DNA of 64,000 nucleotides from assembly GCA_016906335.1 (NCBI GenBank), contig JADEYG010000012.1, positions 496,001 through 560,000 of the forward strand, read 5' to 3'. Under the pieces are notes generated by a model. That model searched no databases and was not told where the DNA came from. It was given only the letters and a program-made list of their open reading frames with translations. This DNA comes from Novakomyces olei. Taxonomy: Eukaryota. The translations under genes were made by a program, and so were the position numbers. Of the stretch, positions 1 through 64,000 are shown piece by piece (the first letter of the stretch is position 1; each line of letters starts with the position of its first letter).

Positions 1-828
1 TTCGCACGTGCGCTTTAGTATGTCAGCCGAGTGGCTCAATAAAAAAATCTTGTAGTATACTATGCGAACATGACACAAAAAACCAAGTAACATAGTCCAC
101 GACTGTCATCGGGTATTAATAAATTAAATGTCTATAAATCGATTGACATTCTGTCGTATCGCCTGAACAACTAATGCCTCTAATGCCGATTAATTGAACA
201 TCATGATTTTTCTCTTTCAACGATCCACGCCTATCTAACAACAATTCTGGGTCCCTTCAAATTCAACTGCTTTCAACTATAGCAAGTCAATAGTCTACTT
301 TTCCATAGGCAAGATCTCCAACGCGCAAAATCGATTCGGTGCCTAATTTGTGCAGCCGGAGTAATCCTCCGTTCTGATTGGACACGCGGGGAACTGACCG
401 TTGCACCTATAAGAGGTAGACGAACGTTGAGTGTCCCACTCGGGTAACAACGACGTCAGACGTGTGACCAGCAGCCCGGAACTCGCACACAACATCCGGC
501 CTGATTTAAAAGTGCGCCAGACAAATTTGGGCCGCATTAGGTACGATGTTTACATCTATGCTGTCATAACCCGACAGATTTGGCCCTGATGAAATCACCA
601 GTGTATTATTTCTATAGGAAACTGCCTCCCTACTTGGATAGTGTGTTTTTATTGTGAATTGCTTGACCTTTGCGACCAGAAAAATGGTGTGTGCGCACAG
701 TCGCAATCACTACTTGAGTCATATAAATATTCTTGTCTGATTCTTTCCACGTATCCCGAAGTCTAGTATATAGGTTCTAATTAACGCTTAAACTCGGACC
801 AACGAAGGCTCAAGAGCAAGCGCACAAA

Positions 829-1267
829 ATGTCTATTTATGCCTTCCTTGTCAGTGTCGCCGTGGGCGTTGCTGCGGCAGCAAATAGCACTGACCCAAAC
901 TTTCCCGCCAGCGTCGGCTACGGCGGGCCGGTTGCGACCAGCGTCAAACCTTTTTTGAGGGCTACGGATCCCGTCCCCGGGTATTCCATGGCTGCGAATG
1001 CCTCGACAGCTTCTTATACTCGCGCTCCATCTCCTCTTCAAACGGCTTACAATATTTCCAACAGCACTGTTTCATGGGTGAATGAAACTGCAATGGAGGA
1101 TGAGACCTTTATCGTTTCAGATAATTGGGCCGAGCTGAAGCCGTATGAGCCCTCGCCAGGGTTTGGCGTTGCCGAATTTTCGCTGCCTCCTCAATGCCGA
1201 GTGACATGGGCTCACTACGTAGGTCATCATTTATTTTTATTTTTATTTTTATTTTTATTTTTATTTA

Positions 1268-1303
<36 letters not shown>

Positions 1304-2908
1304 TCCGCGGCTATTATGACCAAAAATCTTTTTGCTTTTATTCGACATTTCATACGCTATCGTCCCTATTTACGTATATAATTCTCTGCCCCGCGATTGA
1401 AGAATATATTTTCGTATTACAATATAATAATAATTTAAATGCATATATTATTTCGCCCTGCTTACTCTTAGCTCCATCGACATGGCGCGCGATACCCGAC
1501 TGGCTTTAGGGAATTGTTTGGATTGATCAGCAATCTTTCAAATGCGAGCGCGGAATTTTCGGGTCCTTTGTCCTTCCTCAATGATTATACCTACTCGTTG
1601 GGCGAAGAGATTTTGACTCCAGTCGGAAACGAAGAGCTCTTCAGCTCCGGAGTTGATGCCTTTTACCAGTACGGTCAGCTGTGGAGCACTTCTCCAGGTG
1701 CTCCTAAGCTCGTAGCGCGTACGACATCACAACAGCGAATGCTGGACTCGGCAAAGTACTTCTTGCTAGGCTTTGCTGGCTTGAATTGGGACGATTATTT
1801 CAACTTGCAAGTTATAATTGAAGACGAGTCCGGCCGGTTCAATAATACATTGAGCCCCACTGGCAACTGTCCTAATGCCGCCGAATTTGATCTTGGTACT
1901 GAGGCAAGCCACCAATGGGCCCAAATATACTTGCAAAATGCTACAAGCAGACTGCAAAACTATACTGAAGGCTATAATTGGACTGTAGTTGATGCTTTTG
2001 CCGCACAGCAGCTGTGCCCATATGAAGCAAACGCTCTCGGCTACTCTGGTATGATTTGCTATTATTACATTTCTGTTGGTTATTGTTCAGTGATAATGGG
2101 ATTTATTTTTTTTTATTAATCAATCATTAATTCACTCTACTAACTCTCAGAATTTTGTGATTTGTTCACGGAAGAAGAATGGAAAGGCTTCGAGTATGCC
2201 AACGATCTCTCATTCAATGGCAACTATGGCTTTGGTAACCCGACCGGTCGTGCTCAAGGCCTTGGATGGGTAAACGATTTCCTTCGACGCCTTGAAGATC
2301 GTGCGTATAACGCCTCGACCCAATCGACCGAGAATAGGACACTGGACAGCAGCAATACGACTTTCCCAACAAACCAGAGTCTTTACTTTGATTTCACTCA
2401 CGACAGTACTATTGTATCTATCCTTGCTGCACTCGGATTAACCCAGTTCGCTGAGGAATTGCCCACAAATGGACGCTCGCCAATCAACGAGACTAGAGCG
2501 TTTAATCTTGCACATTTAACTCCGTTTTCTGCCCGTCTTGTTTTCGAAGTTATTGAATGTGATGAGCCGGTAAATATCACCAATAACACCTACGCTTTGG
2601 GCAATTATACGGGCCATTACTACTCAGGTTATAATAGCTCTCGCCCCTATCACAATAATACGAGCACGGGCAGCGGCAGTAATACTACTACCAGCTACAT
2701 CCATCTACTGCTTAACGAGCGAACTGTTCCACTTGGCGCGTCTTATGCCGCCTGCGGGAATCGATCTGATGGATGGTGTGATCTTAGCACATTCACCAGC
2801 GAGCTGGCCAGTGTTAACGAGGAGGTCAATTTTACGTTTGCCTGTCACGGGGACTACAATGCTACTTCGACATCTACTACAGGCCTACCGCCACCTACTT
2901 CTGCATAA
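829..2908 (+). CDS. Secreted histidine acid phosphatase / 3-phytase, 3 exons (introns 1219-1471, 2049-2150)
   Basis: Signal peptide; splicing restores LHRHGARYP (RHGxRxP); FTHD motif; many N-glycosylation sequons. Confidence 0.93.
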
Positions 2909-3369
2909 GCTGAAGCGTATTTGGGTCTAATTAATTGTGATAAATATAAAGATATCATAACTTGTTTGATATCTTTTCTTTTGTAATTTGATTTTCATCT
3001 TCTCTTAAAAGCGACGATTAGCGCAAACGTTGAATTGTTGTCTCTATTTTTGAATGCCGGCTTGCAAGCTTTGGCATTTATCTCGAGTCCTATATTATCA
3101 AATTTCGGAGGCTTTCGTGTTTGTGACAGGCCTTGTTGTATGATTTAATGTGAAATCAATCTGACATTTTAAAAAGAAAAGAATAAAAGGTATGTCAAAT
3201 GGAAGGGCTTTGGCCATGGAAAATATTTCGTCATGTGAGAAAGGAGGTATACTCTTTGATTTATATGGACATCTTCACCGATTTCAATTAATGTTGTATA
3301 ATAATGGAGCGAACGAATTGAATATAGACTGAAGTAGACCTGTTTGTTCAGAGACTAGATACAAGCCAA

Positions 3370-3671
3370 ATGAGTAAGCAGCCGCCTCCCTACTCTCGTG
3401 GTCCGTACTACGGACCGCCGCCGCCCTATCCCTCATATAACGGCATGCAGGGATACCAGAGCATGCAGATGCAGCCTTACTGTAAATCCTGAGCACTGAC
3501 AAACCGATACTGACTTATGTAGACATAAACACACAGCAACGTCGACGTCATCCACAGGGAATGCATATCTTTACTACCGGACTGCTCGCGTCATTATGCA
3601 TGATTTGCTGCCTAGACGGTAAACGCCCGTTTCTCACAAACCATCGCTAATTTTAAGCACTTTTTGTATAA
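3370..3671 (+). CDS. CYSTM (cysteine-rich transmembrane module) protein, 73 aa, introns 3482-3522 and 3619-3657
   Basis: Spliced product MSKQPPPYSRGPYYGPPPPYPSY...GLLASLCMICCLDALFV*; GT..CTGAC/CTAAT..AG introns keep the frame; absent from ORF track. Confidence 0.85.
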
Positions 3672-3966
3672 ATGTTTGCAAAGTTAATTAGCAGTTTAAT
3701 GACGCTTTTGATCCTGTGACAGTGACCAAAGATTGGCGGTTGCTCTTGTTGCAACAGTGATACTCGTAGAACAGCGTGTTTACAAATAAATATTGTATGG
3801 GAAGTTTCATAGATATTGTAATACTTGAACAAAAGCGTATGTATATACGCAGAACCTTTAGACAAGTTGGCAGCAACTATACTTGCAAGGAAGCGTTCGC
3901 ATAAAAGTACAAGTCTGCATTGGATTACTTACAAACATTTCAGCTGTAGGCCTGTCGCTCAAAATT

Positions 3967-3986
3967 AGGGTAGGGTACAAGTCACA
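3967..3986 (+). promoter_or_regulatory. Homol-E (AGGGTAGGGT) plus Homol-D-like (AAGTCACA) ribosomal protein promoter
   Basis: Exact Homol-E and 7/8 match to CAGTCACA, about 50-70 bp upstream of the RPS16 ATG. Confidence 0.8.
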
Positions 3987-4033
3987 AATGTAAACCATAA
4001 TCAGAATCGACAGAGCGTCAAACACTATACACA

Positions 4034-4497
4034 ATGGCAGAGTCAGTGCAGTGTAAGTTGTGCAGTTTGAATCCAAATCTAATCGTTCAGGCTTCGGCAG
4101 GAAGAAGAATGCCACCGCGGTTGCGCACGTGAAGGCCGGCAAGGGTCTGGTAAAGGTCAATGGATCTCCTATCAGCCTTGTGCAGCCTGAGATTCTGCGC
4201 AACAAGGTATACGAGCCATTCCTCGTGATCGGCACAGACAAATTTGCGGGCGTCGATATCCGTGTACGCGTGTCTGGTGGTGGTTTCGTTTCTCAGGTTT
4301 ATGCTATCCGACAAGCTATCTCCAAGGGTATTGTTGCCTTCTACCAAAAGTATGTCGATGAAGCCTCCAAGGAGGAGATCAAGCGTGCACTTATCACCTA
4401 CGACCGTACTCTCCTAGTAGCCGACCCGCGCCGTATGGAGCCCAAGAAGTATGGAGGTCCAGGCGCTCGTGCTCGCTATGCCAAGAGCTACCGATAA
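4034..4497 (+). CDS. RPS16: 40S ribosomal protein S16 (uS9), intron 4053-4090
   Basis: [18 protein letters not shown]...[13 protein letters not shown]. Confidence 0.98.
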
Positions 4498-5041
4498 ATT
4501 TTCATACTCGCCCTCATGGCAAAAGCATAATAATATTTCTGGTGAAGCAGTGTTGCAGGCTTGTGGGCCTGCAAGTATTTTGCAAGCTCAAGTATTTTTT
4601 GTTGACCTGATATAGTGTAGATGGTGCTGTGATCCCAACGTTGAGAAGCCTGCTATGCTCAACTGATGGTCGTGCAACATCACAGTAGATTTATGATGCT
4701 ATAATGCTAATGGCCACGCACAAGATCCTTAAAATATACGCCCTTTATATGTTCAAACTTGTATTTTAACCTAGCGTCTAGCTATTACAATTATTGGACT
4801 AGTTTCAACCAAAGCAAATCACATAGAATAATTCATGAATGCATGTCAAATGCATATTTCTCGCCAAAAACGACAGGCCGTGCAAGCATACGTTGCAAGC
4901 ATTGGTCGTATCACGCATTAGAACTCCACCATAACACCATAACATAGCAGAATCATATGTATAAAATATGGATTCAAACGGGAACATCCAATTCGGCAGA
5001 CTTGGAAGAAAAGGCTCTTTTCAATTAATTCAAATTTAAAT

Positions 5042-6657
5042 TCAACGCGAATCATTAGGTTCATTCAAAAGCCGTTCAGACAAAGCCCGATTTTGTACAG
5101 ACTGGGACATTACCAAAGACGAATGAACAGCATCGTCCCATAATTTACCGCGCTCTACAATTCCAGAATCTTCGTTTCCTCCAAAATCCAAAGAGCCATC
5201 CTCACCGCCCCTCTCAGTAACAGTGGGTGAGCGTAAACGTGGTGGCCTGCCAACAAGCAATTCAGGCTCTTCAGAGACACCATTTAAACTCGGATGCTCG
5301 TCCTCCTCGAGCAAAGGATTAACATTTGGAGCTGCTGCCAAGCTTCCACGATGAGAACGAGTGCTCGAATTACCGCCATTAGCGTCAGCGGACGGAAAAG
5401 CAGACCCAGATGGTCGAGTGATAGATATAGGCAATGAAGTAGCGAAATCAGAACCTGCAACATCAGAGTCAAGAACAGGACTTTCGGATCTGGTGGAGAT
5501 ATCACTTTTGTCCTCACCCACCGCGCTTTCACTTGCATCACGTAAGGATTCCGGTACTTGGGCAGACGGAAAAGATTCGTCATCCAAATCGAACAAAGAA
5601 TCCTCATAATGCCCATCCCTGCTATTATCTGTGTCTTTATGTTGTTGCTTTTCACCTGCAGATACAGCGGCCTTGTCTAGCGCACCAGACATGGTTCGTT
5701 TCATGGGTTCGCGTGTATCCAAATCCGCCACCGGCGGATCGTACGTCGAAGATTCTCTGCGTTTTGTGTTTGCCAGCAAACTGGACGCGTCCTGCACTCG
5801 GGAATCGGCTGTTGACTCTTCAATACTCGCCTGTCTTGATTTTAATTCTTGACCCCTTCTTGAGCTGCTTTCATCTCCTTGTTTCACTGTGTCCACCGGT
5901 ATCTGCCGGGGAAAAGGCTGTGGTTCTTTGCGACTCTCTCCAAGAGACAGCTCCCTGTCGCTAGCCAGTTCCGCTTCGCTTCGTCCATGTTCGCTCCTGC
6001 TCTGTGTACTGGCGTCTCTGTTTCCACGATCGATGCTTTTTGCTACTACGCTGGACAAGTAATCCGCTTCTGCCGCTGCCCGAGTACGAAACTCTGCAAA
6101 TTCTCGGGCAACGCGTTCCGCATAGTCGCTCTGTGCTGCGAGTAGACGCGCCCGCACTGAATCGCTTGTAACAACGATACTCGGAGGGACTGCGCTTGGC
6201 CAAAGTGCAGTCAGATCTACACTTGCTATTTGCGGGCGGCGCAGAGATTTGGGCAGTCGGGTTTCTGGGTAGAGGACAGAGGCACAGGTTTCCTCAGTGA
6301 AGGGGAACGCGTCCTTGTCCACGTGAACAAAAGAGTCCTCTGATATATGTGCAAAGGGCAAAGGCCGCTCCATCATACTGTCACACAGCAAACAGCTGAT
6401 TGTGCAAACTTGGCTGTCCTGGCTGTGGTCGCGCTCAGTGCGAAACGCTAAAGAATCTTGCACTGCCTGCGTCTGTTAGCCACCAGACGACTCGAATGTC
6501 TGTCTGCCTTTAACCCTCAAGGATTAACGACCGAAAAAGGATTAAATCTCGAAAAGGATCAAACTTGAAAACCGCTTACCACAGCAATATCTTGTACACT
6601 AAGCTGTACGTCATCGCTTTTTATTCTTACGTTGCCACATCCGCACAACGTCCTCAT
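5042..6657 (-). CDS. Uncharacterised protein of about 500 aa with N-terminal CxC...CxxC and a disordered C-half; PRAS40/Lobe-like motifs (intron 6467-6579)
   Basis: Exon 1 MRTLCGCGNVRIKSDDVQLSVQDIAV splices in frame (GTAAGC..GCTAAC..CAG) to the 473-aa ORF. Confidence 0.8.
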
Positions 6658-7008
6658 CAGCGCCTTTAAAGGTCAGACAAGGTGCTTCACGTGCGTCGTT
6701 TGTTTTGTTCAAACTACCGAATCAATGACATAACCATTTTCGATCTGTGTATATTTATTTGGATTTCATTATAGTATGCGAGTTCAATCAGAATTGGAGG
6801 ACTATTGTATGAGATCTATTTATTAAATATTACTTGTGTGTCTCTCAGAGACGTGCTTATCGCGAGTACATTACTTGAATAAAAATGGTAGTGTCAAGAT
6901 ATAATCACGGGCCCCGTGATTATATGTTTTTTAGATTCCATGTCGGAGCAGAGTGCAGCGTACATTCTATTGAAAACAATGAAACTTTTATTAGACATGC
7001 CTATGCAA

Positions 7009-8490
7009 TCAATGCTCGCGAGGAGCGCTCGGTGTCGCCTGCCGTGCTTCGAGCCTCTCCCCATATGTTGGCCGAAAAGTAGGCATAAGTGCCACTGGTT
7101 TGGGTTGAGGGTCTTCACGGAAAAACTCATGCGCCAGAGCTTCACTGGCAGAAATACGTTGCAACGGGTCCATTGTTAAAAGCCTCTGCATCAAGTCGCG
7201 GCCTACGCGAGAAAGACGGGGAAACTTTTCGTCCAGTGCCCTACAAGTTTGCTCCTGTGCACTTATTTTCGTCGCTGGCAGACTGATCTTGTCGCTGTTT
7301 GGCAACTGCCGAAACCGTGGCCACTCTTTTGCCGACGGAACCCCGAGCACTTCAAACAGCTGTTGTAAGTAAGGCTTGTCTATTAGTGGCATACCTTCAC
7401 AATCTGGTTGAGCTCGCTTTTGCCCGCCAGCAAAGGCTCTCGCTGGAGCAGTTCGGCAAAAATACAGCCAATGCTCCACACGTCTATTTTATCCGTATAT
7501 CGTGTGTCGCCAAATAGTAATTCTGGAGCCCTAGAAATTAGTAAACTTACGGGGAAACAGACAAGATAAGTCAACAAAAAACTATTTTATCTTTATACAA
7601 ATACTGAATACGAGCACTGACCTGTACCACAATGTAACAACGACCGGAGTAAGCCGTTCATCCGTACCAGAAATGTTCCTTGCCAATCCGAAATCGCCCA
7701 ATTTGAGGATACCTCGGTTCGTCATTAGTATATTGCTCGTTTTAATATCGCGATGAACAATGTGATTCTCGTGGAGAGCGACGGCAGCACTGAGCAATTG
7801 ACGCAAAAGAGTCTTTGTTTCCGATACCGTGAATGTCTCTTGCATATCAAGCAGAAGTGCTTTGAGATCGTGCTCTATAAACTCCATAATCAAGTAAACT
7901 TCATCCAGATCTTTGCCGACACACACCTTTAGCGTATTAGCAAATACGATTTTAATCAATACTGCAAGGCCTACCTCTTGCAAATCCACAATATTCTCGT
8001 GTTTTACCGACATGAGAGCATGAATCTCTCGCAATCCCGACATTGGAAATCCCGCATTTTCTCGTGCAAGTTTAAGGCGCTTTACTGCGACAATACGACC
8101 AGTCGCGTTCTCGCGAGCACGGAAGACTATACCATAACTGCCTTGCTCAATATGATTTAATCGTGTAAATTCGTCAATTCCGCGACACGGCCGTAGCCAT
8201 CGGCCAAGCACAGCAGGATTAGATTTTTTTAGTGCCTTTTCACGATTATTTTCGAGCGTTTTCTGTTGACTGTCGCTCTCAACTTCCACATTATCGCCGA
8301 CTTTATTGTCACTGGTTTCATGCGATTTTCTATCACGCACAACTCCCGACGCTTCCAAATCCTTATTCACATTTTGCTCTGATTTTAATTGTGCCTTGAT
8401 CCTGCTCGATTCTTTTTTGCGCCGTTTTTGGTCTCGTCGCGCCACCGAATCTTCCTCGTCAGACTCGTCCCACCTCGATTTAGGAGGCAT
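7009..8490 (-). CDS. cdk11: CDK11/PITSLRE-family cyclin-dependent kinase, 3 introns
   Basis: [42 protein letters not shown] across splices; charged N-terminus. Confidence 0.9.
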
Positions 8491-8592
8491 CTGTTGATAT
8501 ATTATTCGTATTTATCATGTATTTATTAGTAAATAATTAATATAGTTTGTAATTTATATAAAATTAAGATAAATCATAATCTCAGACTGACA

Positions 8593-10146
8593 ATGCGGCG
8601 ATGGCGGCTTGCGACGCTTCCATTTGGACGTTCATTCACGCGTACACGCTGCTACGCTACATCCTCTTCTCATCCCAATGGCGATGGTAAAAACTTGGAA
8701 ACTGACTCAGAAAAAAGCGCATTGTTATCGCGGTACTTATTTGAAATGATTCAGGTAAATTTACGTCACAGTTTGTGCTGCTAACTTCCTACAGACTACG
8801 GGACCGCTTACTTTATCCACTTTTATGCAACAATGCCTTACGAATCCTCAGGCGGGCTATTATACGACACGGGACCCTTTTGGTGCAAAGGGCGATTTTG
8901 TTACCTCGCCTGAGATTTCACAAATGTTTGGAGAATTAGTCGGAGTTTGGATTGCCAGTGAACTTTTAGGCACAGCGAAACGGTCATTGACCTTGGTGGA
9001 ATTGGGGCCCGGCCGTGGGACCCTGATGGATGACGTTCTTCGTGTAAGCAGATTTCTCTAGAGTGGGTTTATGCTTTTATCAGAAAAAAAAAATGTGAAA
9101 CTAGAATAAAGTAAACTAAAATGAAATAAAACAAAGCTAAATAAAAACAAACTGAATAATGCGGAGCAGGATCCTCTGTCTTTTGTTTTCTATTCGTCAA
9201 ATCATGCTCCTTTCGTTTTTTGCACGATTTCTCAGTCATCCCTTCTAATAACAAACAGACACTGTTGCAAATAGGTGCAACTCGCTCGGCAGTAAAGCAT
9301 GTCTACATGGTCGAAGCCAGCCGCACATTGAGGCAAATACAAATGCAAAAACTTTGTGGTGCTCATGCCCAGCCAACCACTGGCCCTGACGGGAATAGTG
9401 AGACGGCAAAAAGTGTATATGGCTGCCCGATTACGTGGTATGAACAGCTTTCACAAGTACCTACTGCACTGGAAGCAACACCATTCTTTTTAGCGCATGA
9501 ATTTTTTGATGCTTTACCGATTCATGCCTTTGCTCGTACAATTGCCGGTTGGCGGGAAAGGTTAGTTGATTCAGCTGAGAATTCACCTTCGTCTTTCAAT
9601 ATGACACTTGCAAAAGGCCCGACCAAGCACAGTATGCTTTTACAGCAATTGTCTCCACGCTATGCCACACTGACCCCGCCAGCACGCATTGAAGTCAGCT
9701 TTGAAGGACTGGGCATAATGCAGCAAATTACGGATCGAGTACGACGGTCTGGCGAAGGGTCCGCCTTGATTATGGATTATGGCCCAGCAGGAACAGTCCC
9801 CGTTGACTCATTACGTGGCATTCGGGCTCATCGGCTAGTTGATCCGTTCAAGGAACCAGGGTCAGCTGATCTTTCGGCAGACGTTGATTTTGCCGGTCTT
9901 TGTGAAGTTGCAAAGGCAGCGGGATTGCATTCACATGGACCCGTGACTCAATCACAATGGCTGCGGGCAATGGGGATTGAGCTACGGAGAGATATGATGA
10001 TTAAAGCACATCCAGACGATAAGGCTCGGACAGAGAGAATAAAGGCAGCTTACCATCGTCTAACGGATACCACACCAAACGCAATGGGCAAGACTTACAA
10101 GGTCCTGGCTGTTTCGGGCCGGCAAAGGTCAACGGCTTTTGTATGA
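8593..10146 (+). CDS. NDUFAF7: Mitochondrial protein arginine methyltransferase, complex I assembly (MidA/NDUFAF7); introns 8755-8794, 9044-9258
   Basis: GDFVTSPEISQMFGE, VELGPGRGTLMDD, AHEFFDALP, DLSADVDF; transit-peptide-like N-terminus. Confidence 0.95.
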
Positions 10147-10404
10147 CAAGTGATATTGTACTGTACAACATGACAATATTAAAGATCAACATATAGAAAA
10201 TAATAAATAATGAAATTCAATCAATTAGTGTGATCAAGTCATTGGTGTAATTACTAAACTAATTAAAATAAATATTTATAAATTAATATTTCTATAAAAT
10301 ATTGATGTAAAGTTTTTACCAAATAAAAAAATTGAATCCAGTATCAAACATGATTGCTATTAAAAATCAGCAGTAAGCGTTAATAGTGCTATGCAATCGA
10401 TATA

Positions 10405-11845
10405 TCATGCGCTATCGTCTTCACTATGTTCCTCCGATTCAGCCTCGCCTGCATCTCCATTCAATGATTCCTCTAAAGGCTCTCCTTCTTCCTGGCTTTC
10501 TTCCAGCTCATCCTCCTCTGGAGGCTCTGTCGTCTCTGGGTCATTAGCGTAACGCACACGCTTCAGTTCCCTTAATTCCCTGTCTGTGAAAGGTCGCGTA
10601 TGCATTTCAAATAAAGCATTTCTGTCTGCCTCTACAGTGGTTCTCTTACGCCGCAGAGTGCCTCGCGCACGCAGAGATTTATATTCAAAGTAGTCCTCTT
10701 CGTTCTTATTGTCCTTGTGAAGAACTAAAGCAACTTCTTCACTATCACTCTCCATCAGCTGTAACGTATTGTAAAACTCTCGACACCGTCGCAGTGTAAA
10801 AGTCTCGCCTTTATCCGCATCTTGTGCGCTTTTATACTGCAAAAGACGCTCAGCAGTCTCCTCGTCAGGAACATAAAGCACGAGCTGATCTTCGCCCCGG
10901 TCTGTCGTCTCTGAAGATATAATACTTGCACTGAGCACAGTCTCTGTAGAGTTCTGTTTGTAATTAGCTTTTGGTTGGGGAAACGCACCGACAAACAAAG
11001 CATATACGAGGAAACATGTTATACATAAATCATCAAAAAAGGGCGGAAAGAAGAAAAAAGGAGAAAGAAACCCAAAACAAACAAATAAATAAATAAATAA
11101 AATAAAAAATCCATTCAGAAATGCACATAGCTACCAGCAGCGGCTGTTTGTGCCAATGTATACGGCGGCATACCTCTGATTTTTTACTTAAAGGATTATC
11201 GACAAACTTGACCATAATATGATCGTGGTGTCCATCAATGTCAGGAAAAATTGGCCAAGATTCCTCCACGTGTACGTCTGGCTTATTAGGGTGCGTCAAG
11301 CGCGAGATGTCTCCATTCACGCTATCAAACATTGCCTCAATCTCCTTTGCCTGGCGGTACGGATCCACGAGAGAACGGCCCCGGGACTCTTCGCTTTGAA
11401 ACCCGATACCATTGCCATCCTTATCCGCATTTCGCTGAGCGTTACGTGCACCCTCTGACGAAATGTACTCGGTGCGCCGTAGAAAAGAGGTTTGTGCAGC
11501 TGGTTGTGCACCGCTGTTATCTGCACTATGCAAAAGCGCTTGATCCTTTGGATCAAGCGTCTCTATAGCATCAGCTGCCGCTGTGACTGAAAGCGGAGGA
11601 GCTAAAAGGCTCTGAGAGGTAAACCCATCTGCACTCAAATCAAGAGGCATTCCCGCTTCTGGATCAACGTCCACATTTAAGGCGCTCTGCTGTAGCAAAT
11701 TGGCTGCAAACGCAGTGCTCGTGAATTCTTCAATCTGAACCGGAATTCGAAGCAATTTCGGAGGAAACGGGGGTGGCGGTAGCGGATTGCCGTACCGCAC
11801 ACGCAGGATATAGTCCTGCCTCCGCGGCACCGCTTTCCGCGACAT
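10405..11845 (-). CDS. PAF1: RNA polymerase II-associated factor Paf1 (intron 10954-11173)
   Basis: RQDYILRVRYGNPLPPPPFPPKLL, FLRRTEYISS, HPNKP motifs; acidic tail. Confidence 0.93.
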
Positions 11846-11983
11846 GGCCACTGTGTGGAAAAGGGTAAAAAAACACTGTATATTGCAACAGTGCAATTGT
11901 TCAATATAATCATTAATGAATAAAGAATAATAATAATTCAGCCAACTACCATGCAACAGACTATTAGTTCGATCTGATTAAAT

Positions 11984-11996
11984 AAACCCTAACCCT
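11984..11996. promoter_or_regulatory. AACCCT/telo-box (AAACCCTAACCCT) in the PAF1-PPR divergent promoter
   Basis: Two tandem CCCTAA-type units between divergent start codons. Confidence 0.6.
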
Positions 11997-12067
11997 ATCT
12001 ATTATTATTATTATTATTTAATAATAAATTATTATTAGGACTCGTCGCAAGGACTTGTCGCAAGAGC

Positions 12068-13240
12068 ATGGCTCTAAAAGGCTGGCGCAGAGAGCGGGTA
12101 AAGCCATTACGTGGCGGCCGCGTAATACCCTCTCGCCCACTGCGGCCGGTTGTTATTGACAGATCCCAGAGTTTACAAGTGCAGCGTGTACAGCTGCAGA
12201 GGCACGTCTACAGCCTTGTCAATTCTCCAACTGCCCCGGCTTCACGAGTTTTGCCAGAGCTCAAACGCGTTTGTCAGCCCGGCAATGATCATTTGGTGGG
12301 TATCCGCGTCCTCAATCAGATACTGCACTATTACTTAAACGTCCGCGACGACAGGCGTCAGGGCAGAGCTTTTCTACAGCGCATTCTTCTTCCTCGCAGT
12401 GAACCGGATCGGGTTACGTTCAACACGCTCCTAAAGCACTTGAGCCGGCACGCAAAAGCGCCCGGTGACCGGTACAGTCTTGGGCTGTTTATGCGTGTTT
12501 TGGGGCAAATGCACCAGTTGAAGATTGAGCCGGACGCGTACACGTGGGCAATGATACTCAAGGTAGCGAGGCCTCAGGATATACCCAATTTGCTACGGTT
12601 CATTGAGCGATCAGGTGTCCATCTGACTGCTCCTTTGCTCGGCGTGGCCTTGAGCTCGGCACGTACGGACTGGCGTGCGTGGCTTGAGCAAAAGGCAAAA
12701 GTGCCTGCGCCACAGCGATTAGCTGTAACGAATACCCTTCTGCGCCATGCAATCACGAGGAACGAGATTAGCAGTGCAGAGGTTTGGCAGGTGGTGGATA
12801 CTTGGGCACAGCATTTCGTGTTTGACCACTATATATACAGTGCAATGCTGAGTAGGGCCCGGCACGAACGTGACTGGGAAGCGGCACTGGACACCCTGCG
12901 CCGATACTACCGCCACCATACCGTTAATGAACACGTTCTTTCCCGATTATTACCGGCTTTTGCGGCTGCAGGTCGCCGCCGGGAGCTGGTGACAGCGGTT
13001 GAAATTGCACATTTAGAGATTGCTGTAATCGGACGGCCATTAAAACAGTATCTACGGAGGCTGCCTATAGAGGTGCCATTGCAGCCAAAGCCTGTTTCAG
13101 AGGCCTGTATACAAGAATGGGAGGCATTGACAGGGCAGCCTTGGCACCGTCGTGCTCTTAATGAGAGACTGCGGCAGCAAACAGAGGTGGAATTTGCTCT
13201 TACTGTGCAGAAATGGAGGGTCACGAATATGATAGAGTAA
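12068..13240 (+). CDS. Pentatricopeptide-repeat (PPR) protein, probably mitochondrial
   Basis: PDRVTFNTLLKHL, PDAYTWAMILKV, DHYIYSAMLS repeats; Arg-rich N-terminus. Confidence 0.8.
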   Translation: MALKGWRRERVKPLRGGRVIPSRPLRPVVIDRSQSLQVQRVQLQRHVYSLVNSPTAPASRVLPELKRVCQPGNDHLVGIRVLNQILHYYLNVRDDRRQGRAFLQRILLPRSEPDRVTFNTLLKHLSRHAKAPGDRYSLGLFMRVLGQMHQLKIEPDAYTWAMILKVARPQDIPNLLRFIERSGVHLTAPLLGVALSSARTDWRAWLEQKAKVPAPQRLAVTNTLLRHAITRNEISSAEVWQVVDTWAQHFVFDHYIYSAMLSRARHERDWEAALDTLRRYYRHHTVNEHVLSRLLPAFAAAGRRRELVTAVEIAHLEIAVIGRPLKQYLRRLPIEVPLQPKPVSEACIQEWEALTGQPWHRRALNERLRQQTEVEFALTVQKWRVTNMIE

Positions 13241-13326
13241 TGGGCATTCTGTCGTGTGGATCAGTGCATGCATGACTAATGATGAGATTTGTTTGGAGAC
13301 CATTATTTGAGACCATTGTTGGTAGA

Positions 13327-13397
13327 CACTTTTGTAGTCACTTTTGTAGTCACTTTTGTAGTCACTTTTGTAGTCACTTTTGTAGTCACTTTTGTAG
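13327..13397. repeat. (CACTTTTGTAGT) x6 minisatellite between convergent genes
   Basis: Direct reading. Confidence 0.95.
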
Positions 13398-13447
13398 CAT
13401 TACTAGCTAGACGCATCATTAGACACAATACTAGCTCTATACCTCTA

Positions 13448-14356
13448 TCAAGCCCCCGTCTTTACAGCGGTATGAATAGCGGCTACGCCAAACGTTAGAT
13501 CCTCGTACCCAGTCTCCCCCGCCAGCTCGAACCCCGCATCCTTGATCATTTGGGCAAACTGAGTCTGTGAGGGAAACCGCTCGATAGACTCGACGAGGTA
13601 CTGGTAGCTGTCACGGTCTCCGGCGATAAGTGACCCCATTACGGGGATAACGGAGAAGGAATAGGCGCGGTACAGCTGTGCCAGCAAAGGAGGGTGCACT
13701 TTAGAAAACTCGAGACAGGAAAAGACGCCGCCCGGCCGAAGGACGCGGTGTGCTTGCTTCAGTACGCGGTTGATATGCGTGCAATTGCGGATGCCAAAAG
13801 CGATAGTGTAAAGGTCAATTGACTCGTCACCGACGGCACTCAGCTCCTCTGCATTTTGCTCAATAAACCGTAGACGCGAAGAGCCATTGTAGCGCGAGTC
13901 ACGTGCCCGCGACTCGCCCTGCCGAAGCATATCCGCATTTATATCGGCCACAGTCACGCGCGTCTTTACGTCATGGTTCACGTCGCTGGCCCAGTCGAGC
14001 AGGCGGAAGGCAATGTCTCCAGTGCCGCCGGCCACGTCGAGGACGTCGAGTCCCGACAGAGAGCCCGGATCGAGTTTGGCCACATAGTAATCCTTCCATA
14101 ACCTGTGCACTCCCGCCGACATGGCATCGTTCATTACGTCATACCTGCTGGCAACGGAGGAAAAGACTTGGCCGACCAACGATTCTTTTGCCTGCTCTGG
14201 CACACTGCGAAACCCAAAATGCGTTTGCTTTTTGGCAGTAGTGCCCGTCTCATTGCCGCCGTCTGCGTTTGATTGCAGCGACGGCACACTAGTCACCAGG
14301 CTTCGGAGCCTCGGCGCTCCGAGTGCGTGCCGCAGCCGAGGAACTGCCCGATGCAT
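13448..14356 (-). CDS. COQ5: Ubiquinone C-methyltransferase
   Basis: THFGF, YDVMNDAMSAGVHRLWK, LDVAGGTGDIAF, SYQYLVESI. Confidence 0.97.
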   Translation of the reverse strand: MHRAVPRLRHALGAPRLRSLVTSVPSLQSNADGGNETGTTAKKQTHFGFRSVPEQAKESLVGQVFSSVASRYDVMNDAMSAGVHRLWKDYYVAKLDPGSLSGLDVLDVAGGTGDIAFRLLDWASDVNHDVKTRVTVADINADMLRQGESRARDSRYNGSSRLRFIEQNAEELSAVGDESIDLYTIAFGIRNCTHINRVLKQAHRVLRPGGVFSCLEFSKVHPPLLAQLYRAYSFSVIPVMGSLIAGDRDSYQYLVESIERFPSQTQFAQMIKDAGFELAGETGYEDLTFGVAAIHTAVKTGA

Positions 14357-14419
14357 TACGCCAGACTGGTTGTCGCTGCTGCCTGTCGTTTGACCTAAAC
14401 TAGTTGAAAAGTTAATATT

Positions 14420-14437
14420 GGGTTAGGGTTAGGGTTA
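14420..14437. promoter_or_regulatory. (GGGTTA)3 telo-box upstream of COQ5
   Basis: GGGTTAGGGTTAGGGTTA about 65 bp from the ATG. Confidence 0.6.
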
Positions 14438-15295
14438 ATATCGGATTTAGAGGGTTAATATTTATACAGCTGACCAAGCGGTGCTGGCGCGCGTGGACAA
14501 ACGATCAGCGACGGCCAGACTATTTTGCTTGTACAAACATTTCAATCGTATCACCGTCTCTAATCGTATATTAATACTTGATTCGAGCGAGTTTTGCTTC
14601 AAGATGTTGCTGGCACGCAACAGTTCCATACACTTGTGACGTACAGTATAATCGATGCCATACTCTTATATCCTATTAAACAGTAGAATAGACGCAAAAA
14701 AGACGCAAAAAAGACAACAAAGGCGGTAAATTTCCACGAGCCAGGCCTTTACAACTATATACGCTGCAATTGCAAAAAAACACGAATGCTCGTCTACTCT
14801 GTGTAAAAAAATACGACACACGACCGTTAAAACGGCCCCCACTCTTGGACGCGCCCTTCTTTTGAACCCTTCTTCTATACAGAAAACCCTACCAAACATT
14901 CCGCCACGGCGAAAACCCTGAAACAATTACAAGCAAGGAAAAACCGTGGCGGCTATTGGTAGATAAGGCGAAATAAATCGGGTGGCCAGCAATTACTGTC
15001 GCCCCGAACCGACACACAATAGGATAAAGCGCGTACTATTATTATAGCGCAGGTGTATTTTTGCTTGACTTTATTAAAAGATTTTGCCTCGTGGACGATA
15101 CCACTTTTTAATTATAAAGAGCAGTTCATCGGGTGTTGTGTGGTACTGCTTTGTGGAATTCACACGGGCGTTTGGAACCAGCTTTTGACTTTTATAAGCC
15201 ATTGCCAAACCTGCCATTGGCCTGACAAACAAGTGTATAGACCCATCCCTCGAGCGGTCTAGTGGCAAGCTGTTCCGGGAAATTCTGCAGTCGAA

Positions 15296-15747
15296 ATGGC
15301 AGATCAAACGGCAGAGTCTTTGGCCGATGTGAAGGTGTTTAGTGCGGCCGAGGTGGCTGAAATGAAAACCCGTGAGAAGACTGCAATCATTATTCATGGC
15401 AAAGTCTACAACGTGTCACCGTTCCTTGACGAGCACCCTGGCGGTGAAGAAGTGCTAACAGATTTGGCTGGTCAAGATGCCACTGAGGCATTTGAAGATG
15501 TTGGTCATAGCGACGAGGCGCGTGGTATGCTGCCGGGCCTCTTTATTGGCGAATTGAAAGCAGGCGAGAAGACGACCCAGGGCTCTCCCTCCGGTGTGCA
15601 TGTAGGACCAAAGACTTCGTCTGGCCCAGCGTATGTTTTTATCAAAATTTATCTGCCATCTACTAAAATACCAGCGTCTCTCCACTACTCATCGTCTTTG
15701 CACTCATCGTCGGCTTCGCCGCATACCAGTTTGTTCTGCAAAAGTAA
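15296..15747 (+). CDS. CYB5: Cytochrome b5, tail-anchored (intron 15631-15674)
   Basis: HPGG heme motif, DATEAFEDVGHS; splicing gives the TM tail VSPLLIVFALIVGFAAYQFVLQK*. Confidence 0.95.
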
Positions 15748-15887
15748 CTGCGCTATACAAAGAGAAGGAGGGTTCCTACATTATTCGCATAGCGTTCATA
15801 GACGAGAATTATACATAATTTATCCAAATACAATATTGGTTTTGAGTTGGTCTAGTTTTTTTTTGCTCTATAGTTTATGCGAACGCT

Positions 15888-16045
15888 TATTATTTATTAT
15901 TTATTATTTATTATTTATTATTTATTATTTATTATTTATTATTTATTATTTATTATTTATTATTTATTATTTATTATTTATTCATTATTTATTCATTATT
16001 TATATTTATATTTATATTTATATTTATATTTATATTTATATTTAT
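15888..16045. repeat. Compound AT microsatellite (TTTATTA-type, then TTTATA)
   Basis: Direct reading. Confidence 0.9.
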
Positions 16046-16297
16046 GGTTTACTTAAATTATTATTATAGTTTATATTATAATTAAAATTTAATATGGTTG
16101 ATATTTATTATTTCTCTTAGTTTATTAATTCTTGTTTTATCGCTTATTCTCTTCAAGTGTCAAATTGTATCGTCCATAGTAATGATCGCACAACCGAATA
16201 ATATAATGAATATTACGAGTATTATGAATATATTACGAATTACGAAAAACTGGCGGACGGTAGTGAATACGAGCACAGATTTGCTCCGCGTTCTGTT

Positions 16298-17806
16298 ATG
16301 AAGGCGGTAGTTGCGCTAGCGCTAGTCCATTGGGCGCAGGCTCGCGATGAGGCCGCTGGGTCTGAGGGTAATGGAAATTTACTATAGATTCTAACAGCAC
16401 ATTCAGAATCGCCTACTATTCTCGAGCGACTTGCCGCGCAAGATTTTCGAATGGAGGCGTGGATGCTCGCTGGCGTAGTGTTCCTGCTTACAGTATGGGC
16501 AATTGGCAGCGTCGTCAATGAGCGTAAATGCAAAGCAGTTTTTGGCGAAGTCACGGCAGTTTTAAAATCTCAATTTGCTCAAGTCGGATTCGCTGCCGAT
16601 GAACCGCCTTTGCGACGCGAAAGCGCGTCCGCTTTTGCTACTTATGCCACGGGCCGTGTGGGTATCGCGTACGCTCATATCCAGCTGGCACTTGTCCCGC
16701 GCCAAGACCCGCTCCGGTTTGTTACGGGATTCTTACGGGAACTGTTGCCGTCGAGTATAGTGGCAGAGGAAAGTGGTGGCGACCATTTACTGCTCGATAT
16801 CATCCCGCACGATCCACGTGCGTATGACGACATCGTGTTTGGTATCGTGTCAAAGGCGCGTATGCGGCAACTGCGCGAGTCGCGCTACGATCTGCAGTTT
16901 ACGCGCACGTCTGAAGCGAAGCCTTTGCCTTTGTCGCATATTTACATGACGGAGAGCGCTGAGATTATTCCTCTCTTAATCGACTCGGCCGACGCGCTCC
17001 CCAAGAATATCGATCTCGTGGAGTATATCATTATGACGGACCAGCCTAATGTGCAACCTCACTCGTAAGTTTGCAAAGGAAAAGAATTGCAGTTGGTGTG
17101 GCTTGAAGAATAAAAGGACCAGTGAAAGTGGATGATCGTTTAAACAAGAGCTTTTTTTAAAATAAAATAATATATATTTTAAAATTAAAAATTAAAAATT
17201 AAAAATTAAAAATTAAAAATTAAAAATTTAAAATTAAAAATTTAAAATTAAAAATTAAAAATTAATTAAACAAAAAAAAAAAGGTGGATGGCCTGCTTTA
17301 CTTTTTACAATGCCAGTGTCCAAGCTGCCGAATACATTATTATTATTGACAATACCCTTATCACATCAGCTCTATATACGTGTTGCTAACTAAACCTCAG
17401 ACTTGCTCAACTGAGCCGTGCTCAGAAGCGTATTGTCGTGTCGCTGCGTGTTGGTGGCGACTATACGCGACTGGCAGAAACTTTGGACTCTGTATTTGCC
17501 CTCGTCGATGGCCTTTTGCGCCGTGCTCATTTCCGTCCGGAAGTGAATCGCAAACTGGCAAAAGCTCGAGCTGAAGCAAGTTCTGAGATCAAAAAGATCG
17601 AAGCGGAAGAAGCAGCGTCTGAGTCTGCTTCGTCATCAACCTCGTCTGCGGCTGAGAGTGCACGTGATCGTGCTCGAGCTGAACGCGAAAAAGCGGAACA
17701 GGAACGCGTAAGCCGTCTTTCGGCTGAAGAGCAACGCAAATATCGTGAACGCGAAGAGCGTCGTCGTTTGCGTAAACAACAAGCTAAAATGTCGCGTCGT
17801 CACTAG
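16298..17806 (+). CDS. CCDC47/DUF1682 ER membrane protein (PAT complex); introns about 16368-16407 and 17065-17400
   Basis: Signal peptide, TM helix, YATGR, PRQD, MTESAE, TDQP motifs; C-terminal LSAEEQRKYRERE coiled coil. Confidence 0.88.
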
Positions 17807-17963
17807 TCTGTGTATCTGAGTAATCAGGCATCGAACTCAATCGTCGTCTGGGACATTAATGTAAGCACATGCCGACTGAGCAAGAGAGTATGAAAGTAAT
17901 TGAACGGCCTTGCGTAATGTTCAGTTTTGTTCATTTATTTAAAGCGTAAAAAATCTGTTTTAT

Positions 17964-18040
17964 ATATATGTACCTAATATATGTACCTAATATATGATCT
18001 AATATATGATCTAATATATGATCTAATATATGATCTAATA
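17964..18040. repeat. 12-13 bp minisatellite (ATATATGATCTA / ATATATGTACCTA)
   Basis: Direct reading. Confidence 0.9.
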
Positions 18041-18231
18041 TATTATATGTACCTGATATATAAATACCTCTTATATTATTAAAGTATAGTCCCACTCGCC
18101 AACTCGAATAAAAGGACAGCGCGCAAAAACTCCAAAATGCTATCGTCAAGGCGGAATTTTATTTAATCCTCGACTCGCTATTCATTCAATCCACACATAT
18201 TCTAATATCAAACCTCTCATAAATAATCAAT

Positions 18232-21200
18232 TCACCCATGGGTATTTACTTGATGCTTTATCGCACGGAACCCTTCACTCATGATCGACAGAGTAGAATC
18301 AAGGTTGTCAAGCACTCGTTCTACTTCTTGCAGTAGAGGCTCAGTAGAGTCAATCGCAGGCGAACCCAGCTGCGTTCTCAATACTCCCAAATCCAAGTCT
18401 TGCAATGGTGTAAGCTCCAGCCGTCCAGTACTATTGATATTATGACTGGGGCTGTTTGTGCTGTGCATGCCTCTCTGTGAAAGTAGGGCAGACGAGGGCA
18501 CTGCACCGGGAAGAACTCGTCTCATACTCGGCCCTACTCGAGAAGCTGGGCCTACAGTAGAATCGCCGGCTTCATTGGCCCCTCCACCTCCACGCGTGGG
18601 TGAAGGGGGAAGGAAAAGTGGGGGTCTAGTACTATCCCGTCCTGTTTCCATCCCACCCGGAGTACCCAACCGTAATCGCGCCTGGTCCGTGCGCCCACTC
18701 TCTATCGTTGATGACGTCATTTCCGCAGCCGATAGCACTTGCTTGCTGCCTGTGAATGATGAATCGGTGGCCTTATGGTCTGACGAAACTTTTGCTGTAG
18801 TGGAAGAAGAGCTCGCGGCTGAAGCTGCCGTCGTGGCAGAGCCAGACTGCTGCTGTTTTCGATTACGCTGAATCTGATGAAGCATATCCGACTTGTCAGA
18901 ATTCGACCGGCCTCTTGCGCCCATAAGAATAGGGTAATGCTGGTGTAAATTAGCAAAAGCTGAAGAGGTGCTCGATGAGCTGGGTGCAAGATTATGCAGC
19001 TTTGGAGGACTCGCTGCCTTGCGAGGCACAACAGATCCCTCGTTCGGTCTGAGGATGCTTGGCTGTAATTTTTTGGCAGTAGAACTGGCAGTAGAACTGG
19101 CAGTAGGATCCTGCAAAACAAGAGGCGTTCTCGGCAGCTGCTCATCTTCCTCCTGTGCTTTTGTTGATTGTGCCATGAGCGACATTGATCGCTGTGGCAG
19201 AGGAGTGCTCTGTGAATGATGAGGCATCGGAGGCGGTCTGACACCGATCCTTTTCTGAGGCAGAGGCGAAGGCTGCAGAGCAAAATCTGCATTTACTGGC
19301 GTTGGCACGTCCAGCTGGATCTGTGTCGGCTGTGACTGCTGAGACTGTATCTTTGTCCGCTCAGGAAAGAAGGCATTAGAATCGGTCAGGCCAGAGAGAT
19401 GCTTGTCAAGAGAGGCGTCCATCTGAGGGATATCTATCGGTGGGATATCAACTGCCAACGGCCTCCCTCCTGGAAGCTTATGGCGTAGTCCGGATGCTGC
19501 TGCAGAGGAAAGAGGAGGAATCTCGATTGCCGGAGAGTCTTTAGCCAGGATTTCCTGTAGGTCTTGTGTAGACGAGGCATCTTCTTCGAATAACTGCCGG
19601 AGCGGATGCGAAGGCGGCAGACCGGACAGTGTAGGTTTCTTTTGCATCGGCGGACGGGGAGCAGATGGGTGAGAGTGCTTTGTATATGACGCATTGGCCC
19701 TTAATGTGTCTCCATCATTTATTAGTCTATTGCTCTCTAAACTGCCGCTGCCCAAAAATGACGGCTTTCTCACTGTCGACTTCACTGTATCAAACTTCCA
19801 TCCACCGTCGTCCTGTTCATACGGGATACATTTAGGATCAGATGGGTCAAACGCCCGATCGTCATCATCTTCGTCATCATCTTCTTGACCCTCTTCTGAT
19901 ACTTTGGCTTCCCTCGAGTCCTCTAAAGAATCATACTGATCTTCAGCGGCCGCCTCATCAGCCTGCCCGGACGGTTCACCGCCGTGACCAAAAGACCTCT
20001 TGTCCATGTCTTCATCATCGTCCGACAAATCAGCCCCGACCAAAAGGGAATCACGAGCACGTGCACCAGCCGCAGTTTTAGCCCAGTTTTGGTAGCGGAA
20101 GATGAGGTCTTTCAGGATCGATACATGAATCTTTGTAGCACTTTTAATCCATTTGTGACGAAAAAGTTCTTCACTAGAAGGCCGTTCGTCTGGCTGCTCA
20201 TCCAGGCATGTTGCTACAAAGTCTTTCATGGCAGCAGAGAACTCGTTGCCCTCAAGCCGACTCGGCTTCGATCGTGGAATAAGAAATATTGCACGCATTG
20301 GCTCCTGGTCTGCATAGGGTGGATTACCCGTCGCAATTTCGTACAGCGTAATGCCAAAGGACCATATGTCTGCCTTGAAATTGTAAGCAGCCCCGTCAGT
20401 TACGACCTCGGGAGCCATCCAGTATGGAGTGCCAACAAAAGTTGACCTTTTCAACTGGTTAGTTTGCATTTGTGCGGCCACACCAAAATCGCAGAGCTGC
20501 ACATGGCCTTCCTCCGTCAGCAGTATATTCGCTGCTTTGATGTCACGATGAATGATCCCATTAGCGTGAATGTACCGCAAAGCCAATAGAATTTCATGTG
20601 CTATAACTGCCATGTATCGCTCTTCGATACGGCCGGCTTTCATTAGTGTACGTAGAGATCCACCAGAGCAATAATCCATTACAACCCATAACCGTGTTCC
20701 CACAACCTGACAGCCATGGTAACGTGTCACATTTACGGCACCGCCATTATTGCCCCTCCGATCGGCACTGCCTGTGTTTTTTATCTGTGCCAGCAAATTA
20801 ATTTCCCGCTGCACATCTGCCACCTCGCTCAATGATGTGTCGAGACTGAGGATTTTGATTGCCACTAGTTTGCCCGTAGCAATGTGCACACTGTTTGTTA
20901 GTAAACGCAAAGGAGAGGTCAAAGCAATAAAACATAATATAATTAATAATTAATAAATGATAATACGCTGTATAGCTCGGGCTGCGATTGAACAAACCCG
21001 TCCTCCAAAGTGGTCGCGCAGAAGGGATTATAAAACAAAGAGCATGGATGAAGGAATGAAAGAGACGGATCATATAATCCTTCAGGCCAAAAATTACAAG
21101 AACTAATTGAGGCAATAATTATATAAACAAATGAGCAAATGCTCGTTCATACTTCACAAAACCTGTGCCAACAACAATAAAAGATAGGTTTCATAATGCT

Positions 21201-21350
21201 CGAAAAAACTCCAACAGCATTCAATCATCCAAGATTTTCGGCACCACCAGACAAAAACACACAAAAATTAGTTGTAATATAATACCCTTTGTAAACACTG
21301 CCATAGCTGCCGCGCCCTATGAGCTCCTTCCTAGCATAAGCAGTCCGCAT
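18232..21350 (-). CDS. Ste20/GCK-family kinase, Nak1/Kic1-like (intron 20891-21285)
   Basis: Exon 1 MRTAYARKELIGRGSYGSVYKG; HRDIKAAN, DFGVAA, RSTFVGTPYWMAPE; long disordered C-terminus. Confidence 0.88.
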
Positions 21351-21806
21351 CTGCCCCTTGACGATTGCTGCAAGGCGTCCACGTTAGCGTGTGCATGCAC
21401 GAGCTATAATCGAAGACCTTAAAACTAACTTGAGGGCGAAGACTTTAGCGGTTATCGGTACATGCCTGTATAATTATGCTTTGGCCGCGTAAGACTTTAC
21501 GTGAAGAATTTGAGAGTTAATCTTTATTAATAGCAGTACTCTACAAGACATTTTCACTATATCGCTGTTGTACACTTAAGTATACCGAGACGATGTGTTT
21601 TGTATATGTTTCAGATACAAATTTATTTTTAATTTATTTATTTATTTACTTTTTATATATATAAATACAAATATAAATATATTTTATTAGGTAGCCTATA
21701 GTAATTGCGATTGCTGTGATTTGAATACGCAGTATAATGAAATAGCACGTTATTGGTTCATTGTTACCGAGTACCACTGACCCATACTCTGACGCTTTCG
21801 AGCGAT

Positions 21807-22973
21807 ATGCCGGCAGCGACGCCGGCTTCGCCAGCACTCTCGTCTAATTCTGTTCTACGTGCGCCCAGTTATATTCGCCAGCTATTCGATGCTTTTCCTC
21901 TGGTTTCAAGGCCACCGCTGGCACCTTTTTCGCACAATTTCACGACAACTCCCGACCGAGTGCCTACGATTTATGGGGCAGCGTTAATAGACGACGGATC
22001 GGCAGATGCGCACGTACCCGGAACCTACAAGGCACGCGTCGGTAGCAATATCATAACGGGAGACCCGGTGAGCTTGACCTGGCTGGTAAGTTGAAATGCA
22101 AAGCTCTAAAGCACGTAAAATACAGATTCAATTTTGGAGATTAGAGTCTAATTGCCAAGACGTACGCGCGCATGTACAATCTGCCTGTACGCTTTGAGCC
22201 TGCGAGTAAGCACGCGGCTCCGGACGCGGCATTGCCGTTTGTGCACTGGCCTAATCGGAGCAAAACGTACACTCAGACACAGATGCACGAGTGGCTGGAA
22301 GAATACGCAGCCCATCATAAAGACGGAGAAAATCCGCCCGCTCCTACGGGAGACGTGATGGCTTTTCTTGACCTTGTAAATTCGTCGCTGCATGAAGCTT
22401 ATGTATGATGTAATTATCATGTGGCTGGTGGCTAACGTTTCCAGCTTTTTGCTCGGTACATTGATGGACCTGACCCGCAATCTCATGCTACATGGCCCGT
22501 CAATAAGTTTGAGGATTTTGAGCTTCGGCAGCGGGCTAGCGAAGAGATTGCACTCTCCCGTAGATGGACAATACTTGATAAAGATGAGGTATGAATCAGT
22601 GTACCGGTATATATGGATACATTTGTCTAGACATTTGTACTGGCCTTTGCCGTTCTTGTATTTTACATTTTCTCTCAGTGTCACATGATGTTATCTTGCG
22701 ACTAACGTAAAGGTATACGCTGATGCACGGGGCACATGGGATGCTTTGCAGTGCGTTCTTTCACCCGAGGGAAACTACCTCCTTGGTCAAAGCTCGCCGA
22801 CTCTGCTTGATGCCACTTTCTTTGCTTACGCTCATTTGATTTTGGCTGCGTCGGCATCTTCGTCGATTGGACGATCGCAGTTGGCCGAAGATTTACGCTC
22901 CCGTGAAGAGCTTGTTGCATACGCGTGTCGACTGTTTGACGAGGCTTACACTTCGCCTGACAAGGAGACTTAG
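21807..22973 (+). CDS. Metaxin/Sam35-like SAM complex subunit, 3 introns
   Basis: RQLFDAFPL N-terminal motif, ASKHAAPDAALPF, GST-C-like PTLLDATFFAY. Confidence 0.8.
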
Positions 22974-23281
22974 ATAGATATGGCTATTAAAATGGGACAG
23001 GAGAGCAGATTGGCGTATCGCAAAAGGTACTGTCTTGTCTTATAATCAAGTTTATGTTATGACTTAGTCGCATCGCCTTTCCCTCTTTTTGTTCTCGGCT
23101 CCATTTCCCACTTGAACCTCGTCACCGGCATTTCCAAGTTTGTTACTAGGCTTTTATTTGGTGAAACCACACTAGTACTGCTGCAACACACTACGTCTAC
23201 ACTCTATACTTGTACAAGGCATTGGTCTCAGAGGGCCAATGCCAGAAACCGAAATTAATATGCAATATGTAATCCATTGGT

Positions 23282-23858
23282 CTACTTGTTGAGAACGATG
23301 GCATCGTACTTTTGCTTGAACCATTTGATCGTATCAGCCGGGCGTACACGGTGAGACGCTCCGATCTTGGCCGTCTTGGCCTTTCGCTTGGCGACACGCG
23401 CTCCAGGGCGGTCCATTATAACATAGAAATCCATGCCGTAAATTCCGATACTAGGATCATACTTGATACCCAAATCGATGTGCTCTTGGATACCAAAGCC
23501 AAAGTTGCCAGTCTCAGAAAAGTTGTGACGCAACAGCTCGTATTCCTTCACCTTAAGTCCGCGTTCGAGAATTTCCTCGGCCTTGGGTCCACGTACGGTT
23601 ACGTGCACGGAGATCTTTTCATTACGGCGGATACCAAAGGTACGTACAGTGTACCGGGCTTTATAGTGTCAGTATGGCAATCCGTATATTTACTCGACGA
23701 TGCTAGTTACCTTTTGAATAGACTGGTGTCTGGCCAGAAAGCTGTTCCAATACTTTCGCAGCACGAGTAAGCCGATCACCGGACTCTCCAACGCTGATGT
23801 TGAGCACCAGCTTGGAGATACGCAGGTCGCGCATCGTATTTGCCTCTTTTGCCGCCAT
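23282..23858 (-). CDS. RPL11: 60S ribosomal protein L11 (uL5), intron 23659-23710
   Basis: [42 protein letters not shown]. Confidence 0.98.
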
Positions 23859-23903
23859 TGCTGCTGTGTGTTAATCGCTGGCCGTGTCGAGTCTGTTTGT
23901 GGT

Positions 23904-23937
23904 CAGTTACAACTAGATAGTCACCTTACCCTACCCT
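23904..23937 (-). promoter_or_regulatory. Homol-E (ACCCTACCCT) plus Homol-D-like (CAGTTACA, TAGTCACC) boxes
   Basis: 45-80 bp upstream of the RPL11 ATG, same order as at RPS16. Confidence 0.8.
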
Positions 23938-24546
23938 AATGTACTCGCTATAATAAAGATAATGTAGTCTGAGCGTTTTATTGTGCGTAATATTGTGTTG
24001 ATAATCGTGCGTATATGTAATAAATACTCCACATTAAATATGGTTGGTTCACAATCGCGAAATTTCACAGTAATAAATATTATTTGTATCGCTTCAGAGA
24101 CGAAGCGATCTACCCTTCATAGTCATTGGGGCCAACGCCTTGAATGCTTGATTGTTCTAGGCGTGCAGTTTATGTGTGAATCGATCAATTCAATATCTTT
24201 ATACAGCGACGCTGATTTGGCATTGTAGTATATTTTTTCGCTTGAGTTTGCAAAAAGTTGTGCAAGTGTACATTGTAATGTCTCCAAAGACTTGAAGGCC
24301 ATAGAATAATACGGTAAAGTTCGAGACATAAAAAAGATAGTGCTATATGCAAAATAAAACACCAAAAAAGACGTTGCCAGTAAATCTGTTTGTTTTGATT
24401 TCTATACGATCAAACTCTATCTATCCTCTTCGCATTCTAGTGAGTTTGGTGACATATCCGAATAATATTAATATTAATAAAATTCGTAAATATAGCAAAG
24501 AAAGCGAAGCGTAAAAGCGCGCAACAAAAATTAATTGACTCGAGCA

Positions 24547-25663
24547 ATGGAGGAAGATTGGGGTAGAATAGTATTGCCTTTATACCAACTAACAAAGTCA
24601 GAGTCGTACTATGCTACCGCTTCGTCGGCGGCGCCAGTCGCGCCCAAAACAAGCGGTCGCTTCGATGACGAAGAAGACGACGACGAAGGAGTCTTGGTAT
24701 GCTTGACCTGTACATTATGATATTTACCTGTCAAGGATTCGTGGGACGTACAATTAGACGAAAAGCAGCCAGCTTCAGTGCCGGCGCCAAAACCTAAAAA
24801 AAAGGCTTCACTTGGCGAGAAAATTGCTCTACGAGAAAAGCAAGAACAAGAACGGCAGCAGGCCCTTGCTGAGGCAAATGTAATTCATTGAAGAAAAGGA
24901 AATATGAAAGGAACTAGTGGAATATAGACAAAGCTGAATAAAGCGAGTGCGCGGAAAACCGGAAAATAAAATAAAATAAATACTGATTAAAAAATAAACT
25001 ATTCGCGACGACGGTGAAAAGAAACTGGCGTGTTCATACTAACACCTATAGAAAGAAGAAGATCCAGCTGTGCGCCAAAAGCGAATGCGTGAAGCACAGT
25101 TACGCTCGGATTTACAAAATGCTGCTGATTTGTTTGGAGGAATAGCGCTCGATGAGGCCCCAGCACCATCCTCAGCGGCCCCGAGGGAGCGTAGCGCTGG
25201 AGACGATCTTTTTGACGTTGGCTCTGATGATGATGATGACAATAATACTACAAACGCCAAGGCTTCCCAAAAGCTGACTGAACAAGAAGCTCTTTCCTTT
25301 GGCTTGGCTCCTCAAAGGAGCATCTCGACACCTAAATCCAAAAAAGACTTTGATGAAATTCGGGACTTGCTCTTAAAGCAGCTCCCCGATGCTTCCCGTT
25401 CACCGCACTATTTACCGTTCCTGCAAGATTTATTCCGTGGTCTCTGTACCCCACTGTCGAGTGACGATGTGCGGGCTTGTACATCGAAACTAAATGCCCT
25501 TTCAAACGATAAAGCGCGGGCTGAAAGCCGAGTTGGAGGCGCTGGTAAAAAGAAAGGGGCGCCAAAGCCTGTCGGTCCTAAAGCCCCCATTTCCGGAAAG
25601 GCCAACAGCAAGATGGACGCGTATGCTGACGATTATGGCGACGATTTCGATGATTTTATGTAG
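24547..25663 (+). CDS. HCR1: Translation initiation factor eIF3 subunit J, 3 introns
   Basis: MEEDW start, VLDSWD across a splice, SDLQNAADLFG, C-terminal DDFDDFM. Confidence 0.93.
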
Positions 25664-26266
25664 CTTGGGCATTTAATGAGCATTGATTATAGAGTGGCCG
25701 GCCTGCTGCATGTAGCTATATTTGACTTGAGTATTCACGTGTGGTATTGAACGCCAAATGTATCTGAAGTCTGCCTGTCGTGCAGCTATAATAGAGTCTA
25801 TATCGGTATAAATAAATAAACCATCTAGATACCGGCAGTCGTATGGATATGTCGCCTTTTACGGTATTACGACCGACGTTTATGATCCTGAAGGCATAAG
25901 AAAATGAACTGCTGAATTATAAACCATGAAATTGTTTCGTCACGGGAAATTGATTACTAAATCGAATGAATCTAGCAAGGACAAAAGGCATTGGTAGCAA
26001 GCCTAGCAAGTACGGTACCTAGTAGCGCAAGTGAAATGGCAATAATAAAACCCAATGCTTATAAAAGAATAAAACAAAACACGGTGATGACAACAGCGAC
26101 GGCAGTATCAGCCAAACCAGCATCTACAATCAAGGACTGTGCGGTGGAACTTTGTACAAATTGGCATGAATTACTAAAGCAATACATTGAACTCAACCTT
26201 GTGCGTGTACAAAAATCAGGCAACCCCCAAATATCGAAAACACAAGTCGGTATGAAGCAAAGGGTA

Positions 26267-26830
26267 TCATGACGCAGGAGCATTACTCCGCTGTTGTTGA
26301 GAGTGTTTACGAAAACAGCCTCGGCAGACGGGAAAAATTGAAGCGTTAGTGCGCTTGTCTTCTTGATAATAATCATAAGCAATATCATTAGGCCCGAGAG
26401 GCAGACGTTGCCCTGTACATTTTTTACAAAACACTTTACCGCACCCGCGGCAGTGTCGTTTGACAACGAGCAATGGAGTAAACTTTCTTTTACACGTGGG
26501 ACAGCTGCTTACAATCAGCTTGTTTTCCCAAGGGATTTTAGGTTTAATATCTGGACCCAAGAAGAATATACGCGTGCGCCGGGCTCCTAGAGCCGCCGTT
26601 TGCTGTAAATAAGACATGCCTGAAATGTTTCCACTGCCGGACTGGTCTCTGCCTCCGCTGGACAGCGCGTGATGGTAGCTTGGGGGTATATGCCGAGCCC
26701 CCATACTGTACCGTGGTAAAGGCTCGGCCTCGTGGTCCTCAAAATGGACCATACCACCGTCCCCGTCATGAACAAAAACCCGGTTATCGCCGTCCGCGGC
26801 CGTTGGCACTTCATCACGGATCGTAGCCAT
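26267..26830 (-). CDS. Small FYVE-like zinc-finger protein with PY motifs
   Basis: CPTC...KRHCRGCGKVFCKKC...VCRGC with eight Cys; LPRY and PPSY motifs; likely start MATIRDE. Confidence 0.8.
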   Translation of the reverse strand: MATIRDEVPTAADGDNRVFVHDGDGGMVHFEDHEAEPLPRYSMGARHIPPSYHHALSSGGRDQSGSGNISGMSYLQQTAALGARRTRIFFLGPDIKPKIPWENKLIVSSCPTCKRKFTPLLVVKRHCRGCGKVFCKKCTGQRLPLGPNDIAYDYYQEDKRTNASIFPVCRGCFRKHSQQQRSNAPAS

Positions 26831-28638
26831 ATTTTGATGAGACGAGCGGCTCGTATCGGCCTTTGCTCTTGTATATGCAATACTTTTGTCTGCGCGAGCG
26901 CGCGCCTTTGGCGCGCGCACTTGTTGTATATTATTATGTCCTTTTGCTTCTCAAATCTCGTGCGAGCAGGGGACCGGCAGGTTTGTCTGTCCTCCGCCCC
27001 GAAGCGATTCTTCCACTGGACAATCGGGGTAGAAGATATATGCGCAACTGCCTTTTCTGCCTCGTCTTCAAATCCTCCGTCCGGGTCAAGTGTCCTGGCC
27101 GCCCGTCACAGTGGTGGGGGCAATTTCCTTGTTTTTTTCCTTTATATTTACAAGGCTTAATGGGCAGGACACATGTCTACTTTTGTAATGCGCATAAAAC
27201 AAACGTTATTGTATTAGGTAATTAAGGGCACCGAGGATGATATAATGATGGAAAGAAAGGCGGTTGGTTTGGTAGCAGAATTACAATGTGGGCGGGCGCG
27301 GTTTAGTGCGGGCGCTATACACGGAGCTTTTTCTCGTGGTCGGCTTATATGGAAAGTACGCTTTAACCGGGTTTCGTGTACAGCCAAGTCCATGTCCACT
27401 CTTGTCTATTACCCTCACATATACTGTGTCTGTCATTGTTGGCTTATGCGCCTTCTCGCAGCCATCCGCATCTGTTTATTATGATCGTGTGCACTAACCA
27501 GATTTGGATCGCTGTTTCTATCTGCGTAGTATATGCACGCACATGCAATTCTGCTGGAATATTACTTGAACATTGACCTGTTTTAGATCGGGTTCTATTA
27601 ACCCTTTCTCGGTTTCTAGGGTTTATTTGTGTTTGCCTTTCTGTGTCGGCCCGCGGCCAGGCCAAGGTCTGTACGGCTGTGCAGTTTGCTGGTAGGCGCG
27701 CAATATACAGCCCAATGTACTACTGTTGAAAAATTTTGCACGTACTTTTGTTTATTGTTTGTTATATATTTGTTCTTTGGGGATGGTACACTGTAATCTT
27801 TCTTACATAATGTGCACACACGACATAATAGACCGTGACGTACCCGTCGCATTGCTGTAGAATGAATACATATTATTTACAATTATTCCGCGTCCACTCT
27901 TATGAGCCGGCAATGGACGCAACATCGGCTCGGTATGTTTGTAGACTCTTCATCTTTTCAAATCCGTCAACTGAATCTTTCCGAGTGGAAACTTGTAATA
28001 TACCCAGATTTAGTTAACAAACTAGTACAACGGTGATATATATGCCTCTTGTAGAATAGTAACAGAACGAAATGAACACAAAATATATATACGAAGACTG
28101 CCAGTTGCGTCTGTGGGTGCTGCTATTGTTTGTTTACGCGAGCCTTGGATATAGATCACTCAAAGCGTGGCATGCATACTGCTTCCACATGGACATTCAA
28201 GGAAACAGATAGACTGCCTAAAAGACCATACGCAATAAACAAACGACAAATGTCTAAACTCGTGATATGACTAGCAGAGCCGGATCTATATGACACGCAC
28301 ATGACACTGGCCCCAACTCTGACCAACGAAAAATAAATAAATAAAAAACCGGATCTACTAGAAAGATGTTGGCGCACTACAAACTACTAAACTGATCATT
28401 AATGATGTGTAAACATATATTGAAAGAAGCATGTATATACAATTGACAGTCATCCCTGATTCCCAAAACCAAATGCCATAATTAAACCCGAAAATGATTC
28501 ATAAACCCGGAATCAGTGAACAAGTCACTTGTAACCAGATCACATTCTTCTAATTGGGATCCATTGACGATAAAGTTCAGACGAGGACCACTAAAGAGCC
28601 GAAACTCGCAAGAGCTCAAAAGCAATAGATTAAGCTTC

Positions 28639-29075
28639 TTACAGCTCCTGGGATTGTTTCTTGTCGCCTTTACCAGACTTGGCAGGCAAAAGATTCGAGT
28701 GAATGCCAGGAATTACACCACCCTGAGCAATGGTTACGTGGCCGAGCAACTTATTCAACTCCTCGTCGTTGCGGATGGCCAACTGCAAATGTCGGGGAAT
28801 GATACGGGCTAATGTAAGTAAAAAAATGATATTTAAGGTAGCATACTCTTCTTGTTATCACGGGCGGCGTTACCAGCCAACTCGAGAATTTCAGCTGCAA
28901 GATACTCCAAAACGGCAGCCAGGTACACAGGTGCACCGGCACCAATACGTTGAGCATAGTTTCCCCGGCGCAACAGACGGTGAACACGACCAACTGGGAA
29001 AGCCAACCCGGCCTTCGCAGAGCGCGATTGTGCAGACTTGCTTGCAGCAGCAGCTTTTCCTCCTTTTCCAGACAT
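28639..29075 (-). CDS. HTA1: Histone H2A with SQEL tail (intron 28809-28846)
   Basis: [17 protein letters not shown]...[12 protein letters not shown]...SQEL*. Confidence 0.98.
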
Positions 29076-29142
29076 TTTGTGATAAAAGATGTATGTGAAT
29101 TTGTTGGATTTGTTGTGGGGGGATGGGGATATTTATACTCAA

Positions 29143-29307
29143 GCTGTATCAAAATTATCCGATCAGAAAGAGACCAAAATATACACGAAAATGGGTACAT
29201 TTTAATTACTTAATTATTTATTGTGCTGTATTGGAATTATCCGATCACAAGGAGACCAAAATATACACGAAAAAGGGTACATTTTTCGTTACTTAAATTA
29301 TTTATGC
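29143..29307. repeat. Imperfect tandem duplication, unit about 82 bp, in the H2A promoter
   Basis: GCTGTAT..AATTATCCGATCA..GAGACCAAAATATACACGAAAA.GGGTACATTTT at 29143 and 29225. Confidence 0.9.
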
Positions 29308-29608
29308 TCCTTTAGGACGAAAATACTAAGCTTATGTACTTAGCATGTATGGCGCGAGTAAACTTGTATTTGGTAAAGCGTTCGTAGATGAGCGCTTTCA
29401 AACCATTTCGATGTGTCTAGTACGAGCATTGGAAGTGATGGCCATAGTTCATTGTAACCGAATGCTTCATGGTGCTCATTTGGCTAAGCTATGTATTTTC
29501 ATCTTTGTACAAAATAAATATATAAGTCACAAATATGCAATTCGAAGACGTAATATTTATCTGTTTGTTTACTTGTTTATTTACACATTCTACACGTATA
29601 CGCAAATC

Positions 29609-29626
29609 AGGGTAAGGGTTTGTGAT
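29609..29626 (-). promoter_or_regulatory. Histone AACCCT box (ATCACAAACCCTTACCCT)
   Basis: Near match to the fission-yeast histone element ATCACAACCCTAACCCT, within the H2A-H2B divergent promoter. Confidence 0.75.
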
Positions 29627-29716
29627 ATGGAGAGGGCGCGCTCCCTTTAAATAGAGCGGCGCGTCGCCTCCCGGTAAAGATCAACTCTATCGCAGACAAT
29701 TTCATACTCTGTTACA

Positions 29717-30177
<461 letters not shown>

Positions 30178-32794
30178 TGTTGTTTTTTGATTTATGTCGC
30201 ACTATTTGCCTGGGAATTATACGGATAGGGTGATGTTGACTTGTACATAATTAAATTGGCTCCTGCCTCCGTATTTTCAGTCATACATATAAATGGTTCA
30301 TTACACATTCGACTTTTAACCAAATGTAAAGTACTTTGTATTTTGCAGTGCTGACTTTGATGTTTATATAGTCATGTAGCGCGAGTGTTTGATGTAAATA
30401 TTTTTTTTTGTAACATGCTGGGTTCACATTGGTCTACTCGCGTCTAGGCAATTTTGAGGCAATGATATTTTTATGTCTCCGATCGAGATAGTTAAATTTG
30501 GTCTAAGCATTCGTACTCTTGTGCCGAACCAGGCTACAGGTCCGCGAGACTTGTATGGCTACGTTGATTATGCTGAAAATATGCAACAATAATAATGTTA
30601 AATCGTTAGTGTATAGGACGCGGTCAATAGAGAAGAGAGACGCTTGGGAATATTTTGTTTTTTTTTTCATATCGTCCGTGCGTCGGTACTAATACCTTAT
30701 CTGGAAATCACTTGCGTGTATTTGAAGGCAAGTCGCTTTTTAACACTATAAGAGTGGATGATGTACTATTTTATGAGACGTGTAAACGTGTTATGGGTTC
30801 TTGAATGCTGTCTTTTTCAATTCAGAGCATGAAAAGTTGGACAAGGATAAAAAAATGATTATCTGCGCTGATGTTATGTTGTATTGTTCACTTGTAATCC
30901 TATATTCGTGTATTAATTGCATGTAGACACTGGCAACAATCTGTGTTTGGCTTTCTATTTAGCTTGATGTTTTGAATTCGCATATGTTGGTTCCTCTAGA
31001 AATGGCTATATGTTCCGATCCTGTAGATATGTAATTAAATATCGGCAACGGCACCATTTGTATTTGGAACATTTGGGAGCTATTTTGTGAATAGGATAAA
31101 GCAAGTATTGGAAACCATTAGAATTACAGCTGTTCTTGTTTCGGTATGTGAGTTTGATTAATTTTATAGAATATCAGCGAATAATGAAATTAGGGTTTTG
31201 TCCTTCCAATGCCTACGTTATAGAACGATCAGACTAGTGGGATAAAGAATGAAAATAAGTACAAGGAGACAAGTGGTGAGATTGAACAGTCAATCTTTTG
31301 AGCGACTATGATAAACCGACAGAATGAATGCACATGGAACTTTTCACGTGCCCGAGAATAAAAGTATATGGATATAAATGAAAGCATCCAAACCGTAATA
31401 CTTTTAACTTCTTCATTACTTGCTGCATGCTGGTCTTCCCCGCATTTTCGGTCTCCTTATAAGTCTTGAATTACTTTGGCGACGGGTAAAAAGCTGCTGC
31501 TCGGCCGGGTAGGCCAATGCCTACAAGGAACAACTTTTTTCAATATATAAACAAATTATCAGATTAGTAGAGTACAAATCTTATTTGTTGTGTGCCTAGT
31601 CTTGAGCCAAAATTATCTGATCTTTTTCCGAAATAGACATCTTCGCCCTGCAGACGGCTTTTGACGACTCTATTTTTGTCGTGTTTGCTGACACCAAGAA
31701 GCAAAGCTTGAGCCTAATTTGTGGAGAGCCATAGTATTCGAATTATTTAAATAGTGTACACGATTGCCTGCGCTACAATAGTTCAAACGTACCGGGACAG
31801 TGGCCGTATTAAAATACGCCATTCACTTATAGCACGTGCATAGCGCGATCAGGTTTCAATTATATATAGGCCGCGCGGGTCGTCATTAAAGAATACTACA
31901 GAAAGAACAAGGTACTGGAAAAAAAGAGGGACAAGAATTGAGCGCGGTGCGGTGTGGCTTTTCCTTGACGCCGCTCGTCAGGTCCAATCCACCGGGCTGG
32001 TTACAGCGCAATAGGCACGCACATACAAATTCGCAATAAATAAACAAATAATAATTAATTAATAATTAAATAATTAAATAATTTACGACGACATTAATTA
32101 TACTTGGAATACTACTCTGATCCCAAGTCAGGGCTTTGCCGACAAATGCAAATCAGCGACGGCATTACATACTGAAAGCACAAGAACAGGAAACGGCAGT
32201 ATACGGCCGCGGCTATTTTATCGACACACTCTCAAGCTGATTATCGCTACATTTCAATTTGCATACTCAGCGACTGGTCGATCAGTTCCAAGGTACCGTC
32301 AACGCTAACACGGGACAAACTCTCTATACCCAAGCCAAAATTCCGGAGCATAGGAACGTACAACGGACGGAAAGCAACTAGCAAAATTAAAAAGGCAAAG
32401 TGTGGATTTGAAGCGACTCCCGGCACGCTGGACCGGTATCTGTGTGGGAAATATTTGTTGGGGTTGAACGGAAAAATTACTGGGAGAGGAGCATTTCGCA
32501 TACAGAGGCAAACGGTACAGAGCCGTGTGGAAAAAAGGGGCAAGGGTCCTCATTGGGCTTTGCTTGTCTATCAATATATACTTGAAGCCTGTATAATATT
32601 TGTTTGTTTACTGATCGTGTATTTGGTACCTGGGCGCTGATTGATTCCTTGTAACTGGGTTGATTCTACGGTCGACAATACCCGAACTTCAAAAAATTTT
32701 ATTTTTATTTTTCTGTATTGTGTGAATATTTGTGAGGAACATCGCGCACGCGTGACCTTTTCTGCTGTGCTCGGCTCATTGTGCGAAAAAAAGC

Positions 32795-35338
32795 GTGGGC
32801 GCTCCCCTTATCGTATTCCAAACAATTCCCGACAAAATCGAATCAAGTGATATGATAGGTGAGCATGTTTTAACCACACATATGGAACTTGATCGGACGG
32901 GAAAGGTACCACGCAAGCAAGAGCATCTCGTGCCTGGCAAGGCATTAGTGCGCACTGGAAAGAAGCCCCATGATTTGATTGCCATGAGGAAAGCTAAGCC
33001 CGCGCATGTGCATATGTGTATTATGGCGGAAAAACAAGCCAATTACGCGCCTCTTCCGCCACAGGAAGCTCAGAGCGGAGCCGATCGGAATACTTATAAA
33101 CACACAGGGTGTGATCTTCCAGGTGCATGTGTTGAGAGTGTGTGTTGCGAGAAAGATCATTCAATGGACGGCCCTCTTCACTATATCCACACCAACCACG
33201 GAAACGGTTTGCACGTAACGAATACTTCATCTCCGTCTGTCCCGCGAAGCAACAGCAACAGTCACAATAACGATATTACTGTATACAGCGGCGATTTCTG
33301 CAAGCACACCCTTGATTATGCACACGGATCTCCTACTATGAGCAATTATTCTAATTTTTTATTGAACAATCAGCATTCTCATGCTCAATTCTACAACAAT
33401 GCCACAGTCGAACAACAATCTTCAGCGTCAGCGATTGCAACACAACACCAGCAATTACCAGATAGTGCGCAAGACTGGCAGCAAGAATACGTACAAAAAA
33501 ATTATCGTCCTTCTGAATTAGATGGTGAAATCAAAGCTGTCAGTGGAGACAATTACCACCTGCAAACCCTACGCGGGTCCGGGGTTCAGGAGGGTGCGAC
33601 AGACTGTGAGTGTGATAATAATCCATCCTTTCCAATGGCCGCTTCTCATGCTCCGACATCGTTTATCTTAGACTTTTGTGATGCTGGTTGGCTGCCTGTG
33701 TACGAGTGTGATGATCAGCATTGCTCTGATCAAGAGCATAATGCTTTATGCCATATACCCGATTGCTCAATCAACGAGCCAAACAGTTTACTCTGCACAG
33801 ACTCTGCGTGTAATAAACCAGACTATTCCGTTGTTCATTGCAGCGAAGAGGACTTGTATTCCTGCACAGCGCATGGAAACTCTTGCGACTTTCACGGTAC
33901 TCATAACAACCAACACCAACACCAACACCACCATCACCATCATTTTATTCAGAATCGGCATCAAACACCAAATCAGACTCAAAAGGCACACCAGTACCTG
34001 GAAAGCAAAGTCCATCCTATGAACGATGGAAAGCTTGACAAGGCAGGAGACAAAGCAAGGATTGCTGCTATGGACCCAGTAAAGGCAGATAGTTCTATTG
34101 CATTCGTGGACCCGAGCAATAACAATACTAGTATATTAGTTGAAGAAAGTCACAGCAAGCCTGGAGCAGCAGCAAACATTATGCGGGCGGCTTCGTTCCC
34201 TCTTCTTGAAAGCTGCTCACCTTCCTCGACACAGTCAAGCTTTACACTGAACGGAACGCTTAGTGCCAAGAGCGATACAAGCATAAACGCGTATGCGCCT
34301 TTAGAATTCGATTCCGACAGAGCCAAAAGGCAATGCCTGGAGAGTGCTAGTCAAAAGCCTGCTTCAGGTCGTCATATGACATCAACACGGACTGAACCAA
34401 TGGTACAAATGCCGACAGACTCACACATGATGCATCCTGGGCTTATGACTGCCAGGGGAAAACCTGACATTTACCATTGCCACTGGGATTCCTGCCAAAT
34501 GACGTTTCCCGATGCTCTAGAGTTCAATGAACACATTATAGACGATCATTTGGCTGCCTTGCAAGCGGCAGTGGAGGAGGACAGTTCCGTAATGGAACAG
34601 CTAGCGAGTATCTCGCGTACGGAAAATGAAGGTGGTACTCAATCAAAGGCAAATGACATGGACAGTAAACCCCAAATGGAAGGGGAATCGCAAATTACAA
34701 CAGAGATGGCAAATGCCAATGGCTATGGCAATTTGCTCGAATGCAAATGGGATTCCTGTGGTGCACGGCCAAAGGCAGTAAACGAGTTACGCAGCCATTT
34801 ACGCAGTCACTGGCAGCAACGTGGAGGTGGACCCTTGGCAGAGCATCATCAATGCCAGTGGGTAGTGGACACTGGGACAGGAGCAATCTGTGGAGAGTGC
34901 CTTGGATCCGCTGAGGATTTGAGTAAGCATGTAGTTAGCAAACACGTAGGCAGCCGTAAGCCTACTTACACATGTATGTGGTCAGAGTGTTCTCGCGAAG
35001 GCCGGCCTTTTGCACAAAAGCAAAAAATTCTAAGGCACCTTCAGATCCACACGCACCACCGTCCATGGGCCTGTGATATTTGCGGACACAGATTCAGCGA
35101 GGAACATGCCATGATGCAGCACCGTAGAACGCACACGGGCGAGCGTCCTTTTGTATGTGGAGAATGTGGGAAGGCTTTTTCTGCAAGCACAGCTCTAAGT
35201 GTGCACATGCGACTACATACAGGACACAAGCCGTTAATATGCCGATACCCAGGCTGTGGTAAACGGTTCAATGAATCCTCAAACCTTGCAAAGCATATGC
35301 GAATGCATGCGCGGCAGGAGGAGAGGCATTCTCTGTAA
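32795..35338 (+). CDS. ZAP1: Zap1/ZafA-type zinc-responsive C2H2 transcription factor; true start uncertain, possibly ATG 33023
   Basis: Cys/His-rich N-terminal region; seven C2H2 fingers, including FAQKQKILRHLQIH and FNESSNLAKHMRMH. Confidence 0.82.
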   Translation: MGAPLIVFQTIPDKIESSDMIGEHVLTTHMELDRTGKVPRKQEHLVPGKALVRTGKKPHDLIAMRKAKPAHVHMCIMAEKQANYAPLPPQEAQSGADRNTYKHTGCDLPGACVESVCCEKDHSMDGPLHYIHTNHGNGLHVTNTSSPSVPRSNSNSHNNDITVYSGDFCKHTLDYAHGSPTMSNYSNFLLNNQHSHAQFYNNATVEQQSSASAIATQHQQLPDSAQDWQQEYVQKNYRPSELDGEIKAVSGDNYHLQTLRGSGVQEGATDCECDNNPSFPMAASHAPTSFILDFCDAGWLPVYECDDQHCSDQEHNALCHIPDCSINEPNSLLCTDSACNKPDYSVVHCSEEDLYSCTAHGNSCDFHGTHNNQHQHQHHHHHHFIQNRHQTPNQTQKAHQYLESKVHPMNDGKLDKAGDKARIAAMDPVKADSSIAFVDPSNNNTSILVEESHSKPGAAANIMRAASFPLLESCSPSSTQSSFTLNGTLSAKSDTSINAYAPLEFDSDRAKRQCLESASQKPASGRHMTSTRTEPMVQMPTDSHMMHPGLMTARGKPDIYHCHWDSCQMTFPDALEFNEHIIDDHLAALQAAVEEDSSVMEQLASISRTENEGGTQSKANDMDSKPQMEGESQITTEMANANGYGNLLECKWDSCGARPKAVNELRSHLRSHWQQRGGGPLAEHHQCQWVVDTGTGAICGECLGSAEDLSKHVVSKHVGSRKPTYTCMWSECSREGRPFAQKQKILRHLQIHTHHRPWACDICGHRFSEEHAMMQHRRTHTGERPFVCGECGKAFSASTALSVHMRLHTGHKPLICRYPGCGKRFNESSNLAKHMRMHARQEERHSL

Positions 35339-35626
35339 TATTCCCACATTGAAAAGTGGAATTCACCACAATAAAAGCAAAGCAAAGAAATAAAAGGATA
35401 AAATGGCAGCGGTTGACTCAACGCGTCAATTCGACGCGTCGACTTTTTATAGATTACACCTCGAAATTATGTACAGAAGGGGTGTCGTGTGAACGTGTAT
35501 CGACTTGTTTTGATTATGGATTCTTTGAACGCATTTAATTGCCTCTATTTCGCGTATTAGTTTTGCGCAACTCGGTCGCGGAGTTTTGCGACAGGTTAAT
35601 AATAATAATATATATATATACGTTTA

Positions 35627-35703
35627 GAATACATTTTCATTTGGAATACATTTTCATTTGGAATACATTTTCATTTGGAATACATTTTCATTTGGAATAC
35701 ATT
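35627..35703. repeat. 17-bp minisatellite (GAATACATTTTCATTTG) x4.5
   Basis: Direct reading. Confidence 0.95.
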
Positions 35704-36398
35704 AAAATGATTGACATAAGCACAGAATCTAATAAATAATATATATTATATTATAAACCTTTGTAATATCATCAACCATGTATGTCGGCTACAAGACTAA
35801 TACTATTCGCAAGACTTCATTCGCAGCAGTATTACTTGATCTCATCCCATTTCGAGTCCGGCCGGCTAGGCAGGGTTTTCGGAAGTACGCCATTGCTTCC
35901 GCCTGTTCCGGCACGCCCCGGCTGTCTAGTTGCCGAACACAGGGTTAGGGTTTGGAGTCGGGACCAGATTGTGGTTCGCGAGGGTGGCACGAGTCTCCAA
36001 GTTGCGCGCAATTCGGAGCGTGTCGCGCGTCAAACACTGCGACACGGGTAAGGATCGTGTACGCCGAGCTCTATTTTATGTATTTTTTCATAATAAAGAA
36101 CGGTCGACTTTCTCGCGATAATATCCAACCATTCCTGGTAGAAAATACGCGCTTCTCAAGTCTTTCCTATTAAGTGGCCGGAGTATACAAGGGGCAAGCG
36201 GTTACCAATTCGGCGCCGGGAGAAATCGCGTTGAATAAAAACCGTAGAATAAAATTATACACATTAAAAGTTTAGGGGAAAAATAAAAAGGTGGCCCTCC
36301 CCATCACTTTAATTTCCCAACGTCCACCACAGGCACTGCACTCTTTGTCGCTGTCGCCGTTTGCATTTGATATCCAAAGGCGCGTTCCGTAATTACAG

Positions 36399-36743
36399 GT
36401 GAGTACTTAAATTCCTGGAAGCATTATACGCTGGCACTTTACATGACGATTTACAGGCGGCAGCAGGACGGGCCAATGCTCGAACTGTCGTGTGGTCGGT
36501 CCGTGGGACCGCGTCTGCTGTGCTGACCTTTAGCTACATTTTCATTGGATTTTCTTTTCGTTTCGTCTATTTTTATTTATTTATTTGTGTATTTAATTAA
36601 TTGTGTATCTATGTATTTATTTATTTATTTGTGTATGTATTTATTAGTGTCTATCAAGTACATATATACTTGTTACTTGACGTGTGAATATATATACACA
36701 TATCCGAAGAAAAACTTTTCAACTCGAATACTAACCGGTCCAG
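36399..36743 (+). other. Probable 5'-UTR intron of the ADP/ATP carrier gene
   Basis: CAG|GTGAGT donor, TACTAAC branch, CAG acceptor 42 nt before the ATG. Confidence 0.7.
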
Positions 36744-36785
36744 AGCCGTTACTCATCACTCTATACATAACCTCGATCTATCACA

Positions 36786-37712
36786 ATGGCTGATCAGGCA
36801 AACCAAAAGTCCAACTTTTTGTTGGACTTCCTCATGGGCGGTGTGTCCGCTGCCGTCTCCAAGACGGCTGCCGCCCCCATTGAGCGTGTGAAACTTCTTA
36901 TCCAGAACCAGGATGAGATGATCCGCGCTGGCCGTCTTTCTCGCCGCTACGACGGTATCTCTGAGTGCTTCTCCCGTACCATTAAGGAGGAGGGCGCCGT
37001 TTCGTTGTGGCGTGGCAACACTGCTAACGTTTTGCGTTACTTCCCTACCCAGGCTCTCAACTTTGCCTTCAAGGACTACTTCAAGAAGATCTTTGGCTTC
37101 AAGAAGGAGCGCGATGGCTACAACATGTGGCTGCTCGGCAACATTGGTGCCGGTGGTGCTGCTGGTGCTTCTTCTCTGTTGTTTGTCTACTCTCTCGACT
37201 ATGCTCGTACCCGTTTGGCCAACGACGCCAAGTCGGCCAAGAAGGAGGGCGGTGGACGCCAATTCAACGGTCTCGTCGATGTGTACCGCAAGACTCTTGC
37301 CTCTGATGGTGTCCGTGGCTTGTACCGTGGCTTTGGCCCCTCTGTTTTGGGTATTATGGTCTACCGTGGTCTCTACTTTGGTCTGTACGATTCGCTCAAG
37401 CCTGTTGTCCTTACTGGTCCTCTTGAGGGCTCTTTCCTCGCCTCTTTTGCTCTCGGATGGGCCGTCACTGTCGGATCTGGTGTCGCCTCGTACCCGCTTG
37501 ATACCGTACGTCGTCGCATGATGATGACTTCTGGCGAAGCCGTCAAGTACAGCTCTTCCTTCCAGGCCTTCCAGCAGATCGTCTCCCAGGAGGGCGCAAA
37601 GTCTCTGTTCAAGGGCGCTGGCGCCAACATTCTGCGTGGTGTTGCAGGTGCTGGTGTGCTGGCTCTGTACGATCAAGTGCAGCTTTTGCTCTTTGGCAAG
37701 GCCTACAAGTAA
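36786..37712 (+). CDS. AAC: Mitochondrial ADP/ATP carrier
   Basis: [14 protein letters not shown] signature; strong codon bias. Confidence 0.98.
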
Positions 37713-38463
37713 ACATTAGGACACGTTTGCTTTAGTGTATACGTGTGCGCGATATTACTACACGCTAGTATTGTTGTTGTTTTGCTGCAGCTTCTACTCC
37801 CGCCCCTAAAGTTTTTGGGCGTAGAATTAATAAATTATTGCACTAGAACCGTGTTTGCCTGTAATGCCTGTTTTATTATTGCTCCGAATCAAGCTTGCGT
37901 CGACAGTTTGGTAATTGGCTGTATTAGAGTCGCTGTAAACTGCATTTGCCAAAGTAAACTTGCAAGCCGCTCATTGAATAGATATCCGTCCGTCTGCTTT
38001 TAAATTGCTCTCCGTCTGGACATTATTTGTTACCGAGATAGCCGCGGCCAATCGTATTCTTTTGCCATTCAATAATATCCCACATTCTAATTATCTCTAT
38101 TATTATCTCTATTATTATCTCTAATTATCTCTAATATTATCTCGATATCAATTCTGTTTAACCTTTAATAATCGGAGCTCCACATAATATTAATAACCGC
38201 TTCAAAGTATGAATATTTCCTACATTATTATCGATGTATATATTCCAATATTATGGACAGATGAATACACTCTTGTCGCGCGACCACGGAAAATATACAA
38301 AATATATAAATATATAAATACATAAAAAAGATAAAAATATTAAATATATAAATATATAAAAATATAAAAATATATAAAATATATCACGGCTGGCGATAGC
38401 GGCGTGTAAGACCAGAGCAATTGCGAGGGTACGGTCCACTATATACGGCTGCGCTATGAGAAA

Positions 38464-39210
38464 ATGTCAGTCAAATCGGTTGTGCTTATAAGGCACGGAG
38501 AAGCGGAGCACAATGTGGGCGACGTGTACACGATCCCCGATCCTCATCTGACGCAGTTTGGCCGAGAGCAATGTGCTCATCTGCGGGAGACTCTGACGTG
38601 GGGATTGCGGGATGAATTGCGGCAAAAGCACACTCTTGTGTCCCCACTGAGGCGGACGCTGGAGACGTTTAGGTTAGGGTTACCCCCGCTGCCGGCTGGA
38701 AGCGTGCAGGCGCTTCCAGAACTACAGGAGACGGGCGGTTATCCGTGTGATACGCCTTCGCCTATCGGCACAGTAGAAGCAGAATTTGGAGGGGACAAGA
38801 GCGAGTTTGACTTTAGCCGCTGCCATGCTGCCGGTGCTACTCTTACAAGCAAGTCAGGGTTTTTTTCTCCATCAAAGCCAGCGCTTATGCGCCGGGCGCA
38901 ATGGGTGCTGCGGTACCTTGCAAGCTTGCAGGGACCAGAAGAATGCGTAATCGTAGCGCACGGATCGCTGATTCGGTACCTCACTGGCCTCCATATAGAC
39001 TTTGACGATAGTTACACGCTTGCTTACTATGGCAACTGCGAAGTACGGAGGTACATTTTGGTCAGGCCTCCGCATTTGCTTCCGCCTGAGCCTGATTTGC
39101 CGTGGACTGGCGAAAGCGCCATTGATCCTAAAGACCCGGCGACGCGCGTCCGTTTGCAGCTGGCCGAGACGCTTTACCGGCATGAAAAGGTTCGCATTCC
39201 TGCTCCGTGA
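38464..39210 (+). CDS. Histidine phosphatase / phosphoglycerate mutase-like protein
   Basis: LIRHGEAEHN, VSPLRRTLET, ELQE..PCDT, VAHG. Confidence 0.9.
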   Translation: MSVKSVVLIRHGEAEHNVGDVYTIPDPHLTQFGREQCAHLRETLTWGLRDELRQKHTLVSPLRRTLETFRLGLPPLPAGSVQALPELQETGGYPCDTPSPIGTVEAEFGGDKSEFDFSRCHAAGATLTSKSGFFSPSKPALMRRAQWVLRYLASLQGPEECVIVAHGSLIRYLTGLHIDFDDSYTLAYYGNCEVRRYILVRPPHLLPPEPDLPWTGESAIDPKDPATRVRLQLAETLYRHEKVRIPAP

Positions 39211-39458
39211 TGGAAGAGGGTCAGGTATAGAGTTTCCTAGAATCTGCTCCTGCTCACTCAGATTGATACATGGCGTTGCTGACAAGTATTTACTACTAGA
39301 CTAGTACTAGAGTTTGCCGCATGGACTAGACGCATACGTTACGTACTAGACGATTAAAGATAATAAAACGTTTATTTATTCGGGGTTTAGGTTCAAAATT
39401 GACTAGTCATTATACAAACATTATTTGCCACCAGCCGCAGGCTATTCCAGGGTATTTC

Positions 39459-41021
<1,563 letters not shown>

Positions 41022-41145
41022 GTCGGAAGGTCGCGTTTAACGCGCGTCACGTGATGAATTCTATAGAGATTTGTGCGGTTGGAACAAGTAAATAGTGTGT
41101 ATAATAAAATAATAAATAAATAGATAAAAAGATAGATAGATAGAT

Positions 41146-41283
41146 AAATGAATAAATGAATAAATGAATAAATGAATAAATGAATAAATGAATAAATGAA
41201 TAAATGAATAAATGAATAAATGAATAAATGAATAAATGAATAAATGAATAAATAAATAAATAAATAAATGAATAAATGAATAA
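41146..41283. repeat. (TGAATAAA)n array in the CDC7-condensin divergent promoter
   Basis: Direct reading. Confidence 0.95.
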
Positions 41284-41388
41284 TATTTAATCTAGTCAAA
41301 TAAATAAATAATATACAAATACTATAATTAATCAACATTTAGGCGTAAACAAACACTGCACAACGAGTAAACAACGCGTAGTCTCGCA

Positions 41389-44300
41389 ATGAGGTCGCTC
41401 AATGATCTCGTACTCGCGTATTCGGATCGTGGAGTGGAAGGCCTCGACATTGACGCGTCTGTCCCAAGCGATGTTGCGCTCTTTTTCGAGGGTAAATAAA
41501 CATTGAATTTCAATAATTAATTGATTATAGATGCAAGCGAGGCACTGGCACAGGATTGTACTGCTCTAGCTCAGGAGGAAAGGTATGAGACTTTACTCGC
41601 TCTCATACAGAGCTTTGAGTCTCTGCCTGCCCGGGCACGTATGGCGCTGATCGATACATTGGCAGCGGGTTTGAACGCGTGTGCTTCGGCAATGGATACG
41701 ATCACTGCCTCAGAGGGCGAAATGGAGGCGGTCGAGACTTTTGCTCAGTCTGTGGAGATTCAAATTTTCGCTTTGCAGCTTTGTTTACGTGTTATTGAAC
41801 AGAGCTCTAATGGCGCTACTGTAAGGCGCGGCAAGGCGGCGAATGACAGTGATTTTGCTGCGGAAATGGCTGTGCAGAACGGCTTGGATGCGGTTTGTAA
41901 GTTACTGGCACAAAAGCTGCAACGGATTTGGCAGACGTCGGCTGAGAGAGACCAAGTCGTTACAGCTGCCGTGAAATGTGCATACATTTTTATGGAGACC
42001 GAGCATTATCTAAAGCATCGTGGTATAAGGATGCGCGTCTTCAAGGCTATTTGCGTGGCTGTCAAACACCAGGGACACGCGTTTGGAGCACAGACTATTA
42101 TCCTACAATACCTGCAATATTACGATCATCTTGCAGAACCCGTGGCGGAGCTTCTTCAGATCTTGTCGCAACAGTATGACCATCAGCAGCTGATGGACGG
42201 GCTCTTGAGTGATATTTCTACGCTACAGTTTAGTGCTACAGACACCAAGGGCCCTAGATCAATTGCCACTTTTCTCGCCAGATCGTCCGAGATTCTTCCA
42301 AGACAAATACTGAAACAGATAACGTGCTTGATTAATCTGTTGGACAATGAGGTATGCCAATTTTGAAATGTGGAAAGAAAAAGAAAGTGAAAGCGAATAA
42401 AAACACATGAATGAAAATGAAAACAATCAAAAACAGCTGAATACGTAAACACGTGTATATATATACAATGAAATACAATGAAATAAAATACAATAATAAA
42501 ATGCAAAAACACCAAAAAAAAAAAAAATAAACAAACCACATGCACTAACGTACAGTCTTACGCACTGCGAAACGGTATTATTGAGGTGGCGGCTAATCTT
42601 GTTTGCGATTTGTGCCGCTCAGAGGACCTGCTTACCGATGTCGAGAGCAACGAGCATTATGTGCAAACCTTTTTCACTTTATTACAGGCGCGATTGCTAG
42701 ATGTCAATCCTTACTGCCGTAGCAAAGTGTTGCAATGCTATACTCGTATCTTTGAGCTGCCTAACAAATTCCCCAAGGTTCGACAGGACGTGCTTGAATC
42801 TGCAGTTGAGCTTCTTCGAGACAAAAGCAGCAATGTCCGTCGCAACGCAGTAAGATTAATTTCTAAAATGATTGCGACACATCCCTTCTCTGCTTTGCAC
42901 GGTGGAACGCTGCAGCTCAGTGCCTGGTCATCGCGTGCAAACGAATTAAAGGAAAAATTAGCTAAAATTGATATTCCGCAAGAGATTCGAGATGGAGCTC
43001 TGGGCGACATATCCATGGACGACGGCGATGACATGCAGGTCGAGCATGAAGACATGCTCAATTCTGAACAGCTATCACAGGAAGATATGGCTAAATTGAC
43101 GCTAACTCTACGATTTTACCTCGACGCTGTGCACTTTATCCAAACTGTTCATGGCGCAGCCGAGACGATAACCTTGTTGCTTGCTTCCAAGAATAAGCAA
43201 GAGACATTGGAGGCAATGGACTTTTTCGTCGTCGCTGATGCCTATGCCATGGAGTGTGCAAATGTATGAAGCCTTTCTTTACATGATTTACCATTACTAC
43301 TATTACTTTTCGGTTTATTCCAAATTTGTTTCAGCCATTATCAAGATTTTTTCACTTATTCTTTAACTCAAACTAATTGCAGACCGGTATCCGTCGAATG
43401 ATGCATCTAATCTGGACAAAAGCGACTAGCGATGAAGGTAAAGGTGTACAAAACCACCTGGTTGCCTGTTACAACAAATTGTTTCTGGAGACACCTCCCG
43501 GAGCCTCTGAGCAGCAAACGGCCGTTTACGTTGCTCAAAATCTTATCAAATTGACGGAAGGCGCAACAGTCGCAGAGCTGGTCTCTCTTGAAGCTTTGCT
43601 TTGCCACTTATTGAGATCTTCTAATATTCCAGACGAAGCAATCCTTTACCTCTGGACGATATACGAGAGCAATGAGGTGACCCGAGCTCAAAGACAGGGC
43701 GCTATTTCTATCCTTGCCATGCTGGGCTCAGAAACTCGTGAAATTCTTATTCAAAATATTCCCTCACTGCTAGAAATTGGCCTAGGCCGGGCTGGCCAAA
43801 ACGACCTTGTGCTTGCTCATCATACGTGTGTTGCGCTTGGCCGATTGGGTCAGACAGGCAAGAAAAAGGGTAGCTCTTCTGCTGCAGCTGCTTCTGCAAA
43901 TGCAGGACTAGGAAAGGACGATGCAGTATCGGCAATTGAGCTGCCTAATGATCATATCGTGTTTGAGAGACTTGTACAGCTCGTTACTCGGGAAACCGAA
44001 GCACCCGAGTGGTACGCCCTTTGCGAACAGGCAGTTTCAGCAATATACAAGCTTTCACGGCACCCGGACGATTTGTGCTCGCGAATTATTCGCATAAAGA
44101 CTAAAAGCGTGTTTGCTACTCCAGCCGAGGGAGCAGATACTCAGCCGGCACGGACTTGCAGTCTTGCGCAGCTCATGTTTCTCGTGGGACACGTTGCCGG
44201 TACGTTTCTTACCATCTAAAAGCTAACGCTATACAGTAAAGCAAATTGTACATATTGAAAAATGTGAGGCGGATTTCAAGCGGCTAAAATCGATTGCAGA

Positions 44301-45769
44301 GAAAGGTAGGGATATGAGCAGAACAATACAAAAAATTACAAAAATAGACTAAAAAAGACTAAGAAAAAATAAATAAAAAGATTGAAAAGTGGAAAATATT
44401 TAGAGAACAAAATGACAAACCATTTCTTGCACGCAAAATCTACCAATTTTTAAGCCGCGACTGACAAAGAAACAGACTTGAAGTCGGCTGAGAACAGCAA
44501 GACTGAGGACGATGAGCTGAATAATATCAACGGTACCTCTGAAGATGATTTCGTCGACGCAATGAGCAGGATAAGGTGAGACTAAAATCAATTAGAGAGC
44601 AGAGTCTAAACGATGAAACAGGGAGTACGAACTTTTGTACTCGGACAAGTCAATTCTGGCCAGGTTCGGTCCGATGGCCGTTGAGATTTGTGCAAACAAT
44701 GACGTCTACAATGTAAGACTTTTCTTTAATAATTTCTCCTTGTTATTAATGACCGGCCAACTAAATACGTAGGATGAGGAGCTGCAAGCTCAAGCGGCTT
44801 TGACGCTTGCAAAATTTATGTGTGTTTCAGGTGAGCGAATCTGAAACGAATGATTTAATGCTGACTTGTGATTTAGCGGAATTTTGTCGTAAAAATATTC
44901 CTCTTTTCATTACAATCCTTGAAAGATCTCGTGATGAAAGAACGCGCAGTAACCTTGTCATTGCCTTTGGTGATATCGTAAGTTTTAAAATAATTTCAAG
45001 GAACATCAGAGGCTGATTTCAAAGATTGTCTCGTTCAATCATCTGATAAATGACAATACGAATTTCATGTATAAACGACTACAAGATTCAAGCGCGACGG
45101 TCCGTAAAACCTGTCTCATGACACTCACGTTCCTCATTCTTGCCGGTCAAATTAAAATCAAGGGTCAATTGAGTGAGATGGCCAAGTGTCTGGAAGATGA
45201 AGACAAGCGAATTGCCGATCTGGCAAAGATGTTCTTTGGTGAACTCTCTACCAAGGACAACGCTGTCTATAACAGCTTGATGGACATCCTAAGCAATTTG
45301 TCACAGGGAGCAAATGCCGTCAGCCACGATGCGTTCAAGCGCATAATCAAATTTATCATGTCATTTATCGAAAAGGTAGACGCTTTTTGTCTTGTTTTGC
45401 TCCGCAAATAATGCTTTCATTCATTTATCTTTTGATATCACGTTTGATTTCGATGAAGAATACAATGCGTTATGTTTAATTGTTCATATATTTGCTATTT
45501 TTTCTTTTGCTTGCAATATCAGTTTTGCTAACCCGCTTTTACAGGAGAGACATACGCGGCAGCTTTCAGAAAAGCTTACAAACAAACTTGCACAATGCGA
45601 CGACGAACGCCATTGGCAGGATGTTGCCTATGCGCTTTCACTGCTGCCACAAAAAAGCGAGCAGACTCAGGCTGCGTTACAAAAAGGGTTCCGTTACGGC
45701 AACGCAGCCTCTGATCAGTCGATTCACGGTGCTTCACAAGCACAAGAAGTCTCAATGGCACAATCGTAG
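41389..45769 (+). CDS. cnd1: Condensin HEAT subunit Cnd1/Ycs4 (CAP-D2), about 10 introns
   Basis: AVKHQGH, RLLDVNPYCRSK, DKSSNVRRNA, GTSEDDF, LAGQIKIKGQLSEMAKCLED. Confidence 0.94.
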
Positions 45770-45906
45770 GTTTCATAAATTCCTGGATCGGTTTGCAATG
45801 TGTATATACATTTTGAAGCCCTGTAAATAAATTGGGTTCTTAATTGTTTTCAAAACAAATAAAAAAGTGCGCCAGTGTAGACTGATCAATACAATTGACC
45901 CCCTAC

Positions 45907-46587
45907 TCATTCCACAATCTTGAGAAACCGAAAAGCGTCGCTGCCGTTTAAATAATAGCGGTATAATCGTTTGTAACGCAAAAACCCCATACTTTCATAG
46001 AGCCTGCGTGCCGCCAAATTCGAGACTTCTGTCTCAAGAGCAATCTAGGCAAAAGTCAGAGAGAGTAAGGTACGACTAGAAAAGCAAACAAATTGAATAA
46101 ATAGGGGAATAAATAGGGGAATAAATAGGAGAACCTACCTCTTGTGCACCGTGTGAGACCATGCTAGCCAGTGCCATGCTAGCCAGTGTCGTCGCTTCAA
46201 TAATTAACCAAATTAATGCCCAATTAATCGAATCTCCTACCAATTCCGCGACCTCGAAAGGCCTTATCCACAGCGATCATTGCCACGTACCCACGGAGCG
46301 TTCCACGGTGAGGTTCTAGCTTGCACATAATCACGCCAATAACGTTTCCCTTGCATCGAGCCTGAACCTGATTAGATTTCTTTGCTTACGACTCGAGTAC
46401 CAAGTATGCATGCTCTGGCCTAAAAGTTAGTGATTTAAGAGCGTGTACGCTACTACCATTGATGCAGGAAATAGCGATAAACGTATAGCGAGTATGGCTC
46501 GCTCAAGTCGCCGACAATAAGATCAATGATACGGGACAATTCCGTCTCATCTTTGTACTGTGAGTACTCTACGTTCTCCGTTGCCAT
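45907..46587 (-). CDS. MAK3: NatC N-terminal acetyltransferase catalytic subunit, 4 introns
   Basis: [46 protein letters not shown]. Confidence 0.93.
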
Positions 46588-46610
46588 TGACGGCCACAAA
46601 TAAATGTATA

Positions 46611-46945
46611 AATGAATAAATGAATAAATGAATAAATGAATAAATGAATAAATGAATAAATGAATAAATGAATAAATGAATAAATGAATAAATGAATAAA
46701 TGAATAAATGAATAAATGAATAAATGAATAAATGAATAAATGAATAAATGAATAAATGAATAAATGAATAAATGAATAAATGAATAAATGAATAAATGAA
46801 TAAATGAATAAATGAATAAATGAATAAATGAATAAATGAATAAATGAATAAATGAATAAATGAATAAATGAATAAATGAATAAATGAATAAATGAATAAA
46901 TGAATAAATGAATAAATGAATAAATGAATAAATGAATAAATGAAT
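46611..46945. repeat. Pure (TGAATAAA)n array of about 40 units between the MAK3 and BMS1 starts
   Basis: Direct reading. Confidence 0.97.
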
Positions 46946-47052
46946 ATCAACAGACAATTAAAAGAATTTACATGCTGATAAAGCGGTATACAATTTTTTA
47001 TCTATAATAATTTGTATGGTGCTTGATAAGATTTTTAAAACATTTTTCCAGC

Positions 47053-50000
47053 ATGGAGCAGACGCACAAGGCCCATCATACGGCCTCAGCAGGGTCAAGG
47101 GCCCGTAAAAAAACGTCGACAGCAAAGGCCAAAGGCCACAATCCAAAGGTAAGTTTGCCGATATATATATTATTTTATTCCCAGAGAGTTAACGGTAAAG
47201 GCGTTTGTGAGTTCCAGCTCAGTGCGAGCAAACGCAAATGCGCGACGCAATGCCGATATCAACCAGAAACGGCTCCATGTGCCGATGGTTGATCGCACAC
47301 CGGAGCAAGATCCTCCGCCGGTTATTGTTGCAGTTATGGGTCCACCAGGCACTGGCAAATCTACGCTGATAAGGTCGCTTGTACGACGGTACTCGAAGCA
47401 TACTCTTTCTCAAGTTTTGGGCCCAGTAACCGTAGTCAGCAGCAAGCATCGCCGTATAACCTTTGTGGAGGTCCCTAATGATTTAAATGCACAAATAGAT
47501 ATAGCCAAAGTCGCTGATTTAGTGCTTCTCTTGGTCGACGGAAATTTTGGCTTTGAAATGGAAACAATGGAGTTTCTAAACATATTGGCACCACACGGAA
47601 TGCCAAAGGTTATGGGCGTCCTCACGCATCTAGACCTTTTCAAGTCAGCTGCAGCTTTACGTGCGCAAAAGAAACGGCTGAAGCATCGGTTCTGGACAGA
47701 GATATATGACGGAGCGAAGCTTTTCTACCTTTCCGGAGTCATTAATGGCCGATACCCTGATCGTGAAATACTGAATTTGAGCCGTTTTATCTCCGTAATG
47801 AAGTTTAGACCCTTGCAATGGCGAAATCAGCATCCTTATGTGCTGGTCGACAGGGTGGAGGACGTGACTCCCCCTCAGGACGTTGAAGATAATCCCAAAA
47901 TATTGCGGAGTGTTACGCTGTACGGCTACCTAAGAGGCACGAATATGCCTCTGGAAAATGCGCCTGTTCATATCCCGGGAGTAGGTGACGCTGTGGCTGC
48001 CACTGTGAGTGCGCTGGACGATCCCTGTGCAGCCCCAGGCCAAAATGCCTCTAAAAAACGAAGGTCGTTATCGGAAAAGACCAAATTGATTTATGGGCCA
48101 ATGAGCGAAGTTGGCGGAGTCATGTTTGATGGGGACGCTGTTTATGTAAATGTTTCTACCAACCATTTTACTCAGGGCAGTGAAGGAGCAGGGCCTGGTG
48201 AGCGTATGATTATGTCTTTACAACAGGCTCGTCGCCTGGGCGAGGACAGCTCTGAGTCTGGGCTCCAGATATTTTCTCAAGACGGAGCCGACAATGATTA
48301 CGGCCGAAAGGTTAGTCGAACGCCTAATCTGTGGGCTGGTGGAAAGCAGAGAGATGAAAAAGAGGGTGAGGATGAAGAAGAGAACGGAGAAGAGAACGAA
48401 GAAGGGGACGAAGAAGAGGACGAAGAAGAGGACGAAGAAGGGGACGAAGAAGAAGATGAAGATGATGATGAAGAGGGAGAAGACGAAGAAGATGGAGAAA
48501 GAACAAGACAATCTAAAGTCTTGCGCAGATTGAATGAGGGCGCAGATTCTGGAGTGGATACGGGAGAACTGTCCTTTGCAGAGAGCGATTCTGACCTTGA
48601 TTTTGAAGAAACAGAGGCCGACGGTGATAATGCAACAAGTAGTGATACCCGATGGAAAGTCGGGTTAGCTGAACGAGCATCAACTGCCTTCAGGGAGCGT
48701 AAGGCCGATTTAAACCGAATGCTTTACGATGACGAAATCCCTACTGGCAAAGTCGTAGAGCTCTGGCGTAAAGGACGTTACTCGCAAGACGATCTGCTAG
48801 ACTCTGGGGACGAAGAGCCCGAAAACGAAGAAGAGCAACAGTTCTTTTCCGTACGTAAAGGAGGCCAAGTCCAGGTCGAAGACGAGGCAGCTGACTATCG
48901 TGCAGACGCGTCAAAGCCGGTTATTCGAGCGTCTGATATCGACTTTTTCAACGACGATGAGGCTCTTGAATCTGTAAGGTTCCGGTTCATTACTGGCCGG
49001 CTTGCCGGTGATGAAGAAGCTGGGGACGGAGAAGAAGGAGACTTTGAAGACCTTGAAAACTCTTCACAGTCAAACACTGGCGATTTCGAGGATTTAGAGT
49101 CGGGCAGTGATGGAGGGGATGCAGACAATGGAACTACAAATAGCAGCGGGGATAAGACCGAGCATGATTCTGAAGCAATCGAACAAGATCGTGAACGGGC
49201 GGAAAATGCGCGTAAAAAAGAAGAGTATCGTCTTCGTTTCGAGCAGGAAGACCGGGGCGACAATGAAGACAACCCCACAATGGACTGGCACGATACGGAA
49301 AAGGCACGAATGGCAGCACAATTACGTTTGAACCAGGAGCAATTAGAGACTTTGGATCCAGAATCAAGGGCTCGTCTTGAAGGGCAGAGAGCCGGCACTT
49401 ATGTGCGAGTTCTGTTGCACAATGTTCCGCACGAGTTCCTGAGCCATTTTGATCCTCGAATGCCTGTAATCGTGGGCGGCATAAACGCTGCCGAGAATGG
49501 AATGGCAATGGTACAGGCCAGGGTTAAAAAGCATCGCTGGCACAAGCGTATACTCAAAACAAACGATCCATTGATCATTTCTCTTGGCTGGCGTCGGTTT
49601 CAAACGTGTCCGATCTACAGTATTAGTGATTCACGGACGCGTAATCGGCTGCTCAAATATACACCGGAGCATATGCACTGTTTTGCTACTTTTTTCGGCC
49701 CGACAGTCGGGCCGAACACGGGGTTTGTTGCCGTTCAGCACGTGGCGCGGTCTGCCAGAACGGGAGCCTTTAGGATCGCCGCTACCGGAACAGTATTGAG
49801 TGTGGATGAGACTACTGCGATTTACAAGAAGCTTAAACTGACTGGAGTGCCTACTAAGGTTTACAAGAACACTGCCTTTATAAAGGATATGTTTTCGTCT
49901 GCCCTGGAAGCAGCCAAGTTTGAAGGCGCAATGATCCGAACAGTGTCCGGGATTAGAGGCCAAGTGAAAAAGGCACTAGTCCGACCAGAAGGCCAGTTTA

Positions 50001-50614
50001 GGGCCTCGTTTGAGGACAAAATCCTTCTCAGAGATATCGTATTTCTACGCGCCTGGCATCCAGTAATGCCACGAAGGTTCTGTGCAATTATTACAAATCT
50101 ACTGCAACCGGATCACGAAGACTGGCGCGGGATGAGACTCACGGGTGAAGTGAGGGCCGCGCGGGATATAAAGACGCCTTTGCGGCCCGATTCAGAGTAT
50201 AAGAAAATTGAAAGAGCACCGAGAAAGTTCAACCCGTTACGTGTTCCACGTGCTCTGCAAAGCGCTTTACCTTACGCGTCCAAGCAAGTTGTAATGCCGC
50301 CTCAGAAACGCGAAACTTACACGTCTAAACGCGCCGTAATTGTCAGCGAGGAAGAGCACAAGGCCCGTGACTTGATGCAGAAACTGATGACTTTACAACG
50401 GGACAAACAGAGCAAGAGGCAAGCACAAAAACAGGCCAGCCGAGAACGGCACTTGCAGGAACAATCGCGTCAGGAAGAACATAGAGCAGAAAAGAGGAAA
50501 CGTGATCGGAAGGAATGGTTTGATAAACACGGAGCCTCTCTTTCTCGTCCGGCGCAAGGTGCCGCCGGGCCTCGACACAAAAGGAGCAAGGGTGATGCTG
50601 ATATGTTGAGTTAA
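47053..50614 (+). CDS. BMS1: Ribosome biogenesis GTPase Bms1 (intron 47149-47200)
   Basis: NPKAF across the splice, GPPGTGKS, DGNFGFEMET, LISLGWRRFQ-type and RLLKYTPEHMHC motifs. Confidence 0.97.
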
Positions 50615-51292
50615 AAGGCGACATTATAGATTATACTCAGGTTATATTCATATTGCATACATTTAAAAGGGATCTTTTGGCGCTACCTTATTTTTGCTTT
50701 CTAAACAATTAGAATGGGTGACAATTTTTAGAACAGGTGACAATTTGTAGAGCACCTGGATCAGCTATTGACTGGCATTAGAGAGAGAATTCTACTGCTT
50801 CCACGGTTGCCGCCATGTTTATTTGGTACATTTATTATCTCGTGGTTCATGACCCTAACCCTATCTATAAGTATAAGTATATGTAAAATAAAAAAATGAC
50901 ACTGCTGCGGTTGTCTCGTATAACTTGATTTTATATCCAACAAAGCAAAGTAATTCAACCAAGTAACACGAGGAGCACCGAGTCGGTTGCTCAATCCACT
51001 AAACGCACTTTTGTTTAAGTTAATCCAAGCACAAGATATTATTACAACGCACACGGCTTGATGGTTACATAAAAGTGATCGTACGCATGTTTATTTATAC
51101 CTGTCGCAAGATATTCGCGCGGACGTCAATCTCGGCCAGAGCGATCGCTTGCTACTGTAACCGTCTACGGACTGACGCGGATCACGTTCTAATACAATTC
51201 TTACATCAAACAGGCTCTAAATTTATCAAGATTCCGTTGATTTTGAAGACTCTTGAATTCTATTACGCGCAAACGCGCGTAATTCGAGAGTC

Positions 51293-52617
51293 ATGCAGGC
51301 TGTTTATGCGCCAAACGGAAATCTTACACAGCCGCCCGTCTCCGCCGCTCAACGCGCTGGTATTGATGACGCACCTGACGCGTCAGCGGTAATGGAAACA
51401 GACGCCAAAATGGACGCGGGTGACGCAATGCAAAGGCGGAGGTCTCCCGTCACGGGGTGCAGTGCGTCACCAGTAGAACAGGTCAAAAGCGACGATTACA
51501 CTCAAAATTCTGATAATAACGAGGGCAATAGTGACCACTTTAATAACGAAACTTCTCCACAGCCTCCACCAACTCCACCGAAACGTGGATCTGCTTCAAA
51601 ACACGAAGAGTCTCCGCGGCATTATTCGCGTTGGCGATCACATCACAGCCTGGAAATACACGATCGGGCAAAGATGGCAAAGGTAAGCGGGCCCATAATA
51701 GCAGTTTAAATTTGAATAAAAGGATGATTGGAAAACGTTTATTTATTTACCAAAGGGTTTGAAATGGTTATGAGAATGGATACCCTATCAAATACAAAAC
51801 GTCTTTTTTTGCATTTTTTTTGCATTATTTTAATCTAAAATTAAAAATTTTTTTTTTTTTTGATTAAATGATTATTTATTCTAAACACGTCCAGCTATCC
51901 CAGCAACTCCGAAACAGACTTTCCTTTGCCAAATACAAGTTGGAAAATGGCTGGCAAAATCAAACGATTGATCAGTTAGAGGGAAAACACTTGTCGCCGC
52001 AGCGACAAACGCCTAAAGTCGAGGCCAGTGGCGGGGCTGGTACGACTGCCAGCGCTTTTGTTTCCCCAGCAACGCATGATGCATTGCGTAAACTGAACGG
52101 AGAGCCTGTACCTTCGGCAGGCGAAATTCCATCGGCTGGTTTAAGAGCTCCCTTTTCCCCCGAAGATCCGATCCCGGCCAGGCTGTCCAATTTGGAGGAA
52201 ATATCACAACGATCGCCCCGGCGACAAAGGCATACAAGCAGCGATCGAGGTCTTGGACGAGGGTACGAGGAGACTTCTGCTCGGCATTATACAGCACCTT
52301 ATTTAGCCCCCTTGCAAGTTCCAAATGGCCGGTCATCGGGAAATCAGTCCATATCAACGGAACCTCTTCCATCTGCCGGGTCGGGGCCTGTCGGTAGCGG
52401 AATAAGTGGACCAAGATCGGACGAAGAAGATGCAGCGGCAATGATGCTTATGCTGGGAAGCCCGAGAGCTGCTAGTCAAGATCGGAGCTTTATCTATCCA
52501 CGAAGTAGTACAGCCACGAGAAGTGATGCGCTTTTAGGCGTTTCACAACCCTCTTTAGTTCATAGTGCAGCTATTTCTCATCAGGGCGATGACACAGAAG
52601 ATGAAGATGACACGTGA
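51293..52617 (+). CDS. Whi5/Nrm1-family G1/S transcriptional repressor (intron 51683-51894)
   Basis: GTB motif LRNRLSFAKYKLENGWQNQTIDQLE; many S/T-P sites. Confidence 0.85.
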
Positions 52618-53229
52618 ACCCAAATTTGCAGGGGTAATACATTGTATGGAGTTTGGCATAGCTGTTTGAATTTGACCTGATTTTTTTTTGGTTTTGTTTA
52701 TTGATTGATTAGCTAAATTTTGATTTCTACGTGCAAGCCCGTTATTGATTGGCTTACTTGACCAACCTTTTTATCTACTTCCTTTTATTTTTCCCTAATA
52801 TTTTCTCAATTATCATAATCGTGTATTATTGACTAGTTTGGACCGCCATTTTGAATTGTGTATTTGGCGATTAATTCGAATCGACTTGAAAGAGTTCGTG
52901 TTATAATTTTTGCTACTTCCTACCCAATACTAATTCGTGGCTGATCCCTACTCTTTTTTTTTTAGCAGAGTAAGGATTTCGGAATCCGTTTACGTCCTAA
53001 TTTTTTCTACTGTTTATTCCCTTTATTCCCTTTCCCAGTGTTTAAATATTGCAAAATCGATTTGGCGATTATGCGTTGCGCGTTTACACTTACTCAATGG
53101 CCAACGCCTCCCGGGGCAAAATCATTTCTTCAACTTGACAAGGGCAAATTGCAAAGTGTGCTCATATCCTTGAATAACGGGTAAAAATGACTATATACAT
53201 AATTAATTGCTCGTCCATTTCTCCTTGTC

Positions 53230-54951
53230 TCAATCCTCATCATCAGAAAACTGGTACCTGTTGTCCTGTAAATCCTGATTGCCAGACTGCTGTGCACGAG
53301 ACATTTCCACACTCATCATCTTCCTTCCCGCCTTGGCGCTTGACCCGGCCGCGTCCAGGTCTTTAGCGGGTACGGGGTTCCGTCTTTTCGTCCTTAGCTC
53401 TGGAGTTGATGTCCCCACGGACTGAGCACGGGCACGTGCGTTTTTCCGTGGTTTGAAGCCCTTTTCCTCAACATCCCCAGTCTCGTTATGAACTTCCCAC
53501 CAATCCGACGGTTTCCGTCGGACTCGAGATTCCGACAGTGGCCAAATTGCCAAAGGAGATTTCCCAAAAATAAGAAGCTTATCGAGCGCACTGCGACGAG
53601 ACCGGGGTTTTCGCCAGCGGCCGTCAGCATTGGGGTTCTCCATGCTACGTGGAGTAGTATTTGCAGATTTAAGAGGTTGCTTGGGCGTTGTATTTTCATG
53701 TAAGTGTAATGATTGCTGCTGCGTATTGCCGTCAGCATCACCCAAATCTTGTACAGGGCTCTTTGGCTGTAGAGGGCTATTAGCCTGTAGAGGGCTCTTT
53801 GGCTGTAGAGGGCTCTTTGGCTGTAGAGGGCTATTAGCCTGTACAGGGTCGGCGATAGGCACTCGCTTTGCTCTGGGCAAAAGACGTGTGCTGTCTGCCG
53901 TCTCCAGGTGCGAACGTGTTCGTTTCAAGTTTGAGGGATTAGAAGCTGGAAGCTGTGGATAATCATTCACTCCGTTTCCAGTAGCCTCAATAGAATCTCT
54001 TACTCCTGTATCCGAGTCAGAATTGAGCAATGACGTATCGTCTGCCGGCTCGGCGTTATCGCGATCACTGTCTGCCGTGTATCTCTCTTCATCGCCGAGA
54101 GAAAGAGAGCCGCTTCGCGATCTCGGCTTATGGCCGCCTTCGTCTTCAAACCGGCTGACCTGGCCACCGTCACCAGGTGCATACAATTTTTCAGAGGAGG
54201 ATGCTTCCCCGCCTATGCCGGTACTGTCGGGCAATTCACGGGGGAGTATAGGCGACAGTCCAGCGTCGGCTATTCCGTTATCCCTGCCTGCCGATGAAGG
54301 GGCTTCAGCCTTATCGCCGAGAGCAGCCTTATCACCGAGAACAACCTTATCGCCGAGAGCTTCCCCGTCACGTGCATCTTTCTTGTAGCCGACAGATTCC
54401 ACACACGAGTGCCCGTCTATTTGGGCCGACGTGGGCGCAGGCGAATAGCCTGCCAGGGAACCTACTGGCGTAGTACCACTATCAGCCTTTTCCTCTGCGG
54501 AAGCAGTACGAGGCCGCACAGCGCCACGGGCGTTATTCACAGGCGCTATTATTTCGTCCTTCTTATTCGTCCGCACAATCTTGGTCTCATTAGCCTTTTG
54601 CCAAACAAATTATGGGGAAAATACCACTGGCAAAGGGCTGTGTGTGTACAAACGGCCCACATGCTCTTTAGCATCAAATGCTACCGGCAAAGTCTGGACA
54701 CGTGGCGAATTGCCTTCTTTTGGCGATGAAGACGCTAAACGGCGACGCCAATTCTCGAGCGCTCGGCTCTGTGCCGCAGTGATTCCTGTTGGTGAAGGCG
54801 CACGCGGCTCTGAGCTATTTGTCCCGTCACGAACGGCAGCAGGATTTGTGCTGGAAGTGCGCTGCTTTTTTTGCGCATCAAAGATGATAGGCGCAGGCGA
54901 AACCTGGCTAATTGGCTTGCCAAAGAGCGATTCTGCAGACAAGATGCCCAT
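53230..54951 (-). CDS. Disordered protein of about 557 aa with a CENP-C-type motif (intron 54580-54624)
   Basis: Two ORFs joined in frame by GTATTT..GCTAAT..AAG; SRVRRKPSDWWEV; SPLQ(PK/AN) repeats. Confidence 0.78.
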
Positions 54952-55034
54952 GCCGCTAAAGGTACATGTGAACGTGGATTGCCGCCATTCAATTAATTAC
55001 GCTTATTGTTTATTTATCTCGATTTTATGGGGCC

Positions 55035-55213
<179 letters not shown>

Positions 55214-55323
55214 GTGGACGAATACGTTCAGCCAAGATTCGAGTAGACCAATCTGCCCTGCCAGACCGGCGAGAGTATAGGCGCTACTGTAATTTTAGAA
55301 TTTGCCATTAAACGCTATCCTAT

Positions 55324-55842
55324 CTACGGCGTCTTTTTAAAAGCAAACACAATCTGCCGCCAGAGTGGCGTTTCCGCGTCAAGACGCTGGAGCTCTTCGT
55401 GAAACTCGTCACGCTCTGGTTCTTCAAGCTACAGGGTTAACAGATTAACTTTAAATAAACGTACAATGGCAGGGGGAACGTTTCGTTCAAATTTGGTACC
55501 GCCTGATAGGGTTAGTGCTAGAATACCATGCTTTTCGAACCTGGCGAAGTCGGAGCTGTGGAACAATTAGTCGATAATTTCTGGCAAAATTTACGTACAG
55601 ACATAAGGATCAGGGTGACGAGTGCTCTCGTACCGCTTTTCGGCCGCGTCAATAACTTCCTGGAGCACTCGAGGGTCCGAAATATGCCGGTTTTTTTCAA
55701 ACTCGGCACGAATGTTGAGGCATTCAATACGCCACTGCACGCGATTCACAGTCCAATTGAGTGAATCCTTAAGGCACCGTCTGTATAGCGATGAGACACG
55801 TGACCTGTTTGCCGCAGAAAACGGCGGCGTCAACGTCGCCAT
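55324..55842 (-). CDS. NDUFB9: Complex I LYR subunit B22; introns 55556-55598, 55503-55540, 55429-55464
   Basis: SLYRRCLK..W..IRAEFEKNR..HPDPY, continuing after splicing as PTSPGGTKFERNVP. Confidence 0.92.
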
Positions 55843-56373
55843 TGCGCTACCGATCTGTTTCCGTTTTCCGATGTATAAAACCTGTAATTTGTCTACCGTA
55901 ATACCTGCGCACAATAAATATGTATGGTAGTAAATATATATATATATATAATGAAATAAGGCTTTTGTACCTACAATTGGTTCAGTGGACAAGTCGTATT
56001 TACTATTTATCCCATAGCTTTTTTAGGGTTTATTATTGTTATTATAATACGCACTACACTTCTATACATTATTCATAACCGAATCTGCGAATACTTACAA
56101 AGTAACATTACTGTAAAATATACTATTGTAAAGTAACACTGCGGCAGCGATACTTGCATTACTCGTCCGGATATACGACCGGCCGCCTCCCGACGTTTAA
56201 ACAAACACTCCACGTACGCAGACACGAGGGTCGGGTGCAGTTTTCGCTATTGCCACAGACTGCGACGGGCTTTAAAGCAAAACAATAGACACATTGGTGC
56301 AGGGAACGCTTGCGTGAATTTTCTGCCTTTTTTTTGAGCCTCAAATCGCTGCTCTTTTATCTCAATTGTCGGT

Positions 56374-58429
56374 ATGGCGTATGCTGTAATCGCTAGAGCA
56401 GCTCGTACCGGAGGTAGCCGTTCGCTCTATCGAGCCGCTAGTGCGGCTCTACCACGGCAGCAGACTACGGGGCGGTCGATCCCTCGTCTCTTGCATACTC
56501 AAAGCGCGGCAGCTGCTAATATGCAAAGCTTGTCGTTGCGTCGGTAAGTCTTGAACCGCGCCGTTCCGGGCGACCAGGCAGCCTTTGTGACTAATACTGT
56601 TTTCGATACAGATCTCTTCGGAACAATGGGATCAATCTGCAACAGCGACGGTTCGGTAAGTAGGGCGAGTGGGCTGTTGATTAACTACCTTCATTGCTTG
56701 ACGTATTTGCCGTCTTCTAATTGGCTAATTCATTACAGAATCAATCAAAGTTAAAACGCCTCCGTTTCCCGAGTCTATCACCGAAGGAAATATTACACAA
56801 TGGCAAAAACGTGAGTTTACTCTTTTACGGTTATACTAATTTTCTACAGAGGTTGGCGAGTATGTCGATGCTGACGAGGAACTGACGTCTATTGAAACAG
56901 ACAAGGTTTGTGGATCTTTTTTTCTCTTTTTTTTTTAATACATGTTTTTTAACGTATATACTCTTTTCTCATTCGCCAATTTCGTTCAAGCCGGATTGCT
57001 GATTCTTTTGTTATCTAATTTCTGCTTTTCCCTATATATTGATTGGGTTTATATATTATACATGCCTTGTTACTTTTATATCTCAAGAAGTATAACAAAT
57101 GGCTCTAATAATATAATGGACTATTTGCCTATTATTATTATACTATTATTCTATTATTATTTATTATTATTATTATTTATTATCTATTTATTATCTATTT
57201 ATTCTCTTTCGATTTATTTGACTCGCTTCCAATGCACTAAAGATCGATTACATTCTGGCCGACTTCTTTCTGCAATTATTCGACTATAATCTCCATATTC
57301 TTATCAGCACTTTTAGCTCTTTAAAAAGCTTGTGCCTGAAAATCTATGACCAAATAAATGACTATTTTTGTTCTGGTTCTAACTGCTACAGGTTGACGCG
57401 CCTGTAAATGCACCAGCCGCAGGTACAATCAAAGAAATTTTGGCGGGCGATGGCGATGCTGTAGGCATCGACCAAGTCCTGTGTGTTATCGACACGGATG
57501 GCAAGCCATCAGGTGGAGCAGAGAAGCCTAAAGAAGAGCCATCAAAGAAGGAGGAAACGAAGTCCGAGTCTGAAGCACCCAAGCCTGAGCCCACCAAGCA
57601 GGAGACAAAGGCACCAAAAGACGAGCCCAAGAAAGAGGCACCTGCACCCAAGAAAGAGGCGCCTGCAAAGCCCAAGGAAGAGCCCAAGAAAGCGGAAGAG
57701 CCTTCACCCAAAGTTGGTGCACGCACAGAGGAGCGAGTCAAGATGAACCGTATGCGTCTGCGTATTGCCGAGCGTTTGAAGGAATCTCAAAATCGCGCAG
57801 CTGCTCTCACAACATTTAACGAAGTTGACATGACCAATGTTATGGATATGCGTAAATTGTATAAGGAAGAAATTCTTAAAAAAACCGGAGTTAAGCTCGG
57901 TTTCATGTCGGCGTTTACAAAGGCCGCTTGCCTGGCTATGAAGGATGTACCCAGCGTTAATGGTGCCATTGAAGGTGCTGGAAACGGTGACACTATTGTG
58001 TATCGTGACTATGTTGATGTCTCCGTTGCCGTGGCAACGCCCAAAGGTCTGGTAACGCCGGTTGTTCGTAATGCTGAGCAGCTGGATTTCATCGGCATTG
58101 AGCGTGCCATTCACGATCTCGGCGTTAAGGCCCGCGATAACAAATTAACTGTTGAGGATATGGCCGGCGGTACTTTTACAATCTCCAATGGAGGCGTATT
58201 CGGATCACTTATGGGTACTCCTATTATCAATTTGCCTCAGACGGCTGTGCTGGGCTTGCATGCAGTTAAGGAACGTCCTGTTGCAGTCAATGGGAAGATT
58301 GAGATCCGGCCGATGATGTATTTGGCTCTGACGTATGATCACCGTCTCGTTGATGGTCGTGAAGCGGTCACTTTTCTGCGTATCCTGAAGGAGTATGTGG
58401 AGGACCCACGGAAAATGTTGTTGCAGTAG
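56374..58429 (+). CDS. KGD2: 2-oxoglutarate dehydrogenase E2 (dihydrolipoamide succinyltransferase), 4 introns
   Basis: ESITEG, lipoyl [30 protein letters not shown]. Confidence 0.97.
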
Positions 58430-58622
58430 ACTTTTTATACCAAATGAAAAGCATAGTGGAGCGTTGCTCTCTATGACTAATAAATGACGTATGCCTGATA
58501 TTGAGAATAATAGTAAATAAATGAATAAATGACAATTATGTATACTATCCAATGCATTAATATTACCTATACAATAATCCATGCAACCCATATTGCCGTC
58601 ATCAAAAGCCGGCAGAGTGCAG

Positions 58623-60740
58623 TTACAAATCTATAAGCGCCGCCATTTCCCGAATCTCTGAAAATACATGCTCCTTGATCTCATGGCCATGTCCGGCTGC
58701 AACTTTGCCCACCATCTCATTGAGTTCAGCCCGGCCGAGTATATCAACATGATCTGCAGTATTGGGCCCACCACGTATATCAAAGCTGCCAGGCTCATGC
58801 TTCATCTCCACTACTTTGACCTTGATCCCGGATGGATTGTACCGTGGAATCCCCCATCCACGATTACACATGAACCCAGAGCTCAGTAGATTTACAGTAC
58901 CATCGCCCTGGCCCATAAGGACCCCACTCTCGACATTAGGAGCCATATTTAGCGCATTTTCAATGTAAGGCTGGTGCCTTACTTTGTCAATGTCCTCAAG
59001 CGCAAGGTCAGACTCCTTTTTCTCCTTCGGCACGGAACTGGCATCGCTCAGATCGCGTTCACGGTAATAATAAGCCCGTTCAGTGGGCTTTCCCACTCCA
59101 TAAAAGCAATAAATAGTCATATTAGGCGCGCGTGGTAACCTCGTCTCCAATGGATTGATCCATTTGTGAGGCAGTCGCATGTTTGCTTCAACTTCTTTCG
59201 CTGTAAAGGCAATGCCCTGCGAATAATTCGTACTTAATTGCTGACGAAACCAGTCGGGAGCTTCCTGGTGCAAATACTCTAGCGTTTCGTCCATTGTCAG
59301 CGGCTCATAGTCCTGCTTTCCCCGTCGGCGCAAGTACATTAGTGGGCCAAAGGTACTGGCATTCGCAGGCCGGGTTAGGTCCTCTACAGAGTAGGTCTTA
59401 TTGCCCCAAAGCCGATTGCCTCCCTTGGGCAGCATGGAGGAAATACCAGGCAGGGACCTTAGCAGCTCTGCCCGCTCTGCCTTGGAGAGAAACTTTTCCA
59501 AGCCGTAGATGGAGACGGCATTTAACTGGGCAGTGTCCCTCATTTCTCCCGACAACAAGGCAGAGACTGCCTTTGGTACGCCCAGTATACTTCCAGAGAT
59601 ATTTATAAAGGACTCTATATGATCATTGACCCAGTTTGGCCCACCGTTTCCGTACCCTTCTGCCTCAACCCAGGCGAAAAAGTACAGGATTATCTGACTG
59701 CCCATTGAATGACTCGTCAGCACTGCACGCTTGCCTGTAACCTTGTTTGAAAGCTCAATAAAAGACTTGAGTTTAGAAAAGTACCCGTCCCGCACTTCAA
59801 GGTTACTATAAGACAGGCGCCAGTCATACGCGGCCGTCAGCATATTGTTTGGGTCATAGTTGAGGGCAGCCAGATTCTCTATAATCTTGTTCCAGATCCA
59901 GTACCCGGTAATGAAAAAGTCGGCTGCATCGAACCCTTGAGCCGCACGTAATTTAACGCCTGGAGGATCAAGACCCGTGACTTTATCCAGCATCAGCAGC
60001 CTCATCCAGCACTGCTTGTCCAGGATCATGGCGCGCAGCATAGTCCAGCTGCCCCAAAGCCTTTTGCGAAAATATTGCAGTGAGCAGTTTTGGGTGGACC
60101 AGCTCTCTAGCCCCGTGGATATAACTCCCGGGATCAGGACTACGGGCCGTTCTGCCCGTAGTCCGGCTGCGTATAACTGCCGGCCGACAGAAAAAGCCTC
60201 AATTTTCTCCATTTCACGCCGCTCTGCCTGCACTTTACTCGCCTCGTCCAGTACACTTTTGGGGAGATTACCACGGAAATCGTCAAGGAACTCTCCAAGC
60301 AGGTCTCCTACATCCACACCTTCAAAATGCCGACGCTTAGCCGCCAGAACCATTGCCAGTGCAACACCAAGAAGCGCGCCCAGGACAAAGATTACTCGTC
60401 GGCGCTCATGGATTTTTTTCCGTATTTTTTTCTTTTCTGCCGGCAATTGCTCTCTGCCGGGCAGTTTGCCTTGCAATTTTTCTTGTGATTTTCCCTGCAA
60501 CTGATCCTGGCCGTGCTGACTATGATCGCGACTATGATTGCCATTGTGGCCATTGCCATTGTGAGATGGCGCTTCTTTATGGTCACTAATGCCGCTGTTG
60601 CTATGAGTAGTCTGTGCGTGCTCGACTGGCTCATTGCTGAGCCGTCTCGAGCGGCTCTCAGCTCGACGAGACGCTGGATCTCTGCCGGCGTCCTCGTCCG
60701 ACGAATTGGACCGCGCCGGTCGGCGTCGGCGTCGGCCCAT
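58623..60740 (-). CDS. LRO1: Phospholipid:diacylglycerol acyltransferase (PDAT)
   Basis: TM helix, PGVISTGLESW, YDWRL, SHSMG, GDGTV, HVDILG. Confidence 0.96.
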   Translation of the reverse strand: MGRRRRRPARSNSSDEDAGRDPASRRAESRSRRLSNEPVEHAQTTHSNSGISDHKEAPSHNGNGHNGNHSRDHSQHGQDQLQGKSQEKLQGKLPGREQLPAEKKKIRKKIHERRRVIFVLGALLGVALAMVLAAKRRHFEGVDVGDLLGEFLDDFRGNLPKSVLDEASKVQAERREMEKIEAFSVGRQLYAAGLRAERPVVLIPGVISTGLESWSTQNCSLQYFRKRLWGSWTMLRAMILDKQCWMRLLMLDKVTGLDPPGVKLRAAQGFDAADFFITGYWIWNKIIENLAALNYDPNNMLTAAYDWRLSYSNLEVRDGYFSKLKSFIELSNKVTGKRAVLTSHSMGSQIILYFFAWVEAEGYGNGGPNWVNDHIESFINISGSILGVPKAVSALLSGEMRDTAQLNAVSIYGLEKFLSKAERAELLRSLPGISSMLPKGGNRLWGNKTYSVEDLTRPANASTFGPLMYLRRRGKQDYEPLTMDETLEYLHQEAPDWFRQQLSTNYSQGIAFTAKEVEANMRLPHKWINPLETRLPRAPNMTIYCFYGVGKPTERAYYYRERDLSDASSVPKEKKESDLALEDIDKVRHQPYIENALNMAPNVESGVLMGQGDGTVNLLSSGFMCNRGWGIPRYNPSGIKVKVVEMKHEPGSFDIRGGPNTADHVDILGRAELNEMVGKVAAGHGHEIKEHVFSEIREMAALIDL

Positions 60741-61132
60741 CTGGATCTGAAACTGCTCAAAAGTCTGTAAGCTGTCTGTAGTCTGTAGACTATAGACGCC
60801 GATGATATAATCTAGAAAAGGTACTTATCGCGGCATAATACGTACTATTTAGTATACATATATATAAAGTACGGCGCGTGTAACGTGCAGCACGGTAAGC
60901 AACATAACTGTGCCCTGGCTCGCTCATACAATTTGCCCAAAGGTTACTCTGGGTAACCTAATGTTACAGTTACAAGTACTCCTACATTTAAGTGTACGTA
61001 CCTAATGTACAATCACTCATACATTTAAAGAGTACGACTAATGTTACGAGTACTCCTACAATACTGAAGTAGCCGGGTTTTCGCAAAGTGCGTATTATAT
61101 ACACTCCAAAGCTCAAAGTATGGCCTACACGA

Positions 61133-62703
61133 ATGGACGGTAGAGACGCGCTTGAGCTGTCAATTACGCCGTTTGGGCTCGATGCAGGCGCAAACAAGGA
61201 TACACACATTGAGCCATCGCTAAAGGACTCGATCAGTCATATCATCGCGGAGCACGGGCCTTTTAAAGACTTGCGCGAAACCGACTTGGAACGCGCTGTA
61301 GCAGAGGGCAACAAGTTTGCCGACTCGCCGGAGGAGTCGTGTGATACTTTTGAGACCATTCGCAATCAATTGCTAGAATGTCTAACGTAATTGATCAAAC
61401 AAAAGAACAAAAAGGAACAAAAGAAGAAAAGAATACGAAAAAAGAGGAAAAAGGAAACAAAAGTAACAAAACTCTAAAACAGAATTATTTCGAGCAGATT
61501 GCTAATTACAGTCAAGCTCAAAACGAATGCGTCCTCGCTCTGGACACGATCTCTCTTGCCTGTTCGCAATACTCTGATTTGGCAGCAAGCACACTTTCGC
61601 CCTTTATCAAGCAGTCACTCCCGCCTCATGCCCTCGATCGGTATCACGTGAACACTGAGCCAGCTCGGGAAGACGAGCGTATAGCGTGCGGTCTCCTACA
61701 GCGGGGCCTTAAATCGGCGATTGGCACTATTTGCACAGCATCAGACAAACTTAAATCAGAGGCAGTAAAAGACGCTCAGTATTGGAATGAACTTGTCGCG
61801 ATTACTCGGGCCGGCTGGCCTCTAACGCCACTCAGGAACCGTCCAGGCTTCGCCCTAGGGTTTTACGGATTGCCCGCCTGGATTTTGACAAGGGACGAGG
61901 AGGCGAATGGTGTAAAATGGGAACCCGCTGGGACACTGGCGCGTAACTGCGTTCAGTATGAAATTGTTCAAGTAGGAACAAAGAAAGTGCTTGGCTCCAC
62001 CATCAGCCCTGACCTTACGGCCAAGCCAAAGGATCAGCAAAGCTTTGCTCGATCACTAGTGCAGAGCCATGCATTGTTCAATGCACTGAAACGGGAGGCA
62101 CAGAGCCTTGCACGCTACGGGGTCACTTGTGGTGATTCTTCTTTTGTGATACCCATCGATCAATCGCTAGTTCTTAAAGCGCAATTAACGCCCTTCTCCA
62201 GCAGCAGGCCAGTAGGCCCGGATCAAGACGCTTACTGGACCCGGTGCCTTGGCCTGTTCGAAACATTGGTTTACACTCTACAGGCACTTCCAATGTTCCC
62301 AGAGAGAAGGCTTCTCTTGACACTACGTTCGCTATTGTACCATCGACGACAAATTCTGGCAGCGGAAGGCCAGCTCGCTCGAGTTTTGGCGGGCGAAAAC
62401 AAAGTCACTGGCCAGATCAAGCGTCGATATTACTCTAATCTAGAGTTTAAGTCGTCGCAAGATTTCAAGTCGGTTGTGGCGCAATTATTTCATTCGTCCG
62501 TAGTGGAATCATCGCTGGAGATCGATGTTGGAAACGCGACGGTCGAATTCGTGCTGCGGACCAGTACTGGCAACGAAAACATAGCGCCCATACAGATTGT
62601 GTTTGTACCACAGGAGGGTTCTAAACGGGAGCTGGTGAGCTGGAATGAGGCAGATATAGTGGATATATTGACATGGGTCTCCACACCTTTGACAGAGGCA
62701 TGA
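61133..62703 (+). CDS. MED17: Mediator subunit Med17/Srb4 (intron 61387-61511)
   Basis: SHIIAEHGPFKDLRETDL, QAQNECVLALDTISL, LKSEAVKDAQYW. Confidence 0.82.
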
Positions 62704-62869
62704 AATAAACAAAACAAAATAAAATAAAATAAAATAAAATAAAATAAAATAAAATAAAATAAAATTAAATAAAATAAAATAAAATAAAATAAAATAAAAT
62801 AAAATAAAATAAAATAAAATAAAATAAAATAAAATAAAATAAAATAAAATAAAATAAAATAAAATAAAT
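62703..62869. repeat. (AAAAT)n microsatellite directly after the MED17 stop
   Basis: Direct reading. Confidence 0.95.
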
Positions 62870-62975
62870 CGTCTCTGCAATATTTGTATGCAAATGTTTT
62901 CGGGCTGGACAGCGTAGTTAACTATACTTGACAATGAAACGCTGTGTTGTCGTATAAGCATCGCGGACCCCATAG

Positions 62976-62998
62976 GGTTAGGGTTATTAACCCTAACC
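62976..62998. promoter_or_regulatory. Palindromic telo-box GGTTAGGGTTA-T-TAACCCTAACC
   Basis: Perfect 11-bp inverted repeat with 1-nt spacer upstream of the MYST gene. Confidence 0.6.
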
Positions 62999-63110
62999 AT
63001 AAAGAACTCTCGGCGAAGCGAGAGTAGTGGTAAACAGTGAAAACGAGGGCTCCACTCAAGATACGCGCCGCGTATTCAGGCTCCATTCGTCCCAAAAGAC
63101 ATGCATCGGG

Positions 63111-63989
63111 ATGAAGCATGTTTTTTTTGCAAACAGCTTAATTGCTGATACCTTTGCTTCCCCATATCCCATAAAGTCAGAGAATGACGCGCTATTTATT
63201 TGCCATCGATGTTTCAAATACACACAAGACACCGCCGCTTTCTGCCAGCATGAAGTACGCAAACAATTGTGGTCTGTAGCTAATTGAGAAGGCATTTTGC
63301 AAGACCGCTTTTACTTTGCCCGGACAGGTAGTTTATCGGGATGGCAAACGCTCTGTTTTCAAATTGGATGGTCTAGTACACAAGGTAAGTATAGACCTTT
63401 GCTTTCTGATGACTAATTTTAGCTCTTTTGCCAAAACCTGTGCTTACTAGCAAACCTTCTCTTGGAGCAGAAATATGTGCATTTCAACATTGAAGATTTT
63501 TACATTTTTCTGCTTGTCGAAGAGAAGGATTCGCGTATTGTTGGGTTCTTCTCAAGGGAAAAGGTTTCATGGTATAATTTCAATTTGGCTTGTATTGTCG
63601 TATTTCCAGAGTTCCGTGAACGCGGGTACGGCTGGTTTTTAATTGCCCTTAGTTATGCTATATCCCGTCGTGAAGGCCTTGTAGGATCGCCCGAAGAACC
63701 AATCTCCGAGCTTGGCCTTTTGGGGTTTCGTAGCTACTGGAAATATGAAGTTTCCCGGACCATTCTTGCCCTGTCCCGAGCTTCTGCGTTTACCATGAGC
63801 TCAATAACCGAAAAGTCTGGAATGAGGGAAGATCATGTGATATTTGCTCTTCATTCGACTGGAGCCCTTCTTGGCTATGACAAGACAAAGCAGACCATTG
63901 CCGTCTCGCGACCTATCTTGGAGTCTTGTTATGCCAAGCTGCAAAAGAAAATCAAGTGCCGTCTGGACGAATCGTGCATCTCCATATGA
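63111..63989 (+). CDS. MYST-family histone acetyltransferase, Sas2-like (introns 63255-63291, about 63385-63422; start uncertain)
   Basis: SPYP, C2HC ICHRCFKY, FCQNLCLLA, VGFFSREK, NLACI, GSPEEPISELG; no chromodomain. Confidence 0.88.
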
Positions 63990-64000
63990 CAGACAGGTGA

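Follow-up and report, generated by a model that had tools for sequence, protein, structure and literature searches.

Does a fungus possess a regulator of TOR complex 1 (TORC1) of the kind represented in animals by PRAS40 (AKT1S1) and in insects by Lobe (PF15798)? The question is raised by a single gene in a 64-kb window (the whole stretch of DNA that was analysed), whose product had been described in an initial annotation as resembling PRAS40/Lobe in the order of its motifs. PRAS40 is described as animal-specific (PMC3236823), whereas the protein considered here is fungal. The remark of the initial annotation that PRAS40 is not known in model yeasts agrees with PMC9223334, according to which yeast and C. 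albicans have no PRAS40 homologue. A survey of fungal TORC1 from 2025 tables PF15798, and the parts of it that we examined report no fungal PRAS40 (PMC11836306). Our literature search found no claim of a fungal PRAS40 or of a fungal PF15798 member.

Gene structure and genomic context

The gene lies between an RPS16 gene and a CDK-like kinase gene. Its open reading frames and splice signals yield two exons on the minus strand (window 6657-5042) and a product of 500 aa:

6580..6657, minus strand: exon 1, 26 codons, MRTLCGCGNVRIKSDDVQLSVQDIAV, carrying Cys5 and Cys7 (CxCG knuckle)
6467..6579, minus strand: predicted intron, phase 0, 113 nt (donor GTAAGC, branch site GCTAAC, acceptor CAG)
5042..6466, minus strand: exon 2, 474 codons (6466-5045) plus the stop codon (5044-5042)

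The start ATG at 6657 is preceded by an in-frame TGA 18 nt upstream. No ORF in the region is longer than exon 2 (477 codons from stop to stop), and exon 1 joins it in frame across an intron whose signals, judged from the sequence alone, are canonical, with the GCTAAC branch site eight bases ahead of the CAG acceptor at 6467. No other acceptor both keeps the frame and lies at a suitable distance from a branch point. Using the next AG downstream would bring an immediate stop, which leaves the 6467 model as the only sensible splice. Contigs from three DNA runs were identical to the window wherever they covered it, with no variation. We take the two-exon gene to be real, with an intron predicted from its signals, and the translation of exon 1 (26 aa) gives the spliced protein the beginning MRTLCGCGNVRI that the initial annotation had read. 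According to that annotation, invertebrate Lobe/PRAS40 proteins may likewise start with a motif of the CxCLN type.

Whi5, a Zap1-type finger and Pkinase_fungal score above the Pfam cut-offs in the window, beside housekeeping genes. Since the Whi5-like and Zap1-type families are typical of fungi, they support a fungal origin of the window. Neither a Kog1, Lst8 or Tor gene nor any tRNA gene or Rfam family at gathering score was detected within the 64 kb. Other features of the window are as follows:

7012..8511, minus strand: CDK-like protein kinase directly upstream of the gene, in two ORF pieces (7585-8511 and 7012-7488), with a Lys/Arg/Glu/Ser-rich N-terminal extension of ~115 residues ahead of the kinase domain
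26270..26950, minus strand: FYVE zinc finger ORF (E 3.4e-13)
32756..35335, plus strand: Zap1-type multi-C2H2 zinc-finger protein
36771..37709, plus strand: mitochondrial carrier with three repeats
36759..37715, minus strand: antisense ORF of 319 aa on the DNA of the carrier, without a family
51868..52614, plus strand: Whi5-like motif protein

We presume the upstream kinase to be of the CDK10/11 type. Pib2, which regulates TORC1 in yeast, is likewise a FYVE protein. Long ORFs thus occupy both strands of the carrier DNA, and the antisense one is probably an artefact of the codon usage of the carrier.

Protein layout

The product (500 aa, 54.4 kDa) is acidic, with a pI of 4.75. All six of its cysteines fall within the first 87 residues (5, 7, 47, 51, 54 and 87) and include CGCG at residues 5-8 and CLLC at residues 51-54, the latter being the later CxxC that the initial annotation had noticed. 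Beyond the first knuckle, the following elements were distinguished:

6383..6406, minus strand: second cysteine group CTISCLLC (Cys47, Cys51 and Cys54), a candidate zinc site together with Cys5 and Cys7
5957..6163, minus strand: long α-helix (DSSP) and possible coiled coil, exon-2 residues 102-170, corresponding to full-length residues 128-196
5063..5164, minus strand: weak C-terminal helix, exon-2 residues 435-468 (pLDDT 50-59), located after the RLRSPT site

The N-terminal cysteine-cluster domain is probably zinc-binding. The helical segment predicted in the initial annotation reappeared at exon-2 residues 102-170 in a single-sequence AlphaFold2 (AF2) model of the exon-2 protein, where it is the sole confidently predicted element (pLDDT 79-94 over residues ~110-150). 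In the same model, pLDDT stays below 50 over the first 100 residues and over almost all of the tail, and the mean over the whole exon-2 protein is 47.8. Folded alone, without exon 1 and its first knuckle, exon-2 residues 1-110 gave a mean pLDDT of 35.5. The ~300 aa that follow the helix form a Ser/Asp-rich, disordered tail.

Motifs of the tail

Three motifs of the tail were found where the initial annotation had placed them, and in the order that it had likened to PRAS40 (a TOS-type motif, then an SLP island, then RxRxxT). Together with a further candidate site, they are:

5750..5761, minus strand: RRES, residue 262, a candidate basophilic (PKA/AGC-type) site by regular-expression match only
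5576..5596, minus strand: LFDLDDE, residues 317-323, a TOS-type motif (F-acidic-hydrophobic-acidic-x)
5420..5446, minus strand: FATSLPISI, residues 367-375, an island like the Ser183 region of PRAS40
5222..5239, minus strand: RLRSPT, residues 436-441, a basophilic site with Thr441 as acceptor and Val at +1

The TOS pentamer FDLDD (residues 318-322, preceded by Leu) matches, at the level of sequence, the TOS-type Raptor-binding motif of the PRAS40 family, and LFDLD also fits the clathrin box L-phi-x-phi-[DE] exactly. The Ser183-region island of that family has its counterpart in FATSLPISI, downstream of the TOS-type motif. Apart from RLRSPT, which also contains an SP site (Ser439), the protein has no RxRxx[ST] site; a regular-expression scan of the protein found no 14-3-3 mode I motif.

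Comparison with PRAS40 and other TORC1-associated proteins

PRAS40 and insect Lobe share with the target an acidic disordered region in which a TOS-type motif is followed by SLP[VI]S[VI] ~50 residues on and by a single RxRxxT site ~70 residues further. In PRAS40 the TOS motif lies at 129-133, ~54 residues from Ser183. The corresponding distance in the target is 52 residues (F318 to S370), followed by 71 residues from S370 to T441. From the site numbers in PMC5620322, the second interval of PRAS40 (Ser183 to Thr246) amounts to 63. The consensus of the TOS motif is F/acidic/hydrophobic/acidic/hydrophobic, of which PRAS40 carries the variant FVMDE (PMC6325617); its mTOR sites are Ser183 and Ser221 (PMC5620322), and phosphorylation of Thr246 by Akt frees the protein to 14-3-3 (PMC6325617). 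A further likeness lies in the language-model features of the target, which are nearest to those of arthropod PRAS clusters.

The differences are also considerable. The target has no HMM or pairwise sequence match to PRAS40/Lobe. Neither its cysteine cluster at the N-terminus nor its long helix is known from human PRAS40. It is also about twice the length of the human protein, which has a mass of 27 kDa (PMC7464330). PRAS40 binds the FRB domain through a helix (212-232) and mLST8 through a β-strand (PMC6325617), and its amphipathic FRB helix stands between the Ser183 island and the Akt site. In the target, a low-confidence single-sequence AF2 model contains no helix in the interval from the SLP island to RLRSPT (residues 375-436), and the only helix of the tail, which is weak, comes after RLRSPT. 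If this C-terminal helix were an FRB-type docking helix, it would lie on the opposite side of the basophilic site from that of PRAS40.

Fungal proteins that engage TORC1 offer partial parallels. In S. pombe, TOS docking on the Raptor orthologue operates for Psk1 and Atg13, the Atg13 motif being FDIDT (PMC8542387), and these fungal proteins have in common with the target a disordered region that bears F-D-[IL]-D-x. Unlike the target, however, Psk1 and Atg13 are known kinase and autophagy proteins with domains of their own, without an SLP island and without an inhibitor role. The Ecl1 family of fungi consists of small, zinc-binding inhibitors of TORC1 whose partner is Mip1/Raptor (PMC11984688); an Ecl1 protein and the target would have in common that they are fungal, rich in cysteine and held to curb TORC1 by way of its Raptor subunit. 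Ecl1 proteins are only ~80 aa long, and their cysteine pattern looks different from that of the target. Kinship with Ecl1 was dropped, since Pfam assigned the exon-2 protein no family and thus no Ecl1.

Motif statistics

To gauge the frequency of the motifs by regular expression, we shuffled the tail 20000 times with its composition preserved. Of these shuffles, 2.0% held a TOS-type pentamer and 0.095% held SLP[IVL]S[IVL]. The target does contain RLRSPT at the C-terminal RxRxxT position, but an RxRxx[ST] site was present in 42% of the shuffles. All three motifs in order occurred in 0 of 20000, in a test that is post hoc because the motif definitions were picked after the sequence had been read.

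We also scored the protein without gaps (BLOSUM62) against three PRAS40 islands and compared the ordered sum with that of 20000 shuffles. The islands were FVMDE with one flanking residue on each side, and two strings quoted in the initial annotation, YAKSLPVSV (S183) and RPRLNT. The best matches were:

TOS island: LFDLDDE, score 19, p=0.062 versus shuffles
Ser183-region island: FATSLPISI, score 31, p=5e-5 (1 of 20000 shuffles)
Akt-site island: PPRLRS, score 15, p=0.38 versus shuffles

The ordered sum over the three islands was 65; the shuffles averaged 38.1 (sd 4.8, maximum 64), and 0 of 20000 reached 65. When the 121 window ORFs with 100 aa or more were ranked, the target came out top, with a runner-up score of 46. 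That score belongs to the ORFs at 11993-13237 (plus strand, 415 aa) and 53233-54609 (minus strand, 459 aa), both without a Pfam family at E≤1e-5. Because only the SLP island is individually rare, the statistical weight falls almost wholly on these nine residues. The TOS and Akt-site islands are compatible with PRAS40 yet common. This scoring is likewise post hoc.

Searches for relatives

Alignment-based searches returned no relative of the target. Pfam hmmscan assigned the 474-aa exon-2 protein to 0 families at E≤10, and neither PF15798 nor PF25809 was found at E≤10 in two sets of fragments (4 and 3); the HMMER filters discard most matches above E ~0.1. The profile similarity to PRAS/Lobe on which the initial annotation had partly staked its proposal was thus missing from the exon-2 protein and all 7 fragments. 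One fragment gave a chance-level match to an MSL3 chromodomain (E 0.3). At E≤1e-3, phmmer found 0 hits among 1.84 billion cluster representatives. When 5.8 billion proteins were searched with word seeds, there were 0 hits for the whole protein at E≤0.01 and 0 hits at E≤10 for each of residues 290-474 and 1-150. A sequence search of the PDB with the whole protein and two fragments recovered no PRAS40 chain, and its sole matches were chance ones to the HhoA protease (E 0.3-0.65). From this absence of hits, the large protein collections seem not to hold the target.

Metagenomes gave a similar picture. A scan with the target protein produced 192 pattern matches, 0 of which were confirmed, whereas a scan with a neighbouring NDUFAF7-like gene recovered 12 loci whose best segments were 32-57% identical. 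That the nearest metagenomic relatives of a housekeeping neighbour are only this similar suggests a poorly sampled lineage. At these 12 loci, tblastn (E≤1) detected no relative of the target and none of the kinase or of RPS16. Across the protein collections and these metagenomic loci, no chain of detectable homologues connected the target to animal PRAS40/Lobe members.

The protein-language-model search (ESM Atlas, a collection of 7.7 million clusters) behaved differently from the alignments. With the whole exon-2 protein as query, ranks 1-3 were arthropod clusters in which PF15798 is annotated on 35%, 65% and 25% of members (scores 0.91, 0.90 and 0.90; 205, 199 and 194 of 256 features in common), and PF15798 accounted for 6 of the 10 best matches having a family. 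A Basidiomycota cluster at rank 7 (0.84) was the sole hint of the phylum. Residues 1-150, which contain none of the three motifs, again retrieved PF15798 arthropod clusters at ranks 1-3 (0.83, 0.82 and 0.81), although fragment scores near 0.8 are leads only, and a fragment embedding may not be free of its context. Clusters of STEEP1 (PF25809) were present in both lists, at rank 9 (0.77) when the whole protein was the query and at rank 5 (0.80) with residues 1-150. The Atlas recognition of the target was 1462. Of the proteins with a known family, 91% reach the mark of 2300, and below it the tool itself grades even a high score as weak evidence. Nevertheless, composition alone should not single out one small family from 7.7 million clusters in two queries. 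As only 25-65% of the members of the arthropod clusters carry PF15798, many true members evidently escape the Pfam model, which in turn softens the negative HMM result.

Proposed mode of action

The kinship with PRAS40/Lobe proposed in the initial annotation therefore stands in part. It is favoured by how the islands are ordered and spaced, by the outlying score, by the Atlas hits and by the working of TOS docking in S. pombe, and the profile and PDB pairwise comparisons yielded no match. Also counting against it are the missing helix ahead of the basophilic site, the equally good fit of LFDLD to a clathrin box and the distribution of PRAS40, published as animal-only. The protein combines three parts, an N-terminal cysteine-cluster (probably zinc-binding) domain, a long helix and a disordered tail of ~300 residues. 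In the model that we infer, from zinc binding and PRAS40/Lobe homology to every binding and phosphorylation step, the tail would most likely act as a PRAS40-type docking module for TORC1. LFDLDDE would dock in the TOS pocket of Kog1/Raptor, and the serines of SLPISI would be TORC1 phospho-acceptors or provide a second contact. A basophilic AGC kinase of the Sch9/Ypk/Gad8 type would phosphorylate Thr441 in RLRSPTV, whereupon the protein would be released, perhaps onto 14-3-3. It would thus be both a tightly bound substrate and a competitive inhibitor of TORC1.

We hypothesize tentatively, at somewhat less than an even chance, that the gene encodes a PRAS40-type TORC1 docking protein, whether by descent or by convergence. 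Common descent with PRAS40/Lobe specifically, by which the regulator would predate the animal-fungal split and survive in at least one fungal lineage, seems doubtful to us. The ancestral architecture under common descent would comprise a zinc module, a helix and a tail with TOS, SLP and AGC-kinase sites, a reading that we consider rather unlikely when taken whole. Because the profile test failed, the target is not to be filed as a PF15798 member; the claim that it may act in the manner of PRAS40 survives.

Alternative explanations

The protein could instead be a fast-evolving, lineage-specific disordered protein unrelated to PRAS40, with a role elsewhere and with motifs that are chance or generic products of a Ser/Asp/Arg-rich tail. 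In our view this is about as probable as a PRAS40-type docking protein, and likewise short of an even chance. It would fit the emptiness of every alignment-based search, an Atlas recognition below the reliability mark of the tool, and the ease with which shuffles produce RxRxx[ST] sites (42%) and, less often, TOS-type pentamers (2%). Only a single island is rare by itself, and with very many proteins screened, an island expected once in 20000 will surface somewhere. Less easily accommodated are the joint ordered score, which 0 of 20000 shuffles attained, and the choice of the PRAS family by the Atlas among 7.7 million clusters in both queries, of which one lacked the motifs.

Other readings retain parts of the architecture and assign them differently. 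In STEEP1 (CXorf56, PF25809), a CxCG knuckle is followed by a CxxC and, at the C-terminus, by a coiled coil, an arrangement that the cysteine pattern and helix of the target resemble. On this basis the target might be a STEEP1-like protein, that is, a CxCG...CxxC zinc module followed by a helix, whose long tail would serve membrane-traffic contacts and whose LFDLD, an exact fit to the clathrin box, would not be a TOS motif. The presence of PF25809 clusters in both Atlas lists agrees with this, but shuffled proteins attain such scores (0.77-0.80) in one case out of three, and neither the exon-2 protein nor its N-terminal fragments matched PF25809 at E≤10. Representatives of these clusters are 192-240 aa long, without a long tail bearing TOS, SLP and basophilic motifs, and the SLP island would be left unexplained. 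We therefore judge a STEEP1-like identity improbable; it would also be compatible with a PRAS40-type tail, because the affinities of the tail need not be those of the N-terminal domain. Still less probable, to our mind, is an ordinary TOS-recruited TORC1 substrate like S. pombe Atg13 or Psk1, neither an inhibitor nor kin of PRAS40. Fungal substrates with TOS motifs exist (PMC8542387), and a TOS motif with phospho-acceptor sites would suffice for one, yet the match over the nine-residue SLP island and the PRAS hits of the Atlas would be unaccounted for. As PRAS40 is itself a substrate, this explanation differs from a PRAS40-type docking protein mainly in affinity and outcome.

Implications

Should the resemblance to PRAS40 be due to chance, the gene would be one more lineage-specific disordered protein. 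If the PRAS40-type reading is true, fungi would have a direct inhibitory link from an AGC kinase to TORC1, which current pathway reconstructions list as animal-only, and the origin of the PRAS40-type inhibitor would shift back to the opisthokont ancestor. It would also mean that proteins recognisable only by their motifs can hide from profile searches across kingdoms, and it would provide a genetically tractable way to study how TORC1 is tuned by a bound pseudo-substrate.
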